Shown: positions 1 through 64,000, counted from the first letter of the stretch. The stretch: DNA of 64,000 nucleotides from Flavobacteriaceae bacterium (GCA_965250265.1 CBDFNO010000012.1:456582-520581), one strand, 5' to 3'. Translations and numbers: made by a program. The notes: generated from the letters alone by a model not told the origin.

Positions 1-658
1 TTACAGTATAATCACCACTTATTCCTATTTTAAGAGATTTTAGCCCTACATCGTAACAATGAATGTTCGCTTTCGATAAAAACTTCTTTTTAATCAAGGA
101 TGGGATCGTTTCACCCACAATTAATTCTTCATAATTATCTTTCATCGGTAAGTTAATATTGGAACTCAAAGGTGTAGCAGTTACTCCAAGCAAAAAAGAG
201 CTTTCAAAGTACTTAAAAAGCTTCCTGAACGAATTGTAATGCGCTTCGTCTACAATTACCAATCCTATATTTTTAATATCTAATTTATCTTCTTCAAGCC
301 TGTTATTGAGGGTTTCTACCATAGCGACAAAACACATATATTGGTCTTGGTCTTCAAGCTCTTTTACATCGCTGTTTATTATTTTATTAACCACATTAAA
401 CTCGGTTAACATTCTAGAAGTTTGCTTGCTCAACTCAATTCTATGAGTAAGAACCACAACCTTTTTTTTGGTTTCAGAAATGTACCGTCTTACTATTTCA
501 GAAAAAATTACGGTCTTCCCTCCTCCTGTTGGTAATTGATATAATAGGTTATAATTTGTGGGTTTTTCATGGAAACAATCAAAAATCTTTTTTAAATCTT
601 CTTTTTGATAATCGTATAAAGTCTTTAAAATTGTACTCTCTTTATTGTTCAATTTCAA
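1..658 (-). CDS. SF2 DEAD/DEAH-box helicase, N-terminal part (C-terminal part lies beyond the window start)
   Basis: The reverse-strand frame is open from the window edge. It shows LYQLPTGGGKTVIF (Walker A / motif I), GLVIVDEAHY (DEAH, motif II) and LLGVTATP (motif III). There is no ATG; the candidate starts are TTG at 658 or 652. Confidence 0.7.
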   Translation of the reverse strand, partial: MKLNNKESTILKTLYDYQKEDLKKIFDCFHEKPTNYNLLYQLPTGGGKTVIFSEIVRRYISETKKKVVVLTHRIELSKQTSRMLTEFNVVNKIINSDVKELEDQDQYMCFVAMVETLNNRLEEDKLDIKNIGLVIVDEAHYNSFRKLFKYFESSFLLGVTATPLSSNINLPMKDNYEELIVGETIPSLIKKKFLSKANIHCYDVGLKSLKIGISGDYTV

Positions 659-803
659 TTGGTTTTTTTGTAAAATTTAATCTTGCAATTTATAACATTG
701 CTGTGGTTTTGAAACCATATAAATAAAAAAGTTATACATATTATTTAATTCTCGTTGAAAAACTTGGTCTTTTTTATATTTTTACATTTAAACACCTTGA
801 TGA

Positions 804-3000
804 ATGAAAAAAATTACTTTTATTTTCTTAGTTCTAATACTCCACTTCCCTTTTAAAATAAATACACAAAACTCTGTTGCAAGAGACTGGAATGAAGAAT
901 TACTTAATGCCATTCGCATAGATTTTGCTAGACCTACAGTTCATGCAAGAAATTTATTTCATAGCTCAATTGTAATGTACGATGCATGGGCAATTTTTGA
1001 TAACCAGGCTGAAACCGTTTTTTTAGGAAAGACATTTAATGGATATAGATGTATGTTTAAGGGTATAAATACACCTGTAAATATAGATAATGCCAGACAT
1101 GAAATAATAAGCTACGGCATGTATCGATTATTAAACCACAGGTTTGCAAATTCACCAGGATCAGTTGCTTCGATAGTGGCTTTTAATACGCTTTTTACAT
1201 CTTATGGATATGATGAGAACATAACAACTACCGATTATTCTACAGGTTCATTTGCTGCATTAGGTAATTACCTTGCCAGTGAGATCATTGCTTTTGGTAA
1301 CCAAGATGGTTCAAACGAACAAAATGCATATGCGAATCAATATTATACTCCTGTTAACGATCCTTTAATTCTTGATATGTATTCTGAAACGAACGATCTC
1401 GTTGATCCAAATCGTTGGCAACCACTTGCTTTTGACGTGTTTATAGATCAGAGCGGAAATATTATACCACAAAATGTTCCAGCATTTTTAGGACCAGAAT
1501 GGGGTGAGGTAAAACCATTCTGCTTAAAAGCAAGCGATTTGGATATCTTAAATAATGGTTTTAATTCTTACGTTTATAAAGATCCTGATGCACCTGTTTA
1601 TATTCAAAACTCTAACGAAGATGGTATCGACGATCCTTACAAATGGCATTTTGCTTTGGTTGCATCATGGTCTTCTCAATTAGATCCAGCTGATCCTACA
1701 ATGATCGATATTTCTCCAGGAGCCATTGGAAATGTTGACATTGCAAATTTCCCTGAAACTTTTGAAGAATATAAAGCATTTTATGATTTTGCAAACGGTG
1801 GTGATTCAGGAACTGGTCATGCTCTTAATCCATTTACAAATGCGCCATACACACCACAAATTGTGAAAAGAGCAGACTATGCTAGAGTATTAGCAGAATT
1901 TTGGGCAGATGGACCTGATTCTGAAACACCTCCAGGACATTGGTTTACAATTATAAATTATGTTAGTGATCATCCACAGGTAGAAAGAAGGTTTGAAGGA
2001 CAAGGTCCTGTTTTAAATGATTTAGAATGGGATGTAAAATCCTATTTGGTATTAGGTGGTGCCATGCATGATTCAGCAGTTGATACTTGGGGAATTAAAG
2101 GCTATTATGATTATGTAAGGCCTATTTCGGCCATTACGATATATGGCAGGAAAAGGACAAAGTACAAATGCTTCTTTACCAAATTACGATCCTCATGGAT
2201 TGCCACTTATTCCGGGCTATATTGAACTTATAGAAACTGGAGATCCTCTTGCAGGACCTGGTGATGAAAATGTTGATAAAATTAAATTATTTATGCCTGG
2301 AAAGGGCCAGATTTTATTGCAAATCCAGATACAGATATTGCTGGTGTAGATTGGATTTTAGGAACACACTGGTGGCCATACCAAAGAGGTACATTTGTAA
2401 CACCGCCTTTTGCTGGTTATGTTTCGGGTCATTCTACATTTTCCAGAGCAGCTTCCGAAGTGTTAGCCATGATTATGGGTGATGCATTTTTTCCTGGAGG
2501 AATGGGCACTTTTGACGTTATTGCAAAATGAGTTTTTAGTCTTTGAAGAAGGACCTTCTCAAAATATGACATTGCAATGGGCAACCTATCGTGATGCATC
2601 AGACCAAACAAGCCTATCACGAATTTGGGGAGGCATACATCCCCCTATCGATGATATTCGTGGCCGAAAAATAGGCGAAGAAATAGGAATTGAAGCGTTT
2701 AACCTCTCACTGGATTATTTTAATGGTACTTTGGCAAGTCAAACATTTAAAGAAAATGAAACGACAAGACTCTACCCTATTCCGTTTAAAGATACATTTA
2801 CAATAAGGACAAAGTACAATGGCAGATTAGATATTGAACTATACAGTTTAGACGGAAAGCTCATATTTAACAAAAGCCTAGCCGCTAACTCAAATTCAAT
2901 CACTATAGAGACCTCTTTTTTGGTATCTGGTTTTTATTTCGCTAAAGTATTAGATGAAAATAATGAGATTGTTATGATTAAAAAAGTTATAAAAAACTAA
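804..3000 (+). pseudogene. PAP2 / vanadium-haloperoxidase-like secreted protein with a T9SS C-terminal sorting domain, broken by three 1-nt indels
   Basis: Four consecutive ORFs (804-2225, 2143-2349, a frame-0 stretch, 2479-3000) join into one protein. It has a signal peptide and the PAP2 motifs KGYYDYVRP, YVSGHS and SRIWGGIHPPIDD. The C-terminus (RLYPIPFKD...FYFAKVLDENNEIVMIKKVIKN) looks like a Por secretion tail. Frame changes are at about 2137 (+1), 2294 (-1) and the A-run 2525-2528 (+1). Confidence 0.7.
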
Positions 3001-3049
3001 TACAGAATCATTTTTAGTATGTTATTTTTGTACCCTGATAAAATAACAA

Positions 3050-4297
3050 ATGGATTTTCTTAAGCATTTACTTTACGATTATTTAGTTTCTGTTGGATTG
3101 ACAGAATCTTTAGCGAAATATCTTAATATGATAGGATTGCTACTTGTATTATTATTAATTGTTTTCATAATCGATTTTATAACAAGGAAAATTTTGCTTT
3201 CTGTTTTCACCAGATTTGCCAGTAAGTCAAAATCAAATTTTGATGATATATTAGTTACTAATAAGGTACCTCGAAATATAGCTCATATAATTCCATTGCT
3301 CATTACTTTAGAGTTCATTCCTATCGTTTTTTCAGATTTTGACTATGTCGAAAATATTGTAGAAAAAGGTTTGCAGGTATTTGCTATTATACTAATCCTT
3401 TGGATAGTTAGAAGTCTTTTAAATACTTTGAAGGACTTTTTTAAAACACTACCAAGACTAAAAGACAAGCCTATAGATAGTTATATACAAGTATTTATGA
3501 TTTTTGCTTGGGTTGTAGGATTGTTTTCAGCCATCGCAATTATAACTGGAACTCCATTCATAGCTTTTGTTACTGGGCTTGGTGCAGCTTCTGCCATAAT
3601 TATTTTAGTCTTTAGAGATACTATCCTTGGCTTTGTAGCAAGTATACAAGTGTCTATTAACGATATGGTACATATTGGTGATTGGATTACGTTTGAAAAG
3701 TATGGTGCAGATGGTGATGTTATCGAAATAAATTTGTCTACTGTTAAAGTTCAGAACTTTGATAAAACAATAACTACGATTCCTACCTATGCATTGATTT
3801 CCGATTCGTTTAAGAATTGGAGAGGCATGGAAAAATCTGATGGTAGGCGTATTAAGAGATCTTTAAACATTAAGTTAGATAGCATAAAGTATCTCTCTAA
3901 AAATGAAGTAGATAAGCTAAAGGAAATTGATTTAATTTCTTCATATCTGGAAAAACGTCAATCCGATATTTCAGAGTTTAACACTGAAAATAATATCAAT
4001 AAAGATTTGTTGTTAAATGGAAGGAATTTAACCAACATTGGAGTGTTCAGAAAATATTTGGAAACCTATGTAGAACAGCACTCTGCTATTAATAAAGATA
4101 TGATGATTATGGCACGTCAGTTAGCACCATCAACCCAAGGTATTCCATTAGAGATTTATGCGTTTAGTAGTGATAAGCGTTGGCAAAATTACGAATATAT
4201 CATGTCTGATATTTTCGATCATCTTATTGCAGCTGTACCATATTTTGATTTAGAAATATTTGAGCTTCCGAATAATTCTAGCTTTTTAGTAAAATAA
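3050..4297 (+). CDS. Mechanosensitive ion channel (MscS family)
   Basis: 415 aa with N-terminal TM helices followed by an MscS-type beta domain (IQVSINDMVHIGDWITF...DGDVIEINLSTVKVQNFDKTITTIPT). Confidence 0.85.
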   Translation: MDFLKHLLYDYLVSVGLTESLAKYLNMIGLLLVLLLIVFIIDFITRKILLSVFTRFASKSKSNFDDILVTNKVPRNIAHIIPLLITLEFIPIVFSDFDYVENIVEKGLQVFAIILILWIVRSLLNTLKDFFKTLPRLKDKPIDSYIQVFMIFAWVVGLFSAIAIITGTPFIAFVTGLGAASAIIILVFRDTILGFVASIQVSINDMVHIGDWITFEKYGADGDVIEINLSTVKVQNFDKTITTIPTYALISDSFKNWRGMEKSDGRRIKRSLNIKLDSIKYLSKNEVDKLKEIDLISSYLEKRQSDISEFNTENNINKDLLLNGRNLTNIGVFRKYLETYVEQHSAINKDMMIMARQLAPSTQGIPLEIYAFSSDKRWQNYEYIMSDIFDHLIAAVPYFDLEIFELPNNSSFLVK

Positions 4298-4305
4298 AAA
4301 GACAA

Positions 4306-5364
4306 TTAAATATTACTGGCCAACCAATCTCCTACTTCACTGGTTTTGTATGCTTTGTTGTTACCAGACAAGTCTTCGGTTACTATGCCTTCGGCAAGTG
4401 ATTTGTTCACAACATTACGTATAGCTTCAGCCTCCTCCTTCAATCCGAAAGCGTCTTCAAACATCATCGCTGCCGATAATACAGTAGCTAACGGATTTGC
4501 AATATCCAGTCCTGTTGCCTGCGGATATGAACCATGAATAGGCTCAAACAAAGCAGTGTGTTCACCAACAGAAGCCGATGGCATTAAGCCCATAGAGCCA
4601 GAAATTACAGAGGCTTCATCGGTTAAAATATCGCCAAATAAGTTTTCGGTAATCAATACATCATAAGAATTTGGCCATTGTACCAATCGCATAGCAACTG
4701 CATCAACAAACTCATAGCTTACTTCTACTTCAGGATAATCTTTTTCCATTGCCTGAACAGTTTCTCTCCACAAACGCGAAGTTTCCAAAACGTTGGCTTT
4801 ATCTACACAACACAATCTTTTAGAGCGTGTCATCGCCAGTTTAAAACCTTTATTAGCTAATCTTTTTACTTCATCTCTGGTATAGACACAATTATCAAAT
4901 GCTGTTTCACCTTCATCTCTCCTACCCTTTTCCCCGAAGTATATACCACCTGTTAGTTCTCTTAAAAACACTAAATCTGTACCTTCAATGCGTTCCCTTT
5001 TTAAAGGAGAATTATCAATGAGTGAAGGAAATGTAAAGGTTGGACGTACATTGGCAAATAAGCCTAATTTTTTACGCATTTTTAATAAACCTTGCTCGGG
5101 ACGTACTTTAGCACTAGGATCGTTATCATATTTAGGATGGCCAATAGCGCCAAACAATACCGCGTCAGCATTCATACATATTTCGTGGGTTTCATCAGGA
5201 TAAGGCTCACCAACAGCATCTATCGCTGCAGCACCAGTAATCCCTGAAGTCCATGTGATATCATGATTGAATTTTTTTGCAATGGCATCACTTACTTTTA
5301 CGGCTTGGTCTATAACTTCAGGTCCAATACCATCACCAGCTAGAAGTGCAATATTTAATTTCAT
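4306..5364 (-). CDS. leuB: 3-isopropylmalate dehydrogenase
   Basis: 352 aa starting MKLNIALLAGDGIGPEV, with the isocitrate/isopropylmalate dehydrogenase signature NLFGDILTDEAS. It is the last gene of the leu cluster. Confidence 0.95.
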   Translation of the reverse strand: MKLNIALLAGDGIGPEVIDQAVKVSDAIAKKFNHDITWTSGITGAAAIDAVGEPYPDETHEICMNADAVLFGAIGHPKYDNDPSAKVRPEQGLLKMRKKLGLFANVRPTFTFPSLIDNSPLKRERIEGTDLVFLRELTGGIYFGEKGRRDEGETAFDNCVYTRDEVKRLANKGFKLAMTRSKRLCCVDKANVLETSRLWRETVQAMEKDYPEVEVSYEFVDAVAMRLVQWPNSYDVLITENLFGDILTDEASVISGSMGLMPSASVGEHTALFEPIHGSYPQATGLDIANPLATVLSAAMMFEDAFGLKEEAEAIRNVVNKSLAEGIVTEDLSGNNKAYKTSEVGDWLASNI

Positions 5365-5384
5365 ATATTTATCTTCAATATTTT

Positions 5385-6998
5385 TTATTTGTCAGAAGCG
5401 ACATTCATGTAATCTTTTCTTTGAGAGTCAATATTACTAGAGACGAATGTTTCATCAGTATTTCCTGTAGTAATCTTATTAGTTATAATATTGAGCATTT
5501 TTTCTGTAGCTTTTATTGCAGATACTGCTTGATCTGAATCCAATCCACGAGTTTTGAATTCTTTTTCAGTATCCTTCCAAGTTATAATAGTTTCGCATAA
5601 AGCATCCGAATGACTACCTGGAGGAATTCGTACAGCATAATCAACTAATTCAGGTAAAACCAAATCCATCTTTTTGAAAACACTTCTTATGGCATTCATA
5701 AAGGCATCAAATTGCCCATCTCCTAACGCATGTTGCTCGTGAGTATCTCCATCTATAGTTATAGAAATTGTTGTAGAAGGTCGTAAACCTTTAGAATGTG
5801 TTAAAACATAGGAATCTACACGAACTCTTTCTACATGAGAATAATTGTCTAAAACTTCAGCAATTATATATGGTAAATCTTCTTTAGTTACTACTTGTTT
5901 TTTATCACCCAACTCAATAATTCTTTGGGTTACTTTTTTTAAATCCTCATCATTTAATTGCAATCCAAGGTCCTGTAAATTCTTTTGAATATTAGCCTTT
6001 CCAGATGCTTTCCCCAACGCATATTCGCGCTTTCTACCAAATCGTTCAGGTAATAAATCGTTAAAATAAAGATTCTTTTTGTTATCACCATCCGCATGTA
6101 TACCTGCAGTTTGTGTAAAAACATTCGCTCCTATAACGGGTTTGTTAGCAGGAATCATAAATGCAGAAAAAGTTTCAACCAACTTACTTACAGTATATAA
6201 AGATTTTTCATTTACAGCAATTTGAAGGTTTGTCATAAAATCGTTTATAACAGCCACAACACTCGCCAAAGGTGCATTTCCTGCACGTTCTCCCATGCCA
6301 TTTACTGTTAAATGAAGCCCATCCGCTCCTGCTTTTAGGGCTTCCATAACATTAGCAACACTCAAATCGTAATCATTATGTGCATGAAAATCGAAATGCA
6401 AATGAGGATATTTTGCCTTAATTTCTGAAATAAAATGGAATGCTTCTCTAGGTGTTAATACACCTAAAGTATCTGGAAGCATGATTCGTTTTAGAGGTTG
6501 TTGTGATAGAAATTCTAAAAATTCAAAAACATATGCTTTTGAATTTCGCATACCGTTACTCCAATCTTCCAAATAAACATTAGTTTCAATACCATTTTTC
6601 CGGGCAAGTTTAACAACTTCTGAAATTTCTGCAAAATGCTGTTTAGGAGTTTTTTTTAATTGATATGTTAAATGATTTAATGAGCCTTTAGTTAATAAAT
6701 TCTGAACTTTGGCACCAGCTTCTACCATCCATTCAATAGAAACACCTTTATCTACAAAAGTTAATACTTCGACAGCATTTAAATAATCATTTTTTGAAGC
6801 CCAATTTGTGATTCTTTTTACGGCTTGGAACTCTCCTTCTGATACTCTTGCTGAAGCTATTTCAATCCTATCTACTCTTAATTCTTCTAATAAAAGTTTT
6901 GCTATGGTTAATTTTTCTGATGCAGAAAATGATACGCTCGAGGTTTGTTCGCCATCGCGCAATGTTGTATCCATTATTTCAATTCTCCGCGTATCCAT
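5385..6998 (-). CDS. leuA: 2-isopropylmalate synthase (LeuA/CimA family)
   Basis: 537 aa with IMDTTLRDGEQ and HAHNDYDLSVAN motifs and a C-terminal LeuA-type regulatory domain. It lies between leuD and leuB. Confidence 0.85.
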   Translation of the reverse strand: MDTRRIEIMDTTLRDGEQTSSVSFSASEKLTIAKLLLEELRVDRIEIASARVSEGEFQAVKRITNWASKNDYLNAVEVLTFVDKGVSIEWMVEAGAKVQNLLTKGSLNHLTYQLKKTPKQHFAEISEVVKLARKNGIETNVYLEDWSNGMRNSKAYVFEFLEFLSQQPLKRIMLPDTLGVLTPREAFHFISEIKAKYPHLHFDFHAHNDYDLSVANVMEALKAGADGLHLTVNGMGERAGNAPLASVVAVINDFMTNLQIAVNEKSLYTVSKLVETFSAFMIPANKPVIGANVFTQTAGIHADGDNKKNLYFNDLLPERFGRKREYALGKASGKANIQKNLQDLGLQLNDEDLKKVTQRIIELGDKKQVVTKEDLPYIIAEVLDNYSHVERVRVDSYVLTHSKGLRPSTTISITIDGDTHEQHALGDGQFDAFMNAIRSVFKKMDLVLPELVDYAVRIPPGSHSDALCETIITWKDTEKEFKTRGLDSDQAVSAIKATEKMLNIITNKITTGNTDETFVSSNIDSQRKDYMNVASDK

Positions 6999-7595
6999 TT
7001 AATATACTAGATCATTAGCAAAAGTCTCAATGTCTTGTTTTATATTTTCTAAATAATCAATGTCATCAAAACCATTGAGCATGTTTTCTTTTTTATAGCT
7101 ATTAATTTCAAAAGACTCTTGAGCACCAGTTGAAAGAATTGTGATATTCTGCTCTTGAAGATTTACTTCAATTTCCGTTTTAGGGTCATCGTAAACAGCA
7201 TTAAAAATTTGTTTAGCAAATTCATCACTTACCTGCACTGGTAAAACGCCAATATTCAAGCAATTATTTCTAAAAATATCAGCAAAGAAACTAGAAATAA
7301 CACAACGAAAACCATAATCGTAAACTGCCCAGGCTGCATGTTCTCTTGATGAGCCAGAACCAAAATTCATTCCGCCAATTAAAATCTTTCCGCCATAAAT
7401 AGGATTGTTTAAAACAAAACTTTCTTTAGGCGAATTATCACTATTATATCTCCAATCACGAAACAAGTTACCACCAAAACCTTCACGTTTAGTCGCTTTT
7501 AAAAATCGTGCTGGAATGATTTGATCGGTATCTACGTTTTCCAAAGGCAAAGGAACTGCTGTACTTTTTAACGTATTGAATTTATCGTAAGTCAT
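6999..7595 (-). CDS. leuD: 3-isopropylmalate dehydratase small subunit
   Basis: 198 aa with VDTDQIIPARFL and GGMNFGSGSSREHAAWA motifs. It abuts leuA. Confidence 0.95.
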   Translation of the reverse strand: MTYDKFNTLKSTAVPLPLENVDTDQIIPARFLKATKREGFGGNLFRDWRYNSDNSPKESFVLNNPIYGGKILIGGMNFGSGSSREHAAWAVYDYGFRCVISSFFADIFRNNCLNIGVLPVQVSDEFAKQIFNAVYDDPKTEIEVNLQEQNITILSTGAQESFEINSYKKENMLNGFDDIDYLENIKQDIETFANDLVY

Positions 7596-7645
7596 ATTTT
7601 TTCAATTAATTATTAACATATACAATGAACAATTGCTTTTTGATT

Positions 7646-9040
7646 TTAGATTAAAGTTCTTGGATCGGTTACTACTCCAGTTATTGCTGCTGCTGCTGCT
7701 ACTAATGGACTTGCTAGCAATGTTCTTGATCCCGGACCTTGTCGTCCTTCAAAGTTTCTGTTTGATGTACTTACAGCGTATTTCCCTGCTGGAATTTTAT
7801 CATCATTCATAGCCAAACACGCAGAACATCCTGGTTGCCTTAATGTAAAACCTGCATCAGTAATTATATCAAGAATACCTTCTTCTTTTATTTGTTCTTC
7901 TACTTCATGTGAACCTGGAACTAACCAAGCTGTCAAACCTTCAGCTTTTTTCTTTCCGTTAATAATCGAAGCAAAAGCCCTAAAATCCTCTATTCTACCA
8001 TTGGTACAACTTCCTATAAAAACAAAATCTACTAGCTTCCCAATCATAGGTTCATTCTCTTCATAACCCATATAATCCAAAGATTTTTTATAGGTTTCTT
8101 TTCCACCTTTAAGCGAACCAGCAAAAGGAATACTTTGAGATATTCCCAATCCCATTCCTGGGTTTGTTCCGTAAGTAATCATTGGCTCAATGTCACTTGC
8201 TTTAAACGTTATTTCTTTATCAAAGGTAGCATCAGCATCAGTTTTTAATTTTCTCCACTGTGCCACTGCATTATCCCAAGCTTCACCTTTTAATGATAAT
8301 GGTCTTCCTTTTAAATACGCAAAAGTTGTTTCATCGGGTGCAATCATGCCTCCACGAGCTCCCATTTCGATACTTAAATTACATACAGTCATACGACCTT
8401 CCATCGTCATGTTTTCAAACACATCTCCTGCATATTCAACAAAATAACCTGTGGCTCCAGAAGTTGATAATTGGGAAATAATATACAAAGCCACATCTTT
8501 TGGAGTTACACCTTTGCCTAATTGACCATTCAAATTGATGCGCATTTTTTTAGGCTTGGGTTGCATGATACATTGCGTGGAAAGCACCATTTCGACCTCT
8601 GAAGTCCCTATACCAAAAGCAATAGCACCAAAAGCACCATGAGTTGACGTATGTGAATCTCCACATACAATAGTTGCCCCTGGAAATGTAATTCCATTTT
8701 CAGGACCTACAACATGTACGATACCGTTTTTTTTGTGTCCCAGTCCCCAATGACTAATACCATACTCATTGGAATTATCTTCTAATGCTTTTAATTGATT
8801 TGCCGATAAAGGGTCTTCAACTGGTAAATGCTGATTAATGGTTGGTGTGTTATGATCGGCAGTTGCATATGTTCGTTCAGGATATAATACATTTAGTCCT
8901 CTGCTTTTTAATCCAAGAAAAGCAACTGGACTAGTAACTTCGTGAATGAAATGACGGTCTATAAAAAATACGTCAGGTCCTCCTTCAATTTTTCTAACAA
9001 CATGCGAATCCCATACTTTGTCAAACAATGTTTTACTCAT
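7646..9040 (-). CDS. leuC: 3-isopropylmalate dehydratase large subunit
   Basis: Aconitase-family motifs ([34 protein letters not shown]). The ATG at 9040 ([15 protein letters not shown]) is preferred over the ORF-track start at 9106. Confidence 0.95.
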
Positions 9041-9117
9041 ATTATTCCTTGAATTTTTAATTAATTTATTTGTGTGGACAAAATTAGATAATAGATTATA
9101 TTTCAAGCTTACAAACG

Positions 9118-9164
9118 TATAAAAAGCATTTTTTTCAAAATCAAATTTATATATCTAAAATGCT
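9118..9164 (-). terminator. Hairpin plus U-tract between the thioesterase gene and leuC
   Basis: On the minus strand, AGCATTTT pairs with AAAATGCT (8 bp, about 24-nt loop) and is followed by TTTTT. It could end the upstream transcript or attenuate the leu operon. Confidence 0.4.
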
Positions 9165-9258
9165 GGTTATTATCTTATTATAGCTTGTTAAATGTGATGC
9201 TCAAAGGCGATTTTAATACAATAAAATTAGGCGATTACTACTTAATTTAATTTTTCAA

Positions 9259-9645
9259 CTATTTTAACCTATTACCAACAAATTCTATTTGAGTTTTTCC
9301 ATGTGGTGTTGGTTTGCCATCAGAACCAAGATTAACCATCACTATTTTTTCAATAGTTATAATAGTGGCTTTAGTCATCATATTACGTACTTCGACACGT
9401 AATGTTATGGAGGCTGTTCCAAATTTTGTGACTACAATTCCAATTTCAATGATATCGCCTTCTTTTGCAGAAGATTTAAAATCAATTTCAGTAATATATT
9501 TTGTGACTACCTGAGAATTTTCTAGCTGTATAATTGTATATAAAGCGGCTTCTTCATCAATCCATTCTAAAAGACGACCTCCAAATAAAGTGCCATTTGG
9601 GTTTAAGTCTTCAGGTTTTACCCACTTTCTAGTATGAAATTTCAT
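9259..9645 (-). CDS. Acyl-CoA thioesterase (hotdog fold, YciA-like)
   Basis: 128 aa. The pattern LNPNGTLFGGRLLEWIDEEA is typical of 4HBT/acyl-CoA thioester hydrolases. Confidence 0.75.
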   Translation of the reverse strand: MKFHTRKWVKPEDLNPNGTLFGGRLLEWIDEEAALYTIIQLENSQVVTKYITEIDFKSSAKEGDIIEIGIVVTKFGTASITLRVEVRNMMTKATIITIEKIVMVNLGSDGKPTPHGKTQIEFVGNRLK

Positions 9646-9647
9646 AG

Positions 9648-11339
9648 CTATATTCTTTCGTTTATATATGCAACAATTTCGTTTTCTAATTCAATAGTTT
9701 TATCAAAAGTTACCTTTGCTCGATTTAAAATGTCATCTGCAAATGCTCGGTCTTTAATATCTTTTGCATTTATACGCACATTAAAATACGCACCGTAAAC
9801 TGCTGTTCGTGCACACAACGCTCCTACTCCTGCATCAGATAATGAATTTTGGAGTCCAATTTTTGCCATAGCCAGCATAACTTCCATAGAATTACAAGAT
9901 GTCTCCATAACCAACAAAGGAACTTCTGTAGCGTATATAGTAGCAGCCTCTATAGCTTTTGCTCTTTCCGCCTTTTCTTTATCATTAGATTTTGGCATCC
10001 TAAATCCATCAATAATTTTATTAAAAGCATTTGTGTCTTCATCTACCAAGGCCAATAATTTATTTTTATATGCCTGTCCTTTTTCTGCCCAAATAGAAAA
10101 CTCTTCCCATCTATCATCCCAACCTGCTTTATGAGCCGAAAGGTTAGCAACCATTGTTCCTAAAGAAACACCCAATACACCAACATAAGCTGAAATGGAG
10201 CCACCACCTGGAGCCATCGATTCTCCGGCAGTTTCTTCGGCAAAATATACAAGAGATAAATCAATTAATTGTTTTGTTTTAGATTTTAACACATATTCTA
10301 TTATTTTTTCATTTGGATTAAACGGTTTTAAATCGTCCAGCCCTAAAGACTTAACAGCGATTTTAATTTTCTCAGCTTCAGATATTCCAAGTGACCGTTG
10401 TTGCTTTTTTAAATAAAAATCACCTGCATCTAACATGGCTTTAAGTGGAATCAACCCAATAAGTTCTGAGCCTGTTACATGTAAACCTCTTTTATCTGCC
10501 GATTTACAGGTTTCGTCAAAAGCAACATGCATTGAAGTAATACTAATATTTGTAAGGTTATAAGAAATTTGCGCAATGCCATATTCTTCAATATACCAAC
10601 CAATACCTTTTACAGCTTTTAGTTTTCCCGGAATTCTAACGGGTGATCCATTTGCATCCAAAACCTTTTTTCCAGTAATAGGATTTCCTTCACGTTTTAC
10701 ACGTCCGCCTTCTCGAATATCGAAGGCTATCGAATTTGCGCGTCGAGTAGAAGTAGAATTCAAATTTATATTATAAGCCACTAAAAAATCTCTTGCTGAA
10801 ATTGCAGTTGCTCCTGTTCTTGAAACTTTGTCGTTAAACTGGGCTGGTCCGAAATCAGGTTTCCATTCAGTATCTGATAATTTTTTCTTTAGTCCTTCGT
10901 ATTCTCCAGCTCGACAATTAGCTAAATTTATGCGCTTCTCTTCTTGAGCAGCTTCTTCATATAAATACACAGGAATCTCCAGCTCGTCTCCTACTCTTTT
11001 CCCTAGTTCTTTTGCATACGTTGCTGTTTCCTGTAGAGTAATCCCAGAAATAGGCACAAGTGGACAAACATCTGTAACGCCAAAGCGAGGATGCTCACCT
11101 CTATGTTTACTCATATCTATAAGTTGTGATGCCTTTTGAATGAGTAAAAAAGCCGCTTTAATAACTTGTTTTGGTTCGCCAACAAACGTGATTACAGTTC
11201 GGTTGGTTGCACTTCCTGGATCAATATCCAATAATTTAATACCTTCAACAGTTTCAACAATACTTGCGATTTCGTTTATTTTATCAATGTCACGACCTTC
11301 GCTTATATTAGGCACACATTCTATAAGTTGCTTTTGCAT
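9648..11339 (-). CDS. ftcD: Fused glutamate formimidoyltransferase / formimidoyl-THF cyclodeaminase
   Basis: 563 aa. The N-terminus LIECVPNISEGRD is the formiminotransferase signature. The C-terminal 200 aa or so are helical and cyclodeaminase-like (APGGGSISAYVG). Confidence 0.85.
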   Translation of the reverse strand: MQKQLIECVPNISEGRDIDKINEIASIVETVEGIKLLDIDPGSATNRTVITFVGEPKQVIKAAFLLIQKASQLIDMSKHRGEHPRFGVTDVCPLVPISGITLQETATYAKELGKRVGDELEIPVYLYEEAAQEEKRINLANCRAGEYEGLKKKLSDTEWKPDFGPAQFNDKVSRTGATAISARDFLVAYNINLNSTSTRRANSIAFDIREGGRVKREGNPITGKKVLDANGSPVRIPGKLKAVKGIGWYIEEYGIAQISYNLTNISITSMHVAFDETCKSADKRGLHVTGSELIGLIPLKAMLDAGDFYLKKQQRSLGISEAEKIKIAVKSLGLDDLKPFNPNEKIIEYVLKSKTKQLIDLSLVYFAEETAGESMAPGGGSISAYVGVLGVSLGTMVANLSAHKAGWDDRWEEFSIWAEKGQAYKNKLLALVDEDTNAFNKIIDGFRMPKSNDKEKAERAKAIEAATIYATEVPLLVMETSCNSMEVMLAMAKIGLQNSLSDAGVGALCARTAVYGAYFNVRINAKDIKDRAFADDILNRAKVTFDKTIELENEIVAYINERI

Positions 11340-11440
11340 ATTACATAATTATTTTGCTGGAATTTAATTTGTTTTAATTCGAATCAAATATACATATTCA
11401 AGCGAATTGTAAGTGCAGAAAATAAATAAAAAAAGATAAA

Positions 11441-12517
11441 TTAATTCACTTTAAACTGAAGCTTTTTTGCTTCAGAACTATCATTATCAATCTTTTTATT
11501 TAAATCATTATCGAACAGTCGATTCAAATTATTCCCTGCTAGATCTTCCAGGCGAGAGGCTATAATAAGGGTATAATCACCCTTTTCAAAAGGAGTATTC
11601 GGCTTGAAATTTATGATTTTTTCGTTTTTGAATATATAATATTCTCCATCTATATCGACTCCATTTGAATCCTGAATATTGAAGGCTTCAAGCGCCAATA
11701 TAGCATCCATAGGTTCTTTAAAATTAATGGTAAGTAACTGCTGTGTAGCATTTAGATTCCACTCATCTACAATTGGTTTGTGACTATCACGGTCAGTAAC
11801 CCTGAATATTTTTTCATAGGAATGATCCAATGTATTACTATCGGCATCTTTCCAATTGCCATCAACAGTTAGCGTGTATTCATTATCTTTTAATATGGGC
11901 AGTCCTTTTTCTTTATTCGGAATCAGATCCGTTTTAATTCGTCCCGGATCCAACCATAAGGTCAGACGCGTATGTTCTGTATTCCATAATTCCGTTTCCA
12001 AATTTAAAAAAACATCTACTTTTTCATTTGTAGTATTATTAGTAACCGATATAAAATCTAGAGATGATCGAACTTCTTGCATAGGTTTGGAAAACAGAAA
12101 ATACATTTTTAATAAATTCTCAGGAACCGCATCCGAAGTAGGATAGATTACCACAAGTTCAGGGCTAGTATTATTGGTGCTTTCTATTACTGAAAAATTA
12201 GAAACTTGTTTGCCTTTATTGAATAACAAATAACTATGCCCATCTGAAAAAGGAATTACGGGCTTAAAAAAATAAATACTATTCTTCAAAGTTAAAGTAC
12301 CTAAAACTGGAGTTTCACTATTACCTTCTAAATACACTTTTGCATCACTTGAAGCTATTTTTGAAGAAAAAGAGACCCCAACTGCTTTCTCAGCCTCATA
12401 GATAACATTGATTTCGTTTAGATTTAAATCCTTATTACAGCTTATAGATACAGATAAAACACAAAAAAAGACCAAGAGAAACTTGGTCTTTTTTTTATAT
12501 AATTTTAATATAATCAT
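11441..12517 (-). CDS. Hypothetical lipoprotein, Ig-like/beta-rich
   Basis: 358 aa with a lipoprotein-type signal (VLSVSISC). It overlaps the upstream ORF by 4 nt, which suggests an operon. I recognise no family. Confidence 0.55.
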   Translation of the reverse strand: MIILKLYKKKTKFLLVFFCVLSVSISCNKDLNLNEINVIYEAEKAVGVSFSSKIASSDAKVYLEGNSETPVLGTLTLKNSIYFFKPVIPFSDGHSYLLFNKGKQVSNFSVIESTNNTSPELVVIYPTSDAVPENLLKMYFLFSKPMQEVRSSLDFISVTNNTTNEKVDVFLNLETELWNTEHTRLTLWLDPGRIKTDLIPNKEKGLPILKDNEYTLTVDGNWKDADSNTLDHSYEKIFRVTDRDSHKPIVDEWNLNATQQLLTINFKEPMDAILALEAFNIQDSNGVDIDGEYYIFKNEKIINFKPNTPFEKGDYTLIIASRLEDLAGNNLNRLFDNDLNKKIDNDSSEAKKLQFKVN

Positions 12518-13626
12518 AGTCTAGCAGTAGAACCGCTTCTTAGTATCAATTTACCTCCTGAGGTACGTTGCATAAAAACAACGTTAGTGGCATCCAAATT
12601 ATCCATTTGTAATACGTTAACCAAAGGCAAGGACACATATGGGACGCCATCGGTTCCATATCCATCAACCGGTTTGATTAAAGATTCTTTAAAATTGACA
12701 ATTGCATCATAATTAATAATCATTAAAGAACGATTGGTATTAGACATCAAAAAATATGGCTTCCCTTCCCTTACAAAGGTAATCATATCTAACGGAGAAT
12801 TTCCAGAACCCAACTCGGCGACAGTTCTTCCCTTTACATGTGTTCCACCCTTCAATTCATCCATAGGAAATAAAACTAAAGGTGTGCATGTATAACTGGC
12901 CATTAAATAATCCTTATCCTGGATGCTAATGATATCGAATGTTTTAATTGGTGATAAAGTTTCATATCGTCCATGAGCCGCATGATATATCTCTAAGGAG
13001 GCATACTCCTGAGAATCATTGAAAGGAAATGGAATACTTCTGAACGTAGAACTAAATTCCTCATTAGATAATCCGGTAACCATCACATTCCCATCATGGT
13101 ATTTAAGATCAGAAATGGCCCAAGTACGTTGAGAACGTCCTCTTCTATCCTTCGCTTCTGCAGAAATTGGATTTTTTAATCCTATTTTTGAATAACTAAT
13201 ATTTTTTAAGGATACATTTTCTAAAGTTTCACCATTCAATTTTAATACTACTGGTGTTCCATCTCCTACATTCACTGAAAAATAAACATTTTTGGAAGCT
13301 GGATTCACAGCCATATCTGTAACTTTAATATTATCCACCGCTGTACCTAGTGAAGCAGCGATCTTAATATCAAAATCCTGAATATTAATTTTTTCGGCCT
13401 TTTCATTTACGGTTACATCTTTAGTATCCAACGCATATATGGCTGCGTTTTTAGAATCTCCGATAAATAACACACCTTCTGGACCAAAACTAAGTGCATT
13501 TATAGAGGCAATTTCAGTATCTCCAACAACAAAATTTGCAGTGAGGTTACTTTCTTTTTTACTAACGGCAGCAATGGTTATATACGCCATTCCACATATA
13601 ACTATGCCAAAGAAAAGTTTTTTCAT
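12514..13626 (-). CDS. Hypothetical secreted protein, beta-rich
   Basis: 370 aa with an N-terminal signal/anchor. It is translationally coupled to the downstream lipoprotein ORF. Confidence 0.55.
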   Translation of the reverse strand: MKKLFFGIVICGMAYITIAAVSKKESNLTANFVVGDTEIASINALSFGPEGVLFIGDSKNAAIYALDTKDVTVNEKAEKINIQDFDIKIAASLGTAVDNIKVTDMAVNPASKNVYFSVNVGDGTPVVLKLNGETLENVSLKNISYSKIGLKNPISAEAKDRRGRSQRTWAISDLKYHDGNVMVTGLSNEEFSSTFRSIPFPFNDSQEYASLEIYHAAHGRYETLSPIKTFDIISIQDKDYLMASYTCTPLVLFPMDELKGGTHVKGRTVAELGSGNSPLDMITFVREGKPYFLMSNTNRSLMIINYDAIVNFKESLIKPVDGYGTDGVPYVSLPLVNVLQMDNLDATNVVFMQRTSGGKLILRSGSTARL

Positions 13627-13740
13627 CTTCTTGATTTTTTATGGTTAATTAAATTTATGAACATTTCATATAAAAATATACTTTATTAACTTACAACCAG
13701 TATGTTAAATTGTAATTAACTATAATTTAACATCATAAAC

Positions 13741-14628
13741 TCAAAGCAGCTTTTGTTGGCTATTTCCGTTTGGAATGGTTAAACTATAACCTAACTCTTT
13801 ATTTAATTGTTTTATAAAATATGCAGAAAGTAAAGGCGATTCTTTTTCAATATTTTGATGTACAAAAAAGTCGATTTCTTTAATGCCTTGTTCTTTCCAG
13901 GTTTTTAATCTTTCAATCCAGTCATCTAATCTTGAATAATCACTTTTATGATTCGAACCAACATACCTAATAAAGGCGGTGGCATTTGTTAATCGCATAT
14001 GCATTAAGTCACGTCTTCCTGCTGTATCTACCATAACATTTGAAATATTATTTTCATCCAAAAGACTGTATAATTCAGCTGCGACCGAAGTATCATTATA
14101 CCAATTGGTGTGCCTAAACTCAATGGCAAGTGGAATTTCTTTTGGCCAGGATTCAGCAAAAGTCACTACCCTATTAAAGTCTTTTGGTGCAAAATTACTG
14201 TGCATTTGTAAAAACAGAGTGCCTAATTTTTCTTTTAAATTAGAAGCGTTATATAAATAGTTTTCTACTACATCCTGTACTTCATTTAATCGCTTCCAAT
14301 GGCTAATTTCTTGGTTGAGTTTTGGAAAAAATTTAAATCCTTCAGGCGTTTTATCATACCAGGTCGAAAACTGTTCAGCAGGAAAAATTCTGTAAAATGT
14401 TGCGTTTAACTCAATAGAATTAAACTGTGACGAATAATATCCTAATTCATCTTTGGTTCCTCTAGGATAGAAGCCTTTAAGGTCTGCCCTATTCCATTTT
14501 GCACAACCAACATAAACTTCGGGTATATTATCATCTTTATAGGCATTTAAAACATTAACAGTATCTTGATGATCTGGTGGTAAGGTAAAGTCAATATTTC
14601 CCGGGTCATCGACACTTCCAAATTTCAT
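13741..14628 (-). CDS. DUF72 (YecE-like) family protein
   Basis: 295 aa. YVGCAKWNR...FNSIELNATFYRIF...TPEGFKFFPKL matches the DUF72 pattern. Confidence 0.8.
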   Translation of the reverse strand: MKFGSVDDPGNIDFTLPPDHQDTVNVLNAYKDDNIPEVYVGCAKWNRADLKGFYPRGTKDELGYYSSQFNSIELNATFYRIFPAEQFSTWYDKTPEGFKFFPKLNQEISHWKRLNEVQDVVENYLYNASNLKEKLGTLFLQMHSNFAPKDFNRVVTFAESWPKEIPLAIEFRHTNWYNDTSVAAELYSLLDENNISNVMVDTAGRRDLMHMRLTNATAFIRYVGSNHKSDYSRLDDWIERLKTWKEQGIKEIDFFVHQNIEKESPLLSAYFIKQLNKELGYSLTIPNGNSQQKLL

Positions 14629-14754
14629 CTTTCTTGTTTTTGGTAAAGATACATAATCAATTGTTCAAGCTAAAAATGTTAAAAAATATAATATATGTAA
14701 CTTTTTTGTAACTTGAGAGTCAAACAGATATCAATCAAAACTCAAACTAAAAAT

Positions 14755-15528
14755 ATGAAAATTTTAAAGCTATTAGCTCTTGGGCTAACATTATGCTTTG
14801 TGTCTACATTAAATGCACAAACAACAGAAGAAATTATTGACAATTACATCGAAAATATTGGCGGCCAGGAAGCATGGTCTAAAATAAATTCGATGACAGT
14901 TACTGGTGTTGGACGACAACAAGGAGTCGACTATCCATTTGTAGCCACCTTTATGAAAGACGGCAGAACTGTTATTAATGTTGACCTGCAAGGAACATCA
15001 TTTATTGTTGAAGCTTTTGATGGCGAGAATGCATGGTCTATGAATTTTCAAACCCAAAAAGCAGAAGCTTCCGATTCTGAAGCTTCTTCAAATTATAAAA
15101 ATGATGCCAAAGACAATATTCCCGATGCTTTTTTTAATTACAAAGAAAAAGGCTATAAGGTAGAATTAGTTGGTAAAGAAGATTTTGAAGGTACGGAATG
15201 CTTTAAAATTAAATTAACCAAATCACCAGTTCTTGTAGATGGTAAAGAGGAAGATAATATAGATATTTATTATTTTGACACAGAGAACTTCGTACCAATT
15301 GCCGTTGAGTCTGTTGTAAAATCCGGACCTGCTAAAGGTGCAACTTCACAAACCCTTATTAGCGACTACCAAGAAGTTGAAGGGCTTTATATTGCCTTTT
15401 CACAAATTGAAAAATTTAATGGACAAATAGGTTTAGAAATGGTCTTTGAAAAAGTATTGTTCAATGCCGAAGTAGACGAAAATATCTTTAAAATGCCTGT
15501 TGAAACTATCGAAACTAAAAAAAATTAG
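14755..15528 (+). CDS. LolA-like / outer-membrane lipoprotein-sorting-like secreted protein (paralog 1)
   Basis: It has a signal peptide ending NAQ. The ATG at 14755 is preferred over the TTG at 14713. It is clearly paralogous to 15633-16415. Confidence 0.6.
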   Translation: MKILKLLALGLTLCFVSTLNAQTTEEIIDNYIENIGGQEAWSKINSMTVTGVGRQQGVDYPFVATFMKDGRTVINVDLQGTSFIVEAFDGENAWSMNFQTQKAEASDSEASSNYKNDAKDNIPDAFFNYKEKGYKVELVGKEDFEGTECFKIKLTKSPVLVDGKEEDNIDIYYFDTENFVPIAVESVVKSGPAKGATSQTLISDYQEVEGLYIAFSQIEKFNGQIGLEMVFEKVLFNAEVDENIFKMPVETIETKKN

Positions 15529-15632
15529 TTTAATTATTTTGATGTTAATGTTAATAAAAATTTAATTTTTAATAGTAACATTTTGGTACTTTGCAAGACA
15601 AACAAAAAACAATAACACTTTAATAAAAATTT

Positions 15633-16415
15633 ATGAAATCATTAAAATTATTACTAGTAGCATTAATCGTGAGCGTTTCTACACAAATTAATGCACAAAC
15701 TGCTGATGAAATTTTAGCAAACTACTTCGAGAATATTGGAGGGCTCGAAAATTTAAAAAAAGTTGAAGGTCTTAAAATGATTGCTAAAATTAATCAGCAA
15801 GGCATGGAAATTCCTCTTGAGATTATCAGTTTAAAGAACGGTAAACAAATGACTGTAATTAACCTTCAAGGTAAAGTATTTAAACAGGGTGTTTTTAACG
15901 GAGAAGTTTTATGGGGTACTAATTTTATGACTCAAAAAGCTGAAAAAAGCGATGCAGAGTCAACTGCTAACATGAAATTGAATGCTAATGATTTTCCTGA
16001 TGCTTTTATAGATTATAAAGAAAAAGGGTATGCTGTCGAATTATTAGGCAATGAGACTATTGATGGTGCAGAAACTTTCAAAATTAAATTAACAAAAGAA
16101 CCTATTACTGTCGATGGTAAGGAAGAAGCTGACGTGAGCTTTTACTTTTTCGATGTTGATAATTTTGTCCCTATTGCAGTTCAATCTGAAATAAAATCTG
16201 GTCAAGGTAAAGGGATGACTTCAGAAATTACATTTAGCGATTATCAGGAAGTGAATGGTTTATATTTTCCATTTTCAATGACTCAAGGTGTGAAAGGACA
16301 ACCTGGAGCGCCAATTACAATGTCTTCAATTGAGCTTAATCCTGAAGTAGATGATAAAGAGTTTGAGTTTCCAGAAGAAACTGCATCTGAAACTAAAGAC
16401 GACAATAAAAATTAA
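15633..16415 (+). CDS. LolA-like secreted protein (paralog 2)
   Basis: 260 aa, colinear with the upstream paralog (QT.EI..NY.ENIGG, ECFKIKLTK / ETFKIKLTK, NFVPIAV). Confidence 0.6.
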   Translation: MKSLKLLLVALIVSVSTQINAQTADEILANYFENIGGLENLKKVEGLKMIAKINQQGMEIPLEIISLKNGKQMTVINLQGKVFKQGVFNGEVLWGTNFMTQKAEKSDAESTANMKLNANDFPDAFIDYKEKGYAVELLGNETIDGAETFKIKLTKEPITVDGKEEADVSFYFFDVDNFVPIAVQSEIKSGQGKGMTSEITFSDYQEVNGLYFPFSMTQGVKGQPGAPITMSSIELNPEVDDKEFEFPEETASETKDDNKN

Positions 16416-16423
16416 TATTCTTT

Positions 16424-16458
16424 AAATCCTCAATATTTTGATATTGAGGATTTTTTTT
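16424..16458 (+). terminator. Rho-independent terminator
   Basis: AAATCCTCAATAT-tttg-ATATTGAGGATTT, followed by a T-run. Confidence 0.75.
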
Positions 16459-16485
16459 AATAATCAACTAAATTCCAATCAAAAA

Positions 16486-19400
16486 ATGAAAAAATTACTA
16501 TTCACAATCTTTTTGAGTATTTGGCTATTTCCTACTAATACAAATGCGCAAACTACCAGTATAAATGCAAAAAATTTATTTGGAGACTTAAGAGCTCGTC
16601 ACATTGGTCCTGCGTTAATGAGTGGTAGAATTAATGACATGGAAGTTCACCCAACAAACCCAAGAATTATTTATGCTGGAACTGCTGGAGGTGGAGTTTG
16701 GAAATCTAACAATGCAGGAACAACGTTCAACCCAATATTTGATGATTATTGCCAATCGATAGGTGCTGTTGCAGTTGATCCAAATGATCCTGACAATGTG
16801 ATATACGTTGGAACTGGAGAAACTTGGCCACGAAATAGTGTATCTATTGGTGATGGTTTGTATAAATCTACAGATGGAGGTACAACATGGAATAAACTAG
16901 ATGGTTTTGATAAATCGGAACGTATTGCTAATATAGTAATCAACCCAGAAAATTCAAATGAAGTATATGTTGCAGTTTTAGGAGCACTTTGGTCCGATAG
17001 TGAAGTTAGAGGCGTTTACAAATCTTTAGATGCTGGTGCAACTTGGAATAGAATTTTATATGTTGATGAAAGAACTGGTTGTGCAGATTTTACAATGGAT
17101 CCAAATGATCCGAATACATTATATGCATCCATGTGGGAATTTAGAAGAACGGGCTGGTCTTTTGAATCTGGAGGAGACAAAAGTGCACTTTATAAGTCAA
17201 CAGATGCCGGAGTAACCTGGAACAAAATCCACAATGGTTTCCCAGATGGTAAATTAGGACGTTTGGCCATTGCTGTAGCACCTTCAGATTCTAACATACT
17301 CTATACAGTTATTGAAGCTGAAGAAGATTTAAGAAAAGGACTTTATAGAAGTGACGATGCAGGACAAAGCTGGAAACAATTGAATAATGATTTTGGTATT
17401 ACTGTGAGACCTTTCTATTTTTCACGTATTGTAGTAGATCCTAGAAATCCAGATATCGTTGTAAAAGCAGGATTAAGTGGTTCCATCTCTCGAGATGGTG
17501 GAAAAACCTTTAAAGGATTAGGAAACATGCATGGTGATATTCATGATATTGTTTTTGATATTAATGATTCTGACAGAATGTATGTAGGAACAGATGGTGG
17601 TGTTTATCGTTCTTGGAACGGAGGTACAACGATGGAAATTGTAGAAAACCTTCCATTATCACAATTCTATCATGTTAGTGTAGACAATGAAGAACCTTAT
17701 AATGTTTATGGAGGATTGCAAGATAATGGTTCCTGGTATGGACCTTCATCTTCTCCTAGTGGTATAAATGCAAGTGATTGGAATTCTGTAGGAGGTGGTG
17801 ACGGCTTTAGAGTATTAAAACATCCAACAAAAAACATTATTTATTCAGAAATGCAAGGCGCCGAAAATGTATGGCGTTATGATGTAACTAATAAACTAAT
17901 AAAAACTATACAACCATTACCTCAAAAAGGAAATCCTAAATTGCGTTTTAACTGGAATGGCCCTATGGCTGTTAGTGCACATCAGCCCGACAGATTTTAT
18001 ATGGGAAGTCAGTTTGTTCATAAATCTGAAGATATGGGAGATACTTGGACTATTATTTCTCCAGATCTAACTACTAATGATAAGAGTAAACAACAGCAAG
18101 AAGATTCTGGAGGACTATCTATGGATAACTCTGGTGCTGAAAATCACACTACCATTTTTACAATTGCTGAATCATCTTTAGACGAAAATATAATTTGGGT
18201 TGGTACAGATGATGGTAATGTGCAAATAACTACAAATGGAGGTAAAAACTGGACAAATACTACTATGAATATTTCTGGGTTACCAGCAAATACTTGGGTG
18301 TATCATATAGAAGCTAGTGTTCATGATAAAGGAACAGCATATGCTGTGTTTGATGGTCATACTAAAGGAGATATGAACCCTTATGCATATAAGACTTCTG
18401 ATTATGGAAAAACATGGACAAACATTATTAGTGATGATGTGGTTGGATTTGCAAGAAATATTCAAGAGGATTATGTAAATCCTAACTTATTGTTTTTAGG
18501 AACTGAGTTTGGATTATATATCACTTTAGATGGAGGTATAAGCTGGAGCAAATTCACTAAAAATATGCCTTCGGTAGCTGTTCACTTTATTGATTTGCAA
18601 AAACGTACTAATGATCTGGTAATGGGAACGCATGGACGCGGTGTGATAATTATTGATGATATTTCTCCTCTACGAAGTATTACACCTGAAATATTGTCCA
18701 AAAAAATTCACTTTTTTGATGCAAAGCCTGCTACAATGGTAGATCAAGGTGGTTTTGGCACTCGTGGTGGTGAAACCGAATTTGTAGGAAGAAATCCCTC
18801 AAGAGCGGCTCAAATTAAATATTTACTTCCTAAACGACATACCTTTGGAAAAATGACATTAGAAATTCAGGATATGGATGGTAACAAGATTGCTTCTTTA
18901 GGTCCTGGAAAATCTAAAGGAATTAACATAGTAAATTGGAATTACACTATAAAGCAACCAAAAGTAGCTAAAGGAAAAACGTTTAGTTTTGGTGGCTTTA
19001 CTTCTCCAAGAGTAAAAGCTGGGAAGTATAAAGCTGTAATAACTAAAGGAAAAGAAACTATTCGAACATGTTTTTGAAGTTGCTTACGATAAGCATTCAA
19101 ATTTATCAGATCAAGAAAGAGATCTTAAGCATAATACTACAATGAAAATGTATGATATGACTCAAGAACTAGCATATATGGTTTATGAACTCGATGCAAT
19201 TTTAGAGGCTTCAAAGGATAAAAAGAAATTAGCGTCTGCATTAAATACGCTTAAAGAAACCTTAGTTATTACAACTGGTGATAATTATGTAAGTTCGGCA
19301 GAACCACAATTGAGAGAAAAAATGGCTGATTTATATAGCAAAATTGCTGGAAGTTATGATAAGCCTTCGGGTGCTGAGCTTGAAAACCTAAGCATCATTG

Positions 19401-19504
19401 AAGAGCGCTTTAATAATGCAAGAACAGATTTTGCAAAACTTAAAAAGAAAGTAAAGACTGATGATTTACATCTCAAAACTTTTGATGAGTTTATAAGTGA
19501 GTAA
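16486..19504 (+). pseudogene. BNR/Asp-box, sortilin(VPS10)-like secreted protein, interrupted by one frameshift
   Basis: At least nine Asp-box motifs (STDGGTTW, SLDAGATW, STDAGVTW, SDDAGQSW, SEDMGDTW, TSDYGKTW and others). The frame changes between 19043 and 19075, and the 19142-19504 ORF continues the same protein (FEHVFEVAYD...). The signal-peptide ATG is at 16486. Confidence 0.65.
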
Positions 19505-19532
19505 TTTGTAATAAGTAAATTCTTAAAAAAAA

Positions 19533-19572
19533 CAATCTCCCAATAGCATAACTTCTGGGAGATTGCTTTTTT
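19533..19572 (+). terminator. Rho-independent terminator
   Basis: CAATCTCCCA-(13 nt)-TGGGAGATTG, followed by CTTTTTT. Confidence 0.7.
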
Positions 19573-19659
19573 ATTGTTAATAACATCGTTAACAATAATA
19601 CACTCTTCGTTTTATTCAATCTATAGGATTCCATATTTTTAATAAAAATCTTCACTATC

Positions 19660-20079
19660 ATGACCACAAGAAATCTTGATCTAAAAAAAATTCGTCCAGA
19701 TTTTATGACAACGACCATAAATAATGAGATGAGTACAGAAGAACGCTTTCAAAATTTAGTTTTGAGACCAATAATTAAGTTGCAAAAACATTTATTTATT
19801 GAAGTTTTTAAAAATTATATTAAGAAGCATAAGAGCGTTTTTTATGAACTGTCTATTGATAAGCGCACAGATTATATCGAAAATGCTGTTCAGAAAGACA
19901 TGAAATTCAGGAACGGTATTAAAGGCATGATTATAGGCTTGTTCACTGTTGAAGAATATAAACTCTATATTCTTAATTCTTCAGCAATAAACAAACGTAT
20001 GATGAGTATTGTAAAAGAGTCTCTTATTGGTAATATTCAGCTATTAGAGGGTTCAATTAGCTATTCTAAAGTAGTTTAA
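19660..20079 (+). CDS. Hypothetical protein
   Basis: 139-aa ORF with no overlap and coding-like composition. No motif recognised. Confidence 0.45.
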   Translation: MTTRNLDLKKIRPDFMTTTINNEMSTEERFQNLVLRPIIKLQKHLFIEVFKNYIKKHKSVFYELSIDKRTDYIENAVQKDMKFRNGIKGMIIGLFTVEEYKLYILNSSAINKRMMSIVKESLIGNIQLLEGSISYSKVV

Positions 20080-20083
20080 ATTG

Positions 20084-20782
20084 TTATAAAATAGATTCAC
20101 CATTTAAGTTTGTTGTAAGCACTTCGCTCATATAATTAAAATATGGACGAATGGCTTTAAAAGAATTGTCAACTTCCTTTAAGAAATCTACTGAAGTAAC
20201 TTCCTTATCTGTATATTTTTTGGTGAAGATGTATTGCTTTTTCTTGATTAAATCTATTGCTGAATGATCTTTGTCAAAATCTCTAGGAGCAGTTTTTAAT
20301 TCATCACCAATGAGGTTTCCCCAAGTGGCTTTAAATTTTTTATTGGATATAATTTTTCTAATTTCCTGGTCATCCATTTCGAACTCTTTTCTTATCCTGT
20401 ATAAATCATCCTTATTAGGTTCCCAAAATCCAGTAGCTAAAAAAGATTGGTTATTTGGTGCAAGATGTAAATAATATCCACCTCTTAATTTTGGCTTAGT
20501 TCTGTGAAAAGAGCCACCAAAATGTGTTTTATAGGGCGTCTTATCTTTAGAGAATCGAACATCACGATAAATACGAAATATCTTGAGTTTGTCAACATCG
20601 TCATGAGACTTAATGTTTTCAAAAATGGCGTTATAAATTTTCTTTACTTCAGCTTCAATGGTTTTGAATTCTTTTTTATGGTCATTAAACCAATCACGAT
20701 TATTGTTCTTTTCTAAACGTTTAAAAAAGTCTAAAGCTTCTTTAGGAATTGTATTATTCATACCAATTATTATTTTGTTCAA
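20084..20782 (-). CDS. DUF2461 (TIGR02453-type) family protein
   Basis: 232 aa. NNNRDWF..HK.EF and IYRDVRFSKDKTPYKTHF match the pattern of this family. Confidence 0.7.
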   Translation of the reverse strand: MNKIIIGMNNTIPKEALDFFKRLEKNNNRDWFNDHKKEFKTIEAEVKKIYNAIFENIKSHDDVDKLKIFRIYRDVRFSKDKTPYKTHFGGSFHRTKPKLRGGYYLHLAPNNQSFLATGFWEPNKDDLYRIRKEFEMDDQEIRKIISNKKFKATWGNLIGDELKTAPRDFDKDHSAIDLIKKKQYIFTKKYTDKEVTSVDFLKEVDNSFKAIRPYFNYMSEVLTTNLNGESIL

Positions 20783-20800
20783 ATTACAAAAAGTCGAACA

Positions 20801-21577
20801 TTATTCAAACTCAATTTTGTTAAGAATTAACCCGGAAGCTGGAGCAATATAATCCATAACTTCTGTGCTTTCTGGTTTTAAACTATTTTCAATGTACTGC
20901 AATGAGAGATCTCCTCTGCCTAATTTAATGAGCGCTCCCATCATTAATCTAATTTGATTACGAGCAAATCCTTTTCCTCTAACTCTTAATATATAGGTCT
21001 TGTCAGGAAAAAAATTAGCTGTAAATAATTTGTTTTCTATAAGCTCGCAAGTCATTATTTCTCTGTTATAAATACCATTTTCAGTAGCTCTAAAACAGTA
21101 GGTTTTAAAATTATGGCTGCCTTGAAATAGCCTTGCGCCTCGCTTCATTATGGAAATATCAAGCTCTTCTAGAATGGTTGTCATTATTGGAGCACAAAAC
21201 GGATGATTCTTTTGACCATGAGAAAATAGATATAGATATTCTTTTACTTTTGAATGTTGAATAATATTAAACTCTTTATCAACTTCCTTAATCGATAAAG
21301 CTTTAATGTCCTGCGGCAAATTATGATTAAACAATGCTAAAAATGCTTCTAAATCTTCAATAGGTTTTTGCAAAAACAATTCGAAAGCAGCTTCCTGTGC
21401 AGAAACCATTGCATCGGTTCGACCAGCACCCAAGGATTTAAATTTTTGATCTTCTAAAATAAATTTTAATGTTCTGTCTATCATTAAATGAATCGTTTTT
21501 ACATTGGGTTGTTTTTGCCAACCATGAAATCGATACCCTAAAAACTGAACACTTACAACGTAATAATATTTTTGCAA
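20801..21577 (-). CDS. truA: tRNA pseudouridine synthase A-like
   Basis: 258 aa. The pattern Y.G..FHGWQKQ...GAGRTDAMVSA includes the catalytic Asp motif. Confidence 0.8.
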   Translation of the reverse strand: MQKYYYVVSVQFLGYRFHGWQKQPNVKTIHLMIDRTLKFILEDQKFKSLGAGRTDAMVSAQEAAFELFLQKPIEDLEAFLALFNHNLPQDIKALSIKEVDKEFNIIQHSKVKEYLYLFSHGQKNHPFCAPIMTTILEELDISIMKRGARLFQGSHNFKTYCFRATENGIYNREIMTCELIENKLFTANFFPDKTYILRVRGKGFARNQIRLMMGALIKLGRGDLSLQYIENSLKPESTEVMDYIAPASGLILNKIEFE

Positions 21578-21619
21578 TACACTATAATTTAAATGACTCT
21601 AAAAATAATGATTTTACTA

Positions 21620-22210
21620 TTAATGTCTTTGCTTGAGTATGTTTACAACATCACCTAACTGAAAACCTTTAGCTTGTAATAAAATTAAATAGTGAAATAA
21701 TAGATCGGCACTTTCATTTAAAAACAATTCTTCGTTATTATCTTTAGCCTCAATAACAACCTCAATAGCCTCCTCTCCTACTTTTTGTGCAATCTTATTA
21801 ATGCCCTTATTAAATAATGAAGCAACGTACGATGTATCATCTGTTTCATTTTCTTTACGGTCTTTAATTACAGTTTCCAGTTGTGACAAAAATCCAAATT
21901 CTTGTACGTTAGCTTCTTTCCAACAAGTGTCTGTTCCTTTATGGCATGTTGGTCCTTCTGGTTTTACTCTTATGAGCAAGGTGTCGTCATCACAATCATT
22001 TTTAATATCAATTAGGTTTAAATAATTACCGCTCTTCTCTCCTTTTGTCCATAAGCGTTGTTTACTTCTACTATAAAAAGTTACTTTTTTTGTGGTTTTT
22101 GTTTTTTCTAAAGCTTCTTCATTCATATAGCCTAACATTAAAACTGTTTTGGTTTCAGCATCTTGAATGATTGCTGGTACGAGACCTTCTTTATTATATT
22201 TAATTTTCAT
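21620..22210 (-). CDS. hisIE: Bifunctional phosphoribosyl-AMP cyclohydrolase / phosphoribosyl-ATP pyrophosphatase
   Basis: 196 aa. GLVPAIIQD...CHKGTDTCW marks HisI, followed by a HisE helical domain. It is the last gene of the his operon. Confidence 0.9.
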   Translation of the reverse strand: MKIKYNKEGLVPAIIQDAETKTVLMLGYMNEEALEKTKTTKKVTFYSRSKQRLWTKGEKSGNYLNLIDIKNDCDDDTLLIRVKPEGPTCHKGTDTCWKEANVQEFGFLSQLETVIKDRKENETDDTSYVASLFNKGINKIAQKVGEEAIEVVIEAKDNNEELFLNESADLLFHYLILLQAKGFQLGDVVNILKQRH

Positions 22211-22965
22211 TATAATCTTATTTCTATATTATTATGTTTTAATTCTTGCTTTAAATCTGGAATTGTTATTTCTCCAAAATGAAACACACTGGCTGCCAGA
22301 GCTGCATCAGATTTTCCATACTTAAAAGTATCTACAAAATGTTGTATTGTTCCTGCTCCACCTGAAGCGATAATTGGAATATTCAGGTCTTCTGATAATC
22401 TAACCAAAGCATCATTTGCGAAACCATTCTTAGTGCCATCATTGTTCATAGAGGTAAACAAAATCTCTCCTGCTCCTCGCTGTTCTACTTCTTTTGCCCA
22501 ATCGAATAAATTTAGTTCAGCACGAAACTTTCCTCCTGAAACATATACTATCCACTCCTTTTTGATTTGCTTAGCATCAATAGCAACTGTAATGCATTGT
22601 CTCCCAAATTTATTAGATAGTTCATTTATTAAACTTGGACGTTCTACTGCCGAAGAGTTTATAGACACTTTATCGGCACCACACTTTAACAAGGCATCTA
22701 CATCTTCAATTGAGGAAATACCACCACCAACAGTAAATGGAATATTAACCTGCTCGGCAACGCGAAGCACCATATCTAACATCGTTTTACGTTGTTCTTC
22801 TGTAGCTGAAATATCTAAAAAAACCAATTCGTCTGCTCCCATTTTTGCATATTGTTTTGCTTGTTCTACAGGATCTCCAGCATCTATTAAATCTACAAAA
22901 TTAACTCCTTTTACTGTTCTTCCGCTTTTAACATCTAAACAAGGAATGATTCGCTTTGCTAACAT
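22210..22965 (-). CDS. hisF: Imidazole glycerol phosphate synthase cyclase subunit
   Basis: 251 aa, starting KRIIPCLDV and containing ADKVSINS and ASGGAG motifs. Confidence 0.95.
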
Positions 22966-22966
22966 A

Positions 22967-23710
22967 TTATTGTGTTAAAATATAGTTTTCTAATTCCTTT
23001 AGACTAATTCTATTTTCATAAATGGCTTTACCAATAATAGCACCCTCGCATCCTATTTCTCCAAGAGTGTTTAAATCTTCTATCGATGAGATACCTCCTG
23101 AAGCAATTAATTTAATAGATTGTGATTCACTACTGTTAGAGCACTCATTTATAATTTTTTTATATAATTTAAAAGAAGGTCCTTCGAGCATTCCATCTTT
23201 AGAGATATCTGTACAAATTACATATTGAATGCTTTTTCTTTGATAATCTTTAATAAACGGAATGACATCTTTATCACTCTCTACTTGCCAGCCATTAATG
23301 GCAATCTTTTCGTTATTACAATCTGCTCCCAAAATTATTTTTGTGCTTCCATATTTTGAAATCCATTTTTCGAAAGTTTTTGTGTCATTTACTGCTATAC
23401 TTCCACCAGTAATCTGTCTGGCTCCGGAATTAAAAGCAATTAATAAATCTTCATCGGCCTTTAATCCTCCTCCAAAATCAATTTTTAAATTGGTTTTAGA
23501 TGATAATATTTCTAGCACTTTATAATTAACTATATGCTTTGCATTTGCACCATCCAAATCTACAACGTGTAGATATTGAATTCCTGAAGCTTCAAATTGC
23601 TTTGCTACTTCTAGTGGGTTTTCACTATACACTTTTTTGGTTTTATAATCGCCTTTGGTTAAGCGAACGCATTTCCCATCTATAATATCTATTGCAGGTA
23701 TAATTCTCAT
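22967..23710 (-). CDS. hisA: ProFAR isomerase
   Basis: 247 aa, starting [17 protein letters not shown] and containing HVVDLDGA. Confidence 0.95.
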
Positions 23711-23714
23711 ATTA

Positions 23715-24296
23715 TTATAAGTTTATAAAATTTTGTAATATCTGAGCGCCAGCTGTGCTACTTTTTTCCGGGTGAAATTGTACACCATAAAAATTCTTAT
23801 GTTTTAATGCTGACGCATATTCAATATCATAATTAGTTATTGCTATTGCTTGGGTGCATTGTTTAGCATAATAGCCATGAACTAAATACATATATTCACT
23901 TTCTTTAATACCACGAAATAAATCAGATTTTAAATTACCTATTGTATTCCATCCAATTTGTGGCACTTTTACTTTATCAGAAAATCGTTTTACATCTACA
24001 TCAAAAACTCCTAATCCTTTTGTGTTTCTTTCTTCAGTTGAATTACAAAGTAATTGCATTCCTAGGCATATACCTAAAACAGGCTGCTTTAACGTTGGAA
24101 TAATTTTATCTAATTTGCTTTCACGAAGCATATGCATGGCACTACTTGCTTCGCCTACACCAGGAAAAATAATTTTATCTGCGTTTAAAATTTCCGAAGG
24201 CTTACTTGATAAAGCAGCATCAAGTCCTAAGCGTTTAAAAGCAAATTGTATGCTTTTAATATTTCCGGCTCCGTAATCTATTATTACTAACTTCAT
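23715..24296 (-). CDS. hisH: Imidazole glycerol phosphate synthase glutaminase subunit
   Basis: 193 aa with [15 protein letters not shown] (the catalytic Cys) and QFHPEKS. Confidence 0.95.
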
Positions 24297-25429
24297 TATA
24301 ACATTCCTTTTGTTGATGGTAAAATCATTTTTTCGACATCACGCTTCACAGACATTTTAATCGCCTTAGCTAAGGCTTTAAAAATAGCTTCTATTTTATG
24401 GTGCTCGTTTGTACCCTCTGCTTTAATATTCAGGTTACATTTTGCACCATCAGAAAATGATTTAAAGAAATGTAAGAACATTTCAGTAGGCATTTTGCCT
24501 ATCATTTCACGTTTAAAATCTGCTTCCCAAACCAACCAATTTCTTCCACCAAAATCGATTACTACTTGTGCAAGACAATCGTCCATTGGTAAACAGAAAC
24601 CGTAGCGTTCTATCCCTAATTTATGAGCCAGCACTTGATTGAATAATTCTCCTAAAGCAATAGCTGTATCTTCAATCGTATGGTGTTCATCTACTTCTAA
24701 ATCTCCTTCAACCTTAATATTCAAATCTAATTGTCCATGCCGCGCTAATTGGTCAAGCATATGATCGAAAAATGCAATTCCAGTATCTATATTACTTTTT
24801 CCTGTACCGTCAAGATTTAAATATATTTCGATTTTTGTTTCATTTGTATTACGAACTATATTACCTGTTCTGTCTTCAGTTTTTAAGAACATGTAAATTT
24901 CTTCCCAATTATTAGTTTCAAGAGCAATAAATGTATCTAATTCATTCCGCTTAACAGTAATCTCGTTAGTTCCCAAATTCGTATTGTCATTTATATAAAT
25001 TCCTTTTGCTCCAAGGTTTTTTGCAAGTTCAATATCTGTTAGCCTGTCTCCTATTACAAGAGATTTTTCTAAATCGTATTCTTCTGAAAAATATTTAGTC
25101 AATAAACCAGTATTTGGCTTGCGTGTTGGAGCATTGTCTTTTGCAAATGTTCTATCTATAAATTGCTCTTTAAATTCAACGCCTTCGTTTTTAAAAGCTT
25201 CAATTATAAAATTATGTACTGGCCAAAAAGTATCTTCTGGAAAAACTTCAGCTCCTAATCCATCCTGATTTGTAATCATAACGATTTCAAAATCTAATTC
25301 TTTCGCAATTTTACTTAAGGATTGAAATACTTTAGGATAAAATTTAAGTTTTTCAAAAGCATCAATCTGCTCGTCTAGTGTTTCTTTTATGATGGTTCCA
25401 TCTCGATCTATAAATAGTACTTTCTTCAT
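24296..25429 (-). CDS. hisB: Bifunctional histidinol-phosphatase / imidazoleglycerol-phosphate dehydratase
   Basis: It has the HAD motif FIDRDGT and the IGPD motifs ([16 protein letters not shown]). The ATG at 25429 forms an ATGA overlap with the hisC stop. The longer ORF-track start at 25498 is rejected. Confidence 0.93.
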
Positions 25430-26463
25430 TTTATATTTTTTAGTGCTTCTAATAATTCTTGATTTTCTTCTTGTGTACCAACAGTTATCCTGAGGCAATT
25501 GTCACAAAGTGGTTGGCTTGATCTGTTTCTAACAACTATATCCTTTTTAATTAGTTGCTTATAACGCTTATCTGCATTATCCACTTTTATTAGAATAAAA
25601 TTGGCATCCGTGGTGTATATTGTATTTATAAAATCAATAGTTTCAAGGTTTCCAATTAGTTTTTCTCTTTCTTCTAAAATTTTTTTAACCTGAGTATTTA
25701 CGACATTTGATACTGAAAGTTGTTTAATAGCTCTTTGCTGTGTTAATTCATTTATATTGTAAGGAGGTTTTATTCTATTTAAAACTGAAATAATTTCTGC
25801 CGATGCATAGCAAATTCCAAGTCGGATTCCTGCAAGACCATAGGCTTTAGAAAGCGTTTGAGTAATTATCATGTTTGGAAACTTCTCAAGCTTTTTCAGC
25901 CAACCTTTTTGCATAGAAAAATCAATATATGCTTCATCTATAACAATAATGCCATTAAACAGATTAAGCAATTTTTGAACTTTATCCAGATTAAAACCAT
26001 TGCCAGTTGGATTATTAGGAGTACAGAGGAATAATATTTTAGTATTATTATTCGTAGCTTCTAATATTTGTTGAACACAAGGTTGAAAATTATTATCCAA
26101 TTCTACTTCAATAACTTCGACCGCATTGATATTAGCAAGCACTTTATACATGCCATAAGTTGGTGGTAAAATGATAACACTATCTTGATTTGGTTCGCAG
26201 AACGTTCTAAAAATAAGATCTAGAACTTCATCACTTCCGTTACCCAAAAGAATATTTTTTACAGAAACACCTTTAATTTCTGACAGCAATGCTTTCAACT
26301 TACTTTGCTGTGGATCCGGATAACGATTCAAACCATTTTCGAAAGGGTTCTCGTTAGCGTCCAAAAACACTAAATCGGTGTCAGTGTTTTTAAACTCATC
26401 TCTTGCAGACGAATAAGGTTTCAATGCTTTAATATTTGGTCGTATTAGATCTTGAATTCTCAT
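25426..26463 (-). CDS. hisC: Histidinol-phosphate aminotransferase
   Basis: 345 aa, class-II aminotransferase pattern ([21 protein letters not shown]). Confidence 0.93.
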
Positions 26464-27746
26464 TGTTTCAATTCATTTAGTCTGATTGTTACTGAATTTT
26501 TATGTGCTAGTAAGCCTTCGGCTTCCGCCATTATTTCTATAGTGTTTCCAATATTTTGAAGACCTTCTTTTGATATTTTTTGAAATGTTATAATCTTTAA
26601 AAAGCTATCTAAGTTTACACCAGAATATGCTTTTGAAAACCCATTTGTAGGTAATGTGTGGTTTGTACCTGAAGCATAATCACCAGCGCTTTCGGGAGTG
26701 AAATTTCCAATAAATACGGAACCTGCATTAATAATTCCTTCGACAAAAAAATCTTCATTTTTTGTGCAAATAATAAAATGTTCAGGAGCATATTTGTTGA
26801 TTAAATCAAGGGCAATTTCGTCACCATCTACATAAATAAGCTTAGAATTATCTATTACCTTTTTAGCAATGTCATATCGAGGAAGTGCTGTTATTTGCTT
26901 ATTTACTTCTGCATAAACCAAATCAATCAATTCTTTGGATGTTGATACCAAAATCACTTGGCTATCTATTCCGTGTTCGGCCTGACTTAATAGATCTGAA
27001 GCCACATAGGCTGCACTTGCTGTATTGTCTGCCATGATAAGTAGTTCACTCGGTCCAGCAGGCATATCAATGGCAACTCCATACTTAGTCGCAAATTGCT
27101 TTGCAATGGTAACATACTGATTTCCGGGACCGAAAATTTTGTAAACCTTTGGGATGGTTTCAGTTCCAAAAGTTAACCCTGCAATAGCTTGAATACCACC
27201 AACTTTAACTATCTTGGTAATTCCACAAAGTTGAGCTGCGTATAGAATTTCATTCGCTACTTTTCCTTCTTTATTAGGTGGTGTACATAATACAATTTCT
27301 TTGCAGCCTGCAATTTGTGCTGGAACAGTTAGCATTAATACCGTTGAAAATAAAGGTGCTGTTCCGCCAGGAATGTATAAACCAATTTTCTCGATTGCTC
27401 TTTTTTCTTGCCAGCATATAACATCTTTAGTTGTTTCAATTTTTTTTGATGCCGTTTGTTGTGCTCTATGGAATATTTCAATATTGCATTTAGCAACTAT
27501 AATGGCATTCTGTAGGTCTAATGGAACTGCTTTTACAGCATTCTCTATTTCATCAGTTGTCACAAAATTGGACTCAAATTCTACACCATCAAAAAGAGAT
27601 GTGTATTTATTAATTGCTACATCACCTTTTTTATAAACTTCATTGAATATCTGATTCACTGTTTCTTCAATATCGTTTACAGATTGTGTTGGACGCTGCA
27701 ATAGCTCTGTCCAGTCTTCTTGTTTTGGGCTTTCAATTATTCTCAT
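26460..27746 (-). CDS. hisD: Histidinol dehydrogenase
   Basis: 428 aa with LSQAEHG and the [13 protein letters not shown] motif. Confidence 0.95.
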
Positions 27747-28600
27747 AGTACCATCTTTTCAATTGGACACACTAAAATTCCTTGAGCTCCATTAAGTTTT
27801 AATTCGTCAATGATTTCCCAAAATTCATTTTTATTTAATACTGAATGCACAGAACTCCAACCTTCTTTAAACAATGGCAAAACCGTTGGGCTCTTCATTC
27901 CAGGAAGGATATTAATTATATCCTGTAACTTTTCATTTGGAGCATTTAGTAATATATATTTTGATTGCCTTCCTTGTAATACAGATTGTATTCTAAATTG
28001 TAGTTTATTTAAAATTTGTTGTTTTTCATCATTAATTAAAGGAGATAAGGCCAAAACTGCTTCAGATTCAAACAAGATTTCTACTTCCTTCAAATTGTTT
28101 TTAAACAGTGTGCTTCCGCTTGAAACAATATCGCAAATGGCATCAGCCAGGCCAATATTGGGCGCGATTTCTACAGAACCGCTAATTATATGAAGATCTA
28201 ATTCTATTCCATTCCTTTCAAAATATTGCTTTACAGTATTAGGATAAGACGTTGCAATACGCTTTCTGTTTAAATCACTAAAGGTATTGTAAGGTGAGGA
28301 TTTTGGAATAGCAATTGATACTCTGCATTTTGAAAATCCTAATTTTTCTACAATAGTAATATCATTCCCCTTTTCGATTAGGACATTTTCGCCAATTATG
28401 GCTACGTCTACCACACCATCTCTAAGATATTGAGGAATATCTTCATTTCTTAAATAAAAAACTTCTAAGGGGAAGTTTCTGGCAGATGCTTTAAGCTGAT
28501 CTTTTCCATTATCGATAGAAATCCCAACATCTTTTAGGATTTTCATAGAATCATGGTGTAAGCGACCAGACTTTTGAACTGCTATTTTTAATTTACTCAT
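27743..28600 (-). CDS. hisG: ATP phosphoribosyltransferase
   Basis: The ATG at 28600 gives MSKLKIAVQKSGRL, the canonical HisG N-terminus. The ORF-track extension to 28681 would run through a terminator hairpin. Confidence 0.93.
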   Translation of the reverse strand: MSKLKIAVQKSGRLHHDSMKILKDVGISIDNGKDQLKASARNFPLEVFYLRNEDIPQYLRDGVVDVAIIGENVLIEKGNDITIVEKLGFSKCRVSIAIPKSSPYNTFSDLNRKRIATSYPNTVKQYFERNGIELDLHIISGSVEIAPNIGLADAICDIVSSGSTLFKNNLKEVEILFESEAVLALSPLINDEKQQILNKLQFRIQSVLQGRQSKYILLNAPNEKLQDIINILPGMKSPTVLPLFKEGWSSVHSVLNKNEFWEIIDELKLNGAQGILVCPIEKMVL

Positions 28601-28776
28601 TTTGTTTATTATATGTTTGAGTAAATCTTTAGGAGAGATTCTCATTTGTATGAGAATAAAAAACCCGCTTGATTTACTCAAACGGGTTTAAATATATCTT
28701 GATTTTATTCAGTACATTTTCAGCCTACTTGAGTGTAAGTATAAAAATGGCGATGATGTAATTGAATAAAATTCAT
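28591..28776 (-). promoter_or_regulatory. Candidate his-operon leader: 18-codon His-containing leader ORF, intrinsic terminator and start-codon-masking repeats
   Basis: The leader ORF 28776-28720 encodes MNFIQLHHRHFYTYTQVG. A terminator sits at 28689-28655 (11-bp stem AAACCCGUUUG/CAAGCGGGUUU, then a U6 tract). GTTTGAGTAAATC (28615-28627) is the exact reverse complement of 28671-28683. ATTTACTCA recurs at 28591-28599, across the hisG start codon. Confidence 0.5.
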
Positions 28777-28882
28777 TTTTGTTTTTTGTCTGCACAAAGA
28801 TTGGGAATTAAAATTTACAATTCCAAATGTTTTATGTCTATTTTTAAATAATTGAAGATTTCATAATTTTAGATATCTAAAT

Positions 28883-29698
28883 TTAATTATTTCCTAATAT
28901 GATAGGCATTCCACTATCACCAGATCCAATAACAACAACTTTACTATTTGGTGATTCTGCTAATTTAAGCGTAGCTTCTATTCCCTTATCTTGAAGAATC
29001 TTGTCTGTAAGTGACGCACTTAAAATACGGTTAGCATCAGCTTTACCTTGTGCTTCAATAATTACTTTTTCAGCTTCTTTTGCAGCAGTAACTAATCTAA
29101 ACTCATATTCCAAAGATTCTTGCTCTTGTTTCAATTTACGCTCAATAGCATCTTTAATAGTATTTGGTAGAGTAACATCTCTAACTAAAATTTCATTTAA
29201 TTGAACAAATTGACTTTCTACAATTTTTTTGGTTTCAATAAAAATTTCTTCTTGTATAGCGTCTCGTTTACTAGAATATAATTGTTCTGGTGTATAACGT
29301 CCCACTACACTTCTTGCAGCACTACGAATAGCTGGTTGTAACACTCTTGACACATAACTTTGCCCTTTTTCTTGATGCAGCTTGCCTATATTTGCATAAT
29401 CTGGTTGAAACCATGCTGAAGCTTCTAGCTTAATTTCCAATCCGTTAGAAGACAGTACTTGCATGTTCTCAAAAATTTCTTGCTGTCTTACTTCATAAAC
29501 AAATACTTTGTTCCAAGGTGCTACTAAATGAAACCCTTCACCTAATGCTGGTTCGTCAGTTACGACACCACCACCAAAGGTTTTGTACAATACTCCTGCT
29601 TCTCCCGAATCAATTGTAATTGCCGACTTAGAAATTAATACAATTACGATTATAACAAATATTATAACCGGCAATGCGATTTTTGGTAATTTTTCCAT
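28883..29698 (-). CDS. SPFH/band-7 (prohibitin-like) membrane protein
   Basis: 271 aa with an N-terminal TM helix followed by an SPFH domain and a coiled-coil tail. Confidence 0.85.
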   Translation of the reverse strand: MEKLPKIALPVIIFVIIVIVLISKSAITIDSGEAGVLYKTFGGGVVTDEPALGEGFHLVAPWNKVFVYEVRQQEIFENMQVLSSNGLEIKLEASAWFQPDYANIGKLHQEKGQSYVSRVLQPAIRSAARSVVGRYTPEQLYSSKRDAIQEEIFIETKKIVESQFVQLNEILVRDVTLPNTIKDAIERKLKQEQESLEYEFRLVTAAKEAEKVIIEAQGKADANRILSASLTDKILQDKGIEATLKLAESPNSKVVVIGSGDSGMPIILGNN

Positions 29699-29719
29699 TA
29701 TTATTTTTATTTATTTTGA

Positions 29720-31753
29720 TTAAATGAGTCCATTATATTTTCTTAAAAACCACTCCATCGCTAGACTCAATGCTATAAGTGATAATAGGTATTTAAAATC
29801 GATCAAAGGTACGATATTTTTACTACTCTTTTGTACTGTAGCAAATCTAGAATCTGCTATTAAATCATTAATAAGTGAATTGGGATTGGCAATAAAATAA
29901 CTTACACCTTTACTATTAGTAGCCACTTGTTGCAACTTTGTTACATTAGCATTCAAAAATTGTTGTTCTACATTATAATCTAAAATTTTTAAATGCCCCG
30001 ATTGACTAACTTCTCCGCTATTTGCACTAACAGTAAAATCGTATTCTGAAGGCAAAAAATCACTCAAATTTACTTCATAAGAATTATTTTTTAGAATAAA
30101 TGGCAAGATAGTAATGCTGCCAGAGTCAACATTTTTTAATGTTATGCTTAGCGTTGCTTTATTATCGAATTCATAATTTCTATTAAAAAACTGTCCAGAA
30201 ATTTTTATATCTCCAATACCATTATAAAACGACTCGTAAATTAAATTTAAACGGCTTCTCTTTTTATTTGAAGCCAAATACTGTACAAGTTTACCAATAA
30301 AGTTATCGAATTGTTGAAACGATTTTTTATTTAAATAGCTTTGTGCTCTCCATTTCCAAATATTTTCGCCTAATAAAAGTGCTTCTCTCGTATTGTTGTT
30401 TTCGAAAGTTACCAATAAGGGTTGTTGGTCTACCGAATCATTAAATACACGTTTGTACAATATAGTTTCGATAGGTGTATTAAATGCTACGCTACCAAAC
30501 TCGGTTTGCAATGGTGGAAAGGAATTAAAACTCAAATCATCAATAATAAATGTAGAATAATTAGAATTGACAGATGGTTGAAAGTCTTCCGTTTGCAGTG
30601 TAATCTCTTGAGAATAATTATTTTGAATCCCATTTAAAAATGACCATTGTGTTTGTGTGCCAGTTATTACAAAAGTATTGTCACCAGCTTTTTCAATTGC
30701 ATCAAAAACCGCTTTAAATTTATTATTCGGTTGATATAAAATTGTGAGTTGAAAGTTATCTTTTCTATCTAAAAAAGCATTCGGCTTTAAAATAGAAACG
30801 CTGCGTTGCTCGTTACTTTCAATAGCTTTCTTAAGGGCTCCCAAATCTGGGTGTAGGATATCACTAACAATAGCGACATTCATTTTTTCATCTATAATTT
30901 CGACAGCAAACGGCTTTACGTTATTAACCTTGTTTTGCTCTGTTTCTAAAGGAATAATCGTAGCATAGAAAGTATTTACTCCTACTCTATTTGCAGGTAG
31001 CGTTAGGTTAATAATATGAGAGTTTTGTGTTTTAGAAAAATTTAAATTTTTCTTGAACACTGTAGAATTTCCAGATGTGATAATTAATTGTGAGTTTACA
31101 TTTTGTGAACCATTATAGACTGCAATAATTTCTACTGGAAATTTATTTTTTAAATATGCATATTTATTTACATTTAACTGCTGAATTTTTAAATCGGAAT
31201 ATCTAATAGTATCTCCCAGAATTACAGAAAATATTGGTTGTTTGTATTTTTGTGAAGTAAACTCATAATCATTACCAAAAGTTTGATTGCCATCAGTTAT
31301 TAACACCATTGGAGCGACTGTAGTATTATATACTTGAGATAGATTGTCAAAAGCATTTGCAATATTACTTTGTGTTTTATCAAAGTTTAATGAATCTAAT
31401 GGTTCCAAATCTTTCCCAAATGTGTAATACTCCACATTAAAATTTTCATTTAAAGAGTTATCTTGTTTTAAATTATCAAGTAGTTGTTCTACATTTTTAG
31501 TATGCTTTAAATGTTTTATAGATTCTGAATTATCTATAGCAACTATAAGGTTTGGTTTTTCGCTATGGAATTTTGTTTGTTCAAATTTTGGATTTATAAT
31601 TAATAGCAAAACGGAAAATAATGTAACGAACCTTAAAAAGGCAAATAATTTATTTAAGTTACTTTTTTTAGATTTATATAAATATTGAAACAGCGCTAAT
31701 AAAAGCGCTGCAATTCCAGCAATAATAATATATATAACCGTCTCCGTTGTCAT
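29720..31753 (-). CDS. Membrane-anchored protein with a vWA-like N-terminal region
   Basis: The ATG at 31753 gives MTTETVIYIIIAGIAALLLALF (TM helix). IVAIDNSESI resembles a MIDAS DxSxS motif, and there is a C-terminal TM helix. The ORF-track N-terminal extension overlaps fabG and is rejected. Confidence 0.55.
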   Translation of the reverse strand: MTTETVIYIIIAGIAALLLALFQYLYKSKKSNLNKLFAFLRFVTLFSVLLLIINPKFEQTKFHSEKPNLIVAIDNSESIKHLKHTKNVEQLLDNLKQDNSLNENFNVEYYTFGKDLEPLDSLNFDKTQSNIANAFDNLSQVYNTTVAPMVLITDGNQTFGNDYEFTSQKYKQPIFSVILGDTIRYSDLKIQQLNVNKYAYLKNKFPVEIIAVYNGSQNVNSQLIITSGNSTVFKKNLNFSKTQNSHIINLTLPANRVGVNTFYATIIPLETEQNKVNNVKPFAVEIIDEKMNVAIVSDILHPDLGALKKAIESNEQRSVSILKPNAFLDRKDNFQLTILYQPNNKFKAVFDAIEKAGDNTFVITGTQTQWSFLNGIQNNYSQEITLQTEDFQPSVNSNYSTFIIDDLSFNSFPPLQTEFGSVAFNTPIETILYKRVFNDSVDQQPLLVTFENNNTREALLLGENIWKWRAQSYLNKKSFQQFDNFIGKLVQYLASNKKRSRLNLIYESFYNGIGDIKISGQFFNRNYEFDNKATLSITLKNVDSGSITILPFILKNNSYEVNLSDFLPSEYDFTVSANSGEVSQSGHLKILDYNVEQQFLNANVTKLQQVATNSKGVSYFIANPNSLINDLIADSRFATVQKSSKNIVPLIDFKYLLSLIALSLAMEWFLRKYNGLI

Positions 31754-31755
31754 AT

Positions 31756-32502
31756 TTAGGTTAGCATTCCACCATCTACATTTAAAGTTTGTCCTGTAAT
31801 ATATGCCGACATATCGCTTGCTAAAAACACACATGCATTTGCAATATCTTCTGGAGTTCCTCCTCGTTTTAAAGGAATTGCTTTTCTCCAACCATCTACT
31901 ATAGTTTCATCAAGTTTAGAAGTCATTTCGGTTTCGATAAATCCTGGCGCAATCACATTACTTCTAATGTTCCTTGAACCCAATTCTAATGCAACAGATT
32001 TAGAAAACCCAATAATTCCAGCTTTTGAAGCTGCATAATTAGTTTGCCCAGCATTACCTTTTACACCTACAACAGAACTCATATTAATAATTGAGCCTTT
32101 CCTTTGTTTCATCATTGGGCGAATTACAGCTTTAGTCAAATTAAAAACCGATTTTAAATTCACTTCAATAACCTTATCAAAATCTTCTTCACTAATACGT
32201 ATCAATAGATTGTCTTTTGTAATTCCTGCATTATTAATAAGTACATCTATGCTACCGAACTCTTTTAAAACTTCAGCTGCTAAGTCCTGTGCCTGGTCAA
32301 AATCGACTGCATTACTTTGGTAGCCTTTAGCATTTACACCCAAAGCATTTAATTCTTTTTCTAATTCTTGAGCCGCTTCAACAGATGAGCTATATGTAAA
32401 CGCAACATTAGCTCCTTGTTCTGCAAAAACTTTGGCAATACCTCTACCAATTCCGCGACTTGCTCCTGTAATTATGGCTGTTTTCCCTTCTAATAATTTC
32501 AT
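31756..32502 (-). CDS. fabG: 3-oxoacyl-ACP reductase
   Basis: 248 aa SDR with TGASRGIG and the YAASKAG catalytic motif. Confidence 0.9.
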   Translation of the reverse strand: MKLLEGKTAIITGASRGIGRGIAKVFAEQGANVAFTYSSSVEAAQELEKELNALGVNAKGYQSNAVDFDQAQDLAAEVLKEFGSIDVLINNAGITKDNLLIRISEEDFDKVIEVNLKSVFNLTKAVIRPMMKQRKGSIINMSSVVGVKGNAGQTNYAASKAGIIGFSKSVALELGSRNIRSNVIAPGFIETEMTSKLDETIVDGWRKAIPLKRGGTPEDIANACVFLASDMSAYITGQTLNVDGGMLT

Positions 32503-32554
32503 CCGAATATATTGTGATTAGTTGATAATCAAATATAGGAATTACAAGTTGCAC

Positions 32555-32590
32555 GAAATAAAAAAACCTCACAAAATCTTGTGAGGTTTT
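32555..32590 (-). terminator. Rho-independent terminator after sucD
   Basis: AACCTCACAA-gatt-TTGTGAGGTT, followed by a T-run on the minus strand. Confidence 0.75.
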
Positions 32591-32611
32591 TAACAATTTA
32601 TTTAATTCTAT

Positions 32612-33484
32612 CTATGCCATAACTTCGGCAACTTTTTTACCAATTTCAGCAGGAGAATCTACTACATGAATGCCACATTCTCTCATAATTCGTTTTTTTG
32701 CTTGTGCTGTATCATCACTTCCTCCTACAATTGCACCGGCGTGTCCCATTGTTCGTCCAGCTGGTGCCGTTTCTCCTGCAATAAATCCTACTACAGGCTT
32801 TTTACTTCCACTTGCTTTATACCATTGTGCGGCATCACCTTCTAATTGTCCTCCTATTTCACCGATCATAACAACACATTCTGTTTCAGGATCATTAATC
32901 AACATTTCTACAGCTTCTTGAGTTGTAGTACCAATAATTGGATCTCCTCCAATTCCTATGGCAGTTGTAATTCCTAAACCCTGCTTTACAACTTGATCTG
33001 CTGCCTCATAGGTTAATGTTCCGGATTTTGAAACAATCCCAATGCTTCCTTTTTTGAATACAAACCCCGGCATAATACCAACTTTAGCTTCACCAGGAGT
33101 AATCACACCTGGACAATTAGGTCCGATAAGACGACAGTCTTTATTTTTTATATAGTCTGCCGCTTTAATCATATCTGCAACCGGAATACCCTCGGTAATT
33201 GTAATAATCACTTTAATACCCGCATCTGCAGCTTCCATTATGGCATCTGCAGCAAAAGCCGGTGGCACAAAAATAATTGTTGTATCAGCTGTTACTTCTT
33301 TAACAGCATCCTTTACAGTATTAAAAACAGGTCTATCTAAATGTGTTTGTCCTCCTTTTCCAGGAGTTACGCCTCCAACTACATTGGTACCATATTCAAT
33401 CATTTGTGTGGCGTGAAACGTACCTTCACTTCCTGTAAAACCCTGAACAATAATCTTTGAATTTTTATTTACTAAAACACTCAT
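32612..33484 (-). CDS. sucD: Succinyl-CoA ligase alpha subunit
   Basis: 290 aa with [12 protein letters not shown] and MGHAGAI (the phospho-His motif). Confidence 0.95.
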
Positions 33485-33549
33485 TTGCTTATAATTTTAT
33501 AACGTGACAAAAGTAATTTTTTTAACTTATTTTTAAAGTGATTTTATTA

Positions 33550-34485
33550 CTATTTCTTCTTTAGTTTTTCTAAAATTTCCGAGATTTTTCTAATCGAAGC
33601 TATTTCTTTGTACTTCGTTCTAAAATCATCAGCTGGAATACCAAAATAACTTTTACTTCCTTCTAATGATTTACTCACACCTGCTTTTGCAGAAATAACC
33701 GCTTTTTTTCCTATGGTTACATTACTTGTTATTCCTACTTGTCCCCAAATAGTGACTTCGTCTTCTATTATTGTACAACCTGCAATTCCCACTTGGGAAG
33801 CAATTAAACAATTTCTTCCGATTACAGTATCATGGCCAATTTGTACCTGATTATCAATTTTGGTCCCTTCTTTTATTGTTGTGTCATTTGTAACACCTCT
33901 ATCAATAGTGCATGCTGCACCTAAATCGACATTATCTTCTATTACGACACGACCACCAGAAAGTAATCTATCAAAACCTTCAGGTCGATTTTTATAATAA
34001 AATGCATTTGAGCCGAGTACTGTACCAGCATGAATTACTACATTATTGCCTAATACACAATCATCGTAAATGCTTACGTTAGAATGAATTAAACAGTCAT
34101 CACCAATAACAACATTGTTGCCAATAAAGCAATTGGGTTGAATAATTGTGTTCTTACCGATTTTTGCAGTTTTAGAAATATTTAAATTAGAAGTTTGAAA
34201 AGGTTTAAAATGATTGGTTAATACATTAAAATCATAAAATGGATCTTCTGAAATTAATAATGCTTTACCTTCAGGACATTCTACTTCTTTGTTTATTAAT
34301 ACAATAGTTGCGTCAGATTGTAAGGCTTTATCGTAATATTTTGGATGATCGACAAAAACAATATCTCCAGAAGAAACTACATGGATTTCATTCATACCTA
34401 AAACAGGAAAGTTATCATCTCCTACATATTTGCAATTTATTAATGTTGCAATTTCTTTTAGGGTATATAGTTTAGGAAACTTCAT
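33550..34485 (-). CDS. lpxD: UDP-3-O-acylglucosamine N-acyltransferase, second copy
   Basis: 311 aa, left-handed beta-helix hexapeptide repeats with an LpxD-like N-terminus ([15 protein letters not shown]). Confidence 0.8.
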
Positions 34486-35052
34486 TTATTCCTTAACACG
34501 CTCTTTATAGGTACCCTTTTCTGTTTCTACTTTAATTTTATCTCCTTCGTTAATAAACAAAGGGACATTAACAGTAGCTCCTGTTTCTACAGTTGCAGGT
34601 TTAGTAGCATTAGTAGCTGTATTACCTTTAACTCCAGGTTCGGTAGCTGTGACTTCTAAAATCACACTAGCTGGCATTTCTACGGAAAGTGGCATATTAT
34701 CTTCAGAATTAATAATAATGGTTACAATCTCTCCTTCTTTCATTAATCCCGGGTTATCTATAGTGCTTTTGTTTAATATAATTTGATTATAATCATCTAC
34801 ATTCATAAAATGAAAAAGATCCCCTTCTGGATATAAATATTGAAACCGATGAGTTTCTACTCGAACATCTTCAATTTTATGTCCGGCAGAAAAAGTATTA
34901 TCAATAACTTTTCCTGTAGTTACACTTCTTAATTTTGTTCTTACAAATGCTGGGCCTTTCCCAGGCTTAACATGTAAAAATTCAATAATTTTAAAAATAT
35001 CATGATTGTATTTTATACACAATCCATTTCTTATATCTGAAGTACTTGCCAT
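34486..35052 (-). CDS. efp: Elongation factor P
   Basis: 188 aa. The pattern HVKPGKGPAFVRTKLRS is the EF-P signature. Confidence 0.95.
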   Translation of the reverse strand: MASTSDIRNGLCIKYNHDIFKIIEFLHVKPGKGPAFVRTKLRSVTTGKVIDNTFSAGHKIEDVRVETHRFQYLYPEGDLFHFMNVDDYNQIILNKSTIDNPGLMKEGEIVTIIINSEDNMPLSVEMPASVILEVTATEPGVKGNTATNATKPATVETGATVNVPLFINEGDKIKVETEKGTYKERVKE

Positions 35053-35066
35053 TTTTTTTATTAATT

Positions 35067-35846
35067 TTATCTAAAGTATCCTTTCATGATACCTCGATGT
35101 GAGTTTTTAATAAACTGTAGAATTTCGTCACGCTCTGGAGTTGCTTCCATTTCGGCTTCGATAATTCTAGAAGCTTGAGTATTATTATAATTTTTTTGAT
35201 ATAATAGTCTATAAATATTCTGAATTTCCCTAATCTTTTCAGAAGTAAAACCTCTTCTACGTAATCCAACAGAATTAATTCCAACATAGGACAAAGGTTC
35301 TCGTCCAGCCTTTACATAAGGTGGAACATCTTTTCTTACTAAAGTTCCACCAGTTACAAATGCATGATTGCCAATAGAACAAAATTGGTGAACCGCTGTC
35401 ATTCCTGCAAGAATTACATGGTCTCCAACCGTAATATGACCTGCTAATGTACTGTTATTAGAAAAAATACAATTATTGCCAACAACACAATCATGAGCAA
35501 TATGGCAATATGCCATAATTAAGCAATTATCACCAATTACAGTTTTCATTTTATCGACTGTACCTCTATTAATAGTAACACACTCTCTTATAGTAACATT
35601 ATTACCAATTTCTACAGTTGTATCCTCGTCATTATATTTTAAGTCTTGAGGAATTGCGGAAATTACTGCACCCGGAAAAACGTTACAGTTTTTTCCAATA
35701 CGTGCACCTTCCATTATAGTAACATTAGAGCCTATCCATGTTCCCTGACCAATTTTAACATTGTTATGAATAGTTGTAAAAGGTTCGATCACAACATTCT
35801 TCGCAATTTTAGCTCCAGGATGTACATACGCAAGTGGTTGATTCAT
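35067..35846 (-). CDS. lpxA: UDP-N-acetylglucosamine O-acyltransferase
   Basis: 259 aa with hexapeptide repeats and an LpxA C-terminal helical domain. Confidence 0.92.
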   Translation of the reverse strand: MNQPLAYVHPGAKIAKNVVIEPFTTIHNNVKIGQGTWIGSNVTIMEGARIGKNCNVFPGAVISAIPQDLKYNDEDTTVEIGNNVTIRECVTINRGTVDKMKTVIGDNCLIMAYCHIAHDCVVGNNCIFSNNSTLAGHITVGDHVILAGMTAVHQFCSIGNHAFVTGGTLVRKDVPPYVKAGREPLSYVGINSVGLRRRGFTSEKIREIQNIYRLLYQKNYNNTQASRIIEAEMEATPERDEILQFIKNSHRGIMKGYFR

Positions 35847-35848
35847 AG

Positions 35849-37252
35849 CTATTTAATTTTTGTTATTTGCGCCATTAGTTCAGCTTCGACACAAAGTTTA
35901 CCATTAGCATATGCATAACCTTGCATATGGCAAATTCCTCTTCTAATTGGAGCTATTAATGTGCATTTAAAAATTAAAGTATCACCTGGAACTACTCTTT
36001 GCTTAAACCTAACTTTATCTATCTTCATAAAAAGTGTCAAATAATTCTCAGGATCTGGAACTGTACTTAGTAACAAAATTCCTCCCGTTTGCGCCATTGC
36101 TTCAACAATTAAAACACCAGGCATTACCGGGGATCCAGGAAAATGACCAACAAAGAACGGTTCATTCATAGTTACATTCTTCATTCCAATAACATGTGAC
36201 TTAGACAACTCAAATATTTTATCTATTAATAAAAAAGGCTGTCTATGAGGTAGCATATTCATGATTTGATTCACATCCATCAATGGCTCTAATTTTAAAT
36301 CGACATCAGGAACATTATTTCGTTTTTCAATCTTAATTATCTTTGAAAGTTTCTTTGCAAACTGTGTGTTTACAAAATGTCCGGGCTTATTGGCTATAAC
36401 TTTCCCTCTAATTCTTGTTCCTATTAGGGCCAGATCTCCTATTACATCTAGTAATTTATGTCTTGCTGCTTCATTGGGATAATGTAATGTTAAATTATCT
36501 AAAATTCCATTTGGTTTAACAGCAATATTATCCTTCTTAAAAGCAGTTTTCAAGCGATCCATAGTTTCGGGCGATAATTCTTTATCTACATATACTATCG
36601 CATTATTTAAATCGCCTCCTTTTATTAATCCATGTTCAAGTAACATTTCTATTTCGTGCAAAAAACTAAATGTTCTAGAGTCGGCAATTTGATTCTTAAA
36701 ATCTGAAATATGTTGTAATGTAGCGTTTTGAGTTCCTAACACTTTTGTGCCAAAATCTACCATTGTTGTTACCTGGTACTCGTCAGAAGGAATAATTGTA
36801 ATTTCACTTCCTGATTCCTCGTCTATATAAGAAATGACCTCTTTAACTATGTATTCTTTTCTATTACTATCTTGTTCAATACTTCCGGCCTTTTCTAGGG
36901 CTTCAACAAAATATTTTGAAGAACCATCCATAATTGGAGCTTCAGATTCATTGAGCTCTATAATAACATTATCTATTTCTAAGCCAACTAAGGCTGCTAA
37001 AACATGTTCACAAGTTTGAATACTTACTCCATTTTTTTCTAAACATGTACCTCTTTGTGTGCTGGAAACATAATTCGCATCAGCAGCAATACAAGGGATT
37101 CCTTCTAGATCAACTCTTTTAAACACATAACCATTACCAACTTCAGCAGGTTTAAAAGTTAAAACCACTTCTTTTCCTGTATGGAGTCCAACTCCGGTAA
37201 GTGAAACCTCATTTGCTATTGTTGTTTGTTTTGATTCGGTCTTAACCATCAT
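35849..37252 (-). CDS. lpxC-fabZ: Bifunctional UDP-3-O-acyl-GlcNAc deacetylase / 3-hydroxyacyl-ACP dehydratase
   Basis: 467 aa. The N-terminal LpxC part ([15 protein letters not shown]) is fused to FabZ ([23 protein letters not shown]). This fusion is typical of Bacteroidota. Confidence 0.93.
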
Positions 37253-38270
37253 TATTTAATTTTTTTTCTATATCATTTATATCTTTAACAATCTTCGGTA
37301 AGTTCTTAAAATGTACATACGATTTGTTATAATCACCGTATGATAATGCCGGTGATCCTTGTAAGACCTCATTATCTTTTACATTTCTACCAATACCTGA
37401 TTGTGCTTGTATTTTTACATTATTACCAATAGTTAAATGGCCAACGATTCCTACCTGACCACCAATTTGACAATTCTCACCAATTTTCGTAGATCCTGCT
37501 ATTCCAGTTTGAGCAGCGATTACAGTATTTTTACCAATTTCAACATTATGAGCAATTTGAATTTGGTTATCAAGCTTAACGCCTCTTCGAATAATTGTAG
37601 AGCCTAAAGTAGCTCTATCTATTGTGGTAGCAGCACCAATATCAACATAATCTTCAAGAATAACATTTCCTGTTTGTGGCACTTTATTGTAAGCACCTTC
37701 GTCATTAGGAGTAAAGCCAAAACCATCGGCACCAATAATAGCTCCAGAGTTAATAACACAATGATTACCGATAATACATTCGGAATAAATTTTGGCACCA
37801 GAAAACACTAAAACATTATTACCTATTTCCACATTATCTCCGATATAACTATTAGGATAAATCTTAACATTGTTACCTATGGTAACATTATCACCAATAT
37901 AAGAAAAGGCTCCTATATAAATATGTTCGCCATAAGATGCGGAATCTGAAATAAAAGATGGTTCCTCAATTCCTGCTTTATTCATCTTAACCTCATTGTA
38001 ATATTCCAACAATTTAGAAAATGACTTATATGCATCATTCACTTTAATTAAAGTAATATCTAAATCATTTTCAGGATTAAAATCTTTATTAACAATAATA
38101 ATAGAAGCTTTCGTATTATATATAAACTGTGTGTATTTTGGGTTAGCTAAAAAGGTTAAAGATCCTTTGGTACCTTCTTCAATTTTTGAGAGTTTAGAAA
38201 CTTCAACATCAGGATTACCCACTATGTCGCCTTCTAAAATTCCTGCTATTTGTGATGCCGTAAATTTCAT
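37242..38270 (-). CDS. lpxD: UDP-3-O-acylglucosamine N-acyltransferase
   Basis: The ATG at 38270 gives [14 protein letters not shown], followed by hexapeptide repeats. It is the first gene of the lpx cluster. Confidence 0.9.
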
Positions 38271-38295
38271 GTGACGCAAAAATATAAAAAATGTG

Positions 38296-39525
38296 CTAAA
38301 GTTTGTCTTTTGGGTAACATATATAATACTTAATTACAGGTTTTGAAAGGACTTTTAAATTTAACAGATCAGATGCCTTTACAATATCTGTTATTTTACC
38401 TGTATCAAACAAGATATTTATATTTTTATTTTTTAATTGATAAGCTTGATTAATGATATCACCTTTAAACACAAAATATTCCGCTTCTTCTTTTGAAATA
38501 TTATAATTATCTATCAACTTAGAAATATGAAAACTTAATTTTTCCTTTTTTATTTGTCTCCTTTTTATTTTAATTTTTAAAAGATCTCTATTAATAATCA
38601 TTTGACAAAGATTACTTAAAACAAAATCATCATGATCTTGCCAGTCTTTCATCGCAGAAATAACATCATAATCATCAAGTTTTGCAAATGTTTCAAGTTC
38701 TATATCACTAAACCTCTCTTTTGTAATTTCATTTTTCAAAAAGTACAATAATGCCTGACTAGCTTTAAGTTGATCGCCTCCTTTAGTTAGTTGTTTAGCG
38801 CGTAGCAAAGCTCTAATCATTAATTGCTCTGCTACTAAACTCGTTTTATGTAAATAAACTGACCAATACATTAATCGTCTTGCTGTTAAAAATTTTTCAA
38901 CTGAATAAATGCCTTTCTTCTCTACTACAAGCTCGTCATCTACAACATTTAACATAGTTATTAATCGTTCGCTATTTATATTTCCCTCTGATACACCTGT
39001 ATAAAAACTATCACGCTTTAAATAATCTGCACGATCCATATCTAACTGACTAGAAATTAGCTCGCACATAAATTTTCTATAATATTCTCCTTTAAACATT
39101 TTTATCGCAAGCGTTAAATTTGAGTTAAATTCAGTATTCAATTTTTGCATAAAAAATAACGATATTTCTTCATGAGAAACACCATCTACAATACTATGTT
39201 CCATAGCATGACTAAATGGACCATGACCAATATCATGCAAAAGAATAGCAATTAACAACGCATTTTCCTCATCTTCAGAAATTGTAACACCCTTAAAACG
39301 AAGTATCCTCACTGCATTTTGCATTAAATGCATGCTACCCAATGCATGATGGAATCTTGTGTGATGAGCACCTGGATAAACTAAATAGGATAATCCCATT
39401 TGAGTAATTCTGCGAAGTCTTTGGAAATACTTATGTTCGACCAAATCAAAAATTAAAGAATTAGGAATCGTAATAAATCCGTAAATTGGGTCGTTAAATA
39501 TTTTAAGTTTGTTTTTAGTATGCAA
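38296..39525 (-). CDS. HD-domain phosphohydrolase (dNTPase-like)
   Basis: 409 aa with the HD signature RFHHALG...[12 protein letters not shown]. Confidence 0.8.
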
Positions 39526-39563
39526 ACGTTAATTGAATTAAAAATTTATGCAAATATAAATAT

Positions 39564-41117
39564 ATGAACAATATTAACATTCTTTGGGTTGATGATGAAA
39601 TAGATTTATTAAAACCTCACATTTTATTTTTAGAAAAAAGGAACTATGCAGTTACAACCTGCCAGAGTGGTACTGAAGCCATAGAAATTATTGATGATCA
39701 GAATTTTGATATTGTTTTTTTGGACGAAAACATGCCTGGTCTCACAGGTTTAGAGACCTTATCGGAAATTAAAGAAAAGCGAAATAGCATTCCAGTAGTA
39801 ATGATTACCAAGAGTGAAGAAGAGTATATTATGGAAGAAGCTATTGGAAGCAAAATTGCAGATTACCTCATTAAACCAGTTAATCCTAACCAAATTTTGT
39901 TGAGTTTAAAAAAGAATTTGGATCATACGCGTTTAGTTTCTGAAAAAACAACTTCTAGCTATCAGCAAGAATTTAGAAAAATAGCTATGGATTTGTCTAT
40001 GGTAAATAGTTATGAAGAATGGGTAGAACTTTATCAAAAGTTAATCTACTGGGAAATTGAGCTCGAAGATATTGAAGATCATGCCATGTTTGAGATTTTA
40101 GAATCTCAAAAAAATGAAGCTAATCTTCAGTTTGGAAAATTTATTGATAAAAACTATAAAAATTGGTTTCAACCTAATGCTGATGCTCCTGTATTGTCAC
40201 ACACACTATTTCAGGAAAAAGTTGTTCCGGAGTTGAGCAAAAATCAACAAACACTTTTAGTGGTTGTAGATAATTTAAGATACGACCAATGGAAAGCATT
40301 TGAACCAATTGTAAGTAATTATTACAAAACCGAAAGCGAATCTCCTTATTATAGTATTTTGCCTACTGCAACTCAATATGCAAGAAACGCTATCTTCTCA
40401 GGATTAATGCCTAGTGATATGGAACAGTTACATCCAAACTACTGGAAAAATGATAATGATGAAGGTGGAAAAAATTTATTTGAAAACGAATTTCTTAAAG
40501 CTCAATTAAAACGTTTAGGGCTAAATCATATAAAACATGAGTATTTTAAAATTACAAATCTAAGGGCTGGAAAAAAATTAGCCAATAATTTTAAATCCCA
40601 AAAAGATAACGACCTTACTGTAGTTGTTTACAATTTTGTAGATATGTTGTCACATTCTAAAACAGAAATGGACGTTGTAAAAGAGTTGGCTTCTAACGAC
40701 AAAGCATATCGATCGTTAACATTAAGTTGGTTTAAAAATTCTCCACTGCTAGAAATAATTCAACAAGCTCATCAAATGGGCTTTAAGCTTATTATTACTA
40801 CAGACCATGGAACTATTAATGTGAAAAATCCTTCAAAAGTTATTGGTGATAGGGACACAAGCCTTAATCTAAGGTATAAAACCGGAAGAAGTTTAACTTA
40901 TGAAGATAAAGATGTTTTGGCATCAAAAGATCCTAAAAAGATTCTTTTGCCGTCAATAACAATGAATAGCTCCTTTATTTTTGCAAAAGGAAATCTATTC
41001 TTTGCATACCCTAACAACTATAACCATTATGTAAGCTATTATCGAAATACCTATCAGCATGGAGGCGTATCTTTAGAGGAAGTTATTATCCCGTTTGTAG
41101 TTTTAAATCCAAAGTAA
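39564..41117 (+). CDS. porX: Response regulator with a PglZ/alkaline-phosphatase-like output domain (PorX-type)
   Basis: 517 aa. An N-terminal REC domain (ILWVDDE, FLDENMPG, KP) is followed by a PglZ-like domain (VVDNLRYDQW, TTDHGT). Confidence 0.7.
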   Translation: MNNINILWVDDEIDLLKPHILFLEKRNYAVTTCQSGTEAIEIIDDQNFDIVFLDENMPGLTGLETLSEIKEKRNSIPVVMITKSEEEYIMEEAIGSKIADYLIKPVNPNQILLSLKKNLDHTRLVSEKTTSSYQQEFRKIAMDLSMVNSYEEWVELYQKLIYWEIELEDIEDHAMFEILESQKNEANLQFGKFIDKNYKNWFQPNADAPVLSHTLFQEKVVPELSKNQQTLLVVVDNLRYDQWKAFEPIVSNYYKTESESPYYSILPTATQYARNAIFSGLMPSDMEQLHPNYWKNDNDEGGKNLFENEFLKAQLKRLGLNHIKHEYFKITNLRAGKKLANNFKSQKDNDLTVVVYNFVDMLSHSKTEMDVVKELASNDKAYRSLTLSWFKNSPLLEIIQQAHQMGFKLIITTDHGTINVKNPSKVIGDRDTSLNLRYKTGRSLTYEDKDVLASKDPKKILLPSITMNSSFIFAKGNLFFAYPNNYNHYVSYYRNTYQHGGVSLEEVIIPFVVLNPK

Positions 41118-41205
41118 TTTTATCCACAAATTGCAAAAAACATCGACGAAATACACTTTTTTCTTGTTTATTAGCAAAATAATCACTAATATTGCCTAAC
41201 AATTG

Positions 41206-41643
41206 ATGAGTAAAACTGAATATTTTGACTTAGGAACCATAGATGAAGTAGCAAAATTGTTACTTAAAAGGTTTAAAACGAAAACAGTTTTGTTTTATGG
41301 AGACATGGGAGTTGGTAAGACAACGCTTATAAGTGCTTTATTAAAAGAATTAGGAGGTAAAGTAAAAGCCACAAGCCCAACTTTTTCGATTGCGAACGAA
41401 TATAAAGTAAAAGATGATATTGTTTATCATTTTGATCTTTATAGAATTGAAGATGCAGAAGAAGCTTTAGATATAGGCATAGAAGATTACCTATATTCAG
41501 GACATTGGAATTTTGTAGAATGGCCAGAGAAAATTGACGTTTTTCTGCCGAATGAAGTGGATATTTTACACTTAAAACTACAAAAAAACGGTTCCAGAGC
41601 ACTTAAATTGAGTGTTTATAAAGAAAAAAGTATAAATAATTAA
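41206..41643 (+). CDS. tsaE: tRNA t6A biosynthesis ATPase TsaE
   Basis: It has the Walker A motif GDMGVGKTT and the SPTFSI and HFDLYR motifs. Confidence 0.85.
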   Translation: MSKTEYFDLGTIDEVAKLLLKRFKTKTVLFYGDMGVGKTTLISALLKELGGKVKATSPTFSIANEYKVKDDIVYHFDLYRIEDAEEALDIGIEDYLYSGHWNFVEWPEKIDVFLPNEVDILHLKLQKNGSRALKLSVYKEKSINN

Positions 41644-41815
41644 AAATAATTAGTAAAAAAAACGTAAACATAGCCCAAATCGAAATCATAAGAGTACGGT
41701 AAAACCGTAACGTTCAAGCGATTTTAGAAATTGATTTTAACAAAATATTAACATTCTTAGAGGCTCTCTGAAGTTAACTTTGTTACAGTAATTAATTAAT
41801 TAAATCCCTTGAATT

Positions 41816-41956
41816 ATGAAAACTAAAAAAGTTTTAATCGCAATTGCGATTTTCGGAGGTGTTTTGTTTACAGCGCAAGCTACAAACTTAATAGACCTAA
41901 ATGAACAACTTAGAACAGAAGTCAAAAGAAATACACCTAAGCCGCCAGCGGGTTAA
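41816..41956 (+). CDS. Possible 46-aa secreted peptide
   Basis: The ATG at 41816 gives MKTKKVLIAIAIFGGVLFTAQA|TNLIDLNEQLRTEVKRNTPKPPAG, a clean signal peptide with an AQA cleavage site. It overlaps the 41901 ORF by 56 nt and is below the ORF-track size cutoff. Confidence 0.3.
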   Translation: MKTKKVLIAIAIFGGVLFTAQATNLIDLNEQLRTEVKRNTPKPPAG

Positions 41957-42440
41957 GAGTATTGATAAGAGTAGCCTTATTATTGGTAGTATAATAGCAA
42001 CCTTAATTGCAGCTACTCCTTTTCTATTCTATTTACATGAAAGTGTTCCAGAAACAAATGTCTGGGACACTTTTTTGTTTACTTTTGAAAGTCATTTTTA
42101 TGAGAATGCTAATCAAGCAATGTGGCTAATTACGCAAAAGGCCATTCCTCTCATGTTATTATTTATTTGGTTCTTTACAAATCGGCATTGGTGGTATCAT
42201 GCACTTTTAGTTCCAATAGCCATGTATATTTATCAGCTTGTATCTTTTTTTAATGTTGAATTAGATATTATGGATCAGTTTGAATTAGTTTATTTAGTTC
42301 CAGTTATGGCCATTATTATTCCTTCTATTTATTTGATTCGTGCTAAAATGTTTGCTAAAATAAACGATGCTGATAAGACGTTAGAAGAACTTGAAGAGGA
42401 ATTCAAGATTAAACCGCGTTCGTTTAGAGATTATTTTTAG
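41901..42440 (+). CDS. 4-TM membrane protein of unknown family (copy 1)
   Basis: 179 aa with four hydrophobic helices. The conserved blocks PFLFYL, PET.VW, IWF.T..HWW are shared with 47417-48031. The tail is AKINDADKTLEELEEEFKIKPRSFRDYF. Confidence 0.65.
   Translation: MNNLEQKSKEIHLSRQRVKSIDKSSLIIGSIIATLIAATPFLFYLHESVPETNVWDTFLFTFESHFYENANQAMWLITQKAIPLMLLFIWFFTNRHWWYHALLVPIAMYIYQLVSFFNVELDIMDQFELVYLVPVMAIIIPSIYLIRAKMFAKINDADKTLEELEEEFKIKPRSFRDYF
42342..42440 (+). repeat. Left copy of a 99-nt imperfect direct repeat (3' end of the 4-TM gene)
   Basis: 79 of 99 nt are identical to 48683-48781. Both copies are in frame and end at ...PRSFRDYF-TAG. Confidence 0.85.
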
Positions 42441-44643
42441 TTAAAATTACATTGTTTAATTCTAGCCAATAATCACTGTAAAAGTTTGAAGTTTCCAATA
42501 ATTGACTATGAGTGCCATAAACTTTAGTTTTACCTTGTTCTATAATATAAATTTTATCTGCAATATATCTTAATGAATGAAGTCTATGAGAGATAAAAAT
42601 AATACTCAATTCACTCTTAAACTTGTTAAGCAGTTGTAATACAGATAGTTCTGTCTTTCTGTCCATGGCAGAGGTGAATTCATCTAACAGCAGCAATTTA
42701 GGTTTTTTATAGAGCACACGTATTAAGGCTATAATTTGTTTTTGTCCACCCGATAAATTAATGCCTTCCTCGCCTAAAAGTGTTGCATACCCTTGAGGCA
42801 ATTCTTTAATAAAAATATCGAAACCATAATCTTCACAAAACTTCACAATATGTTCAGGTGCATCTTCCTTTCCCAATAAAATATTATCTATTATGTTACC
42901 ACTAAAAATAATAATATCTTGAGGAATTACTCCTATTAAATCTCTCCAATATACTGTTGAAATTTCTTTTAGATTGTATTTGCTATTAATAATTATAGCT
43001 CCTTCTTCAAAAGGATAAAACTTTTGCAATACTTGTCCTAATGTACTTTTGCCGCAACCACTTTCTCCCACAATAGCAATACATTCATTTTGTTGAATAG
43101 ATAAATTAATGTTTTTTAAAAGCTGACTTCTTCCTGCAAAACGAAAAGACAAATTTTTAATTTCTAAAGAATTAAAAACGCTAAGATTTTTTGTGCCTTG
43201 TTGCTCTTTTTCAATTGAAGTAAATTCATACATTCTGTTAAAAGCAACTTTTGCTTCATTTATTGGTATAGTAATTAAAGCTAAACTTGCAACAGACGGT
43301 AATAAAGAGCCTGCAATTCCTAGAATTGCCATAAGCTCTCCTAATAACATAGCTTCATTATATACTTGTACGGAAGTAAACAACAAAATACCAATTAAGA
43401 ACAGCACACTAAATACGCCCGAAAACACAGATAGCCTTACATTTATTTTTCCTAAAATAAAAGCTTTTGTTTGATAATTACCATAAATAATCTGATTCAG
43501 TTTTTGAAAGACAGATTGTCTATTATTGTTTTTTATGGTTGCAATGCCTTGCATTGAGCTTATATAATTACTCTCGCTAAAAGCATAGCCTTGCATAACT
43601 TCTTTTTGGGCAGTAATAATACCCTTGTTAAAACTATAAATTAGTATAAAATAAAAAGGTAAACTAATAAAAGCAATTAAGCCCGTTTGCCAGGAATAAT
43701 AAAACAAAAAACCTAAAGAAACTATAGTAACTAAAGCATTAATAATAACGTTACTGGCTACCATAGAAATAACACGTTGTACACGCTGTGTATCGTTTAG
43801 TCTTGCTACCAACTCCCCTATTTTACGAGTATCAAAAAATGGTTTTGGTAAGTGTAGTAACGATGTATAAAAACTATCAATAATCCTGTTGTTAAAATCT
43901 TTGGTTTGGTGTATTAAAAAATAATTTCTTATGGCTGTAAAAAACACTCTTACCAACAATAAAAAAGCAACTAATATAATTCCTGTCAAGAGTTTTGTAA
44001 TGTCTTTTGACGGCAAAATATCATCAATTAATTTTTGAGAAAAAACTGCCATAGCCATTCCTAAAACTGCAATACCAATACCTAACAAAATGCTAAACCT
44101 AAGTAGTTTATAATCGTCTTTTAGAATACTTAAAAACCATTGCTTTTTATTCGATTTTAGAGTTTCTGTTTTTTCAAAACTATGATTTGGAGTAAGGGTT
44201 AAGCAGGTTTTAGATTTCCATACAGTTTCCAACTCCTCTTTGGTATAATATACAATACCTTTTGCAGGATCTCCAATTATAAATTTGTCGTTTTCAAAAC
44301 CATAGCACACTAAATAGTGCTGTAATTGCTCTTCAATAATAACGTGAAGTATTAGAGGCTCTGCATTGTCAATTACTGCCTGTATATTGGCTTCGTTCCC
44401 TTGTGAATTAAACCCTAGATTATTTGCTGCTTGGTACAAACCTAATAGGGTTGTTCCTTGCCTTGTTGTACCACTTAATTCGCGTAGCTTTTCTAAAGTG
44501 CTAGTGCCTTGATAATAGTTTATTATAGATAATAAACAGGCTACACCACAATCGCTTTGATCGTGCTGTAATACTAGCGTTTTTGATAATCGTTTTAGAT
44601 TGTATTGGGGTTTTGTTTGGAGCTTCATGATTATCAGATTCAT
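42424..44643 (-). CDS. Peptidase-C39 ABC transporter (double-glycine leader cleavage and export)
   Basis: 739 aa. The N-terminal C39 domain has QHDQSDCGVACL (catalytic Cys), LQHYLVCYG (His) and IGDPAKG. Then come six TM helices and an NBD (GESGCGKST, LSGGQKQ, LLLLDE). Confidence 0.9.
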   Translation of the reverse strand: MNLIIMKLQTKPQYNLKRLSKTLVLQHDQSDCGVACLLSIINYYQGTSTLEKLRELSGTTRQGTTLLGLYQAANNLGFNSQGNEANIQAVIDNAEPLILHVIIEEQLQHYLVCYGFENDKFIIGDPAKGIVYYTKEELETVWKSKTCLTLTPNHSFEKTETLKSNKKQWFLSILKDDYKLLRFSILLGIGIAVLGMAMAVFSQKLIDDILPSKDITKLLTGIILVAFLLLVRVFFTAIRNYFLIHQTKDFNNRIIDSFYTSLLHLPKPFFDTRKIGELVARLNDTQRVQRVISMVASNVIINALVTIVSLGFLFYYSWQTGLIAFISLPFYFILIYSFNKGIITAQKEVMQGYAFSESNYISSMQGIATIKNNNRQSVFQKLNQIIYGNYQTKAFILGKINVRLSVFSGVFSVLFLIGILLFTSVQVYNEAMLLGELMAILGIAGSLLPSVASLALITIPINEAKVAFNRMYEFTSIEKEQQGTKNLSVFNSLEIKNLSFRFAGRSQLLKNINLSIQQNECIAIVGESGCGKSTLGQVLQKFYPFEEGAIIINSKYNLKEISTVYWRDLIGVIPQDIIIFSGNIIDNILLGKEDAPEHIVKFCEDYGFDIFIKELPQGYATLLGEEGINLSGGQKQIIALIRVLYKKPKLLLLDEFTSAMDRKTELSVLQLLNKFKSELSIIFISHRLHSLRYIADKIYIIEQGKTKVYGTHSQLLETSNFYSDYWLELNNVILTKNNL

Positions 44644-45182
44644 TCCCGATATTTATCGGGATTAGCAGGAATTAATGCTTTTAAAATAGCTTTGGGCCTT
44701 AGTTGCCCCTTGTGTTTTTTAACTAACTCTTGCTTTTTGTTGTAAATCAAAATGTAAGGAATAGAGTTAGCATCAAATCGATTAGAAAAAGTATGAGTGC
44801 TATCATATAAAAAAGTTATGTTTTGTTGGGTTAATAAATTATAAGTTTTTGCAAAGGCCCTTATTGTTTCAATAGGCTCTGTAGACACAAAAAGGAGTCG
44901 TACATGAATAAATTGGGCTAAATTATCACCAATGCTTTGAGCTTCATGTTGGCAAAAATCACACTCCGTATTAAAATAGATAAATACAGTTGGAGTGTTT
45001 GTTACTAATTCTGCATTTGTAAATATTGTATTATCTAATGTTTTAAAGCTAAAGTTAGGAATTGATTGTAAGGTTTTTGATACCTCGCTTTTATATTGCA
45101 TTTTTGTTACAACACTATATCCTAAATATCCTAAAAGTGACAATGCAAGTATTGGTATAATTATTTTAAGTATTTTTTTCAT
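44640..45182 (-). CDS. Membrane-anchored TlpA/ResA-like thioredoxin-fold protein
   Basis: 180 aa with an N-terminal anchor and a thioredoxin fold. The active site is FNTECDFCQ (CxxC = CDFC). Its stop overlaps the ABC start in an ATGA. Confidence 0.8.
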   Translation of the reverse strand: MKKILKIIIPILALSLLGYLGYSVVTKMQYKSEVSKTLQSIPNFSFKTLDNTIFTNAELVTNTPTVFIYFNTECDFCQHEAQSIGDNLAQFIHVRLLFVSTEPIETIRAFAKTYNLLTQQNITFLYDSTHTFSNRFDANSIPYILIYNKKQELVKKHKGQLRPKAILKALIPANPDKYRE

Positions 45183-45257
45183 ACTAAAAGGTCTATATTC
45201 TAATGTCTAACAGCTACTTGTGCTGAGCTTGTTTCAGTAAGCGGTCTTTTTATCTTT

Positions 45258-45923
45258 TTAAGACATATTAAGTGTTAAAAACATAATTGCAATCACCCAA
45301 ATAAGTAAACCAACACCATAACTACTACCGACTATTATAAATCCTTTTTTAGTAGTGGATTTGATTTCTTTACCAATTAAGTATGCCAAAATAACCCAAT
45401 AGGCTAACTCAAATAAATTAAGTACTTGTAATGGATACACAAACCAGGGCTTTAAATCTTGATAGCCTGTTATATTAATTGCAGAGAACGGATAAAAATA
45501 TTGTAAATCCTCTAGCGTGTAATCTTGATGAAAAATATAAAACCAAAGGGTTTTAAATATAATGACCAGTAAAAACACAAACTCGGCTTTTACAACACTA
45601 TTAAAGAGTGTTTTGTATTTTATTTCTTTATTAAAAAAGAAACAACCTACATCTATAATGGCTGCTATAATGCTTATTTTCAATAGTAACAATAATGGTA
45701 TAGCAATATAACCCAACCATTGCCATTTTTTTTTAAGATTTAGAGCTTCAAGTATTTGCTCTTGTGTGAATTGTTCAGATAAAGAAGAAGCATAAAGGTC
45801 TTCAGTATTTAATATTTCCTTACTTATGTAACCAAATAACATATAGGAAATAAATAATAACAGGAATAAATATTTTCTTTTTAAAAACATAAAGCTGAAT
45901 AGTGTAACAAGAAATATTAGCAT
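45258..45923 (-). CDS. Polytopic membrane protein (about 5 TM, Yip1-like topology); candidate immunity or accessory protein
   Basis: 221 aa and strongly hydrophobic, lying between the toxin and export genes. The family assignment is uncertain. Confidence 0.55.
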   Translation of the reverse strand: MLIFLVTLFSFMFLKRKYLFLLLFISYMLFGYISKEILNTEDLYASSLSEQFTQEQILEALNLKKKWQWLGYIAIPLLLLLKISIIAAIIDVGCFFFNKEIKYKTLFNSVVKAEFVFLLVIIFKTLWFYIFHQDYTLEDLQYFYPFSAINITGYQDLKPWFVYPLQVLNLFELAYWVILAYLIGKEIKSTTKKGFIIVGSSYGVGLLIWVIAIMFLTLNMS

Positions 45924-45959
45924 TAAAAAAGGCTGAAAAAATTAGAATTAATCAGCCTT
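45924..45959 (-). terminator. Intra-locus hairpin plus U-tract
   Basis: On the minus strand, AAGGCTGA-(15 nt)-TCAGCCTT is followed by TTTTA and runs directly into the ATG at 45923. Confidence 0.5.
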
Positions 45960-46024
45960 AATTCAGGATATTTATTTCTCTTACTTTAATAGTTAAGATA
46001 AATTCTTAAAAATTACTTCAAGTA

Positions 46025-46441
46025 TTAATTACTGCATTTACTTAACCTTAAATAATTTTTCCTACCAAAAGTCTGCCAATAAACAATAATTAACATAGGT
46101 ATTATCAAAGCCAACCCTAAATAGTTTGAAATAAGATCAAACATTTTTAAAACCAGTCCTCCAAAAAAGCAGGCATAAATAAATATAAGCAATCCATTTT
46201 GTATTTGACTGGTTACCCTTATTTTGGTTGAACCATCTAATGTAGATTTATCAAGATTTATAATGTTTGAACTATTATTGTTTACCTTAATAAATAACTT
46301 TGAAGAATTACTATCAACTTGGAGATTCTTTATTTTTTCATTTGGTTCTATATAATCGATAAATTTATCATTAACAAAAACTTTTAAAGGTCTAACCTTA
46401 ATTAAATAATTATTCTCTCTTATTATTGTTATTGTTGCCAT
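46025..46441 (-). CDS. 138-aa protein with a beta-rich N-domain and two C-terminal TM helices; candidate immunity or accessory protein
   Basis: It starts 21 nt downstream of the peptide precursor. The C-terminal part LLIFIYACFFGGLVL...LALIIPMLIIVYW is hydrophobic. Confidence 0.55.
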   Translation of the reverse strand: MATITIIRENNYLIKVRPLKVFVNDKFIDYIEPNEKIKNLQVDSNSSKLFIKVNNNSSNIINLDKSTLDGSTKIRVTSQIQNGLLIFIYACFFGGLVLKMFDLISNYLGLALIIPMLIIVYWQTFGRKNYLRLSKCSN

Positions 46442-46462
46442 TTTCTTTTGATTACAAAGTTA

Positions 46463-46645
46463 TTACTCACAAGCTAAACTTACCCCGAAGCCAACTGCCC
46501 CAACTACAACTGCAATTCCTGCCCCAAATCCAGACCACCAAGAAGCAAATCCGATTACTACTGCTGCACCGCTAATACCATCAGCCAATTCTTGACATGT
46601 TCCACCATTGACTAATTCCATTTGGTTTAATTCTAATGTTTTCAT
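46463..46645 (-). CDS. Double-glycine-leader peptide toxin (bacteriocin-like) precursor
   Basis: MKTLELNQMELVNGG|TCQELADGISGAAVVIGFASWWSGFGAGIAVVVGAVGFGVSLACE. The leader fits the GG-leader pattern (L-12, M-7, V-4, GG). It is co-oriented with a C39 ABC exporter. Confidence 0.8.
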   Translation of the reverse strand: MKTLELNQMELVNGGTCQELADGISGAAVVIGFASWWSGFGAGIAVVVGAVGFGVSLACE

Positions 46646-46822
46646 AAAAATATAAATTTTAAATAAAGATACCTACTCATTCGCTTTTCGGTTTCCGCGG
46701 CTTATTTTTAGTGTATTAAGCATCACACTTTTAAAACAAACAGTTATATACTCTTTATTTAAAATATTTAGTATCTTTGAATAAAGAATAAACACCTGTT
46801 TATTTTTTTAAAAACTTGCATC

Positions 46823-46856
46823 GAAAGCTTCTGCTATTGTAGAGGCTTTCTTTTTT
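46823..46856 (+). terminator. Plus-strand hairpin plus T6 with no upstream plus-strand gene
   Basis: GAAAGCTTCT-gctattgt-AGAGGCTTTC (10 bp including one G-U pair), followed by TTTTTT. The reverse strand has no U-tract. Confidence 0.45.
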
Positions 46857-46921
46857 ATATTCTACTAATATTTTTTAAATTTATTTATTTTTTATACTTT
46901 TATAGAATATTTACAACAATA

Positions 46922-46941
46922 ATATAGAATATTTTCTATAT
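46922..46941. promoter_or_regulatory. Palindromic candidate operator ATATAGAA-tatt-TTCTATAT
   Basis: Perfect 8-bp inverted arms, 25 nt upstream of the HTH gene ATG, in the divergent spacer shared with the toxin gene. A half-site TATAGAATAT lies at 46901-46910. Confidence 0.45.
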
Positions 46942-46965
46942 AAACAAGTTTAATAAAAACTATTT

Positions 46966-47322
46966 ATGAACAAAGCTATACATAGAATACTTGACCTTAT
47001 TGCTCATTTGGATGTTAGTGCCAGGCAGTTTGACCTATCAATTGGGACTGCAAACGGTTATACGTTGCGCATGCATAAAAACAATGCATCTGTTGGAAGT
47101 GATGTCATTGAGCGCATTGTAAAAACTTACCCTCAAATAAATTTAGTATGGCTTATTACAGGCAAAGGAGAAATGTTTATTAAATCTACAAAGCCAAAAA
47201 CTATTGACAATGTTAATATTGAATCCTTTATAAACGAGCAACTTAATAAAAAGTGGAGCGAGGAAAAAAAGGAGTTGCTTGATGAGATTATGAAAGAAAT
47301 AAACTTGCAATTAAAAAAATAG
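46966..47322 (+). CDS. cI/XRE-type helix-turn-helix regulator
   Basis: 118 aa with an N-terminal HTH (SARQFDLSIGTANGYTLRM) and the block YPQINLVWLITGKGEMF, typical of the phage-cI-like HTH proteins common in Bacteroidota. Confidence 0.7.
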   Translation: MNKAIHRILDLIAHLDVSARQFDLSIGTANGYTLRMHKNNASVGSDVIERIVKTYPQINLVWLITGKGEMFIKSTKPKTIDNVNIESFINEQLNKKWSEEKKELLDEIMKEINLQLKK

Positions 47323-47332
47323 TTCTCGATAC

Positions 47333-47349
47333 GTTTCGCCTTGCGAAAC
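47333..47349. terminator. GC-rich hairpin between convergent genes
   Basis: GTTTCGC-ctt-GCGAAAC, a perfect 7-bp stem with no clear U-tract. Confidence 0.3.
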
Positions 47350-47416
47350 ACTCGAACCGACAATAGAATAGAAATCTACCACACAGAGGTCAAGTCATAG
47401 AAATCGACACTGACGA

Positions 47417-48031
47417 CTAAACTTCTATCAACTTTTTCCTTAAAACAATAAGTTGCTTTAAATATTCCTCTTTATCCAAAACACTTTTGTTATCTCGTAG
47501 CCCGTTTAATTCCTTTCTTATAATCTTATAATCTTCTGTCTTAAAGTTAGAAAACTCATTCATTAAACTATTTATTTCATCATTGAGTTCATTATTTAAA
47601 CTTTTAGATAAACTATAATAGTTAAGTTTTTTAGAAAGGAATACTAAAAATAGTATTAGAGGAATAGTTAGAGGTAAACTATAAACAAATTCAAACTCAT
47701 CAACATAGCGTAGATCATCATTTAGTATTGATAAAAACTTATAACACTCAATTATAATAGGTACAATTATTGCAAAACGCCACCAGTGTTTACAAGTTAC
47801 AAACCAGATCAATAAAATTAATAAGGTTAATAATTTGTTGGCTAAGGTCCAAAAAAACACATCAATACCTTCATAATAATTTGAGTCAATCCTAAAAATA
47901 AGAGTCTCCCATACTTTCGTTTCCGGAGCTAACCTATAGAGATAGAATAAGAATGGAAGCGCTACAATAATTGTAGCTATTATAATATCTTTTAAGAATA
48001 TTTTTCTTTGTAAAATAACGACGGTTTTCAT
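47417..48031 (-). CDS. 4-TM membrane protein of unknown family (copy 2, inverted relative to copy 1)
   Basis: It is roughly one-third identical by eye to 41901-42440 across all four helices (PFLFYL, PETKVW, LIWFVTCKHWW). The ATG at 48031 is preferred over the TTG at 48058. Confidence 0.65.
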   Translation of the reverse strand: MKTVVILQRKIFLKDIIIATIIVALPFLFYLYRLAPETKVWETLIFRIDSNYYEGIDVFFWTLANKLLTLLILLIWFVTCKHWWRFAIIVPIIIECYKFLSILNDDLRYVDEFEFVYSLPLTIPLILFLVFLSKKLNYYSLSKSLNNELNDEINSLMNEFSNFKTEDYKIIRKELNGLRDNKSVLDKEEYLKQLIVLRKKLIEV

Positions 48032-48510
48032 GAGCTTAAATTTATTTTTAAATGTCAAATTTATACCAGCAGGCCGGCATAATTATTCACAGATCTTAAT
48101 TGTATAGGAAGGAGATTGTCAATTAAGGTTTTATATAGCTGCTATTTTAGTAAATTTTATTAAGCCCATTTAGTAATAGACTTAAAATAACAGTAATATT
48201 ACAAAAAATATAGAATATAATCTATAATAATGTTTTGAAATTCCACTGCCAGGAATATTCTTAAGTTGTTTTATTTAGGTAATATCCAAAGAATTACATT
48301 TTTATGCATTTCCCATTGTGGTTTTACCACATATTTTTTGTCTACTCGTAAAATACATTTAAGATTTGTATATATTTTATTTTTAAACCAGAAGCAGTAT
48401 AATTATCCATGATAAAAAGGAATATCAGTGTACTTATTATTGAAGATTGTAGCAACATTGCTGATGCTTACAAATATATTTTAGACGGCATCTCTAACAC
48501 TAAATTTAAT

Positions 48511-48542
48511 ATTTGTTTTGCACTAAATTTGTTTTACACTAA
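48511..48542 (+). repeat. 16-bp tandem duplication (ATTTGTTTTGCACTAA / ATTTGTTTTACACTAA)
   Basis: Two adjacent copies differ at one base. Removing either copy restores the REC reading frame. Confidence 0.9.
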
Positions 48543-48682
48543 ACTGTGACGAGACCATATATCATTTAAAACGTAAAAATAACCAATTAGTGCTGTTGGA
48601 TTTACAACTTTCGGTATCTAAAGACGAACGTTATCTTAGTGGAGACGATTTAGGACTTTTAATAAGACAAGCGTACAAAAGA

Positions 48683-48781
48683 GCGAAAATGTTTAATAAA
48701 ATAAACACTGTAGACAAAACCATGGAAGAACTCGAAGAGGAGTTTACAATTAAGCCTCGTTCGTTTAGGGATTATTTTTAG
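48683..48781 (+). repeat. Right copy of the 99-nt imperfect direct repeat
   Basis: 79 of 99 nt are identical to 42342-42440. Many of the differences fall at third codon positions. Confidence 0.85.
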
Positions 48782-48830
48782 TTATTATTTCAAATTTATT
48801 TGTAATTTGGGTTTTCAATAATTCCTTATT

Positions 48831-50030
48831 ATGAGCAAATCCCTTTCTCCTTTTACAAAAGAACAATTATTACCTCAAGAGGAAATGCTTGAAGTCCTCA
48901 AACGCAAAGGCAATTTATTTATAGGAATACCTAAGGAAACGTCGTTTCAAGAAAAACGAGTATGTCTTACACCAGACGCAGTTTCTGCTCTCGTAAACAA
49001 TGGCCATAAGGTCCTATTAGAATCTGGAGCTGGAGATGGTGCTAATTTTCAAGACAAGAATTATAGTGAAGCTGGAGCAAAAATCACCAAAGACAAAGCT
49101 AAAGTATTTTCATGTCCAATTATCTTAAAAGTTGAGCCACCATCGTTTGATGAAATTAAACTCCTTAATCCTCAAACTATTCTCATTTCGGCTATACAGT
49201 TAAAAACACAAAGCAAGGCTTATTTTGAAGCTTTGGCAAAAAAAAGAATTACAGCAATTGCATTCGAATTTATTAGAGATGAAGATGGTGCGTATCCTGC
49301 TGTACAACAATTGAGTGAAATTGCAGGCACAGCTTCAGTATTAATAGCAGCAGAATTACTATCAAATGTTAATAATGGAAATGGACTGTTATTTGGAAAC
49401 ATAAGTGGTGTCCCTCCAATTGAAGTTGTTATTCTTGGAGCTGGAACGGTAGGAGAGTTTGCTGCACGCTCAGCAATTGGAATGGGAGCAAATATAAAAG
49501 TTTTTGATAATTCCATTACAAAATTGCGTAGGTTACAATCCAAATTGGGACAAACCATTTACACATCTACTATGCAACCCAAAAATATACTTAAAGCCTT
49601 AATACGTTGTGATGTTGCTATTGGTGCAGTTAGAGGCAAAGACAGAGCTCCAATTTTAGTCACTGAAACCATGGTAGAAAATATGAAATCTGGAGCACTT
49701 ATTATTGATGTTAGTATAGATATGGGTGGCTGTTTTGAAACAAGCGACATAACAACACATGATAATCCTATCTTTGAAAAACATGGTGTTATTCACTATT
49801 GTGTTCCAAATATTCCTGCTAGATATTCCAGATCTGCTTCAGTTTCTATTAGCAACATATTTACTCCGTATTTGCTAAAAATAGCTGATGATGGTGGAAT
49901 AGAAAATGCCCTGCGTTTTGATCGTGGTTTAAAAAATGGTTTGTATTTTTACCACGGAATTTTAACTAACAAATCTGTAGCAGATTGGTTTGATCTTGAT
50001 TACAGTGATGTTAATCTTCTAATTTTTTAA
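48831..50030 (+). CDS. ald: Alanine dehydrogenase / PNT-alpha family NAD-dependent dehydrogenase
   Basis: 399 aa. IGIPKE...EKRV.LTP and the Rossmann motif VVILGAGTVG fit the family. Confidence 0.75.
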   Translation: MSKSLSPFTKEQLLPQEEMLEVLKRKGNLFIGIPKETSFQEKRVCLTPDAVSALVNNGHKVLLESGAGDGANFQDKNYSEAGAKITKDKAKVFSCPIILKVEPPSFDEIKLLNPQTILISAIQLKTQSKAYFEALAKKRITAIAFEFIRDEDGAYPAVQQLSEIAGTASVLIAAELLSNVNNGNGLLFGNISGVPPIEVVILGAGTVGEFAARSAIGMGANIKVFDNSITKLRRLQSKLGQTIYTSTMQPKNILKALIRCDVAIGAVRGKDRAPILVTETMVENMKSGALIIDVSIDMGGCFETSDITTHDNPIFEKHGVIHYCVPNIPARYSRSASVSISNIFTPYLLKIADDGGIENALRFDRGLKNGLYFYHGILTNKSVADWFDLDYSDVNLLIF

Positions 50031-50064
50031 GTGTTTTTTTAGAACACTAATTTATTATTTGCAC

Positions 50065-50436
50065 ATGAAACTTATACAGCGCATTGGTTATTACCTTGGA
50101 GGATTCTCTATTGGTCTTATTTTACTGGCATTTTTTTTAAGTGGTAAAAAGGCCTCATGTAGTTATGGTCCAGAAGCAAGAGTATTAAAAAATATTAGCA
50201 CAAAACAACTTGTTTATTCTCAAAACACAAATGAAACTATTAAATATAAATCCATTGATTCATTAACAGTTTCTGAAATTTTAAAATTTGGAAATGTAAA
50301 CTTTTCCAAAGGCAACAGAGATCTTGATTCTTGTAAAATTTATGTTATAGAAAGTGTGTTTAATGATAAAGACATTTCATTATCAGTGGAGAATTGCGAA
50401 ACCATTGCTACAATAAAATCTATTAGTTTTGAATAA
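50065..50436 (+). CDS. Hypothetical membrane-anchored protein
   Basis: It has one N-terminal TM helix (YYLGGFSIGLILLAFFL). No motif recognised. Confidence 0.45.
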   Translation: MKLIQRIGYYLGGFSIGLILLAFFLSGKKASCSYGPEARVLKNISTKQLVYSQNTNETIKYKSIDSLTVSEILKFGNVNFSKGNRDLDSCKIYVIESVFNDKDISLSVENCETIATIKSISFE

Positions 50437-50644
50437 ACAAACATTTTCTTTTGCACACTAAAACTAAAATATGGTTATTTCCTCTACACATGTGTGGTAA
50501 AGAGCAAAACTTTATTAATACTGCTTTTAAAAAGAATTTAAAGTCGCAAAAATTGAAAATTGTTGTTCTCATGAAAAATATATTACCTGAATACATTTCA
50601 AATAATTCAAAATTTGAGCTATTAGATTCAAACAAATAAAAGCA

Positions 50645-51817
50645 TCAAACTTTTCTTCTTTTCTTTTCTTCTTTAAGAAGATTCAGTTCTCTATTGGTTT
50701 GACCAGCAATCGACGTATTTTCTTCAGCTCGTCGTATAAGATATGGCATTACATCTTTAACAGGACCAAAAGGTACATACTTAACAACGTTATAACCTGC
50801 TGCTGCAAGATTAAAACTAATATGATCACTCATACCGTAAAGTTGACCAAACCAAACACGATTATCATTAATAGCAATATTTTTTTTCTTCATAAGTTCC
50901 ATTGCCAAATACGAACTCTCCTCATTATGAGTGCCAATGAACAATGATATATCACTTAAATTATCTAAAATGTAAGTGAGCGTGTTATTAAAATTTTCAT
51001 CTGTTGTTTGCTTATCGATACAAATAGGTGAAGGATATCCATTCTCATCAGCTCTTTCTCGTTCTTTTTCCATGTAAGCCCCGCGTACAATCTTCATACC
51101 CAATTTATATCCTTTATTTTTAGCACGTTGCTTTGCATCCTTCAAATAATTCAAACGATCCCAACGATATGTTTGTAAAGTATTAAAGACAATAGGTATT
51201 TCTTTATTATATGCACTCATCATACTTTCAACAATTCCATCAGCAGCATCTTGCATCCAACTTTCTTCAGCATCAATTAAAATTAATACATCCTTCTCTT
51301 TGGCTAGCTTACAAGCTTTATCATAGCGTTCTACCACTCTATCCCATTCTTTTTCTTCAGCATCAGTAAATTTTATTCCTTCTCCCTTTTTTTTATATAA
51401 ATAAAGTCGTCCAAAACCTGTAGGTTTAAATACAGCTATTGGTAAAGCAGCTTTCTGACTAGCGAAATTTATAATTTCTAATGTTTTATGTAAAGCTTTA
51501 TCAAATTGTTCTTCACTCCCCTTACCTTCTACTGAATAATCCAGAACACTTGATACTCTCCTAATGTACATTTTATCTATAACAGGTAAGCAATCGTCTT
51601 CATTAACACCTCCACAAAAATGATCGAAAACTGTAGATCTAATCAATCCTTCAACTGGCAAATTTGTTTTTAAAGCAAAATTTGTGGCTGCAGTTCCTAT
51701 TCTTACTAATGGTTGATGTGAAATCATCTTAAATAAGAAATAAGCACGTTCTAGCTCAGAATCATTTTTAAGCTGAAATGCGACTTCTGTATTGTCAAAA
51801 AATTTTTCTGATAACAT
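50645..51817 (-). CDS. Proline dehydrogenase
   Basis: 390 aa with a monofunctional PutA-like PRODH pattern (FDHFCGG, VLDYSVEG, KIVRGAY, MPYLIRRAEEN). Confidence 0.85.
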   Translation of the reverse strand: MLSEKFFDNTEVAFQLKNDSELERAYFLFKMISHQPLVRIGTAATNFALKTNLPVEGLIRSTVFDHFCGGVNEDDCLPVIDKMYIRRVSSVLDYSVEGKGSEEQFDKALHKTLEIINFASQKAALPIAVFKPTGFGRLYLYKKKGEGIKFTDAEEKEWDRVVERYDKACKLAKEKDVLILIDAEESWMQDAADGIVESMMSAYNKEIPIVFNTLQTYRWDRLNYLKDAKQRAKNKGYKLGMKIVRGAYMEKERERADENGYPSPICIDKQTTDENFNNTLTYILDNLSDISLFIGTHNEESSYLAMELMKKKNIAINDNRVWFGQLYGMSDHISFNLAAAGYNVVKYVPFGPVKDVMPYLIRRAEENTSIAGQTNRELNLLKEEKKRRKV

Positions 51818-51912
51818 TTTAATAAAGATTTATAGCAAATATATTTATTAAGAAGATATTATATTACATAAAAACTACTTATTTTCATACCCTGATAAAT
51901 TGATATATATAA

Positions 51913-52980
51913 ATGGAATCTATCGTTACCAAAGAATATTCAATTCACTTTAATTCAACGATTTATGACGAATTAAATAGCTATTTACAGCATTCTAATT
52001 TTTCAAAAATATTTGTTATTGTAGATACAAACACGCTTAGTTTTTGTTATCCATACTTTATTGCCAAAGTTGAAACTAATCTCGAAATTGAAATTATTGA
52101 AATTGAAGCAGGGGAAATTCATAAAACAATAGATACATGTATAGGCGTTTGGAATGCTCTATCTGAGCTTAATGCCGACAGGAAAAGCCTAATTATTAAC
52201 CTTGGTGGCGGCGTGGTTACAGATTTAGGAGGCTTTGTAGCTTCAACCTATAAAAGAGGATTAAAGTATATTAATGTACCAACGTCATTATTAGCGATGG
52301 TTGACGCTTCAGTTGGCGGAAAAACTGGAGTAGATTTAAACACTCTTAAAAATCAAATTGGTGTTATTAATACTCCACAGATGGTTTTAGTAGATACTCA
52401 TTTCTTAAATTCTTTACCACAAAATGAGATGCGTTCTGGATTTGCCGAAATGCTTAAACATGGATTGATTCAAAGTGAAGCATATTGGGAAACACTTAAA
52501 GGATTAAGGCTCCAACATTTTAAAAATTTGGACGATTTAATTTATGAATCAATATTAATAAAAAAAAATGTTGTAGATCAAGATCCATTTGAAGATAACT
52601 TGCGCAAAACATTAAATTTTGGGCACACTCTTGGTCATGCTATCGAATCCTATTATTTGAACAATCCAGATAAACTAAGTTTACTACATGGAGAAGCAAT
52701 TGCAATTGGTATGATATTAGCAGCCTATATCTCGAAAGAATTGCTAGAGTTTTCAGACGCTAAATGTCAAGAAATCAAAACTGCATTAATTAAAATATTT
52801 GTCAAAGTTGAAATTGATAAAGAAGATTTTAATCCAATAATCGAACTATTAAAGCATGACAAAAAAAATGAACATGGCAATATTAATTTTGTATTGTTGG
52901 AAGCCATTGGAAAACCAAGAGTAAACTGCTTGGTTGATAATGATATTATTATCAATTCTTTGAAATATTACATCAATTAA
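51913..52980 (+). CDS. aroB: 3-dehydroquinate synthase
   Basis: 355 aa with LGGGVVTDLGGF, VPTSLLAMVDASVGGKTG and the His motifs HGEAIAIGM. Confidence 0.9.
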   Translation: MESIVTKEYSIHFNSTIYDELNSYLQHSNFSKIFVIVDTNTLSFCYPYFIAKVETNLEIEIIEIEAGEIHKTIDTCIGVWNALSELNADRKSLIINLGGGVVTDLGGFVASTYKRGLKYINVPTSLLAMVDASVGGKTGVDLNTLKNQIGVINTPQMVLVDTHFLNSLPQNEMRSGFAEMLKHGLIQSEAYWETLKGLRLQHFKNLDDLIYESILIKKNVVDQDPFEDNLRKTLNFGHTLGHAIESYYLNNPDKLSLLHGEAIAIGMILAAYISKELLEFSDAKCQEIKTALIKIFVKVEIDKEDFNPIIELLKHDKKNEHGNINFVLLEAIGKPRVNCLVDNDIIINSLKYYIN

Positions 52981-53066
52981 TTTTGAATCAAAATAATTTG
53001 TAACTTTATAAGGTTAATTACTATTATTAAGCTATTTCTATTTCTAACAATTACAAATACTTTGTA

Positions 53067-53339
53067 ATGAAAAGAATTATTGTTGATTTAAAAAAACTAA
53101 CTCCTAACATCTTTACACTTTTAACTAAAAAGTTTCCTGATGGTTATAATGATAAGGATATTATTGTTTTTGAGAACCATCATAACGAAATAATTGAAGC
53201 AGTTGAAGTTAAAACAATAGACACCATTTATCTTGTCAAAGTTAGTAGTAAGTTGCATTATACAATGACTAACTTTAAAAATGCTGATATGAAAGTCAAT
53301 AAATTAGGCAACATTATGTTTAGTGATGAAGAAGAATAA
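53067..53339 (+). CDS. Hypothetical protein
   Basis: 90-aa ORF with an acidic C-terminus. No motif recognised. Confidence 0.4.
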   Translation: MKRIIVDLKKLTPNIFTLLTKKFPDGYNDKDIIVFENHHNEIIEAVEVKTIDTIYLVKVSSKLHYTMTNFKNADMKVNKLGNIMFSDEEE

Positions 53340-53378
53340 GTGACGTAAATATTTGCCTACTCTAGCGTCGTATAGAAT

Positions 53379-53858
53379 TTACAATTCATTAAATATTGTA
53401 TGCATTAAACGCTTTTTATCATTGATGCTTTCTTCGAGAGAAATCATAGTTTCCGTTCTGTAAACGCCTTCTATATCGTCTAATTTAAAAATAATATCCT
53501 TAGCATGACTCGTATCTCGTGCTCTAATTTTACAAAATATATTGAACTTTCCTGTAGTAATATGTGCAACTGTTACAAAAGGAATATTCTTAATACGCTC
53601 CAAAACAAATTTTGTTTGGGATGTGTTCCCCAAAAACACTCCAACATAGGCAATAAAAGAATATCCTAATTTTTCGTAATCTAAAGATAAGGAAGACCCT
53701 TTAATAATTCCACCTTCTTCCATTTTCTTAACTCTTACATGAACTGTTCCAGCAGAAATTAATAATTTTTTTGCAATGTCAGTAAAAGGAATTCTTGTAT
53801 TATCTATTAACATATCAAGAATTTGATGGTCTGTTTCGTCTAATTTAAATTTCGTCAT
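53379..53858 (-). CDS. Lrp/AsnC family transcriptional regulator
   Basis: 159 aa. LDETDHQILDML..N.R.PFTDIAKKL.IS.GTVHVRVKKM is an HTH, followed by an AsnC C-terminal domain. Confidence 0.9.
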   Translation of the reverse strand: MTKFKLDETDHQILDMLIDNTRIPFTDIAKKLLISAGTVHVRVKKMEEGGIIKGSSLSLDYEKLGYSFIAYVGVFLGNTSQTKFVLERIKNIPFVTVAHITTGKFNIFCKIRARDTSHAKDIIFKLDDIEGVYRTETMISLEESINDKKRLMHTIFNEL

Positions 53859-53922
53859 TTTATGTATTTGTTAGATAAAAAGCAAAAATAGCACATTTTT
53901 ATTATTAAAAATCTATATTTTA

Positions 53923-55086
53923 TTAATTATTTTCAATATTTAGTGATATTTTGCTATTATTTATCAATACGAAATCGTTTTCGTAACCTACTTTAAACTC
54001 ATTTGAATTCAGCAATAAAACCATATTATTGTTGGCATTAATCTCTTTATGTCCATAATAATCCCTTAGGTTAGAAATTTTATTAATTATTGGAATAAAT
54101 TCTACGCAATTTCCAATTAATCGCTCTTCGTATAAAACACCTATATCCAGATATTGTTTTTTATTTTCAAAAGTTATAGCAGCATTTCTAATAATAATAT
54201 CGAAAAAGTAATTTTCATTTTTTGGAATATCAAAATATGGCATATAGTTATCGCCTTCAATATTATTTAAGGCAATGTACTCTAGCGCCATTAATATAGA
54301 TTGAAACATGTACTCTCTTGTTTTCTCTCTTGCATAATCGTTTTTACAATGACCAGCTTCAAATAAAATGGTAGGCACATTTTGATTTTGAAACATATCA
54401 CCAACACAATTAATATTAAATGCGTCATCATAAACAGCTACCTGATTAGGAATTTGTTTTTGTAACATTGTACTCATAACTGCAATAATTTCCATTGCAA
54501 TCTTTCTGTTTGGTGTTACACTACAATTCACATCTTGTGCTGGAGCTAAAAATGAAACTGTTGCAGGATTATTAGTTTTTCCTGCACTAAAAATAGTCCG
54601 CTGTCCATGAAGGTTAAAACAGAAATCTGGTTTAAAAGAATCAAAACATTGTCTTAAAGCAATACTTTCTGGTTGTGACAAATCTTGAGCGTCTCGATTT
54701 AAATCTACATTATTTGCATTAAAACGTGTATAAAGCGATGCTCCATCAGGATTAAGTATAGGAATGATCTTTAGTGTGCAGTTGTTAAGAATAGTCTCTG
54801 AAAACGCATTAGAATCACTCAAAAAATTAAATAAATCGAATAATGCCTTGGTTGTTGTAGATTCGTTACCATGCATTTGCGACCACATGAGTATTTTTTT
54901 TTGCCCTTTCCCAATAGTTATAGAAAAAATGTTTTCGCTATTCACAGATTTTCCAATTATATCAACTTTAAAAATCGATGGTAAATTATCCAAAAGTGGT
55001 TTAATATTTTTTGTGTGAATATATCTACCAAAAAGAGACGCTATTATATGAGTTTTATAGAGTGATTTTAAAGTTTCAATTTGCAT
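53923..55086 (-). CDS. M14-family zinc carboxypeptidase-like protein
   Basis: 387 aa. WSQMHGNEST is the HxxE zinc-binding motif, followed by DLNRD and a downstream H. Confidence 0.7.
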   Translation of the reverse strand: MQIETLKSLYKTHIIASLFGRYIHTKNIKPLLDNLPSIFKVDIIGKSVNSENIFSITIGKGQKKILMWSQMHGNESTTTKALFDLFNFLSDSNAFSETILNNCTLKIIPILNPDGASLYTRFNANNVDLNRDAQDLSQPESIALRQCFDSFKPDFCFNLHGQRTIFSAGKTNNPATVSFLAPAQDVNCSVTPNRKIAMEIIAVMSTMLQKQIPNQVAVYDDAFNINCVGDMFQNQNVPTILFEAGHCKNDYAREKTREYMFQSILMALEYIALNNIEGDNYMPYFDIPKNENYFFDIIIRNAAITFENKKQYLDIGVLYEERLIGNCVEFIPIINKISNLRDYYGHKEINANNNMVLLLNSNEFKVGYENDFVLINNSKISLNIENN

Positions 55087-55114
55087 TATGTTTTATTAAA
55101 GATTACAAAGGTAA

Positions 55115-55136
55115 ACATTTGTATTTTTACAAATGT
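55115..55136. promoter_or_regulatory. Inverted repeat ACATTTGTA-tttt-TACAAATGT
   Basis: Perfect 9-bp arms, about 30 nt upstream of the carboxypeptidase start. It shares the ATTTGTA/TACAAAT half-sites with 55343-55358. Confidence 0.4.
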
Positions 55137-55342
55137 AAACAATAAAATAGACAGTTTCTGTTACATAGTTGAACAATATTTATAGCATTGACGGATAATT
55201 GAGACCACAGTGACTGTCAATATTATATATTTCTTTTAATCATCTTTATTTCAATTTTTTAAATTAAATTACTTGAAGTAAAAGATTAAAATTATATTAG
55301 ATTTATTTATATATAATTGCTGAAAACAATTAATATGTTTAC

Positions 55343-55358
55343 ATTTGTAATTACAAAT
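55343..55358. promoter_or_regulatory. Perfect 16-bp palindrome ATTTGTAATTACAAAT (candidate operator)
   Basis: It lies 21 nt upstream of the HTH gene ATG at 55379 and is flanked by TGTTTACA motifs at 55336 and 55371. Confidence 0.45.
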
Positions 55359-55378
55359 TTTGATTTCATCTGTTTACA

Positions 55379-55732
55379 ATGATAAACAACGAAGCATTTG
55401 CAAAAAGGCTCCAAAAAGTGATAGATTTCTATGGTGAATCTGCATCTTCTTTTGCTGAAAAAATTGGTGTACAGCGCTCAAGTATTTCTCATATATTATC
55501 TGGACGAAATAAGCCAAGTTTAGACTTTATAATGAAAGTGCTTTCCTCCTATCCCGAAGTTGAGTTGTACTGGCTCTTAAATGGAAAAGGTATATTTCCT
55601 GCCAAACAACAAAAAGGAACTACATCCTTAGAAAATGTAACTCTAACTACCTCTAAAGAAAGTAAAGACAAAACTATAGAACGTATCGTTATTTTTTATA
55701 AAGGTGGAAGCTTTAAGAGTTTTAAAGAATAG
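55379..55732 (+). CDS. cI/XRE-type helix-turn-helix regulator
   Basis: 117 aa with the HTH SSFAEKIGVQRSSISHILSGRNKPS and the block YPEVELYWLLNGKG. It has the same architecture as 46966-47322. Confidence 0.72.
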   Translation: MINNEAFAKRLQKVIDFYGESASSFAEKIGVQRSSISHILSGRNKPSLDFIMKVLSSYPEVELYWLLNGKGIFPAKQQKGTTSLENVTLTTSKESKDKTIERIVIFYKGGSFKSFKE

Positions 55733-55792
55733 ATAAAATTTTAGGAGTTACGCTTATCGTTTCTACTACACGCCCTAGGGAGCGAATATAAG

Positions 55793-56383
55793 TTATGGAC
55801 GTTGTAGCTTTTTGTTAGGTGTTGTGTTTTCTAATTGTTTTAATTCTAAAATATCGTAGTTAATCTTTGAATTGATGAGATTGTCTAGCTCATTTTGTTT
55901 AAGATTTATCTCTGAATATAAATTATTTAGTTTTTCTAAAACTTGTTCGTTATTGCTGCCTTTTTGATTGACATCTATTTTTTTTGAAACTTCAAGAAAT
56001 TCTTTAATAGCATTTTTAAAATTATGTTGTAATAAAAAAACATTATCATTTTTCATAACCAAAGTATATAGAAATAAACATTCATAGACAGAATCATAAT
56101 CTTCTTTTAATTTTTTTAAATGAACTTTACTAGCTGGGTTATTCAATACCTCTCTACATTTTACTCTTGCTCTATAGTTATTTTCACAAATTTCCGGATA
56201 TGCTTTTGATCGTTCTTCAAAAAGCTTTTTTTCTTTATCTACCATAATATCAATTTGAGCTTTTAATAATGTTAATTCTTTATCGGTTCTTGCTTTTCTT
56301 TTATGCGAAAAAATATAATTTAATACTGAAAGCACCAAGCTTATAACTACTCCTATAGCAGTAATAATTTGAGTTAAGTCCAT
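55793..56383 (-). CDS. Hypothetical protein with an N-terminal TM helix and a long helical/coiled region
   Basis: 196 aa. The TM helix is LTQIITAIGVVISLVLSVLNYIF. It overlaps the upstream ORF by 10 nt. Confidence 0.5.
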   Translation of the reverse strand: MDLTQIITAIGVVISLVLSVLNYIFSHKRKARTDKELTLLKAQIDIMVDKEKKLFEERSKAYPEICENNYRARVKCREVLNNPASKVHLKKLKEDYDSVYECLFLYTLVMKNDNVFLLQHNFKNAIKEFLEVSKKIDVNQKGSNNEQVLEKLNNLYSEINLKQNELDNLINSKINYDILELKQLENTTPNKKLQRP

Positions 56384-56577
56384 ATTATTTTGTTTAATTT
56401 ACTATCTTCATCAAAGATTCCATCTTTGTATTTCGCAAAGAAATTTTTATCTCTTTGAAAAGTATTTTCATTATTAACCCAATCTTTTGCTTCAATAATA
56501 ATCTTAATTTTCGAATTATTTTTTTTTATAGTTGTCAATTCCTGAAGTACATTAGCTGGGTTAAATTGCAAAGCCAT
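56374..56577 (-). CDS. Hypothetical 67-aa protein
   Basis: Short ORF nested between two co-oriented ORFs. No motif recognised. Confidence 0.35.
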   Translation of the reverse strand: MALQFNPANVLQELTTIKKNNSKIKIIIEAKDWVNNENTFQRDKNFFAKYKDGIFDEDSKLNKIIWT

Positions 56578-56594
56578 GCCAGCATGTAATGCAA

Positions 56595-57101
56595 TTATTG
56601 AGGATTGAATCCATTGTAAGAACTCATAATAGTTCTTGAAAGAGTTTCAAGAGGTATATTCATTACATAGTCATGAGTAGCCATGTGACATATTTTCAAT
56701 TCAAATCCATGATCTTTTAATTTTTCAATTAAATTGTAATATGATTCTTTTCTATCTTCCTGGTAATATGAATTAAGATACAATATTCGATTACAATGAT
56801 TATTTGATTTATCCATTGTTTTATGTTTCATTTTTATTGACCCTAACCATGAATCTTGACTTGTTCCTAAAAACTGATCCCTTCTTTCTTTACTCCAAGT
56901 TAGCCAAATTGTATTTCCCTCTATATCAATATTTAAATGGACTCGGTGCCTTCTATAGAAAGCTGATTGCACCCTTCCCCGAAATTCAGCCGATCGCCTT
57001 AACGCACCAATTTCAGAATCAAAGAGGTTCCCTCCATATACGTATTCTGTTTTCTTGGACAATTCTAAATTTGAAACAAGTCTTTCGGCAAAATCAATCA
57101 C
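56595..57101 (-). CDS. Hypothetical 168-aa protein (GTG start only)
   Basis: No ATG is available near the 5' end. The GTG start overlaps, in a GTGA, the stop of a 43-codon upstream open frame. No family recognised. Confidence 0.4.
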   Translation of the reverse strand: MIDFAERLVSNLELSKKTEYVYGGNLFDSEIGALRRSAEFRGRVQSAFYRRHRVHLNIDIEGNTIWLTWSKERRDQFLGTSQDSWLGSIKMKHKTMDKSNNHCNRILYLNSYYQEDRKESYYNLIEKLKDHGFELKICHMATHDYVMNIPLETLSRTIMSSYNGFNPQ

Positions 57102-57301
57102 TTTAATTCAACTTTATTATTTTTCATATCACCTAATGTAATGATATGACCAGTTTTATACTCAATCAAGTTGAGCACAGGATTGGTTATATCAAACGAT
57201 ACTTCGACTAGCTCAGCACGAATAAGCTAAGGTAATTTTTTAAAGTTTATAAATCAATAGTTTAAATGAGTTCTTTATGTAATTTTGTATAAAATTATTT
57301 C

Positions 57302-57673
57302 ATGAAATATTTATATATAGTTTTATTGTTTTTACTAATAACCAGCTGCTATCAAGTAGAACGAAATTGTACAAATTTTAAAATCGGCACTTTTAAAAGC
57401 ACAATAACTATTAATGATATTGAATATATTTCTTCTTTTACAAGAACGAATAATTTACAAATTGAAACTTTTGAAAACAAAATAGATTCTTCTAATGTTA
57501 GATGGATTAACGATTGTGAAGTGGTTTTTAAAACAATCAACCCAAAGAATATGGCAGAAAGGAAAGATGTACATCTAAAAATTCTTGCTACAACAGATTC
57601 ATCGTACACATTTGAATATTCCTACGTAGGTGAAACTATTAAACAAAAAGGGATTGCTTTTAAAGTAAATTAA
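57302..57673 (+). CDS. Small lipoprotein
   Basis: 123 aa with the lipobox LLITSC and a beta-rich remainder. Confidence 0.6.
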   Translation: MKYLYIVLLFLLITSCYQVERNCTNFKIGTFKSTITINDIEYISSFTRTNNLQIETFENKIDSSNVRWINDCEVVFKTINPKNMAERKDVHLKILATTDSSYTFEYSYVGETIKQKGIAFKVN

Positions 57674-60330
57674 AACAAGGTGATCTGCCCTTCTTCATCA
57701 TTATCAAAATCTTCTTCAGGATTACCATTTAATAATGGTTTTGAAACATTTTCTACATTAGTAGTCTCTCTAGTTATAGTTTCTTCATCAACTACTTCAA
57801 TATCATCAGCATGAACCTCTTCTGGAGCATCATAAGGCAGCGATTCTAATAAATTAATTTGCTTAATTTTTTCTGTGGTTAACTGATTTCCAAGTGCTTT
57901 TATACCTTTAACAGCTATAAATTCCTCAAGATTAACTTTATCATTTTCTTTACGATCCTTACCTCTTTCTTTAGTAAACTCAATTTCAGCCATTGGTTTC
58001 CAATCTGTAGACACAATTTCTAATTGTGTATTTCTGTGTTCGGTTATAAACTTTTCTTCTTTGTTTTCATTTTCAATTAAAAAGCGTTTTACAAAATAAC
58101 GGTCTTTATCTCCATCAAAATAAATAGCAGAAATTGGTTTTTTAGGGATCCATTTTTCAAGTATAATCATATCCTCATCAAAATGTACAGACATTTCCGG
58201 AATTATCGTTTTTACAACTCCTGCTTGTGTTATAATTATGATTCTATCTTCTCCTCTGAACTCGCCTATCAACTCTCCTCTTTCATCAAGATTTAAACGC
58301 TGTACAGTATCATCAAACCATATTTTACGCGGTTTTAAAGTAGAAACCCCTTTTTCTTTTAATTCAATTTTTTTGACAGAATATTTAGTAACCACATTTC
58401 CTTTTGAAGCGCGACCTTTAATTATAACATCAGCAAAATCTATGTCCCATTTTAGTTTTTTAATACTTCCGACCTGGCGCAAAAATATGGTAACAACTTC
58501 AGCTTCTCCATTTGGGTTAGCTGAAAAATACCATACTTTGGAGCCTTTATTTCCATAAGCTAAATCGTATTCTTTATCTCGAGTAACTCCGGTTACTGCA
58601 AAACGCTTAATATAAGAAGCACCTCTAGCACCATCACGATAAATCATATTATAAATGGTACGCTTATCTTTTTTCTTAAACACAGCTACGTGAATAATAC
58701 CTTTTCCAATAAAAGTCTTTGAGTCCACTTTTGTAATCATCATTTTACCTTCATTGGTAAACACAATAATATCATCAATATCACTACAATCACACACATA
58801 TTCATCTCGACGTAACGAAGTGCCTATAAAACCTTCTCCTCTATTTACATAAAGTTTAGTGTTACGTATAACTACTTTTGTAGCAACTATATCATCAAAT
58901 ACTTTGATTATGGTTTTGCGCTCTTTCCCTTTACCATAATCCTTTTTGAGTCTTACAAAGTAAGCAATAGCATACTCTATTAAATGCTCTAAATCGTGCT
59001 TTACTTGTTCAATATGGTCTTCGAGTGCGTCAATTTTTTGTTGCGCCTTATCGATATCAAATTTAGAAATACGTTTAATTCGTATTTCGGTTAAACGCAC
59101 AATATCATCTTCTAAAACAGCTCTTTTTAAATGTTTGGTATGTGGTTTCAGTCCTTTGTCGATAGCACTAATAACACCTTCCCAGGTTTCCTCCTCTTCA
59201 ATATCTCGATAAATTCTATTTTCAATAAAAATACGCTCTAAAGATGCAAAATGCCATTGCTCCTCAAGCTCATTTAGTTTGATTTCTAATTCACTCTTTA
59301 AAAGTTGAACTGAATGATCTGTGGAACGTCGTAACATTTCGGACACACCAATAAACAATGGTTTATTATCCTCAATAACACAACCTAAAGGCGAAATAGA
59401 TTGTTCGCAACTCGTAAATGCATAAAGCGCATCAATAGTTTTGTCTGGTGAAATTCCAGAAGGTAAATGCACCAATATCTCAACTTGAGCAGCAGTATTA
59501 TCTTCAATCTTCTTGATCTTTATTTTACCCTTGTCATTGGCTTTTAAAATAGAATCTATTAACGAAGATGTTGTTGTACCAAATGGTACTTCGGTGATTA
59601 CTAACGTGTTTTTTTCATGTTGAGAGATTTTTGCTCGAACACGGACTTTACCACCTCGCAATCCATCATTATAATTCGTAAAATCTGCAATTCCTGAAGT
59701 TGGAAAATCTGGTAAAAGAGTGAAACGCTTCCCTTTTAAATGTTTTATAGAAGCATTTATAAGTTCAATAAAATTATGTGGTAATATCTTTGTTGATAAG
59801 CCAACGGCAATACCTTCTGCACCTTGAGCTAATAACAAAGGAAACATTACTGGTAAGTTTATAGGTTCTTTACGACGGCCATCGTAAGATGCTTGCCAAT
59901 GTGTAATTTTAGGATTGAATACAACATCTAATCCAAATTTAGATATCCGAGCTTCAATATAACGCGAAGCAGCAGCTCGATCTCCTGTAAGCACATTTCC
60001 CCAGTTTCCTTGAGTGTCTATCAATAAATCTTTTTGACCAATTTGCACCATAGCGTCTGCAATACTTGCATCTCCGTGAGGATGGTATTGCATGGTATGT
60101 CCTACAATATTGGCAACTTTATTATAACGGCCATCATCCAAATCTTTCATAGAATGCATGATACGCCGCTGTACAGGTTTAAAGCCATCTTCTATAGCAG
60201 GAACTGCACGTTCTAAAATTACATATGAAGCATAGTCTAAAAACCAATCCTTATACATCCCAGAAACTCTGGTAATCGTTTCTTGGTTGTTGTCGTTTTC
60301 ATTTATCAAATCGTCATTATCTTCTATCAT
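57670..60330 (-). CDS. parC: Type IIA topoisomerase subunit A (topoisomerase IV ParC-like)
   Basis: 886 aa with DGFKPVQRRI, HPHGD and AASRYIEAR (containing the active-site Tyr). It pairs with the 621-aa B subunit upstream. Confidence 0.85.
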   Translation of the reverse strand: MIEDNDDLINENDNNQETITRVSGMYKDWFLDYASYVILERAVPAIEDGFKPVQRRIMHSMKDLDDGRYNKVANIVGHTMQYHPHGDASIADAMVQIGQKDLLIDTQGNWGNVLTGDRAAASRYIEARISKFGLDVVFNPKITHWQASYDGRRKEPINLPVMFPLLLAQGAEGIAVGLSTKILPHNFIELINASIKHLKGKRFTLLPDFPTSGIADFTNYNDGLRGGKVRVRAKISQHEKNTLVITEVPFGTTTSSLIDSILKANDKGKIKIKKIEDNTAAQVEILVHLPSGISPDKTIDALYAFTSCEQSISPLGCVIEDNKPLFIGVSEMLRRSTDHSVQLLKSELEIKLNELEEQWHFASLERIFIENRIYRDIEEEETWEGVISAIDKGLKPHTKHLKRAVLEDDIVRLTEIRIKRISKFDIDKAQQKIDALEDHIEQVKHDLEHLIEYAIAYFVRLKKDYGKGKERKTIIKVFDDIVATKVVIRNTKLYVNRGEGFIGTSLRRDEYVCDCSDIDDIIVFTNEGKMMITKVDSKTFIGKGIIHVAVFKKKDKRTIYNMIYRDGARGASYIKRFAVTGVTRDKEYDLAYGNKGSKVWYFSANPNGEAEVVTIFLRQVGSIKKLKWDIDFADVIIKGRASKGNVVTKYSVKKIELKEKGVSTLKPRKIWFDDTVQRLNLDERGELIGEFRGEDRIIIITQAGVVKTIIPEMSVHFDEDMIILEKWIPKKPISAIYFDGDKDRYFVKRFLIENENKEEKFITEHRNTQLEIVSTDWKPMAEIEFTKERGKDRKENDKVNLEEFIAVKGIKALGNQLTTEKIKQINLLESLPYDAPEEVHADDIEVVDEETITRETTNVENVSKPLLNGNPEEDFDNDEEGQITLF

Positions 60331-60815
60331 CGACTATTCTTTAGTTTTCTATTATTTCTAACAATTTTATTCAAAGATTGCTTAACGTATTTTCGCTTTT
60401 TACTTTCTACAAGTGTTACATTAAAAATTTCTTTTTTTTTATGCCCACGACTATTTGTTATATATAGCACTAATCTTTTATAAATTATAAAGTTTTGAAA
60501 CTTGAAGTTAATTAATTTATCCTTTTCAAACTCTAAAGTATGCTCTTTAGATTTTAATGAATTTGTTGATAAAAGCCCTTTATTCATTATTCCAACTTTT
60601 AAACCATCACTATCATATTCAAAAAATTTAGTGACTTTAAATATTAATATAAATATTCCTAAAAAAATAAATACAGTAAATATGAATATTAATACAGAAT
60701 TTATTTCTAATTCACTAAAAACATTAAAAACGGTAGATAACGTTAGAGCTAGGACAATGAAAATAAAGTACCCAGAAATTACAATACCTCTAATTTTTGA
60801 ATTATTAATTCTCAT
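60327..60815 (-). CDS. 2-TM membrane protein with a PH-like beta-rich tail
   Basis: 162 aa. It overlaps the parE stop by 11 nt and the parC start by 4 nt. Confidence 0.55.
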
Positions 60816-62670
60816 GTGATTCTTCTACTAAATCTAATTCTACTTTTAGATTGTTAATAATAAACTCTTGTCTATTTGGAGTATTTTTCCCCATATAGAA
60901 AGAAAGCAATTCTTCAATAGACATATTATCGTCTAACATTACTGGATCAAGGCGTATATCTTCACCAATAAAAAATTGAAACTCATCAGGTGAAATTTCA
61001 CCAAGTCCTTTAAATCGGGTAATTTCTGGTTTTGGTTTTAATTTTACAATAGCATCTCTACGTTCCTGTTCTGAATAACAATATATAGTTTCCTTTTTAT
61101 TTCGTACTCGAAACAAAGGTGTTTGCAAAATATATAAATGCCCTTCTTTTATGAGTTCTGGAAAAAATTGCAAAAAGAATGTAATTAATAACAATCGTAT
61201 ATGCATTCCATCTACATCTGCATCAGTCGCAATTACAATATTATTATAGCGAAGACTTTCAATAGATTCTTCAATATTTAAAGCTGCTTGCAACAAATTG
61301 AATTCTTCATTTTCATATACAATTTTCTTACTTAAACCATAAGAATTTAAAGGTTTGCCTTTTAAACTAAATACCGCTTGTGTGTTTACATCTCTTGACT
61401 TTGTAATACTTCCTGAAGCTGAATCTCCTTCGGTAATAAATAGTGTAGATTCTAAGCGTCTTGCTTTTTTTTGATCGCCAAGATGCACACGACAGTCACG
61501 TAGTTTTTTGTTATGTAAATTTGCTTTTTTTGCGCGCTCTCTAGCAATCTTCCGTATTCCTGATAGCTCTTTACGTTCACGTTCTGCCTGCAATATTTTA
61601 CGTTGAATAGCTTCAGCGGTAGATGGGTTTTTATGCAAGTAATTATCGAACTGCGTTTTTACAAAATCATTTATAAATGTTCTCACAGTTGGCAAACCAC
61701 CTCCCATTTCTGTGGAACCCAATTTGGTTTTGGTCTGACTTTCAAAAATAGGTTCCATCACTTTTATTGAAATAGCTGTTACTATAGATTTGCGAATATC
61801 TGAAGCTTCATAGTTCTTTCCGTAATACTCGCGAACTGTTTTTACTAATGCTTCTCTATATGCTGCTTGGTGTGTGCCTCCTTGTGTAGTGTGTTGTCCA
61901 TTTACAAAGGAATGATATTCTTCACTATATTGAGTTCTACTATGTGTTATTGCTATCTCTATATCTTCTCCTTTTAAATGAATAATTGGATAAAGGATAT
62001 CGCTTGTAGAAATATTTTCCTCTAAGAGATCTCTTAACCCATTCTCGCTAATGAACTTTTCTCCATTAAAAATTATGGTTAATCCTGTATTGAGATACAC
62101 ATAGTTCTTAAGCATTTTTGAAACATATTCGCTTCGGTACTTATACTTTTTAAAAATATTTTCGTCTGGAATAAAAGAAACCTTGGTCCCTTTACGACGA
62201 GACGTTTCATCTAATAAATCCTGATTGATTAAATTACCTTGCTCAAATTCAGCTGAAGCAGATTTCTCGTCACGTGTAGATTCTACTCTGAAAAATGAAG
62301 AGAGCGCATTAACGGCTTTGGTACCTACTCCATTTAATCCAACCGATTTTTTAAAAGCCTTAGAGTCATATTTTCCTCCTGTGTTCATTTTAGAAACTAC
62401 ATCAACAACTTTACCTAAAGGAATACCGCGTCCATAATCACGCACAATAACCTTGGTGCCTTGTATTGAAATGTCTATAGTTTTACCTGCTCCCATCACA
62501 TATTCATCGATGGAATTATCAAGCACCTCTTTTAACAGAATATATATCCCATCGTCAGGTGACGAACCATCACCAAGCTTACCAATATACATTCCAGGAC
62601 GCATTCTAATATGCTCTTTCCAATCGAGTGAACGTATATTATCTTCGGTATAGGTTGATTTTTGAGACAT
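60805..62670 (-). CDS. parE: Type IIA topoisomerase subunit B (topoisomerase IV ParE-like)
   Basis: 621 aa with a GHKL ATPase ([15 protein letters not shown]) and Toprim motifs ([18 protein letters not shown]). Confidence 0.88.
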
Positions 62671-62815
62671 AAATATGCTTAAAATTAGATAGAATGCTAA
62701 TATAATATTTCAACTTAAAAAATGAAATATAGAACGAACAAAGTAATTAACAATGTTTTCACTACAAAACAGTGAAAACATAAATCACAAAATTAAAACT
62801 CCTAATTCCAATTAT

Positions 62816-63289
62816 TTAGTGTCCTTCATTAAGAGTTTGCGCTTTTTCAGCTACTTCTTTTAAAAGCTGATTTCTGATTTTTAAAAGATTTATTATGTAT
62901 TTTTCAAGAAATAAGCGATTTGCTAATTTTCCTAAAAAACCAAAAGATGATTGAAAATAAAATTCATCTATCATTAACGTTTGCTTTCTTTTTTGCTGAA
63001 AAATATGCAAGTGCCTAAAAGATTTGAAAGCTCCTGAAACCATTTCATCTACAAAATAATTAGGTGATTCAAACTCTGTAATTTTTGAAGTAAGTATTTG
63101 AGTAAATCCAAAATGTTTAGCTTCCCAAGTTACCGATTCGCCTAATCCGATTAATCCAGAAGTTTTGCCAGAGATAGCTTTTTCATTTGAATGTTTGAGT
63201 GATTCTTGATGAAAATCAATATTTCTTGCTAAATCAAAACAAATCTGTTTATTAGCTTCTATATAAGTATGTATTTCAATTTTTGGCAT
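62816..63289 (-). CDS. SRPBCC (START/cyclase-dehydrase-like) family protein
   Basis: 157 aa with a size and beta-alpha pattern typical of the family (VTWEAKHFG...SGAFKSFRHLH). Confidence 0.65.
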   Translation of the reverse strand: MPKIEIHTYIEANKQICFDLARNIDFHQESLKHSNEKAISGKTSGLIGLGESVTWEAKHFGFTQILTSKITEFESPNYFVDEMVSGAFKSFRHLHIFQQKRKQTLMIDEFYFQSSFGFLGKLANRLFLEKYIINLLKIRNQLLKEVAEKAQTLNEGH

Positions 63290-63353
63290 TGGGTTACACC
63301 AAAGATAAGTCTTTTATCTTTTTTCTAAAAGCGAAGCGGTCTTGATTCTAAAT

Positions 63354-64000
63354 TTAAACGTTAAACAAAAAATGCATCACATCACCATCTTTAAGCACAT
63401 AATTTTTTCCTTCCACACGCATTTTTCCAGCTTCTTTTACTTTGGCTTCACTGCCATAAGACACAAAATCGTTATAAGCAATAACTTCAGCCCTAATAAA
63501 TCCTTTTTCGAAATCTGTATGAATAACTCCAGCCGATTGAGGCGCTGTAGAGCCAACGTTAATTGTCCAGGCTCTTACTTCTTTTTCTCCTGCAGTAAAA
63601 TATGTTTGCTGATTAAGTAATTTGTAAGCCAAACGAATTAATTTTGAAGAGCCTGGTTCTTTTAATCCAATATCTTCTAAAAATAGTTGTCGCTCTTCGT
63701 AATCGTCTAATTCGTTAATATCGGCTTCAGTACCAACGGCCAATACTAACACTTCAGCATTTTCATCTTTAACAGCTGCTTTTACTTGTTCTACATAAGC
63801 ATTACCAGATACAGCAGCAGTCTCGTCAACATTACACACATACATCACAGGTTTGTCTGTAATAAATTGTGTTGGTTTTATATAAGCCACATAATCGTCT
63901 TCGCTAAATTCTAAAGCTCTTACCGAAATTCCTGCTTCTAAACTTTCCTTGATTTTATTTAAAACAGCTTCTTCTTTTTGAGCTTCTTTATTTCCTGTTT
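63354..64000 (-). CDS. ychF: Ribosome-binding ATPase YchF, C-terminal part (continues beyond the window end)
   Basis: The frame is open to coordinate 64000. It has a TGS-like C-terminus (IHTDFEKGFIRAEVI...DGDVMHFLFNV). Confidence 0.9.
   Translation of the reverse strand, partial: TGNKEAQKEEAVLNKIKESLEAGISVRALEFSEDDYVAYIKPTQFITDKPVMYVCNVDETAAVSGNAYVEQVKAAVKDENAEVLVLAVGTEADINELDDYEERQLFLEDIGLKEPGSSKLIRLAYKLLNQQTYFTAGEKEVRAWTINVGSTAPQSAGVIHTDFEKGFIRAEVIAYNDFVSYGSEAKVKEAGKMRVEGKNYVLKDGDVMHFLFNV

Follow-up and report, generated by a model that had tools for sequence, protein, structure and literature searches.

How does a double-glycine peptide leave a cell with an outer membrane when the genes around it encode a peptidase-containing ABC exporter and neither an adaptor nor an outer-membrane channel? 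This question is raised by five genes of a Flavobacteriaceae bacterium, which a first-pass annotation of the 64-kb window (the whole stretch of DNA analyzed) had read as a peptide-toxin export locus. The five minus-strand ORFs were confirmed at the positions given in that annotation, and the ORFs and their Pfam and NCBIfam matches agree with the gene identities it had proposed. The features are as follows.

46463..46645, minus strand: precursor peptide, 60 aa, with a double-glycine leader
46025..46441, minus strand: 138-aa protein, a putative cognate immunity protein with a predicted beta-sandwich and transmembrane (TM) hairpin
45923..45959, minus strand: terminator-like hairpin between the genes of the 138-aa and 5-TM proteins
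45258..45890, minus strand: 5-TM inner-membrane protein, 210 aa (221 aa for the full ORF, which reaches 45923)
44640..45182, minus strand: thioredoxin-fold thiol:disulfide oxidoreductase, 180 aa, membrane-anchored, with the CxxC motif CDFC
42424..44643, minus strand: peptidase-containing ABC exporter (PCAT), 739 aa
48409..48763, plus strand: response-regulator remnant, frameshifted, truncated, and divergent from the locus

The intergenic distances in gene order are 21 nt, 101 nt, and 75 nt, followed by a 4-nt ATGA overlap between the start of the ABC gene and the stop codon of the thioredoxin gene. The locus comprises two modules, a variable one with the precursor and the 138-aa membrane protein and a conserved one with the 5-TM protein, the thioredoxin, and the PCAT.

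Profile searches of all window ORFs of at least 245 aa found no match to the HlyD family or to the TolC/OEP family across the 64 kb, in agreement with the earlier statement that the window encodes no membrane-fusion or outer-membrane component. A 370-aa ORF at positions 12514-13626 had no family match at all. For comparison, we used 80 related loci from reference genomes. HlyD and OEP were likewise absent among the families listed for 123 ORFs (300 to 520 aa) flanking these loci, in a listing that included every family with at least three members. The first-pass annotation had treated the absence as an anomaly by reference to colicin V (CvaA/CvaB/TolC). This model proved to be the wrong one: the make-up of the locus matches instead that of the bacteroidetocin loci of Bacteroidetes, and those four-gene loci also have no adaptor or channel, nor did one recur beside the 80 related loci. 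Because the locus appears to belong to the bacteroidetocin (class IIf) type, the missing components are to be considered normal for it.

In loci of bacteroidetocins, the proposed class IIf, the genes for a GG-leader peptide and a 5-TM protein stand together with those for a thiol oxidoreductase and an ABC transporter that contains a peptidase (Coyne et al. 2019, PMC6671954). The class is defined by a leader of 15 to 16 aa ending in GG, a mature peptide of about 42 to 48 aa, and at least two Cys (PMC6671954). In the window precursor, a 15-aa GG leader precedes 45 mature residues that include Cys2 and Cys44, and the genes for a five-TM protein, a thioredoxin, and a peptidase ABC transporter adjoin it. 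The two kinds of loci thus share the four core genes, the 15-aa GG leader, the range of mature length, at least two Cys, the phylum, and the lack of an adaptor or outer-membrane gene; the likeness of the peptides lies in leader, length, and Cys content. The bacteroidetocin family had previously been extended to Flavobacteriia, and HGW-Bacteroidetes-13 and the TM protein CVT96_05470p appear in the tables of that study (PMC6671954). Several features differ. The window order is peptide, 138-aa protein, TM protein, thioredoxin, and ABC transporter, whereas that of Bacteroides is TM protein, peptide, thioredoxin, and ABC transporter. The window peptide has two terminal Cys instead of the four in Bacteroides, and the window locus is chromosomal, among housekeeping genes, with no evident mobile element. 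Furthermore, the window has the peptide-linked 138-aa gene, whereas an immunity gene is missing from the Bd-A and Bd-B loci, whose producers are self-sensitive. A locus of this type was already described in Bacteroidetes, and the peptide-linked 138-aa gene is a departure from the canonical set. Overall, the five genes are likely to form a two-module bacteriocin locus of the bacteroidetocin type (class IIf-like) on the chromosome, with the 138-aa protein serving for immunity.

The order 5-TM protein, thioredoxin, and ABC transporter on one strand is essentially invariant in the 80 related loci, with GG peptides upstream. The identical five-gene order occurs in Leptobacterium (L023), Allomuricauda (L027), and Flagellimonas (L050), and locus L088 has the same genes, with those of the 138-aa and 5-TM proteins separated by one extra small peptide ORF. 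The five-gene block is thus present in other genomes that carry the precursor. It had been considered that the two small membrane proteins might come from well-known unrelated families that adjoin the toxin gene by chance. Searches of 45258-45923 and 46025-46441 yielded no Pfam or NCBIfam match above threshold for either protein, so they do not belong to such families, and the recurrence of the block in dozens of genomes shows that the arrangement is not fortuitous. The earlier reading as a peptide-toxin export locus is supported.

The precursor consists of the 15-aa double-glycine leader MKTLELNQMELVNGG, encoded by the codons at 46601-46645, and a Gly/Ala-rich, hydrophobic mature part that begins with TCQ, ends with LACE, and contains the motif SWWSG.GAGIA. 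It has no Pfam or NCBIfam match above threshold and is the only such double-glycine peptide in the window. About 90 peptides that adjoin related export cores have nearly the same leader, and their medians are 15 aa for the leader and 46.5 aa for the mature part; exactly two Cys, near both ends, are found in 80 of the 90. In the related loci, the core is preceded by one to five variable peptides that share this 15-aa leader. The window leader also resembles that of the L062 peptides (E=1.4e-4), the observed similarity lying in the leader.

The ABC protein contains Peptidase_C39, six-helix ABC_membrane, and ABC_tran domains, and the catalytic Cys motif of C39 is present in it and in all 72 full-length homologues. 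Its best NCBIfam match is TIGR01193 bacteriocin_ABC (388 bits, versus 325 bits for the HlyB type), so that it fits the Gram-positive-type bacteriocin exporter model better than the HlyB-type model. The oxidoreductase matched AhpC-TSA, Redoxin, and Thioredoxin_2 above or near the Pfam and NCBIfam cut-offs, and its ResA match was weak (31 bits against a cut-off of 170). With its thioredoxin fold, CxxC motif, and N-terminal hydrophobic membrane anchor, it is a TlpA/ResA-like protein. Among the 81 homologues of the related loci, all retain the CxxC and 78 the anchor.

Parts of this gene set recur in other known systems. Colicin V and the class II microcins (CvaA-CvaB-TolC) also have a GG leader that is cut and exported by a C39-peptidase ABC transporter, and their toxin gene is adjoined by one for immunity (a putative one in the window). 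In contrast, no HlyD-family adaptor or TolC-type channel was found in window ORFs of at least 245 aa or among the families listed beside the 80 related loci; the window has the thioredoxin and the 5-TM protein instead, and its ABC protein is nearer to the Gram-positive-type exporter. Pediocin-like class IIa operons (pedABCD) encode a GG-leader peptide, an adjacent immunity protein, a PCAT, and the thioredoxin-like PedC that ensures correct disulfides, all of which have counterparts in the window, the immunity gene again a putative one. However, the pediocin immunity protein is a cytosolic four-helix bundle and those operons have no 5-TM protein, whereas the window encodes a predicted beta-sandwich with a TM hairpin and a 5-TM protein; the window peptide lacks the YGNGV motif, and its producer has an outer membrane. 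Glycocin or sublancin-type loci (sunA-sunT-bdbA-sunS-bdbB) combine a GG-leader peptide, a PCAT, and thiol-disulfide oxidoreductases. The window shares these components, and its relatives L006, L087, and L090 even contain a GT2 glycosyltransferase inside the core, along with the same peptide/138-aa pair, but the window locus itself encodes no such enzyme, and no glycosylation motif is evident in its peptide.

The first-pass annotation had asked which of the membrane proteins confers immunity. In Bacteroides, neither the TM protein nor the oxidoreductase of bacteroidetocin loci does so (PMC6671954). The 138-aa gene is a non-canonical part of the locus and belongs to a small family (43 clusters). 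It stands directly after an SWW[ST]G-type peptide, after a decayed copy, or without a peptide in 14 distinct loci; in 11, the spacing from the preceding cognate peptide gene is -4 to 72 nt. Decayed peptides accompany it in L002/L003, where the N-terminal Cys segment is lost, and in L089, where the leader runs into stop codons; L014 has the gene without an adjoining peptide. Its presence is independent of core similarity, since it is absent from L008, where the TM protein is 75% identical, yet present in L050, where TM protein identity is 54%. Elsewhere, the slot after the peptide is filled by small 2-TM ORFs (57 of 112 candidate peptide ORFs, which were regex-detected and include a few spurious ones). 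Given this linkage to its own peptide subfamily, the orphan copies, and the slot shared with two-helix ORFs, the gene neighborhoods suggest that the 138-aa protein is the cognate immunity protein of the SWW[ST]G peptide subfamily. The question of immunity thus receives a reasonably clear, if putative, answer in the 138-aa protein.

The AlphaFold2 (AF2) model of the 138-aa protein (pLDDT 90) has no significant fold match in the PDB. It predicts a cytoplasmic 7-strand beta-sandwich (residues 1-78), a TM hairpin (82-100 and 106-124), and a C-terminal strand (131-137), with only ∼5 residues exposed to the periplasm; the topology is based on this model and on positive-inside reasoning from the sequence. 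As the predicted topology puts the beta-sandwich and the basic C-terminal tail in the cytoplasm, where the precursor and the C39 domain also lie, and the protein is strictly tied to one peptide subfamily, it might instead be a peptide-specific cytoplasmic chaperone or docking factor whose beta-sandwich hands the hydrophobic precursor to the ABC exporter. However, a chaperone without a client would be lost, whereas copies survive with decayed or absent peptides, and orphan immunity genes are frequent in bacteriocin loci. In addition, the same core exports other peptide subfamilies without a protein of the 138-aa type. We thus regard a chaperone as unlikely and retain immunity as the suggested function.

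The probable start of the 5-TM gene is ATG 45890, giving 210 aa, and not ATG 45923, because its homologues have 205 to 212 aa and because a hairpin with a U6 tract covers the upstream ATG. This hairpin has an 8-bp G+C-containing stem (45929-45959) followed by U6 (45923-45928) and a minimum free energy of -12.3 kcal/mol (z = -3.2), with none of 200 shuffled sequences as stable. It may act as an attenuator or a terminator between the two modules. The 5-TM family is large (1175 50%-identity clusters at E<=1e-3), and its gene is always directly upstream of the thioredoxin and ABC genes in the 80 related loci. The window protein is 53% identical to its homologue in HGW-Bacteroidetes-13 (L062), and homology traced through this genome identifies it as the conserved "TM protein" of bacteroidetocin-type loci. 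Its most conserved motifs sit in two periplasmic loops. Yip1 (PF04893) was the sole recurring family, with sub-threshold matches in 11 of 69 diverse members (best E, 1.5e-4). The window protein scored 13.7 bits (E=0.057), below the gathering score of 28.6 bits; membership in Yip1 was thus rejected at the Pfam threshold, the protein being weakly Yip1-like. A DsbB/VKOR-type thiol oxidase was also rejected, as there are no conserved redox-active Cys pairs. The single Cys (GCFFF) is invariant in close relatives, absent in L006 (GGFFN), and outside the conserved columns of the broad family alignment.

It had been proposed that one of the uncharacterized membrane proteins takes over the role of the adaptor or channel, and the 5-TM protein might replace both, by itself or together with the 138-aa protein, for one-step export across two membranes. 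Its gene constantly adjoins that of the exporter. Bacteroidetocin B activity requires the TM protein, the oxidoreductase, and the peptide, deletion of any one lowering it, and four bacteroidetocin genes suffice for activity in E. coli; however, the E. coli overlay assay used chloroform, and E. coli has its own TolC (PMC6671954). In YknWXYZ of Bacillus, the Yip1-family YknW modulates the assembly of an ABC peptide-efflux complex that handles the disulfide-containing peptide toxin SDP (PMC4887032), and the window likewise combines a small polytopic membrane protein with an ABC transporter for a peptide toxin with a predicted disulfide. However, the Yip1 similarity of the window protein is below threshold, YknYZ is of the MacB type and serves resistance instead of production, and YknW acts alongside the adaptor YknX, not in its place (PMC4887032). 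The AF2 model of the 5-TM protein (pLDDT 76; no PDB match) shows five predicted membrane helices with periplasmic loops of only ∼30 residues, and it contains neither a coiled-coil nor a barrel domain that could bridge the periplasm or form an outer-membrane pore. As modeled, the periplasmic parts of both small membrane proteins are too short to stand in for an adaptor, and we hold such a replacement to be quite improbable.

Regulators recur beside the core, namely, XRE-type HTH proteins in 20 loci, TPR-AraC proteins in 16, and response regulators in 7. Those of L012, L013, and L014 sit divergently upstream of the peptides, and tblastn with these intact proteins as queries aligned the remnant at 48409..48763 in two frames, over the receiver domain only (about residues 4-122 of 220). 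The remnant is probably, from this alignment, a decayed regulator of the locus. The core was found in 312 reference species by a single motif, with 60 to 75% identity between genera, a conservation that is unusual for accessory toxin loci and that could point to an additional housekeeping role. Such prevalence, the size of the 5-TM family, and the recurring regulators would also suit a Flavobacteriia housekeeping pathway that exports and oxidizes signaling or envelope peptides instead of toxins, but this is very hard to credit given the hypervariable peptide cores behind a constant leader, with one to five different peptides in a locus, as in bacteriocin/immunity cassettes, the small membrane-protein partners that trail the peptides and exist as orphans, a sub-threshold match of one peptide to Pfam Bacteriocin_IIc, and the experimental killing of Bacteroidales by four relatives (PMC6671954).

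In the mechanism that we infer for a bacteroidetocin-type locus, the C39 domain of the ABC protein would recognize the 15-aa leader and cut after Gly15, and the exporter would pump the peptide across the inner membrane. The anchored CxxC thioredoxin would then join Cys2 to Cys44 at the periplasmic face, stapling the ends of the Gly-rich 45-mer, with the 5-TM protein as a possible accessory subunit of the exporter or of the oxidation step. The peptide would exit the periplasm via a route encoded outside the locus, possibly through an unlinked TolC-family channel whose gene lies beyond the 64 kb, and the 138-aa protein would shield the producer's inner membrane from its own peptide subfamily. 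The bacteroidetocins of Bacteroides contain four Cys, act at the cell surface on BamA, as Bd-A does, and leave their producers self-sensitive (Matano et al. 2021, PMC8546649), so an immunity protein in the inner membrane does not fit surface targeting of BamA. If the immunity reading is true, the peptide subfamily of the window must act differently from the BamA-targeting bacteroidetocins.

The export locus comprises five minus-strand ORFs between positions 42424 and 46645, all of which were found where the first-pass annotation had placed them. The three genes upstream of those for the thioredoxin and the ABC exporter are:

46463-46645, minus strand: precursor peptide of 60 aa, with leader MKTLELNQMELVNGG and mature part TCQELADGISGAAVVIGFASWWSGFGAGIAVVVGAVGFGVSLACE
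46025-46441, minus strand: 138-aa membrane protein
45258-45923, minus strand: 221-aa ORF for a protein with five membrane helices (5-TM protein)

The precursor has a double-glycine leader of 15 aa with hydrophobic residues at -12, -7, and -4, and a Gly/Ala-rich mature peptide of 45 aa with Cys at positions 2 and 44. The intergenic gaps along the locus measure 21, 101, and 75 nt, and the thioredoxin stop and ABC start then share an ATGA overlap. Thioredoxin-fold models (AhpC-TSA, Redoxin, Thioredoxin_2) match the 180-aa protein, which carries a CDFC motif and a hydrophobic anchor at its N terminus. The ABC protein, a peptidase-containing exporter (PCAT), combines Peptidase_C39, ABC_membrane, and ABC_tran domains (Pfam/NCBIfam), and its top NCBIfam model, TIGR01193 (peptide cleavage/export ABC transporter), scored 388 bits versus 325 bits for the HlyB type. 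No Pfam or NCBIfam model above threshold matched the precursor or the products of 46025-46441 and 45258-45923. Between the 138-aa and 5-TM genes, a hairpin followed by U6 lies over ATG 45923 (-12.3 kcal/mol, z = -3.2). Since the hairpin covers this codon and homologues are 205-212 aa long, the 5-TM gene probably starts at 45890. A sigma-70 promoter scan, which does not cover Bacteroidota promoters, found sites no more numerous than chance. A 12-bp hairpin followed by a T-run was also seen on the plus strand at 46823-46850, between the precursor and a divergent 118-aa gene (46966-47322); no plus-strand gene ends there.

We ran Pfam on every window ORF of at least 245 aa and found no match to the HlyD-type or TolC/OEP families, so the absence of adaptor and channel claimed by the annotation holds within the 64-kb window at this ORF size. 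These ORFs are housekeeping genes (leucine/histidine synthesis, lipid A synthesis, topoisomerase IV, proline/alanine dehydrogenases, and others), with two further entries:

12514-13626, minus strand: 370-aa ORF, no Pfam match
29720-31891, minus strand: 723-aa ORF, a weak VWA match alone

HlyD and OEP were likewise absent among the 25 Pfam families shown for 123 flanking ORFs of 300-520 aa in related loci, a set that includes every family with at least three members. The annotation had taken an exporter lacking both partners to be unusual, but this property is already recognised in the loci of the bacteroidetocins, peptide toxins of Bacteroidetes: adaptor and channel are missing across the class, as has been noted before. 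All four components of bacteroidetocin loci, namely a peptide with a double-glycine leader, a TM protein, a thiol oxidoreductase, and an ABC transporter with a peptidase domain, are also present in the window locus, which has one extra gene. Coyne et al. 2019 described 19 such peptides from four classes of Bacteroidetes, and their Flavobacteriia include Tenacibaculum, Elizabethkingia, Chryseobacterium, and a Flavobacterium (PMC6671954). Four bacteroidetocin genes were enough for activity in Escherichia coli, and activity was reduced when the TM protein, the oxidoreductase, or the peptide was deleted; whether the outer-membrane step is active secretion or lysis was left undecided (PMC6671954). 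HGW-Bacteroidetes-13 encodes a homologue with 53% identity to the window 5-TM protein (L062), and this genome and its TM protein CVT96_05470p stand in the supplementary tables of that study (PMC6671954), which links the 5-TM family of the window with the "TM protein" of bacteroidetocin loci.

We searched GTDB genomes, one for each species, for the motif YP[LF]Qx[LIV]N[LVI]FE, and compared the ORFs called in every locus with the proteins of the window by score. The scan gave 312 confirmed loci, 80 of which were kept; most are from Flavobacteriaceae, and others from Paludibacter (Bacteroidales), Chitinophagaceae, Saprospiraceae, Capnocytophaga, and HGW-Bacteroidetes-13. The order TM-thioredoxin-ABC on a single strand was observed in essentially every locus where the contig permits. 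All 81 thioredoxins kept CxxC (CDFC, CEYC, CDYC, and CEFC dominate), 78 had the N-terminal anchor, and the C39 cysteine motif was kept in 72/72 full-length ABC proteins. Upstream of this core lie one to five small same-strand ORFs with the leader MK.LELNQMENL.GG. Their peptides have a median leader of 15 aa, a median mature length of 46.5 aa, and a Gly plus Ala content of 36%; exactly two Cys occur in 80 of 90, the first at about residue 6 and the last about 3 residues from the end. The window peptide conforms to this pattern.

After 57 of the 112 candidate peptide ORFs (found by regex, a few being spurious) there follows, within 150 nt, a small ORF whose product has one or two hydrophobic helices and ends in a Lys-rich tail, a layout typical of class II bacteriocin immunity genes. 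Two-helix ORFs of 50-80 aa with a Lys-rich tail occur directly after double-glycine peptides in a Formosa locus (L001, 7818-7985), where public gene calls omit the ORF, and in the same slot in many of loci L007-L086; these are probable immunity genes missing from annotation. Some loci carried other contents. Two Aquimarina loci (L037, 5841-6815; L040, 5757-6729) encode a second peptide class, whose leader (MKSKKKLSLKKMN..L.S.KGG) is long and Lys-rich and whose core is hydrophilic with four Cys, adjoining the usual hydrophobic two-Cys peptides. A 12-TM DUF5687 protein replaces the small two-helix ORF after the peptide in L013 (5427-6911) and L038. A family-2 glycosyltransferase gene lies within the core, with the cassette or 5-TM gene on one side and the thioredoxin gene on the other, in L006 (4037-5113), L087 (6470-7588), and L090 (8088-9167); these three loci, which also have a SAWWTG-type peptide and a 138-aa partner, look like a glycocin-like variant. 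Five Flavobacterium loci only have a convergent gene for an OMP_b-brl_3/TonB-dependent-receptor-like barrel just downstream of the ABC gene, for example:

10868-13264 of L072, minus strand: OMP_b-brl_3 barrel gene

The barrel gene is found neither in the window nor in most loci; it may be there by coincidence or may supply an outer-membrane partner specific to this lineage.

The 5-TM protein belongs to a large family. A word-index search gave 816 homologues, with 63-85% identity in marine Flavobacteriaceae, and a full HMMER search with a family profile gave 1175 clusters at 50% identity (E<=1e-3), almost all 205-235 aa long and aligned over their full length; by cluster look-up, the distant homologues are mostly unnamed metagenome proteins. 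In an AlphaFold-type model (pLDDT 76), five helices cross the membrane, and the two loops on the periplasmic side, each about 30 residues long, hold the strongest conserved motifs, LEDLQYFYP included. Foldseek found no significant neighbour of this model in the PDB (best E=5). The sole recurring Pfam signal was a sub-threshold match to Yip1, seen in 11 of 69 members (best E 1.5e-4; window protein, 0.057). In Bacillus, a protein of the Yip1 family, YknW, influences how an ABC peptide-efflux complex assembles (PMC4887032), which makes a role of the 5-TM protein as an accessory subunit plausible. We ruled out a DsbB/VKOR-like re-oxidant of the thioredoxin, because the conserved cysteine pair is absent. 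The suggestion that one of the two small membrane proteins takes over from HlyD or TolC is also unlikely, because both the 5-TM and the 138-aa protein lack any periplasmic domain that could reach the outer membrane.

The annotation had left undecided which membrane protein confers immunity. The 5-TM protein was ruled out: it shows 60-75% identity whatever the peptide type, and its Bacteroides relative gave no protection. Neither the bacteroidetocin TM protein nor the oxidoreductase gave immunity, and producers were self-sensitive (PMC6671954). Evidence for the 138-aa protein came from its gene contexts. The family is small (12 clusters by single sequence, 43 by profile). In 11 of the 14 distinct contexts inspected, the gene lies -4 to 72 nt downstream of one peptide subfamily with the pattern C..L..G..G.A.I.G..[SA]WW[ST]G.G.GI...C (window, L004/L005, L006, L023, L027, L050, L087, L088, and L090, and the more distant pairs L018 and L033). 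In the others, the adjoining peptide lacks its N-terminal Cys segment (L002/L003), is reduced to a leader followed by stop codons (L089), or is absent (L014). No export core was found nearby in L002-L005 and L089. L005 (GCA_009993675.1), labelled a Zetaproteobacteria MAG, carries a Flavobacteriia-type double-glycine peptide with the 138-aa homologue, and this contig may be mis-binned. The five genes recur in identical order in Leptobacterium (L023), Allomuricauda (L027), and Flagellimonas (L050); all five are also present in L088, where one more small peptide ORF separates the 138-aa gene from the 5-TM gene. Whether a locus has the 138-aa gene did not track core similarity: L008, with a TM protein 75% identical, has other peptides and no 138-aa gene. 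Because of its linkage to one toxin subfamily, the survival of orphan copies, and a slot shared with the small two-helix ORFs, the 138-aa gene points to a putative cognate immunity gene. The AlphaFold model of its product (pLDDT 90) is a seven-strand beta-sandwich with a TM hairpin and a final strand pairing back onto the sandwich, and Foldseek against the PDB gave nothing significant (best E=0.055, generic Ig-like matches). Charge distribution places the sandwich and tail in the cytoplasm and about 5 residues in the periplasm.

Clustering of 473 flanking ORFs from related loci gave divergent XRE-type HTH regulators (20 loci), TPR-AraC regulators (16), and LuxR-type response regulators (7); the other recurrent families were unrelated housekeeping genes. 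The window locus is flanked by:

41901-42440, plus strand: 179-aa membrane protein
47417-48058, minus strand: 213-aa membrane protein
48409-48763, plus strand: frameshifted, truncated response-regulator remnant, receiver domain alone

Intact response regulators of the remnant's type lie divergently upstream of peptide genes in L012, L013, L014, and L028, and the window locus may have lost its regulator. The two membrane proteins are paralogues of an unnamed family (41-45% identical), and the end of the 179-aa gene, its final 44 codons, is repeated further out with 68% identity at 48650-48778 on the plus strand; together these may be the trace of a rearrangement or insertion at this site. We dropped both proteins as parts of the system, the only other locus with them being L018.

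Gene content, motifs, and synteny are what was observed here; the most likely functional steps draw on the Bacteroides experiments and on inference. The PCAT would remove the leader and move the peptide through the inner membrane, a Cys2-Cys44 disulfide would be formed by the anchored thioredoxin, the 5-TM protein would serve as an accessory, and the 138-aa protein would guard the producer. Exit from the periplasm would take an unlinked route, possibly vesicles, lysis, or a channel of the TolC family. Since the toxins of Bacteroides bind BamA from the cell exterior and intoxicate their own producers (PMC8546649), an inner-membrane immunity protein would imply another target for the two-Cys subfamily. 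A broader joint reading is rather doubtful as a whole: that the 138-aa protein, which joins a TM hairpin to an Ig-like beta-sandwich in the cytoplasm, represents a new bacteriocin-immunity class; that this protein and the small two-helix ORFs give flavobacterial loci a dedicated immunity, which the self-sensitive producers in Bacteroides lack; that the end-stapled two-Cys peptides hit the inner membrane and not BamA; and that hydrophobic peptides of Bacteroidota are exported and oxidised by the core in a distinct pathway of two steps that needs neither adaptor nor TolC.

A Gram-negative double-glycine exporter lacking adaptor and channel is the known bacteroidetocin puzzle, and the window reveals no new kind of system. 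What is added is scope: the three-gene core occurs in invariant order in hundreds of reference species across Bacteroidota, and toxin diversity is carried by swappable cassettes of a peptide and a small membrane protein upstream of it, one such partner, the 138-aa family, acting like an immunity gene. The modest novelty lies in the peptide/138-aa cassette and in the general cassette-plus-core layout. Candidates for self-protection, which are absent from the Bacteroides model loci, are now at hand, together with a large comparative set for the question of how hydrophobic peptides leave the periplasm.
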